Under the pieces are notes generated by a model, which had not been told where the DNA came from, did no database searches, and was given only the letters and a program-made list of their open reading frames with translations. Positions 1 through 64,000 of a DNA stretch of 64,000 nt are shown in pieces. Each line of letters starts with the position of its first letter. The first letter of the stretch is position 1. The translations under genes were made by a program, and so were the position numbers. This DNA comes from Rebecca billardiae RCC1528 (taxonomy: Eukaryota; Protista; Haptophyta). Location of the stretch: the NCBI GenBank assembly GCA_965240325.2, contig OZ251249.1, forward strand, positions 496,001 through 560,000, read 5' to 3'.

Positions 1-745
1 TGACGACGATAACACGGCGCCGGCAAAGCAGGACTTGAGAGCACTGCAGCACTCTGCACTGCTACGTCGCGACGACAATGAGATGGAGAACAACTACGCA
101 GGTGAGCGCCAAATGGCAGCAGCAGCTGACGGTGCGCAGCAGCCGATTGCGTTTCGCCGTTATGCCCAGGCAGCATATCCCGGCGGGGCGTTGTGATGTT
201 GAGATGATTGACCTCGTTGAAGCGCGCTCGGCCGCACCTCGACCACCGCACAACGATGCAGATTGGCGGCGTGAGCGTAGCAGTGGCCACAAGATCGCTC
301 GCAGCTTCAGGCGACCCACACACGGCGAGCTCGATGCAAGACGTGAAATGTATGCGAGAGTGGCGAGCGCTCGCCTGACTCGCGAAGACGCCAGACGATG
401 GGGGTGTCGGAACACCCGAATCATCGTCACCCGCCCGTGCGAGAGCGCGCGCTGCGACCCGGCCGCGTGGCCACTGCGAGGAGCGGATGGAGGAGACGAT
501 CCTGCCATCGGAAAGGGTTGAGCAGAGCTCCCTGCTCACGATGCATCGCATCGCATCGGGATATCAAGCCGCTGGAACGCCCGCAGGCCGCGGAACCCGC
601 ACGAGCGTGGCTGACGAAAGACATGATGCGTTGACGCGTCGTGCCACAACCGGGCCGCGAGGGCCGGTGCGCTTCGCGAACCGTCGCAACTTTCGTCCAT
701 ATCTGGAGACTGGTGTTTGGTATGAGCGAGCGGCTTCTCTATTGA

Positions 746-957
746 ACCCAGTGCCACCTCTATTCGAACCCAGTGCCACCTCTAAGTGACCCAGTGCCAC
801 CCTTCTATGAACCCAGTGCCACTTCTTCTATGATGACATATGGGGACCCAGTGCCACTGCTACCCGCCTGGCACTGGGTTTGCTATTGATTTTCATATTG
901 GTAACCCAGTGCCACCCACCCCCGGCACTAAGAAGGCCTGCCTATATTAGGCAGGCC
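746..957. repeat. Cluster of ACCCAGTGCCAC motifs (6 direct, 1 inverted) ending in a 10-bp hairpin; resembles transposon subterminal repeats
   Basis: Direct copies start at 746, 768, 789, 811, 846 and 904. An inverted copy lies at 869-879. Hairpin GGCCTGCCTA-tat-TAGGCAGGCC at 935-957. Confidence 0.85.
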
Positions 958-1726
958 CCTATATTAAACAGCGGGGGCCTAGCGGCCTTTTCCCGGTGGG
1001 GCTGGTCGAACACAGCGCGTCTAGGACGCGACGGAGAAGCTTGCCAGGGCCGGCAGACCCGACGACGATGAGACGAGTTGGCCGTTCAGCGCTGACTAAC
1101 GGTATCATCCGGGCTGCCGCGTCTTCGCGCGTCGCGTGTGCGATTTAGCCATTAGCCAGGTGCGGCAGCGTGGCTCTCCCAGTTCTGCAAGGCCCACCGA
1201 GGCGCCAGCGAGGCGCGCGTCGATGCAGTCGTCGCTGCGCACGGCCGCTCGGGCACGGCGGCACGGCAACGGCACGCACCGATCACGCCGTGCGTGCGCG
1301 CGTCGGCCATCGACGCGTGGTAGTCGTGCAGCAACTGCAGTCCGCACGTCGTGCGCGCTGCTGCCGCCGGACGCCCAGATGGCGCGCGACCGCGTCGGTC
1401 GCGGCGGCCTCGCGCGCCGCGCGCGGTTCGGCTCGACGCGCGGCGTGACCCTCGCGGCGCTCCGCGTTGCGCGCCTCGTCCACGCCGTTCAGCGTGCTCG
1501 CCAGCCGCGCTGCGCGAGGCACGCGTCGAGCGCTGCCGGCGTCTCGCAGTTTGGGTGCGAGGCCGCGGGCGCGCGCGCGCCGGGGCGCGTGGCCTCGTGC
1601 GGTGCACGGCGAGGCGCGCCAGGTCCGTACCGTTACCGTATTGTATAGGCGGTATGAACTGGGTAAGACGGTAGCTAAGATCGCCGCCAGATTTGTGGGA
1701 ATCGCAACGACATCTCCATGCGGCGC

Positions 1727-1825
1727 GCGCAAAAATTAACCACATGCGCTTCGATTCCCGAGGCGTGCCCTAATTGGCGCAAAAATTAACCAAGTGCGTT
1801 CTCGATTCCCGAGGCGTGCCTAATC
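1727..1825. repeat. Two-copy tandem repeat, 50-bp unit
   Basis: GCGCAAAAATTAACCA...TCGATTCCCGAGGCGTGCC(C)TAAT starting at 1727 and 1777. Confidence 0.85.
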
Positions 1826-2042
1826 AAAAAACGTTTGAGGCCCCATTGTTCGTATTCCTACTCCGGTATTACTTGGGACAGCAGTAGGTGACACACAATT
1901 AAAGGGGGTCGGAGCTGGGTCTCCCAGGGCTTTGTCACGAATTAAAATTGTTTAAAGCTGTGTTCACCAGAAAAGGGTTAAGCCACTATAACTGTCAGGC
2001 AGCCGCCATCGTGCGACGACGTGCACGCGGCCCACGTGCGCG

Positions 2043-2187
2043 AATTTGTGCGACATTCACAGCGACGAGGTCGCGGTCCCCGGCCGCTCCGACGCGCTCT
2101 TGACTTCCGCGCGGGACGTGCGGAGGTCAAGCACCCATCCTACTCGTCGACGGTGCTGACCTCGCCGCCCTGAATGTCGCACAAATT
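2043..2187. repeat. Inverted repeat pair (about 30 bp, 17 bp perfect), possible MITE remnant
   Basis: AATTTGTGCGACATTCA at 2043-2059 pairs with TGAATGTCGCACAAATT at 2171-2187, with imperfect extension inward. Confidence 0.75.
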
Positions 2188-3402
2188 TGAGATTGGCACC
2201 TCGGGCGTGGGCCGCGACACGCATGCCAGGTCCGCGCGGCGCTCTGTGGGCAAGCGAGCCAAGGGGCGCAGCGAGTCCGGTGCGGCTGTCGTACGGGTCG
2301 AGCGCGAGCGCCGAGTCGCAGCCGCGCGCGCGCCGCGCCGCTGGCGCCGGGTCGCCCGGGGGAGAAGGAGCAGCTGCACTGCTCCTCTGCCATCACGCGA
2401 TCCGCCGGCAGAAAGACCAGACTTTGCGCCCAGTTTTGACCAAAACGATGGGTTTTTAACTCCGCGCGATCTGGGTAACCTGACAGTTATAGATAGTGGC
2501 TCGGCCCCTTAGCTGTATCTCTGTTTGTGCCACTGGACAGGCATGTGAGCACTTGATTGCCTGGCTAGATGTGGTCTAGCACAGCCCACTCCCTGGCCAT
2601 TCTGACGAGTGGGTGGCTGCTTGGCCAGCTCTCCATGCTGGGCTGTGGTGCCATCCAGAGTGCGGCATGTGCAGCAGCCCAGGTGGGTGCAGCGAGGGGT
2701 GCGGCAGGCAGCAGTGGGTGGTCAGCTTGAAAATCCATGATGCAGGCCAGCCACCAGCAGCTAGGCTGCAGAGCTCTTGGCTGCACCAGCCCCACTCCAG
2801 CCCCCTCAAGTCGGGTGGCTGGCCACCCTCTGGGTGTGTCAGCTGGTGCTGCTGCTGCTGGCCTCCCAGTGCAGGGGAGCTGACCCGACAGGTCCTTGCG
2901 CAGGTGGCCGGGTGCGGGATTGGGCACTGTGCCACCGAGCAGCTGCATCCCATGAGCTCCCCCCCAGGTGGCATGCAGCCCTCCCTAGGGGGTACCAGAT
3001 CCACTGCCAAGCACAATTTAGGCCTGGTCTGTGTGGGCACACTGCCCGCGACCAGTGACGACAAGCCTGCGGCAGGATTGACTGGCCAGCTGCGACAGGC
3101 TGTACGCCTGCAGCCGTGTGACCTGCTGGTGTGCCCAACTTCAGCCCACGCGCGCTGGGGCTGACGCGCTGGGTCGAAACCGTCGTGCACGGGCCGCGGG
3201 GGCCGCCTGGATCAGCCCAGGGGGGCAGGGTGAGCAGTGGCGTGCAGCTCAGTCAGAATGTGACAATTAATTGTTGAGACCCCTGTAAAGGCCTCAGTCC
3301 TGCGCTTCGCGTGCGCGGTGCGGCTGCCGAAATTGACAATGTTGTGCGGCGCCAGTTTTTGCGGGCCGGAAGAATTCGCGGAGATTCCGCGCCCTGCGGA
3401 CG

Positions 3403-4251
3403 ATGGCCGCCGCGCTCGCGCTTCGTCGCTGCCTCGTCCTCTCGCGACTCGCGCTCCTGCCCGGCGCGTGCGCCGGCGTGCCGCCCGCGGGCGCCCCTCC
3501 GCGCTGCGCCGTTTCGATGTCCACCTCGCCCCCCGCCGACGCGGCCGCGCCCGCCGCCTCCGCCGTCCCCTTCCTCTCCGCCGCCGACGCGGCGGCGCTG
3601 GACGAGGAGCTGATGAGCTCGCCCGGCTTCTCGCTCGACCAGCTGATGGAGCTGGCGGGGCTCAGCGTCGCCGCGGCGGTGGAGGCGCACTACCCGCTCG
3701 CCACGCACCCGCGCGTGCTCGCCGTCTGCGGCCCGGGCAACAACGGCGGCGACGGCCTCGTCGCCGCGCGCCACCTCACGCACTTTGGGCGGCGCGTCGC
3801 CGTCGTCCTGCCCAAGCGCAACACGAAGAAGGCGATCTTCGGCAACCTGCTCGCTCAGCTCGGGGACCTGCACGTGCCCGTGCTCGATGCCGTGCCCGCC
3901 GACCTCGCCGCGCAGTACGACGTCGTCCTCGACGCCGTCTTTGGCTTCTCGTTCGCTGGCGACGTGCGGCCGCCGTTTGACGGCGCGCTCGCGGCGCTGC
4001 GGCAAAGCCCGGTGCCCGTCGTCTCGGTGGACGTGCCGTCGGGCTGGGACGTAGACGCGGGGGACGCGCGGGGCGAGGGGTTCCGGCCCGACGCGCTCGT
4101 CTCGCTCACCGCGCCCAAGCGCTGCGCCGCCACCTTCGACGGCGCGCACTTCCTGGGCGGCCGGTTTGTGCCGCCGCACATCGTGGCCAAGTACGGCCTG
4201 CAGGGGCTGCCGCCGTTCAAGGGCGCGGAGCAGGTGGTGCGCATCGCGTAG
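3403..4251 (+). CDS. NAXE: NAD(P)H-hydrate epimerase (YjeF N-terminal domain) with N-terminal targeting peptide
   Basis: Single-exon 282 aa. Contains LDEELM..GFSLDQLMELAG, VCGPGNNGGDGLVAARHL, DAVFGFSF, SVDVPSGWD and LVSLTAPK. Confidence 0.95.
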   Translation: MAAALALRRCLVLSRLALLPGACAGVPPAGAPPRCAVSMSTSPPADAAAPAASAVPFLSAADAAALDEELMSSPGFSLDQLMELAGLSVAAAVEAHYPLATHPRVLAVCGPGNNGGDGLVAARHLTHFGRRVAVVLPKRNTKKAIFGNLLAQLGDLHVPVLDAVPADLAAQYDVVLDAVFGFSFAGDVRPPFDGALAALRQSPVPVVSVDVPSGWDVDAGDARGEGFRPDALVSLTAPKRCAATFDGAHFLGGRFVPPHIVAKYGLQGLPPFKGAEQVVRIA

Positions 4252-4559
4252 GGCGCGGCGCCGCGGCGCAGCGCGGTTGGTGCGGTGGGAAGGTGCGGTG
4301 CCGTGCGAGCTGGCGGCGCCGTCGCTGCGCCGTGAGTGAGGAGTGACCAACGGTGCCGACTCGGTGCGAGCGCTGGCGGTAAGGAGCGGTGAGGAGCCCG
4401 AGAATAAAATGCGCGGATTCTTTTTTATTGCCGGTGGCCCGGTGCGCTAAATTTGCACGCGCGGGTGCCGGGTGGTGGGCGGATGCGCGGCGGAGCCATC
4501 GGAGCCGCCCTTGCACCTCCCGCCCTGCCGCCGCCCGCCCGCGCCGTCGTCGCGCCGCG

Positions 4560-6500
4560 ATGGACGAGTCGATGAGCCCGCTCGAGGTGTACCGCGCGGC
4601 GTGCGCGCGCGAGGGCTGCGAGCCCGTCGCCGCGCTCGCGAGCGCGCTCGAGTCGACCGGCGTGGTGCCGATCGACCTGAACCTGAGCAACGAGCCGCTC
4701 GGGAAGGGTGGCGGTGCAGCGCTCGCCGAGCTGCTCTTCGAGGACCGCTCGATGACGGTGCTCAAGGTGGAGTCGACGGAGCTGTACGACCAGGGCTTCC
4801 AGGCGGTGTGCGAGTCGCTCGAGCGCCACCCGTCCGTCTTCCGCCTCGACGGCGGGTACAACGGCCTGCGCTCGACCAAGCCGCTCGCGAGATTGCTCGA
4901 GATCTCGACCAGCCTGCTCTGCGTGGACGTGTCGGGCAACTCGCTCGGGCCCTCGTTGCTGGGCTTCTCGCCGCTCGCGCCGCTCGCGGAGGCGCTCGCC
5001 AGCGAGCGCTGCCGCCTCCAGCTCCTGCAGCTCGGCAACTGCGACATTGGCGCGCGCGGCGTCGAGGCGCTGGCTGACGGCCTGCGCGGGCAGACGTGCG
5101 TGCGCAGCGCGCGCGCGGCGTGCGCGCGCGCGGAGGGAGATGGGCGCGGAGGGTGGCTCACCCGCGCGCGCGGGCGTCCCGCCTCCGCCCTTGCGCCCGC
5201 AGGAGCGTGCGCCACCTCGTGCTCGACGAGAACGGGCTGACGGCGCGCGCCGCGCCCGCGCTCGCTCGGCTGCTGGCGTCCAACTCGTCGCTCACGTCTC
5301 TCGACCTCAGGCGCGCGCACGGGGCTGGCGCGGTGGGGACGGGTGGGCATGGGCAGCGTGGGGCGCATGCGCCGCGCGCTCACGCGCGCCCCGCCCCGCG
5401 CCTCGCCGCGCGCCACGCCGCAGGTACAACGCGCTCGCAGACGCGGGCGTGTCCGCACTCGCGCCCGCGCTGGCGGACAACGGCTCTCTCGGCTGCCTCG
5501 TGCTGTGGGGCAACAAGATGGGTGCGCGTGCTGCGGGCGCGCGTGGTGGCGAGAGCGGCGCGTGCTGCTGCTGCTGCTGCTGCGCGGGCGGGCGGGAGTG
5601 GGGCGTGGTGGGCGGCGGGTGGGGGCCACCCGGCCCACTCCCGCGCCGCGCCCGTCCTCAACCGCACCCTCATCCCTCCCTGCCTGCCTGCCTCTCTCGC
5701 GCGCGCGCGTACGCGGCGCAGGCGCGGTGGGCGCACGCGCGCTCGCCGCGGCCGTCTCCGCCAACGGCGCGCTCGAGGTGCTGGACGTGGGCGCGAACAG
5801 CCTGGGCTTCGAGGGCGCGGCCGCGTTCAAGGGCGCGCTCGGAGCGAACGTGAAGCTGCACACGCTCGGCCTCGCCTCGTGCGCGCTCGGGCCGGAGGGC
5901 ATCATCGCGGTCGCAGAGGCGCTGGAGGGCAACCCGCGCGTGCGCAGGCTCGACCTGAGGCGGAACGAGATCGGGCTGGCGGGGCTGATGGCGCTGGCGG
6001 CGGCGGTGCGCACGAACGACCGGCTGCAGGACCTGCTGCTCGACGCGCCCGAGACGGAGGCGGACGGCGGCGGCGCCGCGGGGGCCGGCGCGCTGCCCGA
6101 GGGCGGAGGGGCCGCGCAGCCCGAGCCCGCGGTCGAGCCGGCCGTGGCGCCGATCGCGGACGATGAGCTGGCGATGCGCCGGCAGTTCACAGACGCCATC
6201 GCGCAGCAGTGCGCGGCCAACACGCGCGCGGCGGGGGGCGCGGCCGCGCCGCGCTCGCTGCAGAAGCCCGCGCCGCCCGCGCGCGCGCCCGCGACGCCAG
6301 CGCCGCCGCCGCCACAGCCGCAGCCGCAGCAACAGCCGCAGTCGCCGGCGACGCCGCAGCAGCCACCGCAGCCGCCGCCGCTCGCGCCGCCGGCCGGCAC
6401 GCCACCCGCCGGTCCCGCGGTGGGCGTGAGGCTGGCCGTGCATACCGTGTCGGCCGAGAAGGTGTCGGTGCGAGTGCTGCTGGTGCACCCGCACGCGTAG
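4560..6500 (+). CDS. RNI-like leucine-rich repeat protein with Pro/Gln-rich tail
   Basis: Exons 4560-5095, 5203-5310, 5424-5521 and 5722-6500 splice in frame; intron 2 has a GC donor. Repeats such as LQLGNCDIGARGVEALA, LDVGANSLGFEGAAAF and LDLRRNEIGLAG. Confidence 0.85.
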
Positions 6501-7077
6501 CGGGCAGCGCCGAGCCGGAAATGGCCGATGACCGCGGAACGAAATCTCTTCCCGCCTCCTGGTACATATTCAGCCACTGTCGACGTAGTCGCTCGCGCGC
6601 CTTCGTGTACCCATAAATCGCAAATCCCAATAATATCTCCGTAGGGGAATCATATACCGGTATAGTACCAAAATGCCCGCGCCAGAGTCAATCACCTCGT
6701 CCGAGAATCTCGAGTCCGGGAGAGTGAAATTCCAGACTGCCCCCGTGGCATCTCATGCCTGTGTCTTTAAATCATAGAATTAGTACCCATTTCCGGACTC
6801 AGAGCCTCAACCGTCAACCGGATGACGCGGATTGATGAAATGCAGCGGTGAAATCTCTTCCCATTGCCCGTGATAAATCACGGAAATAAATAGGCACAAA
6901 TCAGCATGGAGTCGCCATTAAATCGGCCAACTTACCAAATGAATAGTCAGGTAATAATGAATCGTTGCACGGGAGACTACTTACTAGCGCAACTGGTCTC
7001 ACGCCTGTATAATTGGGGGTTCCAAAACTGTCCCGACGCCGGCGGTATGGCAGCCGCGGCTGCATGCTGAAAAGATA

Positions 7078-9860
7078 GCGCGGCGTTATTTGGCCACTGT
7101 GCTACAGGACTCGACTCTGGTAGCGCAGCGGTCGAACGCCGCACGATCTGATCACGTGCCTAGCTCGCATGGCTCGCGCATGTACAAGCACACTAATCTG
7201 GCAGCCTGGCCTAGCGCCAGGACAACAGCTGTACTGAGGAACTTAGCGCAGTGATACGGCCCTGACATGCCCACCACAGGCTCCTTCCTGCCCCCGGCCT
7301 GGGCGGACGCTGGTAGGCGGAGAAAAACGCGCTCGGCGCGCTCCCCCGCTGGCTCGGCGAGCGACCGAGCCGATGGCTCGGGCAACTTACTGCCTTTTGG
7401 CAGGGCGCCTGCCGCGCGAGGCGAGCCGCGTGCCTTTTCGTGCGGCCTGCGGCGCGCCCGTTTCGCCCGGGTGTTCGCTGTCCGGCTCAGCCGGTGCGGC
7501 TACAGATGAGTAAGTCACCACGAGCCTTCGGCCTTGATCACCACATCATGCTCAGTATACGGGCGTCCTAGCTCGGCGTGCTGCGCTTCTCTGACCGCGA
7601 AGTGCGTGAGTGTGAGGTGAGCACCCTTCCACCCGTTCAGGCGCCCGCTGTCGGGTCGGATCTGGGGGTTGGCCCGCGGCGCTCGCGGAAAACATTTCAA
7701 TTGAAATGGCTTCCGGCTGCGCGCCGGTAAAGTGGCCCTGCCAGTGGCGTGCGCGGCCTCGCCTCGCGTGCGCGTCAGTGAAGACGAAGGCTGGGCCACG
7801 GCGCGCGAGGCGGGTACGTCTGGTCGCACCTACTGACCCCTTTTTGACGCTCATGGCTCGCCTCCGTAGCCTCTTCTGCGCCCATGGTCACTGCGTACGT
7901 TCATGCGTCTGCATGCCGGTGCGGCTGGCGGTGCTTGCGCCGTCGCTTCATCGCACCGGATGTGCTGCAAGGGCAAGACGCGGGCTTCCTGAAGAGAGAA
8001 CATACATGCCAGCCCCATGCGCACCAGTTCAAGCCAAGACTCAAGCGCATGTCGCGGACAGAAGCGGGCGCGGTAGGCAACGTTTGGCCTTCTCGGTCGG
8101 TGGCAGTCGAGTAGTGCTCAGAAGCGGAGAAGAGGCTGAGGCGGCACACTTCTGCAGAGCCGGATGTCTCTTGAGCAGTTCTTCAAATGATGGCCGCGAT
8201 GCGCCGTCGCCATGGCCATGCCAGCCGCCGCAGACGACACGCGCGACGGGCGGCGCGACGGGTCTTGGCGCTCATCTCGCAGTGACGCGCACTGCGCGCC
8301 ACTGTGTCCGGGCGGAATTATGCGTACCGAGTACGCATAATTCCGCCCCGGACTCGTGTGAGTTAGGTCGGGTCGCCTGAACGGGTGGCAGATGGCCACT
8401 CGCGGTGGTGGTCGATTACACTTTCGGGTGGCACGCGGCTGACGCGATCTGTCGCTCGGGTGACGGCTGATCCGACGGGGGCCGGTTCTGCTTCTCCACA
8501 GGGACAAACCGCCGGTGCCCGCCGGCGGTGCAAAGGAGGCGGTGGCGCGCCTTGTGCTGCTCCACCGCACCCCGCCCCGCGCGCAGCGCGCATGCCGGCG
8601 CCCGCCGCGCAGGACGACGGGCTCGCCCACCCGACGCCCTCGTGTCCGATCCGGCGTCAAGTTCAATTCGGTGCACAAATACACTTCGCGCCGACGGGCC
8701 GTCACGATATCAATCATGGGAGGCTGCCTGGCGACAGGTAGTACACCCATTCTATGATTTAACGACACAGGTCGGACGGCGCAGGTCTCCTGATTCGTCG
8801 TCGGCAGTGCCCGGTCGTCGACACGAAGTCGGCGTTGGTGGCAGAGGGCACCGCGATCGAATGGCTTGAGCGCGGCCTTGAGCTGCTGGAGCGCGATCCA
8901 CTCGCGCTGCGCTGCTCGCATGGACCCTCTGTGCCCCGAGCGACGGGGAGGGTGCAGGGCCGGGTGTCAAACGGCCGTCTCAGCCAGCCGCTGGGCCCTG
9001 GTGGGTGGTCCAGTGGTGATGTGGTCGTCCCCGTGTGCCCTGCGCGGCCGCGGGCGCGCTTGCCGCTCTGCTGAGCTGGCTCGCTGGCGGCGGCTGGCGC
9101 TGCTGCCGCGTGCGGGATACGCTTTGCCCCCGACTGCTGCGCATCCTCGTCGTCCGATTCGTCGTCCATGGACGAGTCTCGGTCCGCGTGGGGGGCAGCA
9201 GCCGGGGCGCCGGGCGCCTTGCGCTCCTGGCGTTTCTCGACGGCGCGCCGCGACGAGGTGCGGGGGCTCGATGGAGATCGAATCCGCCTGTCCTGCGCGT
9301 CACGTCGAGGCCCGCGCTTCCCGCGCCGAGGCTTCTTCTTCCGCTTCTGAGAGTTCTGCTGCTCGCCATTTGCAGCCTGCGCTCCAGTACCCGAGCCCTG
9401 CGCGGCGACCGGGCGCGCCGGCGGAGCCGACTTGCGCGCTCGGCGCGGGGCGGGATGCAGGGGAGCTTTAGAAGGCGCGCCACCACCTCCCTCGCACCGC
9501 TGGCTGCCACCAGCGGGGGTCCCTGTGGAGAGGCATCAGGCCCTTGTGCATCAGGCGGACGCACACACACCGTCAGACGGACACTCCCATCTGGCAGGAG
9601 GGAGATGTAGTGCACCGCGCTCGCGGGAAGCCGTCGGTGGGCGGTCAGCTTTGCTGCGTCATGCCAAAGGCGGCCAAAGGCGGACCTAGAGGCGCACCCA
9701 ACGGGCCGACAGCCCCTCGGGCAGCAGCGCAGTCACGTCGAGGTCGTCCATGCGAGCTTCGCCATACTGGATCTGCTCTTTTGCGCGACGTATGACCGCG
9801 CTGCGCTCCCAGAGTAGTCGGACTCTGGTGGCCGCAGCGCAGCGGTCAAACGCCGCGCGC
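7078..9860. mobile_element. Probable decayed repeat/transposon region bounded by diverged direct repeats, with an internal diverged inverted repeat
   Basis: GACTCTGGT..AGCGCAGCGGTC(G/A)AACGCCGC occurs at about 7078-7145 and 9783-9860. Segment 8480-8600 matches the reverse complement of 9430-9550. No recognisable intact ORF. Followed by (TA)n at 9868-9885. Confidence 0.45.
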
Positions 9861-10075
9861 TGAGCGTTTATATATATATATATATCACTGCTTCATCTTT
9901 AATTCAGTTTCACGCTGCGGCACCACAGTCGGGAAAGCTGCGGCGGCATGTGACTGTCGACAGCCATCGGCCGTCGGTGCATGCGGTGTGCGCGCGCTCA
10001 CCGGGCACGGAGAGCTCAGCCTCCCACACCCACGCTTCGCCGAGCGAGGCGCGGCTGACTCGGCGCGGAGTCACA

Positions 10076-12255
10076 CTAGGCGGTGGGGCTCTCCTTGGCG
10101 AGCCCTCGGTCAACCACCTTACGTGCGATGGTGAGCGACAGGTACCGCCCAGGGCAGATGCGCGGGTACTTGCTCTCCTCTGCGGAGAAGGCTTTGCCGT
10201 TCCAGGTGAGCGCGTCGTCCAGGTTGCGCCGCTGCGGGTTGAACTTGTCGGGCTCGGGGAAAACGGCAGGGTCGCGATTCGCGAGCGCGATCACGTACTG
10301 CTCGTACGCGCCCTTAGCGACCAGGCCGACGCCGAGCGGGGACGAGTCCTTCAGCTCGTCGCGAAGCAACGCGGCGCCCGAAGTGACCGGCGGATCGAGT
10401 CGCAGCGTCTCCTGCAAGCGCACGGCGGGAGGGCGGCGTTCGGCGCGCCGGTCGCGACGGTCGGGGCGGCGCCGCGCGCGCTCGACGGCGCTGCGGGAGC
10501 GCACCTTGATGAACGCCTCGGGGTTCTGCCGGTAGAGCGAGAGCAGCTCGGCGGGCTGCTGGTCGAACTGCACGTACTTGTCCGCCACCGTCGCCAGCTT
10601 GCCCCCGAGCGCGGCGACGGTGCTCGCGACCGCGCTGCCCGTGCCGATCACGCCCGCGAAGCAGAAGGCAAACATCACCTCGTCCGCCAGCTGCACGACC
10701 GTTTGCCGCTGGTACCGCGGGTTGAGCGAGTCGTTCGCGGCGAAGAAGACGCTCTCGAGCTTGTACTTGCGCACGATCGCGATCGTCTCCTCGCGCAGGT
10801 GCTGGATCCGCACGAGACCTGCACGCCGCCGGCGCGCGCGCGCGTGCGCGCGCGGAGCGGAGCTGAGCGCAGAGGGCGCGTCGGCACCGCGCGCGCGAGA
10901 GAGAGCGCGGCTCGCGCACGCGGGCCGCGGCTCGGCGGCGCGCGGTGCGGCGCGGCCGCCGCACCAATGTTGAGGAGGAAGCGGTGCACCATGCGCGGGA
11001 GCACGAAGAGCGCCGCCGCCTTCTTCCACGAGGCGAGCGTCTTCGCCTCGGCGTCCGTCACCCAGATGCCAAAGACGACGAAGAAGACGCACTTTGCGAC
11101 GAGGCGCGCCGTGTGCGCGTCGTCCTGCAGCTGCTTGAGGGAGGGCGCCTCCCAGTCGGCGGCGATGCGCTCGTCGAGCAGCGACACGCGCCGCGTGTAC
11201 GCCGCCATGCCCGTGTCGAGGAAGTGCTCGTGCAGCATCGAGCGCAGGTCCTGCCACTCGCTCAGCTCGCCGCGCGTCTTTGCGATGTAGTTAGAGAGGA
11301 AGAGCACGATGCCGCGCGGGAACATCTCGGGCACGACCGCGGTCGTGGCGGCGAACCCGGCGTCGCGCTTCTGCTGCGAGCGCGCGATCTCGTCGACGCG
11401 CTGGTACGTGCACGCCCACGCGCCCTCGGACTGCCAGAACCACACACCGTCGCCGAAGCGCTTGCGCGCCTCGAGCTGGAACGCCAGCCGCGAGCCCGAC
11501 ACAGCGAGCGAGATGAGCGTGGCGAGCGCGTACACCCACCACAGCGGCGCGTCCACCAGCGGACGGCCGCGCCGCGCGGAGTTCTTCGTGGCGAGCGAGA
11601 GCGAGCGGAAGAAGCGGGGCGAGAGGGCGGCGGCGATGGCGATGGGTAGGCAGAGCGGCAGCGTGCCCCACATCAGCACCACCGAGAGCCACGTGTCCGC
11701 CGGCTCGACGTTCTCCGGGTGGCCGGCCACCTGCTTGGCGATCGAGCCCCACTTGTCGCGCTTCGCGCGCGGCCACATTTTGTTGCGCTTGCGCCCGGGG
11801 TCGTACGCGATGAGCACGCGGGCGTAGCAGTAGCACGAGCAGAACGACACGACCAGCGCGCCGACGCCCACGTCCGCCGCCAGCGTCTTGCTGTCGAGCG
11901 CGAGGAGCGCGGCGATGAACGCGACGATCCCGATCGACAGCACCGTGCCGACGGTCATCACCCAGAGCGGCATCGAGTCGGCGACCTTGGGCGTGCACGC
12001 GGCGCAGGCGATGCATGAGAGCAGCGCGACGGCCATCACGCCGATGAGCACCTCCACGCCCGCGAGCTCGAGCGGCGTCGAGTGCAGCGGCGACGCGTCG
12101 ACGAGGTTGGCGCCAATGTACGCGAGCAGCGAGATGCCCACGATGATGGCGACGATGCCGAGGCAGAAGTGCGCCTCGACGTTCGCGTCGGGCACCGCCT
12201 TGCCCCCCTCCTCCTCCTCCCACTCCTCCTCCTCGAACGGCTGGAAGCGCGTCAT
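10076..12255 (-). CDS. Cytochrome P450, CYP74-clan-like, with multi-pass transmembrane N-terminal extension
   Basis: Exons 12255-10965, 10818-10505 and 10411-10076. K-helix KETLR, ANRDPAVFPEPDKFNPQR (PERF region), heme loop LTWNGKAFSAEESKYPRICPG and I-helix FAFCFAGVIGT. Confidence 0.88.
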
Positions 12256-12795
12256 CTCAGCGCCGCGCAATGAGGCGCTGCTGCGCGGCCCCCGACTCCC
12301 GCGCTCAGCGCTGTCGAGGCGAGAGCGCCAAAGCTGAGACGTCGGGCGGCTTGTGTGCTGCCGCGGAGTTGAGTGTCCGGGCCGCTCGTCGCACCAACTG
12401 CACTCACCGGACAGTCAATGCTGAACAGTGTTGCAGTGGCACTACTCGACAGTCAAATCCGTCACGTCATCAATCACTCAATCACTGACACTAATCCGTG
12501 ACGAGACACAGCATTGCTGCTGACACTCACTAGTCGTCACTCGGTCTGACAGTCAGGCACGCCGTCATGCGCGACTAGTGCTCTGAAATCACTTCACTGT
12601 CACGTCGTCAGCGCAAGCAATGACGAGGCGGCGGTTGCCAATGCCATCGACATCGTCAATGTCATCAGGCCAGCACTCAGCAGTCGCGCACCCCGGCGGA
12701 CACGACTCAGACTCAGAGTGAGGCCGAACTCTGCTGACGAGTCTGATCACTCTGATCAACTGATGACTGCATATCACTCGGCCGCAGCGGCAGTC

Positions 12796-15136
12796 TCACG
12801 AGCCGACGCTTGACGTCGCGTCCACGTCGTCGTCGTCGGCCTCCTCGTCCTCGCCGCCGCCCGCGCCCGGGTCGGAGGGCTCGGGCGTCTCGAGGTCATC
12901 TTCGTACTCCTCGTCGCCGTAGTCCTCCTCCTCGGCCTCGCCACCCGCGGCGGTGGCGGCGGCGGCGGCGATGGCGGCCGCTGCGCCGCCGGCGGCCTCA
13001 GCGGAGGCGCCATCGTGCGCTGCGCCGCCGGCTTCGGCAGCGCCTGCCTCCTGCGAGGGCACGTCGCTCGCGGCCTGAGCAGCCACCGCGCCCAGCGGCT
13101 CGCTGCCGTCCTCGGCGCCGCTCCCGCCCTCCTCGGCCGCGCCACCGCCACCGTACGCGCGCGTGTGCGGCTCAGCCGCGGCCCCAGCCATCGGCGGCTG
13201 CGCTCCGGACGCCCCGTCCTCGCCCTCCTCGGCTGTGCCCTCCTCGGCTGTGCCCTCCTCGGCTGTGCCCTCCTCGGCTGTGCGCGCGGACCCATCCCCA
13301 TCCGCCGCCTCGGGCGTGCCGGGGGCCCGCGCCGCCGCCCCCGCCGCGCCCGCGACGGGCTCCTCTGCTGGCTCCGCGGGCGCGGGCTGTGCCGGGCTGC
13401 CCGGCTCAGCAGCGGCCGCATCGGCATGCACCTCGGCTTGCACCGCACCGCCCGCGGCCGCGTCCCCGGCCGAGCCCGCGCGCGCGGGCTGCTCCGACGG
13501 CGCGGGCTGAGGCACGGCGGCAGCCTGCGGCTGCTCACGCGCTGCTGCCTCCTCCTCGTCGTCGTCGTCCTCGTCCTCCTCCTCGGCCGCCCCGTCCAGC
13601 AGCATGGCGCGCGTGTAGAACAGCGGCCCTGACGGCAGCGTGATCACGATCTCCTCGTCCCCGCGCGCCTCAACCGCGGGCGCCACGCACGCGTGCCGCA
13701 CGAGCTCGTCCAGGAAGAGCGCGGCCTCAGCCGCACCCTGCGCGGGGGCGGCGCACGCGCGCGTGCACGTGCGACGCGGCGCGTCGGCGCGTCAGCGCGG
13801 CGCGCGCGCGGCGGCCACGCGCGCTCTCGCCTGCCCTCGCGCGCCCTCGTGCCGCGCGGCCGCGCGCGCTCGCTGTCCGCACCATGTGCCTGCGCGCCGC
13901 CTCCGCCCAGACCTCGCCCAGCTCGGCGGCGGAGAGGCCGTGCACGCGGGAGGCGCACGCGGTGCGCAGCTGGGCGAGGCTGAGGCCGTCGGTGCTGCCC
14001 AGCCGCGCGTCCTCCGCCGCGGCCTGCAGCAGCAGCAGCCCCGCCTGCGAGAGCGTCGGCGGGATGGCGGAGTTGGACGCGGTCGAGAGGCCCGCTGCCG
14101 CCATGTCGTCCAGGGAGAGAGAGCCGTCGCCGCCGCCGCCCCCGCCGCCCCCGCCGCGCGCGCCGCCCGAGCCGCGGCCGGCGGCGCCGCCCGAGCCGTG
14201 CGCGCGGCCCCCGCCGCCGATCGGCCCGAGCGGTTGCCGCTGCCCCGCGCCGGCCATCCGGTTGCTCACGTGCGGCAGCCCGCCCTCCTCCTCCGCGTGC
14301 CCCTGGCCGGGCCCCTGGCCGGGCCCCTGGCCGGGCCCCTGGCCGTACTCGTCTGACAGCCCGATCTGCAGCAGCTCGTCCTCGCCCACGCTCACGCTCG
14401 AGCTGAGCTGCATGAGCGGGCGCGGCGGCGGGAGGCGCGCGATCATGCGGCCGCGCGCGCGCGACATGGAGTAGTCCTCCTCGAACTGCCGTGCGCTGTA
14501 CACCGGCTGCTGCGAGACGATCCGCCGCACGATGCCCTGCGGCGCGCGCGCGCGGCGCGGCAGGTGGCGGGGGGCGGCGCGGCAGGTGGCGGGGGGCGGC
14601 GCGGCAGGTGGCGGGGGCGAGCGCCGCGCATGCTCGGCGGAGGGGCGGGGATGCGGCGCGGGCTGCGCCACGCGCGGCGTGCGAGAGGCGCGCCACCGCG
14701 GGCCGCGCGCGCGCCGGCCGCGCACCTCGTTCTCCTTGGCCACGCGCATGCGCTCGCGCCGCCTCTTCTCCTCGTTGAGCGAGCGCGGCCCGACCTTGTA
14801 CGCGCGCGAGCTGGGCTGGTCGGTGAGCATGATGGTCTGCAGCTTGTCGAGTAGCATGCGGTTCTCGCGCTCGATGCTCTCGTACCGCTCGTCGTCGCGC
14901 AGCGCCTTCTTCGCGTTGTGCGCCATGTGCCGGTAGCGGCGCGGCGCGCTCGTGTCGATCGTGCTCTTGGCCGCGTTCAGCCGCTTGTAGTGCGCGCGCT
15001 GGGCGCGCGCGACGGCGCGGCGCTCGATCACGCCCGCGCGCGGGTTGGAGAAGCGCTCCGCGCCGCGAAGCCGCGGCAGCGACAGGTGCTCCGCCGAGTC
15101 GTAGTACCCGTACCCCTCGTCGTACGGCGGTTCCAT
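12796..15136 (-). CDS. CFAP97/KIAA1430 (Hemingway)-domain protein with long acidic low-complexity C-terminus
   Basis: Exons 15136-14726, 14536-13883 and 13737-12796. Motifs HYKRLNAAKSTIDTSAP, IERENRMLLDKL, SLNEEKRRRERMRVAKEN and RIVSQQPVY. Confidence 0.8.
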
Positions 15137-15518
15137 TGTGCGCGAGGGCTGTGGGGGGGCGGGGGCGCCACCCTCGTGAATGTCGTTTCAGGAATTCAGG
15201 GCGCATCGGCCCCGAGCCGGCCGGCCCATAACAACCGCGTCCGGGTCTATCGTTTCTTTTTGGGCAGGCCATACTCTGAAACCTGAGGCCATGTAACGTC
15301 CTGTCGGTCTCCGGGTATCTATCGGGTCATAGTGGCCTGTCTTTTTTTAGGCGCGCGCTGATACTGAGACTAGTCGCTTTCGGTTGCGGCTTGTTGGGGC
15401 GCGGCGGACCCAGATCGCCAAGGGGCACTGCCTGCGCCAACTTGGGGCCGCCATGGTGGGAACCGTGGCATCTTTTGTGGAGTAGGCGGCGCACCCAGCC
15501 TCGCCGGGCGCACGGCGC

Positions 15519-18500
15519 ATGCTGCGCGCATTCCGGCGGCGGCCGAAGAGCCCGGTGCACCCGGCCGGCGCCAATGATCGCTCGCCCAGGCGCGCCTCGC
15601 CCGCGGCCGGCGCGGACACCGCGCCGGTCGCCGAGCCGGCGCTCGCGCGCTGGCTGGGCACGAGCGGCCCGGGCGAGACGCTCGACGCGGAGGAGATGGA
15701 GCGGCGGCGCTACGTGTTCCGCATGATCGCGCTGCGGCTGTCAGCGCTCACCGACGAGCAGGCGCTGCGCCTGCTCACGCGCGACCGCTCGCTGCTGCCC
15801 ATCGCTGTGCGCGCGTGCGCGGACGAGCGCGCGCGCGCCGCGGACGGCGGCTTTGGCGAGTTCCTCGCGCTGCTCTGCTCCGACCTGGCGTACACCGACG
15901 AGTTCCGCGAGCCGATGCGGCGGGACAACCACCGCGAGCGCGTGCTGCGCAAGCACGCCGCGCTCCTCAAAAAGCGGCGCGACAGCCTGCGCGGCGCGCC
16001 CGACGCCCCCGCCGCCGCCGCCGCCGCCGCGCCGCCGCCGCTCTCGGCGGCGGCGGCGGACGAGTGGCTCGCGCGGCTGGAGGAGGGCGGCGAGGCGGTG
16101 GAGCGCACGCTGGGCGAGCAGCTCGCGCTGCGCGTCCTCCCCGCCCTCGCCCACTCCGAGGCGTACGGCGCCCTCCTCGGCGCGCGCCTCTGGGCGCTGC
16201 GCACGCGGCTGCCGTGCCTGGATGACTTTGTGCTGTACGAGCGGCTGGGGGTGGGCGGCTCGGGGCTGGTGCTGCTCGCGAGGCTGCGCACCACGGGCGG
16301 GTGCGCGCGCGCGCACCCGCCGCCGCGTGCTGTGCTGCGCGGCGCGGCGCGGCGCGGCGCGCTCCCCCCGCATGGACTCACCCGCCGCGTGTGCCGTGCT
16401 CGCCGCCCGCTGCCGCCCGCTGCCGCCCGCTGCCGCGCGCTGCCGTGCGCAGGCTGTACGCGCTCAAGGTGATGTCCAAGCTGCAGGTGGCGAGGCTGCG
16501 GCTGCAGGCGGCGGTGTACCGCGAGCGCCAGGCGCTGCTGATGGTGAACCACCCCGGCCTCGTGCGCGTGCGCTGGTGCTTCCAGACGTCCACGCTGCTG
16601 TGCGTCGTGATGGAGTACGTGCCAGGAGGCAACATGTACCGCGAGCTGCGGCAGCACGGACCCTTCAGCACACGCGCCGCGCGGCTGTACGCGGCGCAGC
16701 TCGTGCTCGCGGTGGCGCACCTGCACGCCCACGGGCTGCTGTACCGCGACCTCAAGCCGGACAACGTGCTGCTCGCGCCGGACGGGCGGTGCATCCTCAC
16801 CGACCTCGGCACCGTGCGCGGCCTCGAGCCCTCGGGCGCGTTTGGGTCGACGCCGGCGGCGCTCGCGGCGACGGCCAAGCAGCCACCCGTCTCGCACGAC
16901 GGCGCGCACGGCGGCGCGGGGCAGCCGTACCGCACGCTCGCCGGCGGCGCGCCCGTCGGCACGTCCGCGGGCGTGGCCGACTCTGTGCGCGCGCCGAGCG
17001 TCTCCGGCAGCACGCCCTCCGTCGTCGACGGCGGCGGCGGCGGCGGCGGCGGCGGAGGTCGCGAGGGCGCGGCGGCAGAGGCTGGGAGGCGGCCGACGCT
17101 GTGGCAGCGCGTGCGCACCGCGCTCTCGGCGCGGCGCGGGCGCGGGCCGCGGCTCGGGCGCGGCAAGCGCAGCAAGCGCGGCATCTCGCCCGAGCGCGCC
17201 GAGCGCGACGACCACGCCGCCGCCGCGGGCGGCATGCTCGTTGTCGGCGGCGACCGCGGCGGCGGCGGGGGCGGCAACGGGTACCAGTTTGGCACGCACG
17301 GCACGCACGGGGCGCACGGGGCGCACGGCGCGCAGACGGCGCCCTCGCCGCGGCTCGCGCAGCCGCCGCCGGAGCAGACGCTGCTCGGCCGCTGGCCGTC
17401 TGCCACCGTGATGCTGAGCAGCGTGATCCCTGCGCACGGCAGCGCGCGCCGCTCCTCCGGCGCGAGCACGACCAACCGCTCGCGCTTCAACTCGTCCGCC
17501 GCGCTCTCGACCGCCGAGTCCGCCTACTCGACGCGCAAGGAGTCGCTGCGCAGAGACTCGGCGCGCAGGGCGGCGCAGGGGGGCGTGCTCGGCTTCGGGC
17601 CGGATGACGTGGCGCTGGGCGCGCGGCGCGTCGAGGAGGACCCGCCGCCCTCGCGCCCGCGCCCGGCGCTGGCGCGCATGACCATCACAGGCGCGCGCCG
17701 CGGCGCGCGCGCGCGCGCACCCGCCCGGCCGCGGCGCGCGCGGCGCAGCGGCGCGCTCAGCCGCCGCCGCCCGCCCCGCCCGCGCCGCCCGCTGTGCGCC
17801 TCGCGCAGGCACGCACGGGTACCGCGCGCCCGAGGTGTTCGAGAAGTGGTACGGCCCGCCCGCCGACTACTGGACGATCGGGCTGCTGATTGGCGAGATG
17901 CTGCTGGGCAAGAACATCTACAGAGGCGGGGACAAGCACGCGTCCAGGCGCAAGCTCTTCGACGAGAGGCCCGAGGAGGAGATCGACGAGGAGCTCGACG
18001 ACGCGCACGCGATCGGCGTGATCCGCGCGTTCCTCGAGCGCGACCCCGCGCAGCGGCTCGGCTCGGAGGCGCGCGGCGGCCTGGAGGGCATCATGGCGCA
18101 CCCCTTCTTTGCAGCCGTCGACTGGGACGCGCTCGCGGCGCCCGACCGCCGCCCGCTGCACCCGACGCCGCGCGTGCGCTCCGAGCCGCCCTCGCGCCAC
18201 CTGCACGCGCCCTTCGGCGGCTCCTCGCTCGAGCGCATCTCCGCGCACTGCGCGGACGTGCCGCACCTGCGCACCGCCACCTCGGCCGAGGACCTCGCAG
18301 AGGTGCGCGCGCTGCGCGGCTCTGAGCACTTTGACGGGTACGAGTACGCCTCGCCCATGCTGCTGTGCGACGACCTCGAAGTGGCGCTCGACAGCCGCCT
18401 GCCCGGCACGGGCACGGACGACCGCAGCAGCGGGGGCAGGCGCTCGCACGGCGGCTCGCAGTCGCAGTCGCAGTCGCAGTCGCACGCGGCGCCCCGCGCA

Positions 18501-18647
18501 AAGGACGGCGCGGCCGCGGCGGCCTCGCAGGGCGGCGCGGCGGGCCAAGACGCGGCGGCGCTGCAGCTCGTCGCCGCAGGGCGCAGCGGGCCAGCCGCCG
18601 CCGCTGCCGCTGCCGCGACACCCAGCGCATCTGCGGCGGCATCGTGA
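15519..18647 (+). CDS. AGC-group Ser/Thr kinase, GRK-like, with about 290-aa activation-segment insert
   Basis: Exons 15519-16300, 16453-17690 and 17809-18647; intron 2 is GC-AG. Motifs LGVGGSG, YALKVMSK, YRDLKPDN, TDLG, GTHGYRAPE and ADYWTIG. Confidence 0.85.
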
Positions 18648-18794
18648 GTCGATTGTATTGTGCGCGCCGGCCAGTGGCAGCCGCCTTGGCGCGCGGGCGC
18701 ACGCGGGCGGCCCCCGCACGGCGGGCGCACGGGCACTCTCGGCGCCACGCCGGGCTGACGCGCCCGTGGCCGTCGCGGACGGTCGCGGGAGTAG

Positions 18795-18819
18795 TATATA
18801 TATATATATATATATATAT
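18795..18819. repeat. (TA)n microsatellite
   Basis: Perfect TA run. Confidence 0.95.
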
Positions 18820-21800
18820 CACAGCGCAAGATTTCGGAAAAGATGTCGTTACGGGCCCCCCCCTGCACCCGCCCGCTCGCGGAAATTCAGCATGGCGAGG
18901 CGCGGCGCGCTGAAGGGCGGGGAGCGTGCGCGCGCAGTCCCAGACTACCCCGACGAATTTCCCCGAGCGTCTCCCCATCGATCCAAGACACCCCGCCCTG
19001 CCCACAGCTCGAGATCGGAACAGGTGCAGTTGAGGTCGCGTGCCGCGCGGGCGGCTCGGGCGCCAGTGCGCACCTTTTTTTACGGATGGCCACAGAACAC
19101 CCTTCTTCCTCGGTGAGGAGGCCATGCACGGCAGCCACAGGTGCGTATGCATTCGACTGAAGCCTGATCCGTAGCCGGCTGCTGCTCCGAGCACGCACGC
19201 CGCTCGAGTTTGGAGCTGCGCGGCACTAGCACTTCTCCGAGGCGATGATGCCAGGCGTATGGGGTCAGATCACTGCGATGGCGCGCGAGGAGGGCGGCGA
19301 CTAGGCGTCGCCGCCAGGCGATAACGGCGGAAGTTGTTGCGGCCCCGCCTCTCGCGGCCCCGCCTGCAGCACTCCGCTTACGGCGTTCGTGTCCACCGCC
19401 CAGATCGAGCCCTCAGAGCGGATGCGGCTCGACGCCTCACACGGCGGGTGCAACCTGCAGCGCCGCCCCGCATGACCCAGCTGCCCGCGCGGCAGCTGCC
19501 GAGACCACGTGCCCGCGGCTCGACCCCTCCGTGTTGACCGCCGCCGTGTCACTACCGCCGCCTGGCCGTGCCGACTGCCCGCTGCCCACACCCTTCCACC
19601 TCCCTGCTGCCCGTGCAAGCCGGAGCTCGCCACCAGCTGCCCGCACTCGTCGACGAGACGCCGATCGCTGGCCCGGCCCATTGCTCATCGCCCGCCGCCC
19701 GCACGTCCGCGCCGCGGCGCCCGCCGCACGGCACGCAGCTCTCGGCGGCAAGCATTGCTGCCCTGGACGGCAGCGCCGACCTGCTCGCGATCCACGTTGC
19801 CGAACTGTCGGAGGCGAACGTGCGCAAGAGCTGTGAGCTGAGCGCCGTGCCGAGACTCGAGAAGCAGCTGCACGCGGAGCGCGCTGCAGCAGCCGAACGG
19901 ACGGCGGCGGCCGCCGAGACGATGGCTGCACTTAGGGTGCTGCTCGGCGTGGCCGAGGCCAAGTGGCGCGCAGCCTCGGCCGATGCCGCCGCGAGCAAGC
20001 CTGCTCGGCAAACCGCTGCGTTCGCGCTTGCCGCTGCTGCTCGGCGTGAGGCGCGCGCGCACGTGGCCGAGCGCGCTGCCGCGCGCGAGGAAGGCGCGGA
20101 GGAGCTTGGGCGGCTCGAAGCGGACCTGGCTCCTGCGCACGAGGTGACACGTGCGGGGTGCGGGCGCGCGTCCCAGGCGCGTGCAAGCTCGAGCTCGCGC
20201 GCGAAGGACTCGGCGCCAAGCCTCCGCGCACGAGAGCGCGGCGGAGGCGGTGGCGGCGGTGCGGCAGCGGCGCACGAGCAGCGAGCAGCCGCGCCATCCA
20301 GTCGGACGAGCAGTGATGAAGTGCTTCAAAGCTCGGAGTCGGATTCACCGTTCACGTCGGTCACGGCCTGCCACGCAGCTGTCGGACTGAGTCCCGGTCC
20401 CGGTCATCGTCCGGCGCTGAGTCGTGACTCGTGGCAGCAGCCGCGCCCGGCGGCGCTGGCGCGCGCCGGCCCGGGCCGGCGGCGGCTCACGGGTAGCAGT
20501 CGCCTGACCATGTTAGAGTCGTGTTATCGACGACCAGTAGGACCGTACGTCGTGAGAGTCATCGCGGAGGCTGCTGAGTCAGCTGCGCCCGACCCGCTCC
20601 GCGCGCCTCCGGTCAGCCTCCGCGCCCGCGGCCGCCTCCGCCGCGCGGGGCCGGCCGATCGGGCACGGTCAGCCGCGCGTAGTCCGCGAAATTTCAACTT
20701 GAATCTTGATTCGTCCGCGACCGGTCCGCGAGTAACCGGCGGTAGTGTGAGCCGTGCTGACTGCGTGACGCCGCGGCCGGGCCCGGGCGCGCGGGTGCCA
20801 GTAGCTATACTATAGATACTAGCTAGGCCCCGGGTGCCAGTAGCTACTGGCACCCGGGCGGTAGCTACTGGCACCCGCGCGCCACCGGTGACCCGCCCTG
20901 CCGCGGCCGCTGTCAGGCCGCTGCCCGATTGACCCGGCGGCGAGTGAGAGTCCCCGTCAGCTCTCATGATGGCCTCACGCGAGGATCGCGCCGGTACGGA
21001 CCGCTGCGACGACTGGTGGCGCGCGCCGACTTCTGTCTGTCTCGTGCAGCGAGCGAGCCGCGGCGCCGGCGGCAGCGGCGGCAGCCGTCGCGCCGCCGAC
21101 TGCTGCGCTGGCTGCTGCGGCGGCGGCGGAGCTTCAACGGCGGCGAGCCGCGCGGCCCGCGCGGTCCGGGCACAGAGCGGCTGTGACACGGGATGCCGGA
21201 CCGTCCCGCCGAGCGGCAACGGTCGTCACGGGCTGCACGTTGGGCTCGGACACGGCCGTGGTGAGGTTGACGAGCGCAAGTACGACCTCGCCGTTGTGCA
21301 TGAACTTGAGCGAGATGACCGCGCTGAACGAGCAGACCAAGTCTGTTCGGCACGCCTCGCCGCGCGTGCGTCGAGGCCGAGGAAGGCTGGGTTCTCAGGA
21401 ACGGTACTGCAGGCGACGGTGCACGCCGAGCGGACGTTCTGCTCCACCACCTCCATACCGCCGAGCGCGACGAACTCGGGCGCACACAGTGCCTCGCGCA
21501 GGAACGCAGCAGTCAAGCCGCTTGCCGCCTGCCGGTCACGTCGCCGAGTCACGCCGCAGCCGCTCATGAATCTTGCGCACCTGCGCGACGAAGAGGGCGG
21601 CGCTGCACGCGGACATGCAGATAGCGAGGTGCGCGACGTGCAACGCGTTCATCGCCGTCGCCAGAGCGCTACCAGACCCACACATCGCCTGCCATGCCGC
21701 CTCGACCGCCTCGCGCGAGCTCCACAAACAGTGCGCTTCTGCCGCGCGAGCACGCTCTGCTGTGTGATCTGGTTGGTGTACCGGTGAAAATGCATCGAGG

Positions 21801-22420
21801 GGCCCTTCGTATGCGGCATTAGACCTCGCACGTCCTTCTCCCCGCCCTTCTTTCACGCCAAGTGTCTGCGCGCGCGGCGATCCGCGGCGGCGGGCAGATG
21901 CGGCCACATGCAGGCGAGCGGCAGAAAGGGCGCGCGTGCATGGTGAACGCGTCAGATGCAGGATACGTGATGCGCATTTTGGGCATCTACACTCCGATCC
22001 CGCCCATCGCCACTTATTCGCCAGACCCGCATCTCCAAGGGGCTCGGCGCTGTGCGCGCCTCCGCGCGCGCGAATGTTCAAATCATGGCCGCGCGTGCAA
22101 ACGGGGTGCAGGTGGACGATGGATGCGGCGGAGCGATTCCTGCGCCGCGCCGCAAATGCGGGGAACTGTATTGCGCAGCTGAAGCGCACGCACCATCGCG
22201 GCCCAGCCAAGCCGCTCGGTCCCAGGCCGACGCCAGCTGGCGACGTTCGTCGCGCGATGGGCGATTTCGACGACATCGCGAAGCGCTCGACCAATTCGCC
22301 TCCGGCCGTCCGCCGGCCGCGTCCAACTGCCGGCGAGGGAGCCGGGTCGGCAGTTATCGCATTTTTTTAATGGGTTCGCCGAATTAGCTTACGGTCGTGG
22401 CTGGCGGGCGATCCTGCGCT

Positions 22421-22423
<3 letters not shown>
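18820..22423. mobile_element. Non-autonomous DNA transposon with CACAG termini (CACTA/CMC-like) inserted in (TA)n
   Basis: Left end CACAGCGCAAGAT (18820-18832) and right end ATCCTGCGCTGTG (22411-22423) form 13-bp TIRs with 1 mismatch. Both ends directly abut TA runs. No transposase recognised inside. Confidence 0.7.
20786..20883. repeat. Nested palindrome / mini fold-back
   Basis: Perfect 22-bp inverted repeats at 20786-20807 and 20862-20883 enclose the perfect 30-bp palindrome CCCGGGTGCCAGTAGCTACTGGCACCCGGG (20829-20858). Confidence 0.9.

Positions 22424-22461
<38 letters not shown>
22424..22461. repeat. (TA)n microsatellite shared by two mobile elements
   Basis: Perfect TA run between the CACAG element's right end and the retrotransposon's 3' end. 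Confidence 0.95.
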
Positions 22462-22464
<3 letters not shown>

Positions 22465-23255
22465 CGACGTGGTATGCAACGGGCAGGCGTCAGAGTCAGC
22501 AAGCTGTAGCAGCAGATCGAGCAGCAGAGACAAACACCAGGATCAGCGCTCCTCGCCGTCGTCCCCCCCCTCATAGTCGCCCATCACTCCATCGCCGAGC
22601 GGAAGCTCGACGCACCGTCTGGCGTCGACGCGCACGCGCCACCGCGGTGGTCGCGGTGCCACGCGTCGTCAGCCGTCGTCTCGAAGTAGTCGTCGTATGC
22701 AGCGCCCCCGCGGGCGCGTGCCCCCGGGCGCACGTGCGCCATGCGCGCGCGGGCGATGAGCATCTTGGCCTGGCCACGCAGGCAGCGCATGCCCAGCTCG
22801 CGCCGCATGGTGCCGAGCAGCGCGCGCTCGGCGGCGGGGCGCGAGGGCGCGCTGAGGCGCGCGCGCCACGTGTCCCGCCCCATCTTGGCGATCTTCTTGA
22901 GGGTGAGGTCCACCTCCGCGCTCCACTCGCCGAACGCCCCCACGACAATCGGGACGATCGCGGGGAAGGTGTCGAGCCGCGCCTCGTATGGGCCCACCTG
23001 GCCCTCAAGCGTGCCGTAGACCTCGCGGTCGAGGAGCTGCAGCTGCTTGCGCCGCTCGCGCGGGACGAGTTCCGCGCGGTGGCGCACCGCACCGTTGCGG
23101 CCGTCGCTCACCCTGTAGCGCGACTGGCTCAGCGAGATGGTCTTGACCTCGAACAGGGTACAGTTGCCGTGCACCTCGGCACTCAGGTCCACCACCGGCA
23201 CGCGCTTGCGGTCCGTGCCGAGCACCGCCTGCGCCTGGGCGGTGGACTGGGCGTG

Positions 23256-23256
<1 letters not shown>
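22462..23256 (-). mobile_element. 5'-truncated non-LTR retrotransposon (RLE type, CRE-like) in (TA)n
   Basis: The reading frame is open from the TA junction (23255) to the stop at 22584. It has a PD-(D/E)xK-like VVDL...FEVKT motif, then AVRHRAELVP, GPYEARL and PIVVGAFGEWS. Flanked by TA runs on both sides. A second copy shares the same 3' end. Confidence 0.8.

Positions 23257-23308
<52 letters not shown>
23257..23308. repeat. (TA)n microsatellite
   Basis: Perfect TA run. Confidence 0.95.
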
Positions 23309-23309
<1 letters not shown>

Positions 23310-23668
23310 TACTCATTAGCAGTACTTAGCAGTAGGAAAAATGTTCAGACAATGAACTTCGATATCATGAATTAAGTGTCAGTGCTGACCCCCGACACCG
23401 CGGGCCCGATACTCCGGCTGCGGCGCCGGCGCCTGGTCGGCCTGCCATCGGCGCCAGAGGCCGCCTCGTCGTCGAGGCCGACTCCACACAGGCCGCACAT
23501 GGCCTGTCGCGAGGCATCCGTCAACGAAAAACTGGTCAGCGCGCACCAGCTGCACTGACTGCCGATGGAGGGTATCCCGCGGTCAAGCGCCGTGCGTGTC
23601 CCGCACGGTCTCAGCTGCGCGAGGCGCACCCGCAGAGCGGGCTGTGTGACGCCCTCCCGTCCGGGGCG

Positions 23669-23983
23669 TCAACTCCGTTCGTTGGATTCGCGGGCATGTT
23701 TTGCTGCCACCTCGTCGAGGACCGCTTGCAGCGCCTGCCGTTGGTGTTGATTGGCTGAGAGCTGCGCATGCGTCTGCCTGCCACTCGGGCTCTGCTCGAT
23801 CTCGTGCCGGATGCGCTCGGTCGGGGGGATGACGGCCTGCATCAGGGCGTACCCGAGCACGATCGGTGTGACAAAGTAGACGCATTGTACCGCCAGCAGC
23901 GCACGCCGATCCTTGATCGGGAAGCGCGCGTTGTGAATCCGCGTCCGAATGCGCTCCTCAAGAGCGAGGAGTTGCCGCAGCAT
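23669..23983 (-). CDS. Small single-pass membrane protein (104 aa), function unknown
   Basis: ATG at 23983. Hydrophobic segment ALLAVQCVYFVTPIVLGYALMQAV followed by a helical C-terminus; protein-like composition. Confidence 0.65.
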   Translation of the reverse strand: MLRQLLALEERIRTRIHNARFPIKDRRALLAVQCVYFVTPIVLGYALMQAVIPPTERIRHEIEQSPSGRQTHAQLSANQHQRQALQAVLDEVAAKHARESNERS

Positions 23984-24201
23984 GATGGCGGGCGCGCGTC
24001 GTGAGAGGCGCTCCCGGCGACGAAGATTCTGGCAAAAAATCGCGCCGCCCGGCGGGGCGGCGGCGCCGCCGTTTGTCGTCATCGAAGTTCGAACCTGATG
24101 AAGATCTAGATCTGGGCTTCTGTCCCTGGCGCGCCAGCGCCGCCAATGTGCCCGTAGTCCGTACGCCGGTTGCTGACCGCGCGGCGTCGGAGGCTGAATT
24201 G

Positions 24202-25605
24202 TCACGACCCCGTCGGTGCCGCGCCTCGCCTTGGCACGGTCATGCCACCTGGCTTTGCGCTCGCGCCCTGCACCCGACCGCGTCCCGCTGCTGTCACCAC
24301 CGGCGCGGCCGAGCCCGGGGCTGCCCATGGCGGCGGCCCGACGACTGTATCTGTGGTGGGCCGCGTGGGACTGGGCACCTCGCTGACTCTGTCCTCACCG
24401 TCGGGCTCTGCGGCCGCGAGCACTGCTGGCACAGGTGTGCCGCCGCCGCCGTGAGCTTCACCAGCTGCGGGCGCCGAATCCACGGCGGCCGCTGGCGCCG
24501 GTGCTGCGTCGAGGGGCTCGCGAGCACCCGACTCGACCGCCGGTGCTGGCCCCGGACTTGAGATGGTCGCGGGCGGCGCGGCACACGCGACCAACGTCTC
24601 GTGCGCGCTCGGCACGCTCGGCTGGCCCTGCGCGCTCGGCGCCGCCGGCGGAGGCGGAGGCGAGTGCGGCGCGGGCGCGGGCGCCGCCTGCGGCTCGGCG
24701 AAGGGCGCGCGATCCGCCTCGAGCGACTCGCGGCTCGCGAGCCGCCAGTCGACGCGGAGAGGACTCGCCGGATCCCTCGGATAGCCGCCGGCCGCCGCGG
24801 CGCGTGCCAGCTCGCGCGCCGAGGGCGGCAGCGCGCTCTCAAGGGGCTCGAGACCGCCCGAGCCCGCGTCTTGCGCGCGCGCGCGCGCGGCGCGCAGCTG
24901 CTTGCTGAGCTGGTTGACCGCGTGCTCGTGGACGGCGCGCACGGCCGTGAGCGCCTCGTTGGCGCGCGCCAGCTCGGCGTGCGCGCGCGCCGTCCGCCCC
25001 TGCGCATCCTCGGTGGCGTGGCGCGCCTCCTGCAGCTGCGCTCGCAACGCCGCGACCTGCGCGCGAGAGCGCGACTCCGCCGCGGTGACCAGCCGCTGCC
25101 CACGCTCGCGCTCAGCCTGGAGGAGCGGTCGGACGAGGCGCACCCACAGGGGAGCGGGCGCGGGGCGGCGGCGTGAGCGCGGGCGCGAGGGCGCGGCGGG
25201 GCCGCGCGCGGCGCGAGCGCGTCGCCGCACCTCGACGGCAGTGCGCGTCTCCTGCTTGGCGCGCTGCTCGGCCTCGCGGATGGCGCGCTGGCATTCGGAG
25301 GCCATCGCGTCCATCTGCACGCGGTGCTTCGCACGTGCCGCGGCCAGCCGCTTCGACTCGCCGCCGTCCGGCCCCTGCTCTGCCAGCTGGTGCCGCAGCG
25401 CCTCGTTCTCCACGCCCAGCCGCCGCAGCCGCTCCGCGAGCTCTCGCGCGCGGCGCGCGTGCTCCTGCAGCACGGGCAGCAGCTCGAGGAGGAGCTCCGG
25501 CGGCACCGTCCCGTCGCCGGTGTCGCCCACGCCGAGGGCGCGCGCCGAGATCGCGTTGACGATGGCCTGCAGGCCGCCGTCAGCGCCCGCGAGGCCCGTG
25601 CCCAT
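24202..25605 (-). CDS. Coiled-coil protein, function unknown
   Basis: Heptad-rich N-terminal half, Pro/Ala tail, and a probable 114-bp GT-AG intron at 25230-25117. Confidence 0.65.
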   Translation of the reverse strand: MGTGLAGADGGLQAIVNAISARALGVGDTGDGTVPPELLLELLPVLQEHARRARELAERLRRLGVENEALRHQLAEQGPDGGESKRLAAARAKHRVQMDAMASECQRAIREAEQRAKQETRTAVEVRRRARAARGPAAPSRPRSRRRPAPAPLWVRLVRPLLQAERERGQRLVTAAESRSRAQVAALRAQLQEARHATEDAQGRTARAHAELARANEALTAVRAVHEHAVNQLSKQLRAARARAQDAGSGGLEPLESALPPSARELARAAAAGGYPRDPASPLRVDWRLASRESLEADRAPFAEPQAAPAPAPHSPPPPPAAPSAQGQPSVPSAHETLVACAAPPATISSPGPAPAVESGAREPLDAAPAPAAAVDSAPAAGEAHGGGGTPVPAVLAAAEPDGEDRVSEVPSPTRPTTDTVVGPPPWAAPGSAAPVVTAAGRGRVQGASAKPGGMTVPRRGAAPTGS

Positions 25606-25813
25606 CGTTGCAACGGACGTTGATTTTCCGCGCGCTCACGACGACGGCAGGTCGGCAGCGGCCTTTGTTTTCTTTCAAATGCTCGTCGTCCGGTAGGCGA
25701 GATCTCAGATCTCAGATGAGATCGAGATCCGGAAGACCGGTGGCCGCAGCAGCCCCGCGCCGCCGCAGTCCGTGCTGAGTCTTGCTGGGCGAGCACGTCA
25801 GCGCGCGGCCGCC

Positions 25814-26617
25814 ATGTTCGGCTCGAGTCGCGCCGAGGCGCGGCACCGCGAGCAGGAGGCGGAGACGAAGCAGCTGCTCACGAACCTGACGAGGGAGCTC
25901 GCGGAGCGCACGTCCGAGCTCGACGCGGCGCGCGCCGAGCTCGCCTCCGCGCGCGACGAGGCGGACGCCGCGGTGGAGCAGGCGGCCGACCTCTCGTCCG
26001 AGCTCGAGGGCGCGCGCGCCGAGGTGCTCGCGCTCGAGGAGAAGCTGCGCGAGGCGGCGGACGGCACGGAGCTGGAGCAGGCGCGGGCCGAGCTCGAAGA
26101 GGCGCGCACCTCGCGCGACGCCGAGCGCCGCCGCGCCGAGCGCGCGTGCGCCGAGTCTGGCGAGCTGTCGGAGCACCTCAACCGGCTGCAGGCGCTGCTC
26201 GACAAGAAGGCGGCGGCGGCGGAGGAGCCGGCGGGCGGCGCGGGCGCGGGCGTGCCGTCGTCGTCGTCGGACGGCGCGCTCGTCACCGCGCCCGTCCCTT
26301 CGAGCGGCAGCGCGGGCGCGCACTCGGCCATCTCCTCGTGGTTTGGCGGCGGCGCGAGCGCGGCCGTCTCGGCCGAGGCGCTCAACGCGCTGCGGCGCGA
26401 CAACGGCGCGCTGGTGGCGACGCTGGCGGCGCGGGACGCGGCACTCGCGTCCGCGGAGTCGCGCGCGAAGACGTCCGAGGAGGCGCGCGCGCGCGAGGTC
26501 GGCGAGCTCTCCGGCCAGCTGCAGAGCGCGCGCGCCGAGCTGCACGGCGCGCGCGCAGCACTCGAGGAGGCGGCCGCGGCCACGCGCGCGGCCGCGGCCG
26601 CCGACGCGGCGGAGGAG

Positions 26618-26653
<36 letters not shown>

Positions 26654-29600
26654 CGTGGGGTCGACGCGGGCCGCGCGCTGGCGCGCGAGCGCCAGCGCGT
26701 CGCCGGGCTGCTGTACGAGGGCGCCCTGCGCGCCGCCGAGCTGGACGACGCGCGCGCGCAGCAGCACGCGCTGCGCGCAGAGTGCGAGCGCGCAGCCGCG
26801 GCGCGCGACGACGCGCGCGCCGCGGCGGCGGCGGCGGAGCGCGCGCTCGCCGACGCGCGCGCGGCGGCGGAGAAGCACATGCAGCAGCTGCACGAGCTCG
26901 ACGACCGGCTGGCCAACGCCGACGCCGAGATCGGCCGCAAGGACGCGCTGCTGGGCACGGTGCGCAAGGGGCTGCTCGCGCTCGAGGCAGACAAGGCGGC
27001 GGGCGCGCAGCGAGAGGCCGAGATGGCGAGGCGGCTCGAGCACGCGGGCGCGCGGTTCCGCGCGCTCTCGACGCAGCAGGACGAGCTGCGCTCGCAGCTC
27101 GCGACGCTCGGCGCGAAGCACGCCGACGCGCTGCGCGACGCGAGCGCGCAGCGCAAGATGGCCGAGCTGTACCGCGCGCGCGCGGAGGGCGCGCACGCGC
27201 AGCTCGCCACCGCCGCCAGCGCGGCGAGCGCGAGCGCGTCCGGCGCGCCCTCCGCCACCGCGTCGCGCCGCGCGAGCGCGGGCGACGTGGACGGCGTCTC
27301 GGCGTACGAGCGCATCGCGCGGCAGCTCGCCGAGGAGGAGGCCGGCGGCAAGCCCACGCCGCGCGCGGAGAGGCCCGCGGACGGCGCGGGCGCGCCCGCG
27401 GGCGCGGCGGCCGTGCCGGCGCCCGCGCCGCCCGCGCCGCCCGCGCCCGCGGACGCGGCCGCGGACGCGGCGGCGCTCGAGGCGGCGCTGGCGGCCGCGG
27501 ACGCGGTGGCGCGCGTGCGTGCCGCGGCCCTCGCCGCCGAGCTCGGCGGGTGCGAGGCCGAGGTGGCGCGCTCGCGCGCGCTCGCGCGCTCGGCGCAGCT
27601 GCGCGAGGCGTCGGCCGCGGACGACGCGCAGCGCGCGGGCGCGGCGCTGTCGAGCGCGGAGGAGACGGCGCGCGCCAAGCACGCGGCGCTCGAGGCGGAG
27701 CTGCAGCGCGCGCGGCACGAGCTGCGCGAGACGCGCGGGGAGCTCGCCGCCGCCATCTCCGCGCACGAGCGCCTCGCCTCCGCCGCCGCCAACTCGCACG
27801 AGCGCGCGCGCACGCCCTCGCCCCCGCGGCTGCAGCGCTCCGAGCGCTCGGCCGGCGGCTCTGGTCTGGACGAACAGACCGAGGCGCACATCGAGGAGGC
27901 GCTGGCGGAGGCGCGGCTGGCGAACGAGCGCGCGGCGGCGGCGCGCGCCGACCTCGACGCCTCGCGCGCGCGCGTCGACGCGCTCACCGCCGAGGTCTCC
28001 GCGCTGCACGCCGGGCTGCGCGAGCAGCGCGCGCAGGCGGAGGATGCGCACGACGCGGCGCGCGCGCACGCGGCCGCGGAGCGCGACGCGGCCGCGCGCG
28101 CGCACGTCGCGCTCGCCGAGCTCGAGGAGGCGCGCGCGGGCGCGGCGGCGGCGGAGGAGGAGCACGCGCGCGAGCTCGACGAGATGCGCGAGCAGCTGCG
28201 CGCCGCGCGTGCCGAGCGCGACCACGCCGCCGCGGGCGCGCCCGGCGCGCTCGACGCGGCCGCCGCGGCCGCGGCCGCGGACGCGACCGAGGCGGCCGCG
28301 CGCCTCGACGCGCTGCGCGCCGAGCTCGAGCGCGCGGCCGAGCAGATCGCCGAGCGCGACGCGCGCGTCGCCGAGCTGGGCAGCGCGCTCGACGCCGCGC
28401 GCGAGGCGCACGCCGCCGAGACCGCCGACGCCGCCGACCTGCTCGCCGCGCGCGACGCTGCGAGCAAGGCGGCGGCGCGCGCGGCCGAGGCGCGCGCCGC
28501 CGCCGAGCTCGAGGCGGTGCAGAGCGCGGCGCAGCAGGAGGCGGACGGGCTGCGCGGCGCCGCCGCCGAGCTGGAGGGGGCGCGCGACGCGGCGCTCGCC
28601 CGCGCCGACGCCCTCGAGCGGCTGCGCGCCGCCGCCGAGTCGCACTCCGTCGAGCTCGCCGAGGCGCTGGCCGAGGCGCAGCGCGCGCGTGACGACGCGG
28701 TCGAGGAGGGCGCTGCGCACGCCGCGCGCGCCGAGCGGCTGCAGGCGGCGCTGGACGAGGCGCAGCGCACGCAGGCGGCGTCCGCGTCGGAGCTCGAGCA
28801 GGAGCACGCCGCGGCGCGCGCCGAGGCCGCTGCTGCGCGCGAGGAGCTGAACGCGGCTGTCGCGCAGGCGGCGAGCGCGTCGCACGAGCTTTCTGAGGTG
28901 CGGCGCGACGGCGAGACGCGCGAAGCCGAGCTTGCGGAGAGGCTGGCCGAGGCGCAGCGCGCGCGTGATGCCGCTGCGGACGACGCGGCTACGCACGAGC
29001 TGCGAGCCGAGCAGCTGCAAGCGGCGCTCCACGAGGCGCAGCGCGAGCAGCAAGCGTCGGCGTCCGAGCTCGAGCAGGAGCACGCCGCTGCGCGCGCCGA
29101 GGCCGCTGCTGCGCGCGAGGAGCGCGACGCGGCGCTCGCGCAGGCGGCGAGCGCGTCGCACGAGCTCGAAGAGCTGCGCCGCGACGGCGAGACGCGCGAA
29201 GCCGAGCTCGCCGAGGCGCTGACCGAGGCGCAGCGCGCGCGCGACGACGCGGCCGAGGAGGCCGCTGCGCACGCCGCGCGCGCCGAGCGGCTGCAGGCGG
29301 CGCTGGACGAGGCGCAGCGCACGCAGGCGGCGTCCGCGTCCGAGCTCGAGCAGGCGGCGGCGGACGCCGCCGCCGAGGCCGCGGCTGCGCGCGAGGAGCG
29401 TGACGCGGCGCTCGCGCAGGCGGCGAGCGCGTCGCACGAGCTCGAAGAGCTGCGCCGCGACGGCGAGGCGCGCTCGGCCGAGCTTGCGGAGAGGCTGGCC
29501 GAGGCGCAGCGCGCGCGTGATGCCGCTGCGGACGACGCGGCTACGCACGAGCTGCGAGCCGAGCAGCTGCAAGCGGCGCTCCACGAGGCGCAGCGCGAGC

Positions 29601-31955
29601 AGCAAGCGTCGGCGTCCGAGCTCGAGCAGGAGCACGCCGCTGCGCGCGCCGAGGCCGCCGCTGCGCGCGAGGAGCGCGACGCGGCGCTCGCGCAGGCGGC
29701 GAGCGCGGCGCAGGCGCTGCAGGCGCTGCAGGAGGTGCAGGAGGTGCAGCACGGGCTGCGCGCCGAGGCGGAGCAGAGCGGCACGCGCATCGCCAAGCTC
29801 CAAGCCGCGCTCGAGGAGACGTTGACGACGGCGGAGGCACGCGCCGCCGAGGCGGACGAGCTGCGCGCGAAGCTCGACGCGTCAAGCGCCGAGCTCGCGC
29901 AGGTGCGGCAGCAGATGCTGGCGTTGCAGTCCGCGCTCGATGCGCGCGACGAGCATCTGCAGGGCGCGGGGCGCGAGGCCGAGGCGGCGAGCGCGCGCGC
30001 GCTCAGCGCCGAGCAGGAGCGCGATGCGGCGCTCGTCGCTCGGGACGAAAGCGCTGCGGAGCTCGCGCGCGCGCTCGAGGCCCGCGCGGCGTTGGACACC
30101 GAGCTGGCCGATCTGCGTGCCGCAGCCGCAAGCCGGGCGGACGAGCTGGCGGCGCTGCGCGCGCAGTCGGACGCAGCCGCCGAGCGCGCCTCGGCCGCGG
30201 AGGCGGAGTGGCGACAGGACGCCGAGCGCCGCGACGCTCGCATCGCCGAGCTGGAGGCGGCCGCGGACACCGCGCGGCGCGCTGCCGACGGCGAGCTGTC
30301 GACGGTGCGGACGGCACACGACGCGCTCGTGCGCGAGCACGAGGACGCCGTGCGCGAGCTCGGCGCCGCGCGCGCGGAGGTGGGGCGGCTCACACACGCG
30401 GCAACACACGCGGCAGCGGAGGCCGAGCAGAAGGCCGGGGGCTTGGGCGCGCAGCTCGAGGAGCGCGAGCGCCGATCGAGCGAGCTGCAGCGGGCGCTCG
30501 ACAGCGCGCGCGACGAGCTGGCGGCGGCGCTCGCAAAGGCGGAGGCGCACTCGGAGGAGAGCGCGCGCGCCGCCGCGGAGCAGGCCAGCGCCGCCGCCGC
30601 CGCCGAGGCCGCCGGCCTCCGCGGCCTGCTGGGCCAGCGGGAGGCCGAGCTGGCTGAGCTGACGAAGGCGCTCAGCGCATCGTCGGCCGGTGCAAACGAG
30701 GCGGCGGCCGCAGAGGCCGCCGCCGTGCGCGCGCAGGCGAAGGCGGATGCGGCGCGCGCGGCGGACGAGATGCACGACCTCTTCCAGCACCTCAGCGCGC
30801 GCGATGCGCGCATCGCCGAGCTCGAGAGCGCGCTGGACGCGGCCGCACAGCGGCACGCGAGCGAGCTGGGCGCAGCGGCGACTGCCAGCGCGCAGTCGCA
30901 GGCGCTCTCGGAGGCGGCGGTGGAGCAGGAGCGCGCAGCACAAACCGTCGCTGCGCAGGCGGCGCGCATCGCGGAGCTCCAAGAGCGCGCCGACGCGTCC
31001 GCCGCCCTCGAGCGCGAGCTGCCGAGCGTGCGCGCGCAGCTCGAGGCGACGGCGCGCGCCGAGGCGGATGCGCAGGCGCGGGTGCACGCGCTGGAGGCGC
31101 GGCTGGCCCAGGCCGACGCGTCGGGCGCAACGCTGCAGGCCGAGCTGACAGCGGCTCGCGCAGAGGCGCAGCGGCTCGCCGCACAGGGGAGCGACGCGTC
31201 CAGCGCGGCGGTGGAGGAAGCCGCGCGGCGCGAGAGGGCGGTGCAGGACGCGCTGGCCAGCGCGCGCGCCGAGGCCGAGCGCAAGGAGGCCGCGTGGCAG
31301 GACTGGAAGGCCAAGGTCACGGCCAAGGTGGACGCCGACCGGCAGCACACAGAGGCGCTGCAGCGAGAGCTTGCGGAGCTGCGCGGCAAGGCGGCGGTCT
31401 CCGCCGAGCCGTTGGCCAGCGCAGACGCCTCTGAGCTCGCCCTCGAGGTCGAGCGCCAACGCAACACGATCGAGCAGATGAAGGTGTGACGCGTGAAGCG
31501 GCAGCCGCGCGCGCACGCTCGTCCGCCGCGCGCCCTCGCGATCGCGCGCGCCCTGACCGCGCATGCCGGTTCGCGCCTTTCTTGCCCTGAATGCCCACAG
31601 GCCGAGGCGGCGTCGACAAAGGAGCTGCAAACCAAGATGCAGGCCGTGCTCGAAGAGCGCGAGGTGAGTGTGTGCGGCAAGCAAGCGCCCTTGGCCCCCG
31701 AAGCGCGCGCTCGCTCGCCTGATGGTGAGCCACCCCGTGCGCGCTGGCGTGACTGTGCACCCGCCTGTGCACCGCCGGCCGCAGGCGGTCAAATCTCTGC
31801 TCGCGGAGCAGGGTGAAGAGCTGCAGGCTTTGCGAAACGCGGTCCCGCACACGTCGGGTATCAGCGGCATGTCCTCCTCGCTCTTGCAGAACGCGCGCGC
31901 ATCGAGTCGCGCCGGCATCGGCAAGCTCTTGGGTGGTGGCGGCGGACAGCAGTAG
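25814..31955 (+). CDS. Giant (about 1,970 aa) Ala/Glu/Arg-rich coiled-coil protein with internal 92-aa repeats
   Basis: Exons 25814-31483, 31601-31663 and 31785-31955. Continuous helical composition with strong GC3 bias. Confidence 0.85.
28652..29706 (+). repeat. Intragenic tandem repeat, 276-bp (92-aa) unit, about 4 copies in A-B-A-B order
   Basis: Units start at 28652, 28928, 29204 and 29480 (ELAE[A/R]L..AQRARD...). Confidence 0.92.
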
Positions 31956-31994
31956 GACTAGGCCGGATATGGGCGGCATAACGACGCACATATA

Positions 31995-32503
31995 TAGGCT
32001 CTGGCTCCGGTTGACCCCTGCCAGTCCGGTCATAGAAACCGGGCGTACCGAAAATGACGATCTTCGCATTCCTGCTACTGCATGCGGCCGAATGAACGCC
32101 TGCGAAGTGTCCCACAAGGCCCCGCAAGTAGGGTTGCTATATGGATGATGGCCAATATATATAACGAATAAGTGCCCAGCAGGGTGTGAAACTCAGTTTG
32201 TGACGTACTACTTCAGACTCTATTTTTCATAGCTATTTACCCAGTCCGGTGACAAATTTCCAATAGCTACGGGTGCATCCGGATCGCTCCCGGACCGTGT
32301 TCTGACCAGAGCCCTGAAATGGGTAAATACATAGTAAAAATAGAGTCTGAACTATAGAGGAAGTGCTTGTCGGCCCATCAATATCGCTCTGAAGTCATCA
32401 TCTAGGCATCCATTGAGGTCCTCCTGTGCAGTTTTCACGAGTGACTTCATGAAGGAGCTCACAGTGCCCGTCTCTGGCAGGGGTCAACCGAAGCCAGAGC
32501 CTA
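31995..32503. mobile_element. MITE-like element with 30-bp terminal inverted repeats
   Basis: TAGGCTCTGGCTCCGGTTGACCCCTGCCAG (31995-32024) pairs with 32474-32503 with one mismatch. TA-rich flanks and AT-rich interior. Confidence 0.85.
32211..32352. mobile_element. Nested MITE with TA target duplication
   Basis: TTCAGACTCTATTTTT..TATTTACCCA pairs with TGGGTAAATA..AAAAATAGAGTCTGAA. TA lies at 32209-32210 and 32353-32354. Confidence 0.75.
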
Positions 32504-32579
32504 TCTATATGTGGGGTTATTGGCTGGCTGCCGCTCGCACGTTGTTTCCGAGGAACAATAATCCCATATACAATGCATA

Positions 32580-33147
32580 AAGTCTGGCATCTCGCCGCGT
32601 GGCTCCGCCCTGTCCGGCGTGTGCCTCGCCTCCTCGCTGCATCTGGATGGCGCAGGCGCTTCGAGGACGGCTACTCGGACGTGGCGTTATAGGGAACCTA
32701 TAACTGAGTGTCTATGAGCGACGCCAAGAATCCGGCTCGCACGGCATTCCTGCGTTGTCCTGTGCGCACCGCCGCGCGCAGGAGTCCTGGTGCGCTGCCA
32801 ATCTATCTGGCCCACAGCGGCGCACCTGCAGGACTCGGTTGGTTACCGCTCACATCGGATCGATCAGGCTTCGCTCTCGGGGGCGCCATGGGGCTGCTCA
32901 CGACGAAGGCGCCGAGCTGGGCAAGGGAATCGCCTGCATCGAGCACTGCCGGGTGCACTCTCCGCTGCAGGAGGTGCACCGCAGTCGCGCAGCCCCTCTG
33001 CTCGGTAAGGTCGCTGGCTGTCTGTGTGGCCCGGCTCCCCGCCTGATCGTTCGGCGGCGCGACGACATCATCTACTGTCTTCGCCGCGTCCGGCCCCTCA
33101 TGCAATATGGTCTCCTGCTCTCGCCGCTGTCGCGTCAACCCGCACGC
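32580..33147 (+). pseudogene. Decayed reverse-transcriptase fragment (CRE-like non-LTR), tentative
   Basis: SDAKN[PART]AF...AARRSPGALPIYLAHSGAPA resembles the DxxNAFN block. After a frameshift come EGAELG (QGxPLG-like), DDII and GLLLS. Ends at a degenerate TA tract. Confidence 0.45.
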
Positions 33148-33245
33148 ATATATATCGACTACAATAATTAATATATATATATATATAGCAGCAGTAGTCA
33201 TGCATATATATAGTTACATATATATATATATATATGCTGATATAT
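33148..33245. repeat. Interrupted (TA)n tract
   Basis: TA runs broken by short inserts. Confidence 0.85.
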
Positions 33246-34234
33246 CACTACTATAACTGGCTAAGCAGCGGGTACATACTACATCACGTAGTCCGCCGCG
33301 AGAGTCACTCTGACTGACGAGTGTCGAGTCAGAGCACCCTCTGACTTACTGGCTGAGCCACGGTCAGATCGCGCGGACCGCGATTGGCGGGCGCGGCACT
33401 GCTGCTGTGTCTGTGACGAATTGACGATCATGTTAGTGCGACAGTCATGTTAGCTAGTCTGCTGATATGTTAGATGCCCGCCGGCCGCCGGCAGCTGCTT
33501 CACTTGCTTGCACTGCCGTCGGGGCTCGCCAGCGGCCCAGTGGCGGAGCCGTCGCCTGGCGGCGATCTCAATCACCTAGCTATCTGATCGTAGTCGGCGT
33601 AGTAACGGTCGTCGTAGTCGTCAGCGCCATCGTCATTACGTCATTTGACATAGTATCATCGTCATCGCTGCATCATTAATGCTCATTCGTAGTAGTATAT
33701 TAAAATCGTCAGTCGTCGTCGTCAGCATGCTGGGCATCAGTATAGCCGACAGTAGTAGTATACGTATACGACTCTCTCTCACTCTCTCTCTCTCTATCAC
33801 TCTCTCTCGTCTGCTCATCTCCGTCGATCTCTCTCTCTCTCTCAGACTCTCATAGTCTCTCTCTCGTCTCAGTAGTCAGTCACGGTCTCTCTCCGTCTCT
33901 CTATGTACCGCGACTACGACGACGATGACGTACTGCTGCGATTATAACTGGCAGGCAGACAGACTAACTGCTACTACTCCGGGACGTCGTACTACTCCGC
34001 CTGATCAGATAATGATTGCTGCTGTCAGATTGCCCGATTGGGGCGCAGGTCGGCTGGCTGACCGGTGACAGGCCGCCCGCGCCGGACGACTGACTGCGCT
34101 GCAACGCCCTCCCTCCCGCACGCACTGTTTCGGTTCTACTCGCGGACCCTAGTGGTCGAGCAAGCGGGCAAGGGCGGCCGTCGGAGCCGCCCGTCGGCAG
34201 TTGAGTGGGCAGGCGGCACGAGCGGGTCGGTGGC

Positions 34235-36604
34235 TCAGATGATCCAAACGGCCGAGAACTGCACCTTCGGCCACTCCATCAGCTGGTGCTTTTTCTTCAG
34301 GCCTTCCCACACGCGTACTCGGTCATCGCGTCCCTGCAGCTTGGTGATCTCGCGCATTTGCCCTGCGTGGCGCGGTGGGTCATCGCACGCACGGCGCGCG
34401 CGGTCAGGTCCGCGCCACAGCGTCCCGCAGCTCGGCGCGGGCGGGCGGCTCGTCGCACTGCGCCCACCTGGCTTTGCGGCGTCGTGAGGGTTGATGCAAG
34501 GCACGGCGTCGGCCACCGCAACCTTGCCGTCGAGCTGTGCCGGCGTGCAATTGTGGACCTGACCGGCGCGGAGGCGCCCGGTGGCGGGATGAGATTCGCG
34601 CCGTGAGTGCCCGCAGCACGCGGCGCGTGTGCACGCACGCGCGCTCGCTGAGCGTGCACCTGCAAGAACCACCAGTCGGCGCCCCAGCCCTTGAGCGACG
34701 GGTCGAAGACGTTCATGAATCGATCGAGGGCCTGCTTCTCGAAGAGCGGGCAGGTCATCTCGATGAAGTTCGTGTATCGCAGGCTGGGCCCCACCTGCAG
34801 CCGCGTGACGGTGTGCGAGATCTTGCCCGCGGGGTCAAAGGCGGGCTGCAGCAGCCACAGGTCGAACTGCTCACGCAGCTCGAAGCAGCGGTTGATGCCT
34901 GCGGCAGGCCGTCCGCAGCGCGGGGAGGCGTCCGCGTGAGGGCGCGCGCAACCGCCGCACGGCTCGGCGCGACGGGCGCGCGCTCGGACCAACAAAAAGT
35001 GCGGCCTGTCGGCCGGGCGCACGCGGCGCGAAGGGCGGGCGCGCGCGCGCGCGCCCTCACCCGCAGCGTCGATGCCGACGTCGTCGTCCAACACCATCAC
35101 GGCGTCGTATTTGTGAATAAAGTTAGCGTGCGTCTTGTACACGTGCAGCAGATTCTCGAACTTGCCGCCCTTGTTCTCGATGTACATGTCCGCGTACTCG
35201 GCCCACCGTCGCTTCTGCGAGCCGTAGTAGACGATGCAGCAGTCCCAGGTGCGCTCGACGGCCGCCGCCCCGGCGGGCGGCCGGAACCACTTGTCGAGGA
35301 ACGACGAGTCGCCGGCGGAGGTGAAGACGAGGTACTTGCCGCGAGCAGGCCGCCCGGGCGCGGCGGGGTGCTCCGCGTGTTGCCTCTTCGACGGCGGGCC
35401 GCCCTGGCCGCCGCCGAAGCCGTGGCCATGCAGCAGGCTCGAGAGCGAGCCCTTCTTCGCGAGCGCGGACGCGCTCGCCGCCGCCTCGGCGGCCTCGCGC
35501 GCGTCGTCCGCGGGGAAGCCGGCGATGTAGGCAAACCAGCCGCAGCCGGGCTTCACCTTCACGCGCCGCGTGGTTTTGAACCAGATCTTGAGCTTGCCGG
35601 CGGGCAGCGCCTCCGACGCGCGGTACGTGAAGCCACGGCACTCGCGCGACGCGTGGCAGTACTCGACCGCCTCCTGCAGCGACATCTCGGCCGTCAGCTC
35701 GTCGTTGCCCTGCGGCATGAAGCCCTCGTGCACGCGGCCGCATGCACCGAAGGGCGGCGCGCGCGGCAGCGGGTGCACGCACGGCGCGGCCGCCGGCGCC
35801 GAGGCCTCCAGCCACGCGAGCGGCACGAACGCGGCGAAGGCGCAGTGCGCGAACTCGCGGCACTCGTGCGTGCGCGCGAGCAGCGCGCGCAGCTGGTGGC
35901 AGAGGTACGCTTCAGACGGCTGGTCCGCACCGCACACGGCAACCACGCCCCGCGTGAAGTGGGACAGCGCGCCGTCGGGCGCGAGGTGGCGCAGGGCACC
36001 CGCGGACGCTGCCGTCGGCGCCAGCGCGCCGCCGAGCAGCAGGCCGTCCACCTCCGCTGTCGGCGTCGCGTGCTGCGTGTCAAACCTGCGAGCACGTGCG
36101 CAACGCGCGCGAGAGGCTGAGATGCGCCGCCGCTGACATCGGCGCGTTGGCATCCAGCAGGGGGCGCGTATGGAGAGCAACGTGCGCGTACCACTGCGGG
36201 CGCTGGGCGACCTCTGCCGGCGCGCCTGGCGGCGGCGCCGGCGCGTTCACGAGCGGCGCATCGCGGAACGCAGAGACCACTTTGAACTGCGAGCTGAGCG
36301 CCGAGCCGAGCACGGGCGCGCCAATCTCGACAAGTGTGCTGCCCTCGCGCAGGTAGCCCTGCACAACCCTGCGCATTCACGGGGCGGGGCACCGCGATGG
36401 CGAGGGAGGGGCATCGTCTCGTGTCGAGGGACGGCGGCGAATGAGGCACGCGGAACGCTGGACGCTTGCGCGCGGGCGTCGACCGCCGAGTGGGCGGCTG
36501 TGCCGGGTGGAGGGGCGGCGGTTCAGGATACTCGCGCGGTTGCTGCGATGCGCAGCCGCATACTTTGCAGGCGTCGGCGAGCCCGACGCGGCGAATGCCG
36601 CCAT
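34235..36604 (-). CDS. DUF707-like putative glycosyltransferase preceded by a PAN/apple-like module (start uncertain)
   Basis: YDAVMVLDDD (DxD), LLQPAF, SHTVTR, FIEMTCPLF and GWGADW motifs. Upstream AVEYCHASRECRGFTY...IWFK. About 5 introns; stop at 34235. Confidence 0.75.
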
Positions 36605-36718
36605 CTGGCGAGCGCGTTGCGGGATGCGACGCCCGCAACGTCGCGTCCGGACGCGCGTTCCTGTGACCGCCTTGGTGCCTCACACCGGGCATGTAAATGA
36701 TGATGCCGGGGCGCGCTA

Positions 36719-36837
36719 CAGTTTATTTGTTTTAACGTGCGTAAACAGTACAGCCTAAAGTTTCGAGAGCGTGCGCTTGAAGGATGGCGCGGCAACCTGC
36801 CACCGTGAGCCTTACGCACGTTAAAACAAATAAACTG
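36719..36837. mobile_element. 119-bp Tc1/mariner-type MITE
   Basis: Perfect 26-bp TIRs CAGTTTATTTGTTTTAACGTGCGTAA (36719-36744 and 36812-36837) with TA on both sides. Confidence 0.93.
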
Positions 36838-37079
36838 TACAAGTAGCTCGCTCGACAAGCGTGCCGAACTGCCGAGATCATTATCTATCATCTGACGAAA
36901 GCGCCTCGTCGTCGTCGTCGAATAAAGGTACGCTAGTCGCGAGTAGTCGTACAGTTTTTAAAGCTAATAAGAATAAGAGACGCACACGGACACACAGAGT
37001 CGTCTCAGGCAGGCGAGATCGACGCCCGCCAACTTGGACGGGCGTCGCTCAAGCCGCCCTCCAACGGAGGAGCTTCGCA

Positions 37080-38114
37080 TCAGCTGGAGGCGTCGTCGTG
37101 CAAGGAAGAACTAGTCACACACGTGCGAGCAGCCACACGCGCGGCGCGGTCTGCCAGAGGGCCGACGATGCGATGCACGTCGTAGTGGTGGTTGAGCCCA
37201 CGCGCGCAGTGCACCCGCCGCACGGAGCCGAGCGCGCCGTGCGTCGGGTCAGCGATGGCGTACACGACGCGCTGGATGCGCGCGTGCAGCAGCGCCATCG
37301 CGCACATGGTGCACGGCTCCGTGCTGAGCACGGCTGTGCAGCCGGTGCACAGGTAGTCACCCGCCGGCGAGCTCGCGTCCGCAGCGTCACGGCCGGGTCG
37401 CTCGCGATTCGCCAGGTTCGTGCTCGCCACATCCGCGATGGCGCAGATCGCGGCGTGGTGCAGCGGGTGCTCGCCGCCCTCAGCGCCCACGCCCGCAGCC
37501 ACAGGGCAGCAGCGCGGGCTGGCGGCGCGGGCGGCCAGCTCGGTCTGCCCATCGGGCGCGACGATGATGGCGCCGACGCGAGGCACGCCCGCGGCGTCGG
37601 CGCGGGCGAGGCGAAGGGCACGGCGCACGTGCCTCGCCAACGTCATGCCTTCCCTGGCTGGCAGCTCGCGCGACGCCCTCGCCACTGCGGGCAGCGACGT
37701 GAGTGGCCACACCGGCTGCCACGCCGCAAACTGCGCCTGAGTGGCGGGCGCATGGCGAGGCACGCGCACTACGAAGGGCTCCAGCGCGAATGTGGCGAGC
37801 GCATCGCGCATCGGCGTGCTCCACTGCTCGACGGGGACGTCCGCCGTGCGCAGCAGCACGGTGAGCTGCGGACGTCCTCCCGCCTCCGCAGGCGCCTTCC
37901 GAACGCGCTTGAGGTGCGCCAGCTCGGGCTGCCGGGAGTGCGCGCCGAGCAGCTGGAGAAGGGCGTGCGCCTGCGACGGCTCGATGCGGCTTGCGTACGT
38001 ATCAATGAGCTCCAGCCCGCGCTCCTCCTCCTCCGAGCCAACGCGCACGACCGAGCACTCCAGATCGTCCGAATCCGAGCCCGGATCCGCCGCGCCCTCG
38101 CCGTCGTCAGACAT
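37080..38114 (-). CDS. ADAT3: tRNA-specific adenosine-34 deaminase, non-catalytic subunit (Tad3/ADAT3)
   Basis: LAHLKRVRK, VPRHAPAT..Q...W..VWP, HPLHHAA (no catalytic Glu), YLCTG, EPCTMCAMALLH and LNHHY motifs. Confidence 0.92.
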   Translation of the reverse strand: MSDDGEGAADPGSDSDDLECSVVRVGSEEEERGLELIDTYASRIEPSQAHALLQLLGAHSRQPELAHLKRVRKAPAEAGGRPQLTVLLRTADVPVEQWSTPMRDALATFALEPFVVRVPRHAPATQAQFAAWQPVWPLTSLPAVARASRELPAREGMTLARHVRRALRLARADAAGVPRVGAIIVAPDGQTELAARAASPRCCPVAAGVGAEGGEHPLHHAAICAIADVASTNLANRERPGRDAADASSPAGDYLCTGCTAVLSTEPCTMCAMALLHARIQRVVYAIADPTHGALGSVRRVHCARGLNHHYDVHRIVGPLADRAARVAARTCVTSSSLHDDASS

Positions 38115-38126
38115 CGTACCAGAGTA

Positions 38127-38729
38127 CAGGTGGATACGGGTCAACTGGACAGTGGCCGACCCAACTCACGCGGAGGCCTCTCTCGGAGCATTGGGGTCGA
38201 AGGGGCGCCAGGGACGGACTTCAGGGGGTCCCTGGAGTTCCGCCGCAGCGCGCTTTCTGCGCTGCGGGCCCGTCTCCGCGCGTGGCGGCCGCAATGGCAC
38301 TGTCCAATTAGCCCCTGGCACTGGCTGAGGCATGGGAATCGAGCTCAGAGACGCGCGCGCGGAGGAAAAGCGTGTGCATCGGCTCGGACGGTTGCTCTGG
38401 GACCTACCCACGCCAGCGCAACCGCGCCTTGCCTCGGAGTCCGCCCTTCCTGAGTCCGCGCACGCGCCTTGCGGCTTGAAACGCTGGCCGGTTCGGCCTT
38501 GTGCGCGGGACTCATGAAACAAGGCGAAGGCGGCGAGAAGCGCGACCTGGCGCGTGCGCAGACGACGTTCCACGACCAGGTGAGTTCAGCAAACATCGTG
38601 CGCCGTCGTGGCGACCCGCCAGTGGGCGCTCGTGCTCGTTCGCCCACGAGCCCTCGCCACGAGGCCCGCTGGCCCGCCGCCCGCTGAGTGTCCAGTTAGC
38701 CCCGGTGTCCAGTGACCCGTATCCACCTG
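38127..38729. mobile_element. Non-autonomous Tc1/mariner-like element (603 bp)
   Basis: TA|CAGGTGGATACGGGTCAACTGGACA pairs with TGTCCAGTGACCCGTATCCACCTG|TG (1-bp indel; right flank TG instead of TA). Internal TGTCCA(A/G)TTAGCCCC repeats near 38301 and 38689. Confidence 0.8.
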
Positions 38730-38930
38730 TGCATACGGCATGATGTTAGTTGCTGGTTTTTCGCGAGCAGTCCGCGAGACCGCGATATCTCTGCAGAGCC
38801 GCGAGCGCGGGAAAAAAGCTCCGAGCAGCGCGGGAAATCGACCGAGTCCGGTCGAATACGAATCCGGCCGAACCCCGAAACAGCGACCGTGCCAGCTGCG
38901 CGGCCGCGGGCGCGGGGCGCGACGAAAGCC

Positions 38931-39656
38931 ATGTCCACAGAGTACGAGCGCAACCGGCAGGCGCAGATCGAGCGGAACCGAGCGATGCTGGCCGAGCTTG
39001 GGTTGCTCGCTGCACGTGAGGCCATGAAGGAGTCGAACCAGCTCTCGACGCCTCCGAAAGAAAAAATTCTCCGTCCACAGCCACACGCGCTGCAGACAAA
39101 GAAGCACCTGACGCGCGGTCGCGCGCGCCAGGAGCCGCGCCGCATCACGCGTGCGCGAGCGCAAGAAGAGACCATCTCCACACCTTTGGCGTCCCACCGC
39201 GACGAGTCACCGCCCGCCATCCGCCCTGCCAAGAGGCCGAAGCGGCAGTCGGCCCAGTTCTCAGCAGGCTGTGTGCGCGCGCAGCGCATGCAGCTCGCCA
39301 ACATGGACAATGACCAGCACAACCTGGTGGAGGACCTCAAGGACTTCCTCTTCGATGCGCGCAAGCACGTGCCTTTCTGCGCTGCCATGAGCGTGTCGAA
39401 CAGCCGGGCTGTGCTCAACAAGCTGTCGCTGCTTGCCTGCGGTGCGGGCATCCACCACCCGTACAACGAGGACGCGCCCGTCTTCATGGGAGGCGAGCGG
39501 CTGCGGCTCGATGCCGATGTCGGGGCGCTCGAGGCGCGCGCGTCGCAGTGGCTCAACCGGTACGGCCAGGATCGCGGCAACGGCTGGCTCGTGATTCACC
39601 CCCTGCGCAAATTCGCGCGGTACCAGGAGTACCTCCTGTCGGACATGGCCAACTGA
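38931..39656 (+). CDS. Hypothetical 241-aa protein with N-terminal YERxRxxxIxRNxxxLxxLGL motif and a globular C-terminal domain
   Basis: Intronless, ATG at 38931. C-terminus GAGIHHP...DRGNGWLVIHPLRKF looks conserved and globular. Confidence 0.7.
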   Translation: MSTEYERNRQAQIERNRAMLAELGLLAAREAMKESNQLSTPPKEKILRPQPHALQTKKHLTRGRARQEPRRITRARAQEETISTPLASHRDESPPAIRPAKRPKRQSAQFSAGCVRAQRMQLANMDNDQHNLVEDLKDFLFDARKHVPFCAAMSVSNSRAVLNKLSLLACGAGIHHPYNEDAPVFMGGERLRLDADVGALEARASQWLNRYGQDRGNGWLVIHPLRKFARYQEYLLSDMAN

Positions 39657-40174
39657 TCCTGAACGCGCAGCTGCCAGTGGGACGCATGGTGTGCCCTGAG
39701 GCGTGCGCACAGGCCGGCGATCGGCTATTTGGCAGTGCGAACGAATGCCGGCACGAATCGGCATGCACCATCTGCGAGAGACATCTTCGTCACAGGTTCC
39801 GCCGTCGGGCTCGGGCCCCCTGCCGCATGGCACTAGCTCGTGACGGGATCACGGGCATCGCCATCCGAAGGCGCCGTCAGGCGGCGGTCAGCCCGCCGAG
39901 CGCGACTCGCGATGAGGCCCGAGGCCGAGGACTGCCGCGTAGTACTGCTATATATATATCGTCTATCAAGCTATACCTAGATCAAGCCGCCGCCAGCCAG
40001 AGGACGACTCATCAGACTGCTGATCGATGATGGCAATGCGCGCGCGTGTAATATGGCCGATGCCGAAGGCGGAAGCGGGAACGAAGGGCGGCGGCGGGGG
40101 CGTCACTGTCACAGATGACAACATCAGTCGAGTCCGAGATGACGCACGTGAGTCGTGACCCACTGCGACAGGGC

Positions 40175-41998
40175 TCAGAAGTGCGGGTGCAGCACGCAGC
40201 CGACAAGGCCGCTGCCGCTCCACGCGCGCGGTGCGAGCTGTACGGTGCGGCGCTCCACGCGCACGTCCCCCGCCGACTCGACACGCGTCACCTCCACCTG
40301 TGGCGGCGCGCACGCACGCGCGAGCGCGTGAGCACGCCGCTGCCGCGGAGCGGGCGCGCCGCGCGCACGCGCGCGCGCGCACCGGCACCGTCTCCCCCGC
40401 CGCGGCCGCGGCCTTGACGAGCGGCACGATGCTGGCCTCGATCGACGTGAAGTTCCAGCCGTCCGCGGAGCCGAAGCGCACGACGCTGTCTCCTTCGCGC
40501 AAGCCAGCGGCTTCTGCGGGCGAGCCTGCGGCGTGCCAGCGCGCGGCGCGCGTGCGGCGCGCGGACGGAGAGGAGAGCGGCTCAGCTCAGCCTGCGGCCG
40601 CGCGGAGGGAGGGGGAGGGACGGGGGCGCGCGCCGTCGCGGTGTGCGCGTGCGGCGCGCACCGGCATGCGCGGTGCCCACGACGCAGAGGCAGCGCGTGC
40701 CCTTCGCCGCGGGGTCGACGCCGTCGAACGCGACGACCAGCTGCGCTCTGCGCTCGCGCAGCGCGGTGGCGCGCTGCGCGGAGGCGGGCGAGGCCCGGGT
40801 GCCGCCCAGCTGCAGCGCGCGCAGCGCCGGCGCGCAGCCGGGCGCGTGCAGCGCGTCCAGCACCTGCGCCACGCCGCCGTCCGTCAGCGCGTTGGCCGAG
40901 AGGTCGACGGAGGTGGTGGGCGCGCACGCGCGCGAGTGCAGGCACTCGATCAGCGTCGGCACCTCCGCGTCGCCCAGCCCGAGCCCCTTGAGCGACAGCG
41001 CGCCGCGCTCGCCGTCTCCGCGCGCGCAGAAGGTGCCGAGCGCGCTGCGCAGCCGCTGTCCGCTGTCCGCGCCCGCAGCGGCTGCCAACGGCGAGGCGCG
41101 CGAGGCCGAGGCGGCGGCGCCGCTGCTGCCACCACCCGCGGCAGCGTTGGACGCCGCGGGGCTCGCGGGGCTCGACGCGCGCACGGGCACGCCCGCGGGC
41201 TTGGCGGCCGTGCCGTCGGCGGTGCCGGGCGGCGGCCGCGCGACCGGCGGCGTGCCGCCGCCGCCCGCGCGCACGCGCTCGCGCGTCGCGCGCGCCCACT
41301 CGGCGAGCGCGCGCGCGAGCCCGCGCTCAACAAGCCGCGTCGCGCACGCGCGCACGCCCGCCCCGTCCACCTCCGCGCCGAAGGGCCTGGCCGTGCTGAG
41401 CTTGAGCTCGATGGGCGGGCAGTCCTCCTCGTCGTGCGTCCACTCGCCCAGCTGCACGCTGCCGGAGAGCTCGCCCGCGCGCGCGTCCTCCTCGGCCTGC
41501 AGCCGGCGCGCGAGCGCCTCGTCGTCCTCGCCCTCCGCCGCGCCGTCCGCGGCGGGCGCGCCCGCGCTCGCGAGCGTGGCCCTCCACTTGGCGCTGAGCT
41601 CGAGCTCGTAGATGAGGAACTGCCGCCCCTTGCGGTTCAACGCCTCGACCGAGCCCTCGACGCTCACGTCCGAGAGCCGCGCGCACACGCGCACGGCGCG
41701 GCTGGCTGGGAGATCGTCGACGAGCTCGAGCGCGGAGAGCGCGCGCTTCAGCTCGTCGATGCCGCTGCGCGTCATGTCCTTGTTGGTCCAGTGCCACGCT
41801 GCAGCGTGCAAGAACGCACGCACGCGCACGCACGCGGCGCACCGCGCGGCGGGACATCGGTCGCGTGCGCGAGCGCGCGGGCGCGCAGTGGCGCGTGACA
41901 CCGCTGAGCGGCGGCGGCGCGCGCGCACCGTTGACATTGGTGCCGTCCTGCCGATCGCGGACGATCCACCGCTCGTCGCCCTCGCCGAACTTCGCCAT
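40175..41998 (-). CDS. Aha1 N-terminal domain fused to LRRs and a PSMD9/Nas2-type PDZ domain
   Basis: Exons 41998-41929, 41798-40662, 40525-40383 and 40297-40175. Motifs MAKFGEGDERWIV..NVNAWHW, NRKGR, LSLKGLGLGD/VDLSANALTD, GSPAEAAGLREGD and RAWSGSGLVGC. Confidence 0.82.
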
Positions 41999-42340
41999 GG
42001 CTTTCACGCCCAAGGTTCCGCCTGGAGCTTGTCCGGATGGAATCAGCTCTGAGTCCGGAAGAGCGACCACCTGCCGTGCGGGATTATTCGATGAATCCGT
42101 CGATGAATAGGCTTTGAATACCCGGGAGGGGTTCCGAGCGACCGGGCCGGTGGCAAAACAGGCGAACGCTTGCGCACTTTTTCTGTTTCGGGTTCGTCAG
42201 TCCGAAAGACGCACGTGGCCGCCCGCGCGGCTGTCGCTGCCAGCGAGCGGCTGCCCAGCGGCTGCGCGCCGCCTCGGCAATCGGGGCCACGGCTCTTCGG
42301 CTCGTTCGGCCCCGCAGGCAGGCAGCTCGGCACTTGAACC

Positions 42341-43184
42341 ATGGTCAGCGCAGGGCGTCGCCGCGCTGCGCGACGCTCGGCGGGCGGCAGCGGCCGTGCC
42401 GACGAGCGCTCGGGCGTGCCACCCCTGTTCGCACGCCGCCGCGGCTCGCTCGGACTCGCCTCCTGACCGTTCGCGCCTCTGCCTGCCGCGCGCGCACGCG
42501 GCGGCGCCGGCCCTTCCTTCCTTCCGCAGGCTATGCGTCGCGCGACTCCGGGGGCTGGGCGTGGGCGTGGCAAGAAGCAGGGGCTGACGGACGAGCAGAT
42601 CGAGGAGATCCGCGAGGCGTTCAACCTCTTCGACACGGATCACTCCGGTGCGCCCCGCACCCACGCGCGCGCACGCGCGCGCCGCCGGCCGCGCGCCGTG
42701 CCCAGCGGCGCGCCGCGCGCGCACGCGCGCTGCTCTGACGGGCGAGCGCACGCGCGCGCCCACGCGCACAGGCTCGATCGACTACCGCGAGCTCAAGGCC
42801 GCGATGCGCGCGCTCGGCTTCGAGGTGAAGAAGGAGGAGCTGCGCAAGATGATCCTCGACGTGGACTCTGACGGCTCGGGCCACATCGAGTTCCCCGAGT
42901 TCCTCGAGATGATGACGGGCAAGATGGGCGAGAAGGACACGCGCGAGGAGATCCTCAAGGTGTTCAAGCTCTTCGACGACGACAACACCGGCAAGATCTC
43001 CTTCCGCAACCTGAAGCGCGTCGCCAAGGAGCTCGGCGAGAACATGACGGACGAGGAGCTGCAGGACATGATTGACCAGGCCGACCGCGACGGCGACGGC
43101 GAGATCAACGCGGACGAGTTCTACCGCATCATGAAGAAGCGCGGCGACAACCCGCTGGACGACCTGCTCGACGATTCGGACTGA
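42341..43184 (+). CDS. CETN: Centrin (four EF-hands)
   Basis: Probable ATG-only first exon at 42341-42343, exon 2 from 42530, and an intron after DTDHSG. Motifs [22 protein letters not shown] and [15 protein letters not shown]. Confidence 0.95.
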
Positions 43185-43751
43185 GCACCTCGCGGGCGCC
43201 GCGCGCGCCCCGCCGAGACGGTTGTCGCGCCTGCGGGTGGCGCACTCACCGCGGCCGAGCGGGCGCGCGCGATATGCTCGCTGCGCGCGCCGCTGTGGCG
43301 CTGACGCGCACCCGCCGAGAGGAGGCGTTCCAAGCAAGCTGCTGGGTCGAGGCCGGCGGGCACCAGTGGTCTGAACGGGCGTGGGGCCGCGGCTCGCGAG
43401 CGACGGCCGTGCACCAGGCTTGGCTCGGTAGTCCCGGTCGGGTCCGTGACACGATCGGGCCAGACCTCGGAGCGGCCGGCCCGCGGCGCGCCAACTGTCG
43501 CGAGTGCTCCCGTGCTGCCTGGCAGCCGGGGCACGCGCCGTGCAGTCAGTGGCTCCCGCTGTTGCATTACTTGTGCCGTATGTCTGTTACCGCTAGCCTC
43601 GATGGATGATGAGCAGCTTGCGCATAGTCTTCTGAACGAGTCGGTGATGAGACTGTCGAGTCTCGAGGCAGCCACCGAAGTTCTAACTCTAGGCCTAGCG
43701 GCTAGAACTGATAAGGTAGTATGGCCATACTATCACGCCTTAACCAAGTGT

Positions 43752-43776
43752 GCACGTTAAATCATAGTAAACTGTA
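43752..43776. mobile_element. Degenerate solo terminus of the 36719-36837 MITE family
   Basis: GCACGTTAAATCATAGTAAACTG|TA resembles the right TIR GCACGTTAAAACAAATAAACTG|TA. Confidence 0.55.
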
Positions 43777-43908
43777 TGGGTTGAGCTAGCAATATCTGAC
43801 ACTACGCCTGGCCGCGAAAAATTCGATACAGTATCGTTCATTCAAGGGAGGTCCCTTGGTTCATTCGTACAGCGTCCCATCGGCGAAGACGGCCGGCCCG
43901 CGGTGGCG

Positions 43909-46900
43909 ATGCAACGGCAGCTCGAGCCAGGTGGCGACGATGGCGCCGCCGCCGGCCCGGTGGCTGAGGCGCCGTCGGCCGCGCCGCTCGTGTGGGAGAT
44001 CGCCAACACACCGCGAGGCGACGGCCCGCCGCCGCGGCTTCCCGTCCCGCGCCCGCGCCCGGCGAGTGGCGGCGGCGCGCGGCGCTCGCCGTCGCCGCCG
44101 CGCGCGCGCGCGTCGACGCCGCCGCCGCGCAGGCCATCGCCGCCCGCGCGTCGGTCGCAGCCGGCGAGCGGCGACGCTCCGGGAAGTTCATCCGCCCACC
44201 GCCCGCCCGCGCCCGGCCCTGCCGCGCCCGCGCCCAGCGGCACGCCCGCCGCAAAGCCGGGCGCCGCCCTGGGGGCCGCTGCCGCCGACGCCGTTGGCAG
44301 CGGCAAGGACACGCGGCAGATGTTCGACAAGCGCACGCTGCGCCGGGACAATGCGGAGTCGTTCGCCGAGGCGATCGCCGCGTGGCGCGAGCAGCAGCCG
44401 CCGGCCCGCGCCGCCGAGCTCGCCGCCGCCGACGCGGCCGAGCGCGGCGCCGGCGCGGGCGTCCCGCGGGCGCGGCGCGCGGCCCAAGGGCGGCACTGGC
44501 TGCGCGTGTTCGTGCGCAAGCGGCCGCTCTTCGAGCACGAGCGCGAGCGCGGCGAGTTTGACGTGATCAGCGTGCCGCGCACCGCGGGCCCCGCGCCCGC
44601 CGAGCCCGCGGAAGCGGGCGCGCCGCCGGTGCCGCCGCGCGCGGCGCCGCCCGGCCGCGGCGTGCCGCGCGCGCCGCGCGCGCTCACCGTGCACCACTGC
44701 CTGCACGAGGCGGACCTGCGCCGCATGTACGTGCGGCACGTGAGCTTCCGTGCGTCTGCCGTGTTCGACGAGGGGTCGACCAACGAGCAGGTCTACGCGC
44801 TCGCGGCGCGCGAGCTCGTCAGCCGGGTGCGCGCGCGCCGCACCCTCGCCCGGGCCGTCTCCGCGCCCTCGGCTCGCGCCGCCGCGCGCTGCTGTGCGCG
44901 CGTGCGCGGTGCCGTGGCGCGGCTGCGCGGCTCGTGGCGCGACCGCTGCCTGCGCGGCGCGTGGTGCCTGCTGGGCGCAGGTGTGCAGCGGCGGCGTCTC
45001 CACGCTCTTTTCCTTCGGGCAGACGGGCAGCGGCAAGACGCACACGTGCAACGCCATCGAGCAGCACGCTGCCCACCAGCTCTTCAACGTGCGGCGCGCC
45101 GCGCACCGCCGCCAGCACGCGGCACCACGTGGCCCCGGCGCACGCGCACGGGCACGTTTGCTCGAGTTCCCGCCTGCGATGCTTACGCCTCGCTCGGCTG
45201 CCGCCGCCCCGCGCCCCGCGCGTCCCGCGCACGCGGCCCCTCCGTCCGCGCTGTGCTGCGCTGTGCTGTGCTGTGCTGCGCTGTGCTGCGCTGCGCTGTG
45301 CTGCGCTGCGCTGCGCCGCGCTGCGCTGCGCTGCGCCGCGCTGCGCTGCGCTGCGCTGCGCTGTGCGCGTGCACCCGCCCCGCGCCACGCCGTGCGCCGT
45401 GCGCCTCGCAGGAGGTCGAGCTCGGGCGCGCAGGGGGCGGGCGCGTGCTGGGCGTGCACGTCAGCTACATCGAGCTGGCCGGCCGCAGCATCACCGACCT
45501 GCTGGCCTCGGCAGAGCAGCCGGGTGCGGGCGGGGCGGAGGGTGCGGGCGGTGTGAGCTTGCTCGATGACCGGGACGGGCGCACGCTGATCGTGGGCGCT
45601 GCCTACCGCACCGTGCGCAGCGCCGCAGAGCTGCTGGCCGCCATCAAGGTGCGCGCACACGCGCACGCACGCGCGCACCCCACGCTGCGCACCGCGCGCT
45701 CGCCTCTCCGCACTCTCTTGCCACGGCCGCTCGGCGCGCCCTCGACGTCGCGCGCCGCCGGCACCGACACGGCACGCGCTCGGTGGTCCCGGTGCGCGCC
45801 CGCCGCCTCGCGCGCGCGCGCCGACGGTCGCGCTCGCAGGTGGGCCGGAGCCGGCGCGCGACGGAGGCGACGGCGGTGAACGCAGTCTCCTCGCGCTCGC
45901 ACGCCGTCGTGCGCATCGTCGTCGAGCGGACCGAGGACGAGGACGAGGGAGAAGGCGGCGGCGGAAGCGGCGCGGCCGATGGCGGCGCGGACGGCGGGGA
46001 TGGCGCCGCCCCCGCCGCCGCCGATGCGGCGGCCGGCCGCCCGCGGCCTCCCGCCGCGCGTGACGCGCGAAAGCCCCCGCCGGCGCGCTTTGGCGCGGCT
46101 CGGGGCCCCGCCGCCGCCGCCGCCGCACGCCGCTCGCCGCAGCGGCCGCGGCCGACGTCCGCCGCCGCGCGCGCCGCGTCGCCCGCGCAGCCCGCGCGCA
46201 CGCCGGGCCGTCGCAAGTCGGCCCCGCTCTCCGGCGTCGCGCCCTCGCGCCACCGCAACGCGCTGCCGCGCGTGAGGGACGGGCAGCTCGTGCTGGTGGA
46301 CTGCGCCGGTGCGCGCTGCGGCCTCTCTGCTGCTGCGCGCCGCCACACGCCCGCGGGCGCGCGCGCGCGTGCCGCCGTGCGCGCGCCCGCCCCCTGTTCG
46401 CCCCGCTGGCGTGCGCCGCTCCGGCCAGCGCGCAGCGCGCCTGGCCTGATGCAAGGGCGGTGCCTGATGCCTGCCGGCTGCTGCCCCCGCCTGGCTGCGC
46501 GCGCGGGGCCGCAGGCACGGAGCGCAAGGAGGACTCGGCGCTGCACACGGCAGAGAGGCGGCGCGAGGTGCGTGTTGCGCCGCGCGCCTGCGTGCCGCCG
46601 GCGGGGCGGCCGCGCCCACCTGCCCACCGGGCGCAGCGCCCACGCACGGCGGCAGCAGCGGCCGTGGTGGCCGCAGCGGCAGCAGCGGCGCTGCCAGTGG
46701 CACACGCACACGCCCGCGCTCTGCTCCGCTGCTCCGCTGCTGCGCGGACCGCAGCGCCGTCCGCGCCTGCGCGCGCGCGAGCCGGAGCGATCGCCGCGCG
46801 GCCCAGCGCGCCCAGTCGTGCGGCTAGCGCGCGCTGCCCGCCCTCAGGCGCGCCTCCCCGCTCCCGCGCGCATGCGCGCGCGCGCAGGGCGCCGAGATCA

Positions 46901-47831
46901 ACGCCTCGCTGCACGCGCTGCGCGAGTGCCTGCGCGCGATCGCCGCGGCGGAGGACGGCGCCGAGGGGCGGCGGGCGAGCTTGGGCGGCGGGCGCGCGCG
47001 CACGCCCCCGCGCGGCGCGGCGCGCAGCGCCACGCCCCCGCGCCGCGGCGGCGACACGCGCGCCGTGCGCGCGCGCACGCCCGAGCGCGCGCGCGCGGGC
47101 AGCGGCGGCGGCCTGCGATTCTACCCGCGCGCGCCGAGCCCGGCGGCGGGCGGCGGCGGCGTGCTGGGCGTGCACGTGCCGTACCGCGGCTCCGTGCTCA
47201 CGCGCGTCCTCGCCGACTCGTTCACGCACGCGCGCGCGGCGGTGTGCGTGCTCGCGACCGTCTCCCCGGGCAGCTCGGACGCGGAGCATTCGCTGCACAC
47301 GCTACAGACGGTCACGGCGATGTGCGCGCTGGACGGGCAGACGACGGAGGCGAAGGAGGAGGTGGGCGCGTCCGGGGCGGGGCTGCCGCCGCCACCGCCC
47401 GCCCACCCGTCGCAGTGGACTCCGGACGAGCTGCGCGAGTGGCTCGAGACCGTCGCGGCCGGGCGGTGCGCGCCGCGCGCGCATGCGGCGCACGCGCGCA
47501 CGCACCGCGCGCGCGCGGTATGCGCGCCGCGCGGCGAGGGCCGCCCCGAGACGCCTGGCTGACCCGTGCGTGCGAGCGTGTATGCACGCTGCCCCTGTGC
47601 GCGCCCCGCAGCTTCGCCCGCCACGCCGCGTCGCTCCCGTCCTCGCTGGACGGCAAGATCCTCACGCGCATGCCCGCGGCGCACTTCTCCTTCCGGCTGT
47701 GCGGCGGGGACAAGCGCGCGGGCGACGCGGTGTTCCGCGCGCTGAAGGCGGAGATCGAGCGCGTGAATGAGCTCAAGGCGGCGTACCAGGAGCAGATGCG
47801 CGACCAACGCCACGCGCGTGGCCGCGCGTAG
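43909..47831 (+). CDS. Kinesin-13-like motor protein with SAM-like C-terminal domain
   Basis: RVFVRKRPL..E....EFDVI, FGQTGSGKTHT, SSRSHA, LVDCAGTER, GAEINASLHALRECLRA and HVPYRGSVLTRVLADSF across about 7 exons. Confidence 0.88.
45250..45365. repeat. Intronic (GCTGY)n pentamer repeat
   Basis: Tandem GCTGT/GCTGC units. Confidence 0.9.
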
Positions 47832-48202
47832 GCAGCCCGGGGCGGCCGTCAGACCACGGCCGAGGCCGCCATTGCCATTAGCCGCTCTCGATTTACGAGC
47901 TGCGTAGTGAAATGATACGCGTCGTAAATCTTTCGTCTCTTTCGTCAGCGCACTTTCCGGCGGCCGCACCGGGCCGGTAGGCCGTGCTCAAAATTCGCGC
48001 CCGGACTCTCATCACGCGGTCGTCGACGTCCGAAATCATGCTCGGAAAGCGCGTCGGCGGTCGTCATCTTGATCTCAGATCGGAGGAGGCTTGCCGCGGC
48101 GGGCTGTTCAGCTTTGGGCAGTGGCAGCTCCAGCGAGCAAGAGGCCCGCCCCGCCCGCGGCGAGCTCCCGGCCCTTCCCGAGCCGCGCACGCGCCGCGCG
48201 CG

Positions 48203-50082
48203 ATGGGTTGCGGCACGAGCAAGCCGCCCGCCTCGGCCGAGCTGGCCGACAACGCCAAGCCCGACGACACCGAGGCCGCGCTGCCCGCCGACCAGCAGCG
48301 GAGCGACGCGCCAGAGGACCCGTTTGCGCCGACGCTCTCGGACGCGGAGAAGCGGCTGGTGGACGTGCAGCCGCGGCTGGAGTCCGCGGAGGTGGTGGAC
48401 CCGGCGTTCCGGACCAACTGGGCCGAGGGCATCCCGCCGCCCACCGCCGGGCCCGACCCCACCGCCTCCGCGCTCGTGCGCGGCCTCGCGTCCATCTCAA
48501 ACACCACGCCCTCGTACGCGCGGCTGAAGCGGCTGCACGACAACGTGCTCGCGCTGCTCATCTTCGCGCTGGACATCCGGCTGTGCGTGGAGGTACTCTT
48601 CGAGGGCTCCGGCGACTTCGCCTTCGACACGATCTGCGCCCTCCTGCTTGGCGCGACGCTGCAGTGGTGGTGGACCGGAGAGTACATGGGCAGCTGGACG
48701 ACGCTTGGCTACACCACGGGCTGGGAGATGGTCGGGCAGGTGCGCGCGCGGAGGGGGCGCGCGCGCGCGGCGGGCGCGCGGGCGAGGGCGTGCGCGCGGG
48801 GGGGGGGGGGCTGCTCGGCCACGTGGGCGCGGCCACGCACCGCGCGCGCGGCTGGCACCCGCGCTGCACCCGTCGCCCCGTGTGGGCATGTGGGGGCGGC
48901 TGGCTGACTGCCTGACTGACTGGCTGACTGCGTGACTGACTGGCTGACTGACTGACTGCCGCTGCATGGGCGCCGCTGCTGCGTGCGTGTGCCCGCAGAT
49001 GCTCGTGTACGGGCCGTTCGGCATCCCGTTCCTCGACCTGATCTGCCTGCTGCACACGCTCAACCTCGCGCACCACCTCAACCGCCTCCCCTCTCCGGAC
49101 TTCTTCAAGCTGCCCACGCTGCCCACGCTCGAGGGGCGCGGCTTCTTCGGCTCGTACCCGCCGTCGAGGCTGATGGCGCTCGCGCTGGGCGAGTGCGTGC
49201 CCGTGCTCGTGCTGCGGCTGTGGATGCCGATCAAGTCGTGGTTCAAGGCGGGGGGCGTCACGCACGACTACGACGTGGCGGACTGGCTCGCGCTCGCGCT
49301 GCAGCTCTACTGCGTGCTGCTGTGCGCGTATCGCATCTTCCGCGGCTCGCTGGCGGCGCAGCTCTCGCCGCTCGAGTACTTCCAGCTGGGCGTGTACGAC
49401 ATGGGCGCGCGCATCCCCGTGCTCGCCTTCCACACCAACACGCTCAGCACGTACGAGCTTGCGTACCAGCCGCCCGCGGCCAAGCGCCGCGTGCTCGCGC
49501 TCGCGATCGCGCCCAACCGCTCGCTCGTCTCCGTGCGGCTCGCGGGCACCAAGATGGGCTCGGAGGAGGCGGAGCAGCTGGCCGTGCTGGTCGTGGGCAG
49601 CACCACGCTGCGCGAGCTCGACGTGTCCGACTGCATCGTGGACGAGCGCGGCGCCCTCGCCATCAACGAGGCGCTCAAGGCGAACTACACGCTCGAGGTG
49701 CTCTCGCTCAAGTGCGTGCACGACACGCCACGCGCGCACGCCACGCCACGCGCACACGCGACGCGACGCGACGCGACGCGACGCGACGCGACGCGACGCG
49801 ACGCCACGCGACGCGACGCCACGCCACGCGACGCGACGCGACGCGACGTGATGCGCGCGCTCACGCGGCCCCATGGCGCGCGCGCTGCGCTGCACTCCTC
49901 CGTCCACCAGGGACAACGACATCACCGAGCCGACCAAGGCCATCCTGCGCGACACGTGGGCGCACGCGTCCAAGCCCGCGCCCAAGGGTCTGGTCAAGCT
50001 GCAGATCAAAAAGGCGGCCACCGAGGGCGACAGCGAGCACGCGAGCGCAAACGAGCGGCCGCAGGAAAACCTGCTGCTCTGA
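48203..50082 (+). CDS. Probable dually acylated multi-pass membrane protein with C-terminal LRRs
   Basis: Starts MGCGTS. Exons 48203-48739, 48999-49711 and 49911-50082. Several hydrophobic helices, then LRELDVSDCIVDERGALAI and LEVLSLKDNDI. Confidence 0.75.
49735..49848. repeat. Intronic (ACGCG/ACGCC)n pentamer repeat
   Basis: Tandem pentamers. Confidence 0.9.
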
Positions 50083-51441
50083 CCCTGACCCTCACCCTAA
50101 CCTAGGCCGCAGGAACGCCTGCTGCTCTGACGCGCCGCTCTGACGCGCCACGCCGTGCGTCCTCGCGCCCGGGCTGGGCGCGCTCGGCAGCGGCCTGTCG
50201 CCGAGGCCGCGCCGCCCGACGTCGACGAGCGGCGAGGCCCGAGGATGGCCACCGGCTCGTCGCGTTGCAGGGCTCCATGACGTGCCGTGCACGCTCGAAC
50301 GCGATCCGCTCTGTGGCGCGCTGTGCGGCTGCCGTGCCGGCGCCCCGCGGGCCACTGCCGGCGCCTCCGCACACGACGACGCCGAAGCGCACGCGGCAGC
50401 GGCGATAGAATCGGATGATCGGCTGATGTGCTGCAATGTGCTGCTGATGGCGCACGGCCGCACGCACGCCGCCGGACGGGGGCGGAGCAGCTCTCCGCCC
50501 GCGTGCCGCATCATCAGAAGTGGCCACTGCTGCTTGCTGTCCGCTGCCGCGTCGTCATTCGAGGCCTCGCATGGCGCAGTGGTGGCGACGGCGCGGCCCG
50601 TGTATTGCCTATTGAGTATTGGGCAATTGGCGCTCTCGGCCCTGCGGCCGCCGCGCGGCCGCGCGGCCGCGCGACGGAGCGTGATCGCAGGCTGCTGCTA
50701 CCTGCACTGCTACGTCTCTTCCGCCGGCGCGCGCGTTTTTGATGGCGCGCGCAGTGCAGCGCTATAGCAGGCCTATATATGTATACTCATAGCAATAACC
50801 GGCGCTGCCGATATCAGATGAGTGACTACGGTCGATATGAGTATGACGGCACGGCCGGCGCCGGAGCAGACTGAGTCTGACGAGACCGGCGCCTGATCAT
50901 CTGACTCTGAGGCAGTGACTCTGACAGTCGTCTCTGCTGATGACCGTCTGACGAGTCTCAGTCTGACTGATGAATCAGCACTGTCGATCGCGGCATCATC
51001 ATACATGACATCGTCATCATCATGCGCGCTACTACGTATACGCATCAGCATCATCATCATCAGTCTGATTATGACTGCTGCCGATGATGCTGTCGACGTA
51101 CGGAATATAGCCCGAATATAGGCGTACGCGCGCGACTACAATAACACGACGACCGTGGCGCCGGTGCCGATCTGCCCAGGCGGACGTGACGATCACGACG
51201 CCGAGCTGCTTGGCCTTGATGCGCCGGGCGGTCACCAGACACCATGCATTACGCCGTACGCGCGACGCAATACGCATGCGCGTTCCTTATGCGCGCCGTC
51301 TGTATCACCATATCGCGTTGTGAATTTTGAGTGATGTTTGCTTGCGCGCTGCGGACCGGCGGCGCCGGCGCGGCATCCGAGGGCGGTGCCGCCGAGCCAT
51401 GCCGTCGCGAGGCGCCCCTCGCGCCCAGCGCCCCGCGCCGC

Positions 51442-52676
51442 TCAGCGCAGCACGAGGCTGCGGCCGCGCGCCGCGCTCTGCACGACGCGCTCAAAGGTGC
51501 CCATCACCTCGGCCGCGCGCCGCCCCTCGTCGGTGCCGTACGCGGGCAGGGCGGAGAGCGCCTCGTTCGCGCTCCTGGCCGCCATGTTCTGCAGCAGGCC
51601 GAGCGAGAGGGCCGGCGTGATCGACGGCGCGGGGTGCATGCACGTGAAGCCGTCCGCCAGGTCGAGCCGGAAGCGGAAGCCGCGCAGCACCGGCTGCAGC
51701 CGCACCACAAAGCCGCTCTCGGGGCTGTCCAGCGCCTCCGCTGCGGCCAGCAGCTCGCGATTCATCGCGATCGCGTACTCGTCCGCGCCGTCGACCGAGT
51801 TGGAGGCGCCGCCGGAGAGCGTTCGCTGCCACGTGGTCATCTGGAACTTGCACCATCGCGACTGCTCGTGCACGCTGCGGGCGCGGAGGGGGCGGGGGGA
51901 GGGCAGGGGGCGGGGCGCTCAGCCGGGCCGGGGTCGCGCGCGCAGCGTGCGCCGGGCGCGGTCGGCGCGCGCGCGCACCGAGTGAGCGAGGAGGGGTGCT
52001 CGGAGAAGGCGAGGATGTTGACGTATGTCCGGCCGGGCATGTCGGCGCGCAGCTTCTCCAGCGCGCGGCGCAGCTCCTCCCCCTGCTTGCGCGCGTTGCG
52101 CGGCGTCCAGAACTGATCGCCCCACGAGGCGAGTACGGTGAGCACCTTCCACCCCTCCTGCACGGCGGGCGGGTAGCGCGTGCGCACCCACTGGCAGAGG
52201 TCGACGGCCTGCTGCAGCAGCGTGTTCGGGTGCGCCCGCTGACCCGGCTCGCCGTCCGTCGGCAGCGTCGCGCCGTCCACCGCCGCGTTGAGGCCGCACT
52301 CGCGCGGCTTGACGACGCACGGCTCGCGCATCGGCGTCATCCCTGAGGACACGCCGGCGAGGGCCGGGTTGTAGCGGCGCAGGAGCGTGGCGAGCGTCTC
52401 GACGGGGCGCGCTCCCGGCGCGACGATCCCGTCGCCCGTCGTCCACGCGCCGCCGCGATAGTCGTTCGACACTTTCTGCAGCTCGAACGGGCGCGAGTAG
52501 CCGGGCGCGTTGAAGCCCGTCATCCACGAGTCGCCCATCGCCATCACGGCGACGACGTCGGTGGCGTTGACGCCGGCGAAGGGCTTGCGCGTCTGCACCA
52601 TCTTGCTCGGGCCGAGGCCCTCAACCACCCCTGTCGTCGCCAGGTACGTCGCGATGGCGAGCATCGCGTGCGACAT
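51442..52676 (-). CDS. Secreted phospholipase B1-like SGNH/GDSL hydrolase
   Basis: Exons 52676-51979 and 51874-51442. Motifs VMAMGDSWMTG, YRG.AWTTG, TLATLLRRYNPAL.G, LNAAVDGA, WKVLTV, VRLQP and CMHP. Confidence 0.8.
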
Positions 52677-52882
52677 CGACGACGCGTCCTCCCCCTGCTG
52701 GCGCACGGGCGTCGCGATGCGCACCAGGCAGAGGTCCAGCAGATACGCGCGCTGGAGCAGTTCGGTACTTGGCAGCGCCTATTAGCAGGCCTATTAGGGC
52801 GGGTAGTTTGCGCCGCCTCAACTGCTCCGGCCGCGTCAATCTGAAGCCTCACTTACGTCCAGCTCGCCCGGCACGGAATACG

Positions 52883-53209
52883 ATGCCGCTCGTCAAGATC
52901 TACGCGCTGCGCGGCACGACGCTGCCGCTGAGCTCGCTGCAGCGCGCGCTGTGCGAGGTGTGGGGCACGAAGCCGATCACGACCAAGCTGATGCTCAGCC
53001 ACGTGGAGGACTGGACCTCCGTCGAGGGCGAGCAGGTGTACGTCGACATCCGCGCCAAGGCGACGCCTGACCGCACGCGCGAGGCGGTGATGGAGAACAT
53101 GGAGCGCGTGCAGGGCGTGTTCGCGCAGCACGGCTTCGTCGCAAACGTCAGGCTCGAGACGTATGAGGCGGGAAGCTACTTCCACAGGCCCCCAGCGCCG
53201 AAGCAGTGA
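52883..53209 (+). CDS. Tautomerase-superfamily-like protein (N-terminal Pro), 108 aa
   Basis: Starts M-P-LVKIY. Apparent duplicated beta-alpha-beta pattern with VYVDIRAKATPDRT. Confidence 0.6.
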   Translation: MPLVKIYALRGTTLPLSSLQRALCEVWGTKPITTKLMLSHVEDWTSVEGEQVYVDIRAKATPDRTREAVMENMERVQGVFAQHGFVANVRLETYEAGSYFHRPPAPKQ

Positions 53210-53544
53210 GCAGGCCTGCGGCCGCTGCCCTCACCCCGAACTGCCGCGAAGCAGTCGGACCATAGCTGCAGGTGCATGCATGCGGTGGATCCGCTTGCAG
53301 TACGGCCCGTCAATTTAAGAGGCCTCAGGCGGAACCAGACGACGGGTCGTCGGCTTCCGAGCAGTCGGCCGCACAGTGCCCGGTCACTTGATGACGACGT
53401 CTGGACCGGTGTCAACCCGCTGCGATCCGGCCTGGTGAGTTATGACATTCAACTTATCAGTAACTGCTGAATATACTACGGTATTTATATATTCCGATAA
53501 GTCCGCGGCAGGCAGGCGCCGATACTACCGCCGGCGTTATATAT

Positions 53545-53865
53545 TAACGACGTGGTATGCAACGGGCAGGCGTCACTAGTCAGCAAGCTGTAGCAGCAGA
53601 TCGAGCAGCAGAGACAAACACCAGGATCAGCGCTCCTCCGGCCGTCGTCCCCCCGCCCCCCTCGTAGTCGCCCATCACTCCATCGCCGAGCGGAAGCTCG
53701 ACGCACCGTCTGGCGTCGACGCGCGCGCGCCACCGCGGTGGTCGCGGTGCCACGCGTCGTCAGCCGTCGTCTCGAAGTAGCTAGTCGTCGTATGCAGCGC
53801 CCCCGCGGGCGCGTGCCGCCCCGGGCGCACGTGCGCCATGCGCGCGCGCGGGGCGATGAGCATCT
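53545..53865 (-). mobile_element. Second, shorter 5'-truncated copy of the RLE retrotransposon
   Basis: Aligns to 22462-22765 with the same 3' end. Flanked by TATATA and by a degenerate TA tract at 53866-53920. Confidence 0.9.
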
Positions 53866-53949
53866 ATATAGATATCTATATATCTATATATCTATATATC
53901 TATATATCTATACATATATCAATGATGATGAATAATAAGTCTAAGACTT

Positions 53950-54210
53950 GAGTAGAGTAAGGTAGGCGGTGGGCGCCCGGAGTAAGGTAAGGTAGGTGAG
54001 CGCAGTACGGGGGGGCGCAGTAGGGGGGCGCAGTAGGTGGGCACAGTACTGGTGGGCGCAGTACGGGTAGTATAACTCGGACTAGGAATTTGAGCAGGCG
54101 CGCAGCATGTGGGCCAGCCGAGCACGGCACGGGTGGGACGGCAGCAGGTGGCCGAGCAGCAGGTGCGGGAGCAGCAGGTGGCGGGAGCAGTGGCGCAGCA
54201 GGTGGGGCCA
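53950..54210. repeat. Mixed short tandem repeats
   Basis: GTAAG/GTAGG, GGGCGCAGTA and GAGCAGCAGGTG units. Confidence 0.7.
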
Positions 54211-54651
54211 GTGGGCGGGTGCGCCGGTGCGGTGCGGTGGCGCCGCAAGCTGGGCGGCGACAGCGCGAGCGGGCGGCGGCAGCCCGTGGCCGCCCGTCCG
54301 TCATCACTGGACACTGGTGGCCGGCCCACTCAACGCTGGCGGGGAGTGGGGGCCGCTGGGGCAGCGTTTGCGCGCGCGCGTCGTCTGACGACGATCGATG
54401 ACGACGACAATTATTCTATAGCTCTATCTGCTGATGACGGCGATTAATGACGGGCCGGAGCCCGGAGCCCGGAGACCGGAGACCGACGCGCGCCCGGCGT
54501 CGGCCCAAACGGCAGCAGTGTCACAGCCGTCGCAGCACGGACTGCCACGGACGCTGCCGCTCAGGCGAGTGCCGGCGTCACGGAGTGGGCACGGCATGCC
54601 CCGGCGCGCGGCGTCAGAGCCCACACGCTTCGCACGGCGCATCATGTCTCA

Positions 54652-56926
54652 TCATGACGAGGTGCGCTGCGGGGGTGTCCGCGGCGCGGCCGAGGGCGAG
54701 GCGTCGGGGGGCGGGGTGCGCGCCGCCGCGCCGCCACCGCTCCCGGGCGCCGCGCCGCCCGGGCCCGCATCTGGCGTGCTCTGCTGCGCGGCTGGTCGGA
54801 GGCCTGGGCGCGCACCGCCCGGCGAGGAGCGGATGCGGCCGTGGTCGGCCAGCTCGCCCGGCCGGCGCCAGGGCGGGTGGGGCACGCTGGGCGGCGAGGG
54901 CCGATGCGGGCCCAGCGCCGGCGCGCCGGCTGCGCCCGGGGCTGGCGCAGACGGCGGCGGCAGCGCGCGCTCCGCCGGCCCGGGCGGCGGCGGCGCGCGC
55001 GCGGACGCGTCGACGGCAAGCGCGGCGGCGGCAGCCTCGACGGCCGGGCGTGGCGCGGCGCCGCCCGCTGCGGGCTCGGGGCGCGGCGCCGGCTGCGGCG
55101 CCGCGCCCGCCGGCGGCGTGCCGCGCCGCGTGTCGGCCGTGCCGCCTTGCTTCTCAACGCCACCACCGCCCGCCTGCGGCGCGTGCGCGTGCGCGTACGC
55201 CGCGCCCTGCGGGCCGTGCGCGCGCGTGCGCAGGTCCGCGTCCGTGAGCGCGCCGGTCGCGCCCGCCTCCACCGCCAGTGCCACGAGCTCATCCCTGCGG
55301 GCGCGGCGCGCGTGCGCGCGCGCGCGGCGCGGGGCGGCACGCGCGTCACGCGCGATCGGCCGTGGCCACCGGCGGGCGAGCGGCGCGCGCGCGGAGGTGG
55401 CGTGCGGGGTGGCCGCGCCTCGGCTCGCGCGCGCCGCGCGCGCGCGCACCTGTCCACCGCGCCGCGCGTGTCGACGCCGCGCGCGGCGAGTGCCGATCGG
55501 ATGGCGGCGGCGGAGCCGGCGCGCGCGATGGCGGGCGGGCCTGCGCCGCCGCGCGCCGAGCCAGAGCCCAGCACGGCGCGCGCGCTGAGCTGCCCGTCGC
55601 GCGCGCCCGCGCGCTGCTGCAGCCTCGGCCGCGCGCTCGCGCTCGCCGCGCGCGCCGCCGCGGCCGCGAGCGCGCGCGAGTGCGCGCTCATCTCCACGCC
55701 GCCGCCGCCGCCCTCCGCGCCGCCGTCCGCGCCGTCATCAGGCAGCAGCGAGCTGAGCAGCACACAACACAGGCAGGTGAGCGGCACGCACAGCGCGGCG
55801 CCGAGCAGCGCGAGCAGCGGGCTGAGCGCGGCCGTGTACCGCACGAGACCGCCCTCCGTGTCGCCCGTCGCGGCGGCGAGCGCCGCGGCGGCGTCCGCGT
55901 CCGACTCCGCCGCCGCGCCTCCGCTCTCGCCGAGCGCCGCATAGCCGCGGCACGCGCCGCCGACGGTGCCGCCGAGCGCGGCGTGCTGCCCCGCAGCGAC
56001 GGTGAGCAGCACGGCGCAGATGAGCAGCAGCAGCAGCCCCATGCAGCCGAGCATCAGCGGCAGCAGCGCGATCTGCCGGTCCGGCACCGCCGCCACCTGC
56101 GGGGGACGGCGCCAAGGGCGGGCGGGGCGGCGCGGCGCGTGTGAGCGCCACCTCGCGCGTGCGCACGTGTGCGCGCGCGCTGTCTCGCTGTGTGCGCGCG
56201 CGCGCCACGCACCATCCTGAGCAGGTTGAGCAGCTGCACCGGCACGAGCAGCCACAGCGGCAGCGTGGCCACGCCCGAGGGCACCCCCGGCAGCAGCCCG
56301 TCCGCTGAGAGGCCGGCCAGCAGCACCTGCGACCACACGCACACGCACACGCACACGCACACGCACACCACACGCACACGCACACGCACACGCGGTGCCA
56401 ACGGCGGCGGCGGTGGGTGGGTGAGCGTACGCGGGGCGGGGCGGCGCCGCGCGGGGCGGGCGGGAGCGCGCTGCTGCGCTGCTGCGCGCAGACCTGTAGG
56501 AACCAGAGCGCAGCACCCGCGCAGTCAACGACTGCAGCAAACGTGGACGCACCGCCGCCTGGCCCGGGCGCCGCGCCACCGCCCCACGCCGCCTCCGAGC
56601 CGGCGTCCGAGTCGACGTCACTCGCGGCGCCGCCCGGGGTGGAGTGCGCGCCGACGCCGTGCGAGCCGTCGGCGCCAGCGCCGCCGCCGTCCGCGCTGCC
56701 GCCGCCGCCGCCGCCGTCCGCGCCGCCGCCGCCGCCGCCGGCCGCGGCGCCGGTCGCGGACGGCGCGGCGGATGGCGACGCGGCCGCCGCGGCCGCAGTC
56801 GGCGGCCGCGGGGGCCCCGACCACGCGCCGGGCCCTGAGCCAGGGCCGCGCCACGCAGAGCTGCCTGCGCGCGGGTCGCACCGGCCGGCATCCGCGCCGC
56901 TCCCGCCGCCGCTCCCGCCGCCGTTC

Positions 56927-56980
<54 letters not shown>

Positions 56981-58618
56981 GCACCGCCGCCTTGCTCCTC
57001 GTCATCCGCCAGCTGGCTGTATGGGCCAGCGCCGCCGCCGGCCGCGCGCGCGCCGCCCGCCGGCGGGCGCGCGCCCGTGTCGGCGCGCGCGCCGCCGGCG
57101 CCGTCGCGCGCGCCCGACGCAGGCTCGGCCCCCCGCGCCGCGCCACCGCGCCCGGCCGGTCGGCGCGCGCCGCGCGCCGCGCGCCGCGCGCGCGCTCGCT
57201 CGCGCAGCAGCGGCAGCCACGCCGCGGCCGCCTTGGCCGCCATCAGCAGCAGCAGCGGCGACAGCGCCGCGCTGTAGCTGCGCACGGTGCTGCGCCCGTC
57301 AAGCCGAGCCGCCAGCAGCGCCTGCGCACGCGGGGGCGCGCCGGGAGGCGGATGCGTCGGTGGCGGTGGGCGCGCGGGGCGGCGCGGCGCGGCGCGGCGC
57401 TGTGCTGTGCGCGCTGTGCTGTGCTGTGCGCGGTGCGCGGTGCGCGGTGCGCTATGCGCGCGCGTGCGCCGTGCGCCGTGCGCTGTGCTGTGCGCGTGCC
57501 TGCGCGAGGACGATCAGGCAGAAGTGCAGCAGCGTGCGCGCATGCGAGAGAACGCCCGTGTCCGAGCCGCCGAGCACGCACACGCCCACGCCGAGCGCGA
57601 GGCCGTCGAGCGCCCAGGTGGGGATGAGCAGTGTGCCCCACGACGCGCCGCACGCGCCGCCGTCCATCCGCGCGCCCAGCAGCGCGAGCTGCGTGAGCAC
57701 GAGGGGCACGACGAGCAGCAGCACGCTGAGCAGCAGCGAGGCCCCGCGCGCCAGCAGCGTGCCCTCGTCCGAGTGCATGAACTTGTGGAATTCCTCGTAC
57801 GTCTGCGGGGGGGGGGCAGCACGGCACGGCGCAGGGCGGGTGGGTGAGCCAGCGGCGCGTGGGCGTGCGCGTCAGCTCAGGGCTGAGGGAGGGCGGCGCA
57901 CGCGCGGCTCCGCGCAGCGTGCGCACGCGCCCCTCGCGCCCTGCCTCCACGCCCGCCCCCCCTCCCGTCCAGCCCCCCCCCGCCCCGTGCGGACGTGCAA
58001 GTGTGTGCAAGTGTGTGCCCGTGCGCTCGCGCCCAGTCCTCCGCCCCACACTGTAAACTGCAGTACCGTAGTACCGTAGTACTACTGTAGTACTGTAGTC
58101 CCGTAGGAGTGCACGCACCTTGAGCCCCTCCTCGCCCATCTTGTCGTAGATGTCACGCCGCTCGGGGTCGGAGAGGATGGAGTAGGCGTGCGCCACCTCC
58201 TTGAAGCGGTCGGCGGCATCGGCGTCGTTGCGCGTCTTGTCCGGGTGGTACCGCAGCGCGAGCCGCTTGTACGCGCGCTGGATCGCCTGTGGGCGCGCAC
58301 GCGCGCACGCAGCGACGCGGCCGGCGGCGAGGCGTGCGCTCGGCGCGTGCACGCGCGCGCGCGCACGCCGCGCGAGCGCGGCCGGCGCGCGCGTGGCACG
58401 CGCGTCGCCATGTGCCAAGTCCCGCGCGCAGCGGGCGCGCGTGCGCCGGCCCGCCGCGCGCGCCGTATCGTGCGGCAGCCGGCGCGCGCGCGCGAGCTCT
58501 GCAGCGGCCGAACCGGCGCGCGCGGGCGCACCTCCTGCGAGGCGTCGGGGGCGACGCCGAGCGTGTCATAGAGGGTGGCGCCCGGTCCCGGCACGCCGGC
58601 CGCGCCGGGCTCGGCCAT
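54652..58618 (-). CDS. DnaJ-domain protein with TMEM185-like transmembrane repeats
   Basis: [20 protein letters not shown] (HPD) and [15 protein letters not shown], followed by repeated LxARLDG...W...LIPxW membrane hairpins. Multiple introns, one with a GC donor near 57499. Confidence 0.82.
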
Positions 58619-59122
58619 GTGCGCTCGCGCCCCGCGCCGTGCGCGTCGGGCAGCGCGGCGGCTCGGGTCGAGCTTCACGGGCGGGCGCCCCTTGGAGCGG
58701 CTCCCGCGCTCCTGACGCTCGCCAGAAAGAGATTCCGGGCTCGCGCGCCACGATGGAACCCTCGCGTTCGAGCCTAGAAGGGGGTGGTGGGCTGGCTCCC
58801 AACGGGCGCGCGCCGCGAGCGCCGAGCGGCAATCGGGCGGTACCCGCTACTTTTATGGAGCGTTATTACCGCCAAAGTGGCAAAGTGAATACAGGCGCCA
58901 GGCTCGAATACGACGGCCGGGTATTCAAGCGCAGCCGAATTTGGGAGCGGAAGCTCTCGATTGATCAGCGCGGAGCTAGCCACCAAAAGTCCATCAGCAG
59001 GCCGGCAGCCTCCCTGCAGCAAGCTGCCGCGGCCCTCGCGACCGACGGGGGGCGAGGCACTCGCTTCCGCCCTCGAGCAGCCGCGCGCGCGCAGCCGCGG
59101 CTCCAGCCCGCGCGGCGCGCAC

Positions 59123-62100
59123 ATGACCACCGCCGCCAAATCACTCGGCGCGCTGCCCATGCCGGGCAAGCGCGCCCCGGCCAACGCGGCCGAGCTCACG
59201 CCCGGCTCGCTCGGGCTTGACGGCCTCGACGTCGACCCAGCGCGCATCCGGCAGTTCGCCGCGGAGTTCGCGCTGGTCGACGCGCGCGGGGAGGGACGGG
59301 TGCCCCGCGCGCGCATGGCCGAGGCCATCGGCTTCGGCGACGAGGCGAGCCCCTTTGTCGACGTGATCATGCGCTGGTTTGACACGCGCGGCACCGGCTA
59401 CGTGCAGCTCCGCGAGTGCGCGCACGGGCGGCACGCGGCGCGCGCGCGCGCACACACGCGCGCGCGTGCGTGAGACCCACCCGCCCCCTTCCCCCCGCCT
59501 CCACGCGGCGCCGCGCCCCGGCAGCTACGTGCGCACCATGCTCGTGCTCACGAGCGGCGAGGAGCGGCACCAGCTTGACCTCGCCTTTGCCGCTTACGAC
59601 ATCGACGGGAACGGGCAGATCTCGCACGCGGAGATCGAGCGGCTGGTGGGCGCGGTGCGCGCGCCGCTCGGCCGCGCGCGCGTCGCCGCGCCCGCGGTCG
59701 AGGGCCGCGGCCGCGCGCGCACGCCGATGGCGCGGCGCAGCGGCACGGGTGGCTCTGGCCGAGCGGCCGCGGCGGCGGCGGCGGGCGGCGCGGGCGCGCA
59801 AAGGCCGGGTAGCGCGGGCCGGCTGCGCCCGCCGGGCGCGAAGGGCGGCGCGGCGGGCGCGGCGGCGGAGCTGGACACGCTGCTCGCCAAGCAGCGCGCC
59901 CGCCGCGCCGCCGCCGAGCGCGCCGCCATCGCCGCCGACGCGGCGCGGCTATGCGCAGCGCTGGACCCAGAGGGGCGAGGGTGCGCGCGCGCGCGCCCGC
60001 GCGCCGCCTCTCGCGTGCGCGGCTCTCGCGTGCGCGCGCGTCCTGCTGCGCCCGCGCTGAGCGGTGCGGTGCGCGTGGCGGCGTGCTGCGCGCAGGTACG
60101 CCACGCGCGCCGACTTTGAGCGCCTCTTCTTCGGCGAGCGGCGCGCGCTGCTCGCCGCGACGGCTGGCGCTCACGAGGCGGAGGCGGAGGCGGCGGCGGC
60201 GGCGGCGGCGGCGGGCGCGCCCGCGGCGGGCTCGCCGCCGAGCGGCGGCGCGCCGTGGCGGGCGGGCGGCGGGCGCGCGCCGGCGGGGTGGCGCGGGCTG
60301 CGCGGCGTGATGCGCGTGCGCGCCTCCGCCGCCCAGGCCAGCCGCACCTCCTCGCCGCCCAGGCTGGGCGACGGTGGCGGCGGCGGCGGCGCGGCGGCCG
60401 CGCATAGACACGGCGCGCCGCCGCGCGCCGGCCCGCTCGGCGGCGGCGGCGCGTCGCCGCGGCGGCGCTGGAGCACGCCCGGCTCGCCGCCCGGCGGGCC
60501 GGGCTCGCCCGCGCCGGGGCGGCGCGGCGCCGCCGACTCCGCCGCCCACGGCGCGCCCGGCGCCGCGCGCGGCCGGCGCGGCGCCGCGGCCGCGCCCAAC
60601 GCCAAGGGTCGGCTCGTGACGTTTGGCCACCGCAAGTGGCAGCATGCGCTCCACATGATGCTGGGGATCCGCGAGGCGGTGGAGCGCGCGGCGGACGCGG
60701 ACGCGATCGTGACGAAGCAGCGCGCCGCGCGGCTCTCGGGCACGCCGAGCCCGCAGCGGCTGCGCACGACGACGGACAGCGCCGAGCGCGACGGCGGCGG
60801 CGGCGCGCAGCCCGCCGCAGCGGCCGCGGGCTCGCGCGCCGCGCCGCCGCCGATGCACTCGGCGCTGAGCGCGACGCTGGACGAGCTGCCGCCGCTGACG
60901 GACGCGGACTGCGCGTCGAAGGTGAGCTTCTGGCTGCACGGCGGCGCGGGCGCGGAGGACGACGGCTCGGACGCCCTCCTCCGCAGCGACGACGAGCAGC
61001 CGGCCGCCGGCAGCATGGCCGCCGCCACTCTCTCCAGTCGAGCGCCGCCCGGCGCGTCGCTGCACGCGCATGCGCACGGCTCCGAGCTGGTGACGCCCAA
61101 CTCGACGGCGGGGACGACGACGGGGAGCACGCACTCGCTCGCCTCGACGGCGGTGTGGGGGTCGCACCCGCTCATCGAGTACACGCAGCGGGACTCGTCC
61201 GTCGCCGCCCTCGGCGAGGAAGCCATGGCGGCCATGCTGGCGGGGGCACACGGCCAGTCTCAGGCCGCGCTGCTGCACGCGGCGCAGTCGAGCGCGCTGC
61301 TGTCCGCCGAGGAGGCGGCGCAGCTGCGCGCGGCGGCGGCGGCGGAGGCGGCGTCGCGCCGCGGCTCGGTGGACGAGGGCGGGCCCGCCGGCGCGCCGCC
61401 CGGCGCCGCGGCCGGCCCGCGCCGCGGCTCGCTCGCCCTAGCGGCGCCGGCCGAGCGCGGCGGCGCGGCGGCGGGCGACCAGTCGAGCACGGCGATGGCG
61501 CGCGACGCGGCCGAGCGGCGGCGCTCGCACATGCACGCGCAGGCGGCGGAGCGGCGGCGCTCGGCGTCGGCGCCGCGCGCCGCGCCGCCGCACGGCCGCA
61601 CGCCCGCGCCGCGCCGCGCGCCCGCGCCGCCCCGCCGCGCCGCCCGCCCCTACGGCTTCAAGAACTACGCCCCCCGCGCATTCCGACACGTGCGGCTTCT
61701 GTGCGGCATCAGCGACGCTGAGTACGTGAGATCGCTCGGGCCCGAGCAGGTGTTCGGCTCGCTGCTGCTCGGTGCGCGCGACGAGGGGCGGCGCGGCGCG
61801 CGGGGTGCGCCCCCTGCCCCCCTCTCTGTCTCTCTCGCGCGCACACGCGCCGCTGAGCAGCACGCCACCCCGCCCGCCGCGCCCCGCCCACGCGCCGCCC
61901 CGCGGCGCGCGCCGTGCGCCCGGCCGTGCACACACCCACCCGCGCACGCACCCGCGTGCCTCCGACCTTCCTTCTGTCTGTGTGCGCGCGCTGGCCGACC
62001 AGGCTCGTTCGCCTCCGTCTCCGAGCTGCAGTCCGAGGGCAAGTCCGGCGCGTTCTTCTACTTCTCCGCCGACTCGAATTACCTGCTCAAGACAATCTCG

Positions 62101-63395
62101 CGCGCCGAGATGCGCTACCTGCGCGAGATCCTGCCGAGATACGTCGCGCACTTGCGCAGGCGCGACAAGCTCGCGCGGCGCGCGGCGGCGGCGGGCGCGG
62201 GCGGCGGCGGCGCGGGCGCGGTGCCCACCGGCGCGTCGCTGCTCCCGCGCATCACCTCGGCGCACGAGCTGCGCCTCCCAGACGGCACGCGTGTGCCCTT
62301 TGTCGTGATGCGCAACGTGTTTGCCACCGACCGCCGCATCCACGAGCGCTTCGACTTGAAGGGCTCGACGGTTGGCCGGCTGACGGACGCGGAGACGCTG
62401 GCGCGCACGCCCGACGCGACGCAGAAGGACCTCAACCTGGGCGCGCGCACGTTCGCGCTGCCCGCGCCCAAGCGCGCCGCGCTGCTGGAGGCGATCTCGG
62501 CCGATCTCGAGTTCTTGCAGAGCGTGCGCTCGATGGACTACTCGCTGCTCATCGGTGTGCACAGGCGGGGCGGGCAGCGCGCGCACTCCGCGGCGGCGGC
62601 GGCGGCGGCGGCGGCGCCCGCGTCAGCGAGCGCGGCGGCGCTCGACAGCGCGCTCGACCACGCGGAGGCGGAGGCGAGCACGGCCGCGGCCGACGCGCGC
62701 GCGACGCCGACGCGCACGCCCGCCGCGCTGCGCGCGCCGAGCGACGTCGATCTGCGCTTCGCCGAGGCGCGGTGGCAGACGCGCATGCTCACGCTCGGAG
62801 GCGGCAGCGGCTACCTCGGAGCGCCGAGCGCCGGCGCGCCGGGCATCGGCAGCGTGGCCGAGTCGCCAGAGCCGCCGACGCCGCCCGCGCGCGCGTCGGG
62901 CAGCGGCGCGCGCGCGCCGCCCGCGCTCGCCGGCGCGCTCGCCGACACGCCCGACGGCGGCATCTACGCCGCGCCGCCGCGCTCCGACGCCGAGGGCGGG
63001 CGGGGCGGCGCGCAGGAGGCCGAGCCCACTGAGGTGCTGTACATCGGGCTGATCGACATCACCACCACCTGGGGCGTGTCCAAGCAGGCGGAGCGCGCCG
63101 TCAAGGGTGCGCGCGCGCGCGCGCGCGCGGAGGCGCGCGCGCGGACGCGCGCGCAGGCGGGCGTGGCGGCGGTGGCGCGCGGCCGTGGCAGCTGGCGCCA
63201 CCTCGCGCCGCGCCCCCGCCCTGACGGCTGCCCCGCGCCCGCGCCGCCGCCGCTGTGCTGCGTGCAGGTATCGTGCACAGCCGGCATGCGATCTCGGCCG
63301 TGCCGCCCGCCGAGTACGCGCAGCGCATGCTCGCCTTCCTCCAGGCCAAGATTGTCGCGGACGGCCCGTCGCAGGACGCCGAGGCGCGCGTGTGA
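59123..63395 (+). CDS. EF-hand (NCS/calcineurin-B-like) phosphatidylinositol-4-phosphate 5-kinase
   Basis: YDIDGNGQISHAE EF-hand. Kinase motifs FKNYAP, SEGKSGAFFYFS, LLKTI, MRNVF, FDLKGS, KDLN, MDYSLLIG, GLIDI and ISAVPP.EYAQR. Confidence 0.92.
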
Positions 63396-64000
63396 GCGTG
63401 TGAGCCGTGATAACGCGCCGTCAGGGACTCAGGGCGGACGCGCGCGCCGGGAGTAACCGGCGAGCAGTCCAGCACGACTGTCGGCCGGTGCCGGTGGCGC
63501 TCGCGTTGGCAGCGAGCAGTAGTTGTAGTGATGACGAGTTGCGTGAGTAGTATAGCAGCATCTATCAGCCATCGATCGTCAGTGCGACGGCGGGCCGGCC
63601 CGTCACCGTCGGCCCGTCTGCCGTCACGGATTACGAACGTCAGCATCAGGACGATCAGCAAGGGCGGTCTGCTAACTCTAACTCTGCTAACTACTAAGCG
63701 CGCGGGCCCGGCGGGCGCCGGCGGTCTCGTCGGGTCGATCTGCTCGGCTTCATCTGCTGGACGCGACGATATCCGGCGGCCTCCGGGAAGTATCTCACGC
63801 ACCAGCGGCCCGCGCCTTATCGTCCCCTGACGAGAAGGTTACATCCGCACACCTACTAGACGCTGATAGTAACACCTAGTACGACGCGGAGGATAATCAG
63901 ATTCGTCACTGGAGACAACGAAACATCCGAAGGCCTCAAACCACACACACACAAATATATATATAATTTAATGTCAAAATATATAGAACACAAAATTAAA

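Follow-up and report, generated by a model that had tools for sequence, protein, structure and literature searches.

Background

Site-specific LINEs of the R2 type, which bear a restriction-like endonuclease (RLE), serve as models of target-primed reverse transcription (TPRT) and as tools for targeted DNA insertion. The named RLE clades have a CCHC knuckle and N-terminal zinc fingers. In R2 the N-terminal DNA-binding domains position the protein on its target (PMC4838377). Several non-LTR elements are specific to microsatellites, namely Dong (TAA), Togen (TG), Mino (AC), Kibi (TC), Koshi (TTC) and some HERO elements (PMC3812793, PMC4640811). The microsatellite targets listed for non-LTR elements are AC, TC, TTC, TAA, TG and ACAY, and TA is not among them (PMC3812793, PMC4640811). 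Among DNA transposons, Micron, MuTAnT, SaTar and TAFTA target TA microsatellites (PMC4486113, PMC5907723, PMC3812793).

The element described here resembled R2 (R2Bm, R2Tg and R2Pm) in having one ORF, with the RT at its centre and then a linker and a PD-(D/E)xK nuclease at the C-terminus. It also shared with R2 the RH and G.W motifs, site specificity, and TPRT with a precise 3′ end, which we infer here from the junctions. Unlike R2, which targets the 28S rDNA, it inserts at TATAT/(TA)n and produces target-site duplications (TSDs) of 5-16 bp, and no CCHC knuckle, N-terminal zinc finger, Myb domain or HDV-like ribozyme was detected in it. The catalytic lysine was found in the canonical ExK of β-strand 3, whereas that of R2 is in helix 2 (PMC4838377).

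Dong (R4 clade) and Togen (NeSL-related), which we compared by description, are likewise microsatellite-specific RLE LINEs with repeats on both flanks. However, the repeat unit here was TA, and the clades of these two elements are described with a zinc finger beside the RLE. The CRE clade (CRE1/2, SLACS and CZAR), also compared by description, is similar in being RLE-bearing, site-specific and present in protists. Its targets are the spliced-leader genes, whereas the present element targets TATAT/(TA)n and has no N-terminal zinc finger. The CRE-like affinity of the original prediction was not supported: nothing observed tied the RT to CRE in preference to the other RLE clades, and the knuckle and N-terminal zinc fingers of the named clades were lacking. 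TA-tract flanks and arrays of elements in one tract are shared with Micron, MuTAnT, SaTar and TAFTA (PMC4486113, PMC5907723, PMC3812793), but those are cut-and-paste Mutator-like or MITE elements with terminal inverted repeats.

As in other microsatellite-specific non-LTR elements, the repeat unit was present at both junctions far above background, and the TSDs showed that it came from the target. No TA-specific non-LTR element was found in the full-text literature searched, a scope that did not extend to Repbase Reports. Within that literature the TA target is new among non-LTR elements, microsatellite-specific RLE LINEs being already known.

Two copies in the window

The window (the whole stretch of DNA that was analysed, 64,000 nucleotides) lies on contig C33 of the 72-Mb assembly of 41 contigs that was searched as the genome. 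Its sequence is eukaryote-like, with a GC content of 65-82%. The features of the two copies, by position in the window, were:

22424-22461, no strand: target DNA in the form of a TA tract, (TA)19, adjoining copy A at its 3′ end
22461/2-23256, minus strand: copy A, a 5′-truncated dead copy
22461-22583, minus strand: 123-nt 3′ UTR of copy A; a non-autonomous passenger family shares its terminal 33 nt
22584-23255, minus strand: ORF remnant of copy A, 223 codons and a stop, residues 1296-1518 of the full ORF
23142-23189, minus strand: catalytic core D-x13-E-x-K (VVDL...FEVK) of the PD-(D/E)xK nuclease in copy A
23257-23308, no strand: TA tract, (TA)26, at the 5′ junction of copy A
53538-53543, no strand: TATATA (three TA units), adjoining the 3′ end of copy B
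53544-53865, minus strand: copy B, 322 bp, older subfamily
53866-53920, no strand: ATATCTAT-like 8-mer repeat, TA-rich and imperfect, flanking copy B at its 5′ junction

The original prediction, which was made from the window alone, described two copies with a common 3′ end and different 5′ stops. Both minus-strand tails bore this out, the common 3′ end being CCACGTCGTTAA / GCATACCACGTCGTTAA. A 17-nt tail pattern had two matches in the window, as against 0.02 expected from shuffles. In both copies the element ended in CGTCGTTAA and TA repeats followed. Base 22461 may be the terminal A of the element, as the terminal A of TTAA is indistinguishable from the first target base. TA repeats had been predicted on both flanks of both copies, which was literally true of copy A and only loosely true of copy B, because the 5′ flank of the latter is an imperfect TA-rich 8-mer repeat.

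Copy A was identical (100%) to positions 3901-4696 of the 4,696-bp master, the terminal 796 bp. Its frame was open from the 5′ junction as far as a TGA stop at 22584-22586. The predicted PD-(D/E)xK-like frame, open up to the junction of the longer copy, was thus recovered as 223 codons containing D-x13-E-V-K. The remnant included the C-terminal part of the RLE and had no RH helix, RT or start codon. Copy B was 93.8% identical to the master, with three mismatches and 17 inserted bases in seven gaps, and combined the diagnostic changes of the older subfamily with private short insertions. Copies A and B are very probably aborted insertions of one young RLE LINE family that integrates by TPRT at A/TATAT.

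Full-length element and family

A 23-nt tail pattern, with up to two mismatches permitted, detected 506 tails in the genome and none when a reversed control was used. Most of the copies spanning the whole of copy A reached further 5′, and walking upstream led to two copies with 4.7 kb in common at 99.56% identity. The full element was 4,696 bp long. A leader of 16 nt precedes its one ORF, which encodes 1,518 aa, and the 3′ UTR of 123 nt ends in CGTCGTTAA. Six full-length copies were found, representing about 1% of all copies, and the ORF was uninterrupted in every one of them (open frame of 1,522-1,533 aa). LTRs, TIRs and split repeats were not found in the full element, and neither an HDV-like ribozyme nor any other Rfam family matched it. 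No second family of this kind was present in the genome, where RT matches were all at least 82% identical.

The junction census consisted of 50 position-ordered loci (the first 50 tails, L036-L085) and 35 length-biased loci. Taken in genome order, the first 50 tails formed a sample without selection by length. Of these, 43 belonged to LINE copies and five to a passenger element. The remaining two, L065 and L073, had a tail of 23-25 bp with variant passenger-like sequence upstream and were put with the passenger. LINE copies in the position-ordered sample ranged from 27 bp to more than 1,500 bp (median 141 bp), and reached 4,696 bp overall. Identity to the master was at least 99% in 25 of the 43 sampled LINE copies.

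TPRT classically leaves copies that agree at the 3′ end and vary at the 5′ end. The 506 tails, the scattered 5′ ends, the TSDs and the lack of terminal repeats all agree with the non-LTR retrotransposon family with variable 5′ truncation that had been predicted.

Two further patterns were observed among the copies. What set the older ones (copy B, L058, L075, L080 and L081) apart from the master was chiefly private insertions of 2-20 bp, many of them GC-rich or duplicated from local sequence, and there were hardly any deletions. This pattern points to insertion-biased mutation or error-prone copying. Secondly, seven sampled tails were only 27-30 nt long (L036, L040, L042, L048, L055, L061 and L066), and 13 fell within 27-42 nt. 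The 27-30-nt copies started within or beside the 5′ arm of a small hairpin predicted in the shared tail, where reverse transcription may tend to abort or the template to be switched.

Target site

TATA or ATAT occurred in the last 10 nt before the element at 32 of the 41 visible 5′ junctions (window background 1.2%), and the 3′ flank began with TAT in 33 of 41 sampled copies (window background 0.45%). Most copies therefore had TA at the 5′ junction, the point at which the original prediction had been exposed to refutation. In 15 of the 41 sampled copies the element lay against a TA run of 12 nt or more. Tracts of (TA)≥4 made up 0.31% of the window, and the genome holds about 2,400-3,200 tracts of at least six units. 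Sampled junctions without TA numbered about six in 41, and most were accounted for. At L078 another element directly abutted the tail, L046 had a GC-rich stretch that is maybe another insert, and L058, L059, L080 and L081 were old, diverged copies.

TSDs that included unique sequence were found at L041 (TATATGAGTGAC), L069 (TATATATATGCT), L085 (TATATTATAAGC), L082 (TATTTCTGTC) and L062 (TAAATAACC), at L060, where the TSD was 16 bp long, and at L043/L044 (TATATTACGTC), where it surrounded a stack of three insertions that included a passenger. In roughly half of the cases the TSD was masked by flanks of pure TA. The 11 informative TSDs were 5-16 bp long, with a median of 10. When 21 distinct sites defined by TSDs were aligned on the left TSD edge, A occupied position -1 in 18 of the 21, and positions +1 to +5 were T, A, T, A and T in 21, 21, 20, 18 and 21 sites, respectively.

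These TSDs bear directly on whether the TA repeats belong to the target or to the element. A (TAA)n tail is known for I factors, and TA followed every copy here in runs of highly variable length, as would be expected if it were the element's own 3′ tail and the TA at the 5′ side were due to chance or microhomology, with no target specificity. However, the TSDs at L041, L043/L044, L060, L069, L082 and L085 held TATAT together with unique downstream sequence. Since TSDs carried unique sequence on both sides, TA is target DNA and no mere tail. At short targets the 3′ TA run never exceeded the 5′ TSD copy, and thus no tail was added and reverse transcription began exactly at the end of the element. 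TA at 32 of 41 5′ junctions, against a background of 1.2%, is also at odds with a tail. The reading of TA as only a tail was rejected on the TSD evidence, and we give it almost no credence.

Insertion tolerated TATTT and TAAAT, and three TA units were enough. Therefore the target is the short motif A/TATAT. Some targets were isolated TA motifs of 5-6 bp in ordinary GC-rich DNA (L041, L082). The short motif occurs in this genome mainly in TA microsatellites. Of the predicted targeting of (TA)n microsatellites, insertion into TA motifs was upheld (32 of 41 junctions), and a long microsatellite proved unnecessary.

A preference for TA could also arise without target recognition, if insertion were undirected and copies persisted only where they do no harm, in AT/TA islands amid gene-dense, GC-rich DNA, or if open or AT-rich chromatin were preferred regionally. 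Many copies were indeed surrounded by AT-rich islands, and unrelated elements were present in TA tracts too (the TIR element at 18820-22423 and the element at L078/L084). However, the junctions were precise to the nucleotide across the 21 TSD-defined sites, which is more than a regional preference. Copies 100% identical to the master showed the same TA pattern, and the insertions at L041 and L082 occupied TA motifs of 5-6 bp amid GC-rich DNA. We therefore regard undirected insertion as improbable, although, with several unrelated element classes in TA tracts, some regional or selective influence may play a part.

Breaks, or (TA)n in a cruciform or unwound state, might alternatively have provided entry points, either independently of the endonuclease or through a structure-specific nuclease. 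AT/TA repeats are reported to extrude cruciforms, which are substrates of structure-selective nucleases. The R2 endonuclease has been modelled on Holliday-junction resolvases (PMC4838377), and 15 of 41 copies were situated beside TA runs of at least 12 nt. Yet many targets consisted of 2.5-3 TA units, below cruciform length, and regular TSDs of 5-16 bp agree with staggered enzymatic nicks. The RH, D and ExK residues were moreover retained in all six intact ORFs and in relatives. Taken together, this makes a structure-driven entry very improbable, less so only than a mere tail.

Directed insertion at A/TATAT would proceed as follows. The bottom strand would be nicked just 5′ of TATAT, as TPRT geometry applied to the TSDs suggests, and the freed 3′ end would prime cDNA synthesis exactly at the 3′ end of the RNA. 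The TSD would result from a top-strand cut some 10 bp (5-16 bp) downstream, and reverse transcription would mostly end early, leaving short copies. Every insertion would regenerate TATAT on its 3′ side, and head-to-tail stacks such as L043/L044 would be found because each insertion remakes a 3′ TATAT site. The passenger of about 1.16 kb would ride in trans through the shared 33-nt tail.

Reverse transcriptase and nuclease

The ORF comprised, in order, a unique N-terminal region, an RGG-rich stretch, an R2-like RT, a linker without a knuckle and a PD-(D/E)xK nuclease. The fragment in copy A alone had no match in Pfam or PDB sequence searches, phmmer found no match for the full ORF in the PDB, and the ESM Atlas returned only unnamed clusters for the C-terminus. 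Pfam RVT_1 aligned to residues 668-876 below its threshold (15.5 vs 29.6 bits). The RT motifs SCDIRNAFN, GVQQGS and GHDD were present in the ORF. In a PDB profile search, with a profile built from the ORF and five relatives, the best matches among solved structures were R2 proteins (9nl3_A, E 6.4e-11; 9dou_A, E 9.3e-11). Retron RT, group II intron RT and LINE-1 ORF2p came next, in the 1e-4 range.

An AF2 model of the C-terminal 319 residues, made with 11 relatives, had a mean pLDDT of 77.7. All of the top six Foldseek matches of this model were R2 proteins. VIA-align placed it closest to the turtle (R2Pm) and zebra-finch (R2Tg) R2 proteins (Z 14.0 and 13.9, respectively), and its Z to residues 899-1107 of R2Bm (linker and RLE) was 11.7-12.1. 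The R2 matches spanned 188-200 residues at about 3.9 Å rmsd. The next fold after R2 was the influenza PA endonuclease (Z 6.8), which is itself a PD-(D/E)xK enzyme.

Counterparts of the R2 endonuclease motifs were recognised as R.RH (RYRHD), the β2 Asp (VVDL), the β3 acidic residue (FEVK) and G.W (FGEW), and all four matter in R2 cleavage (PMC4838377). The catalytic residues RH, D and ExK were kept in six of the six intact ORFs and across the relatives. The CCHC knuckle between RT and RLE was absent and an acidic VDAYGD...GDH..RYRHD stood in its place. No zinc-finger family, C2H2 pattern or Myb domain was detected in the ORF. The element is a non-LTR retrotransposon in which a PD-(D/E)xK nuclease follows the RT, and the modelled nuclease is structurally closest to the RLE of R2. 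RLE homology was the second point on which the prediction could have failed, and it was present, with a Z of 14 to R2.

Relatives and the N-terminal region

Word-based searches for relatives recovered unnamed proteins and one partial protein of Pavlovales sp. CCMP2436. In an exhaustive profile search the cluster representatives numbered 3,319 with a cut-off of E≤1e-30 and 11,582 with one of E≤1e-10. The ten relative clusters that we examined contained ENA, JGI/IMG or Logan proteins encoded on contigs of 4-9.5 kb and were labelled “hypothetical protein” at most. Metagenome scans for relatives found none. An alignment of 55 C-termini resolved into two groups. The first, which includes this element and its nearest relatives, is knuckle-less with PD...(E/D)xK. 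The second (P0004, P0018 and others) has kept an H..C knuckle and an R2-like D...D arrangement.

The N-terminal 230 aa (L035:5178-5867) were confined to the six full-length copies and were lacking from the two closest relatives, P0001 and P0002. They precede the RGG-rich stretch and a KRRR motif. This region had no match in Pfam, PHROGs or Atlas, and its single-sequence AF2 model (pLDDT 38) was unusable. On reading the sequence we had the impression of a Rha/KilA-N-like motif in it, which we rejected as the searches gave no support. The N-terminal 230 aa are a candidate for an acquired DNA- or RNA-binding module. The original prediction had the endonuclease recognise the microsatellite. The candidate reader of TATAT is the nuclease itself or, equally good, this N-terminal region.

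It is possible, though we would sooner doubt than assert it, that the element represents an undescribed major RLE lineage common in marine protists. Such a lineage would be marked by an acidic D.YGD..GD replacing the CCHC knuckle and by a canonical PD-ExK, with the nuclease or a novel N-terminal domain reading the 5-6-bp TATAT. If so, it would offer a TPRT system other than R2 that is compact and directed to TA by nature. The system is tractable, with six intact copies, the very short target A/TATAT, clean TSDs and a passenger that has only a 33-nt tail in common with the LINE, and its relatives are abundant in public genome and metagenome protein collections. It suits the question of how a protein with neither zinc fingers nor a CCHC knuckle chooses its target, and it helps to explain the confinement of mobile DNA to TA tracts in a genome of 70-80% GC.

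Passenger element and shared tail

The passenger element was about 1.16 kb long (L038:357-1523). Its last 33 nt were common with the LINE, with one mismatch, and beyond these it diverged completely. It had internal tandem repeats of about 180 bp and a long open frame of uncertain meaning. Like the LINE, it was found in TA tracts and was 5′-truncated. The passenger body was clear in five of the 50 sampled tails (L038, L039, L054, L064 and L077). These five and the two variant loci (L065 and L073) extrapolate to about 50-70 passenger copies genome-wide.

We suggest that the passenger is probably mobilised in trans via the shared tail, and that the 33 nt are a probable recognition element for the RT. 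A small hairpin, UGACG...CGUCG, was predicted in the shared tail and is weak evidence for such a role. The tail region of the passenger folded better than shuffles (z -2.5), and the fold of the LINE 3′ UTR was no better than shuffles (z +1.15).

Other elements in TA tracts

Next to copy A, a TIR-type element of 3.6 kb was found at 18820-22423, with inverted ends CACAGCGCAAGAT... / ...ATCCTGCGCTGTG. It lies between (TA)12 at 18795-18819 and the (TA)19 of copy A. The outermost flanks around it were also inverted, reading GAGTAG(TA)n ... (TA)nCTACTC. Since both adjoin it, the same TA tract has received the TIR-type element and the LINE. In addition, a repeat starting TGGCGGGCCGTAGGTCCGCCCCTTGTAGTGCCCGG was found directly after the LINE tail at L078 and after five target bases, TATAA, at L084. 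Present at two unrelated loci, this repeat appears to be a further element family landing in the same TA sites.
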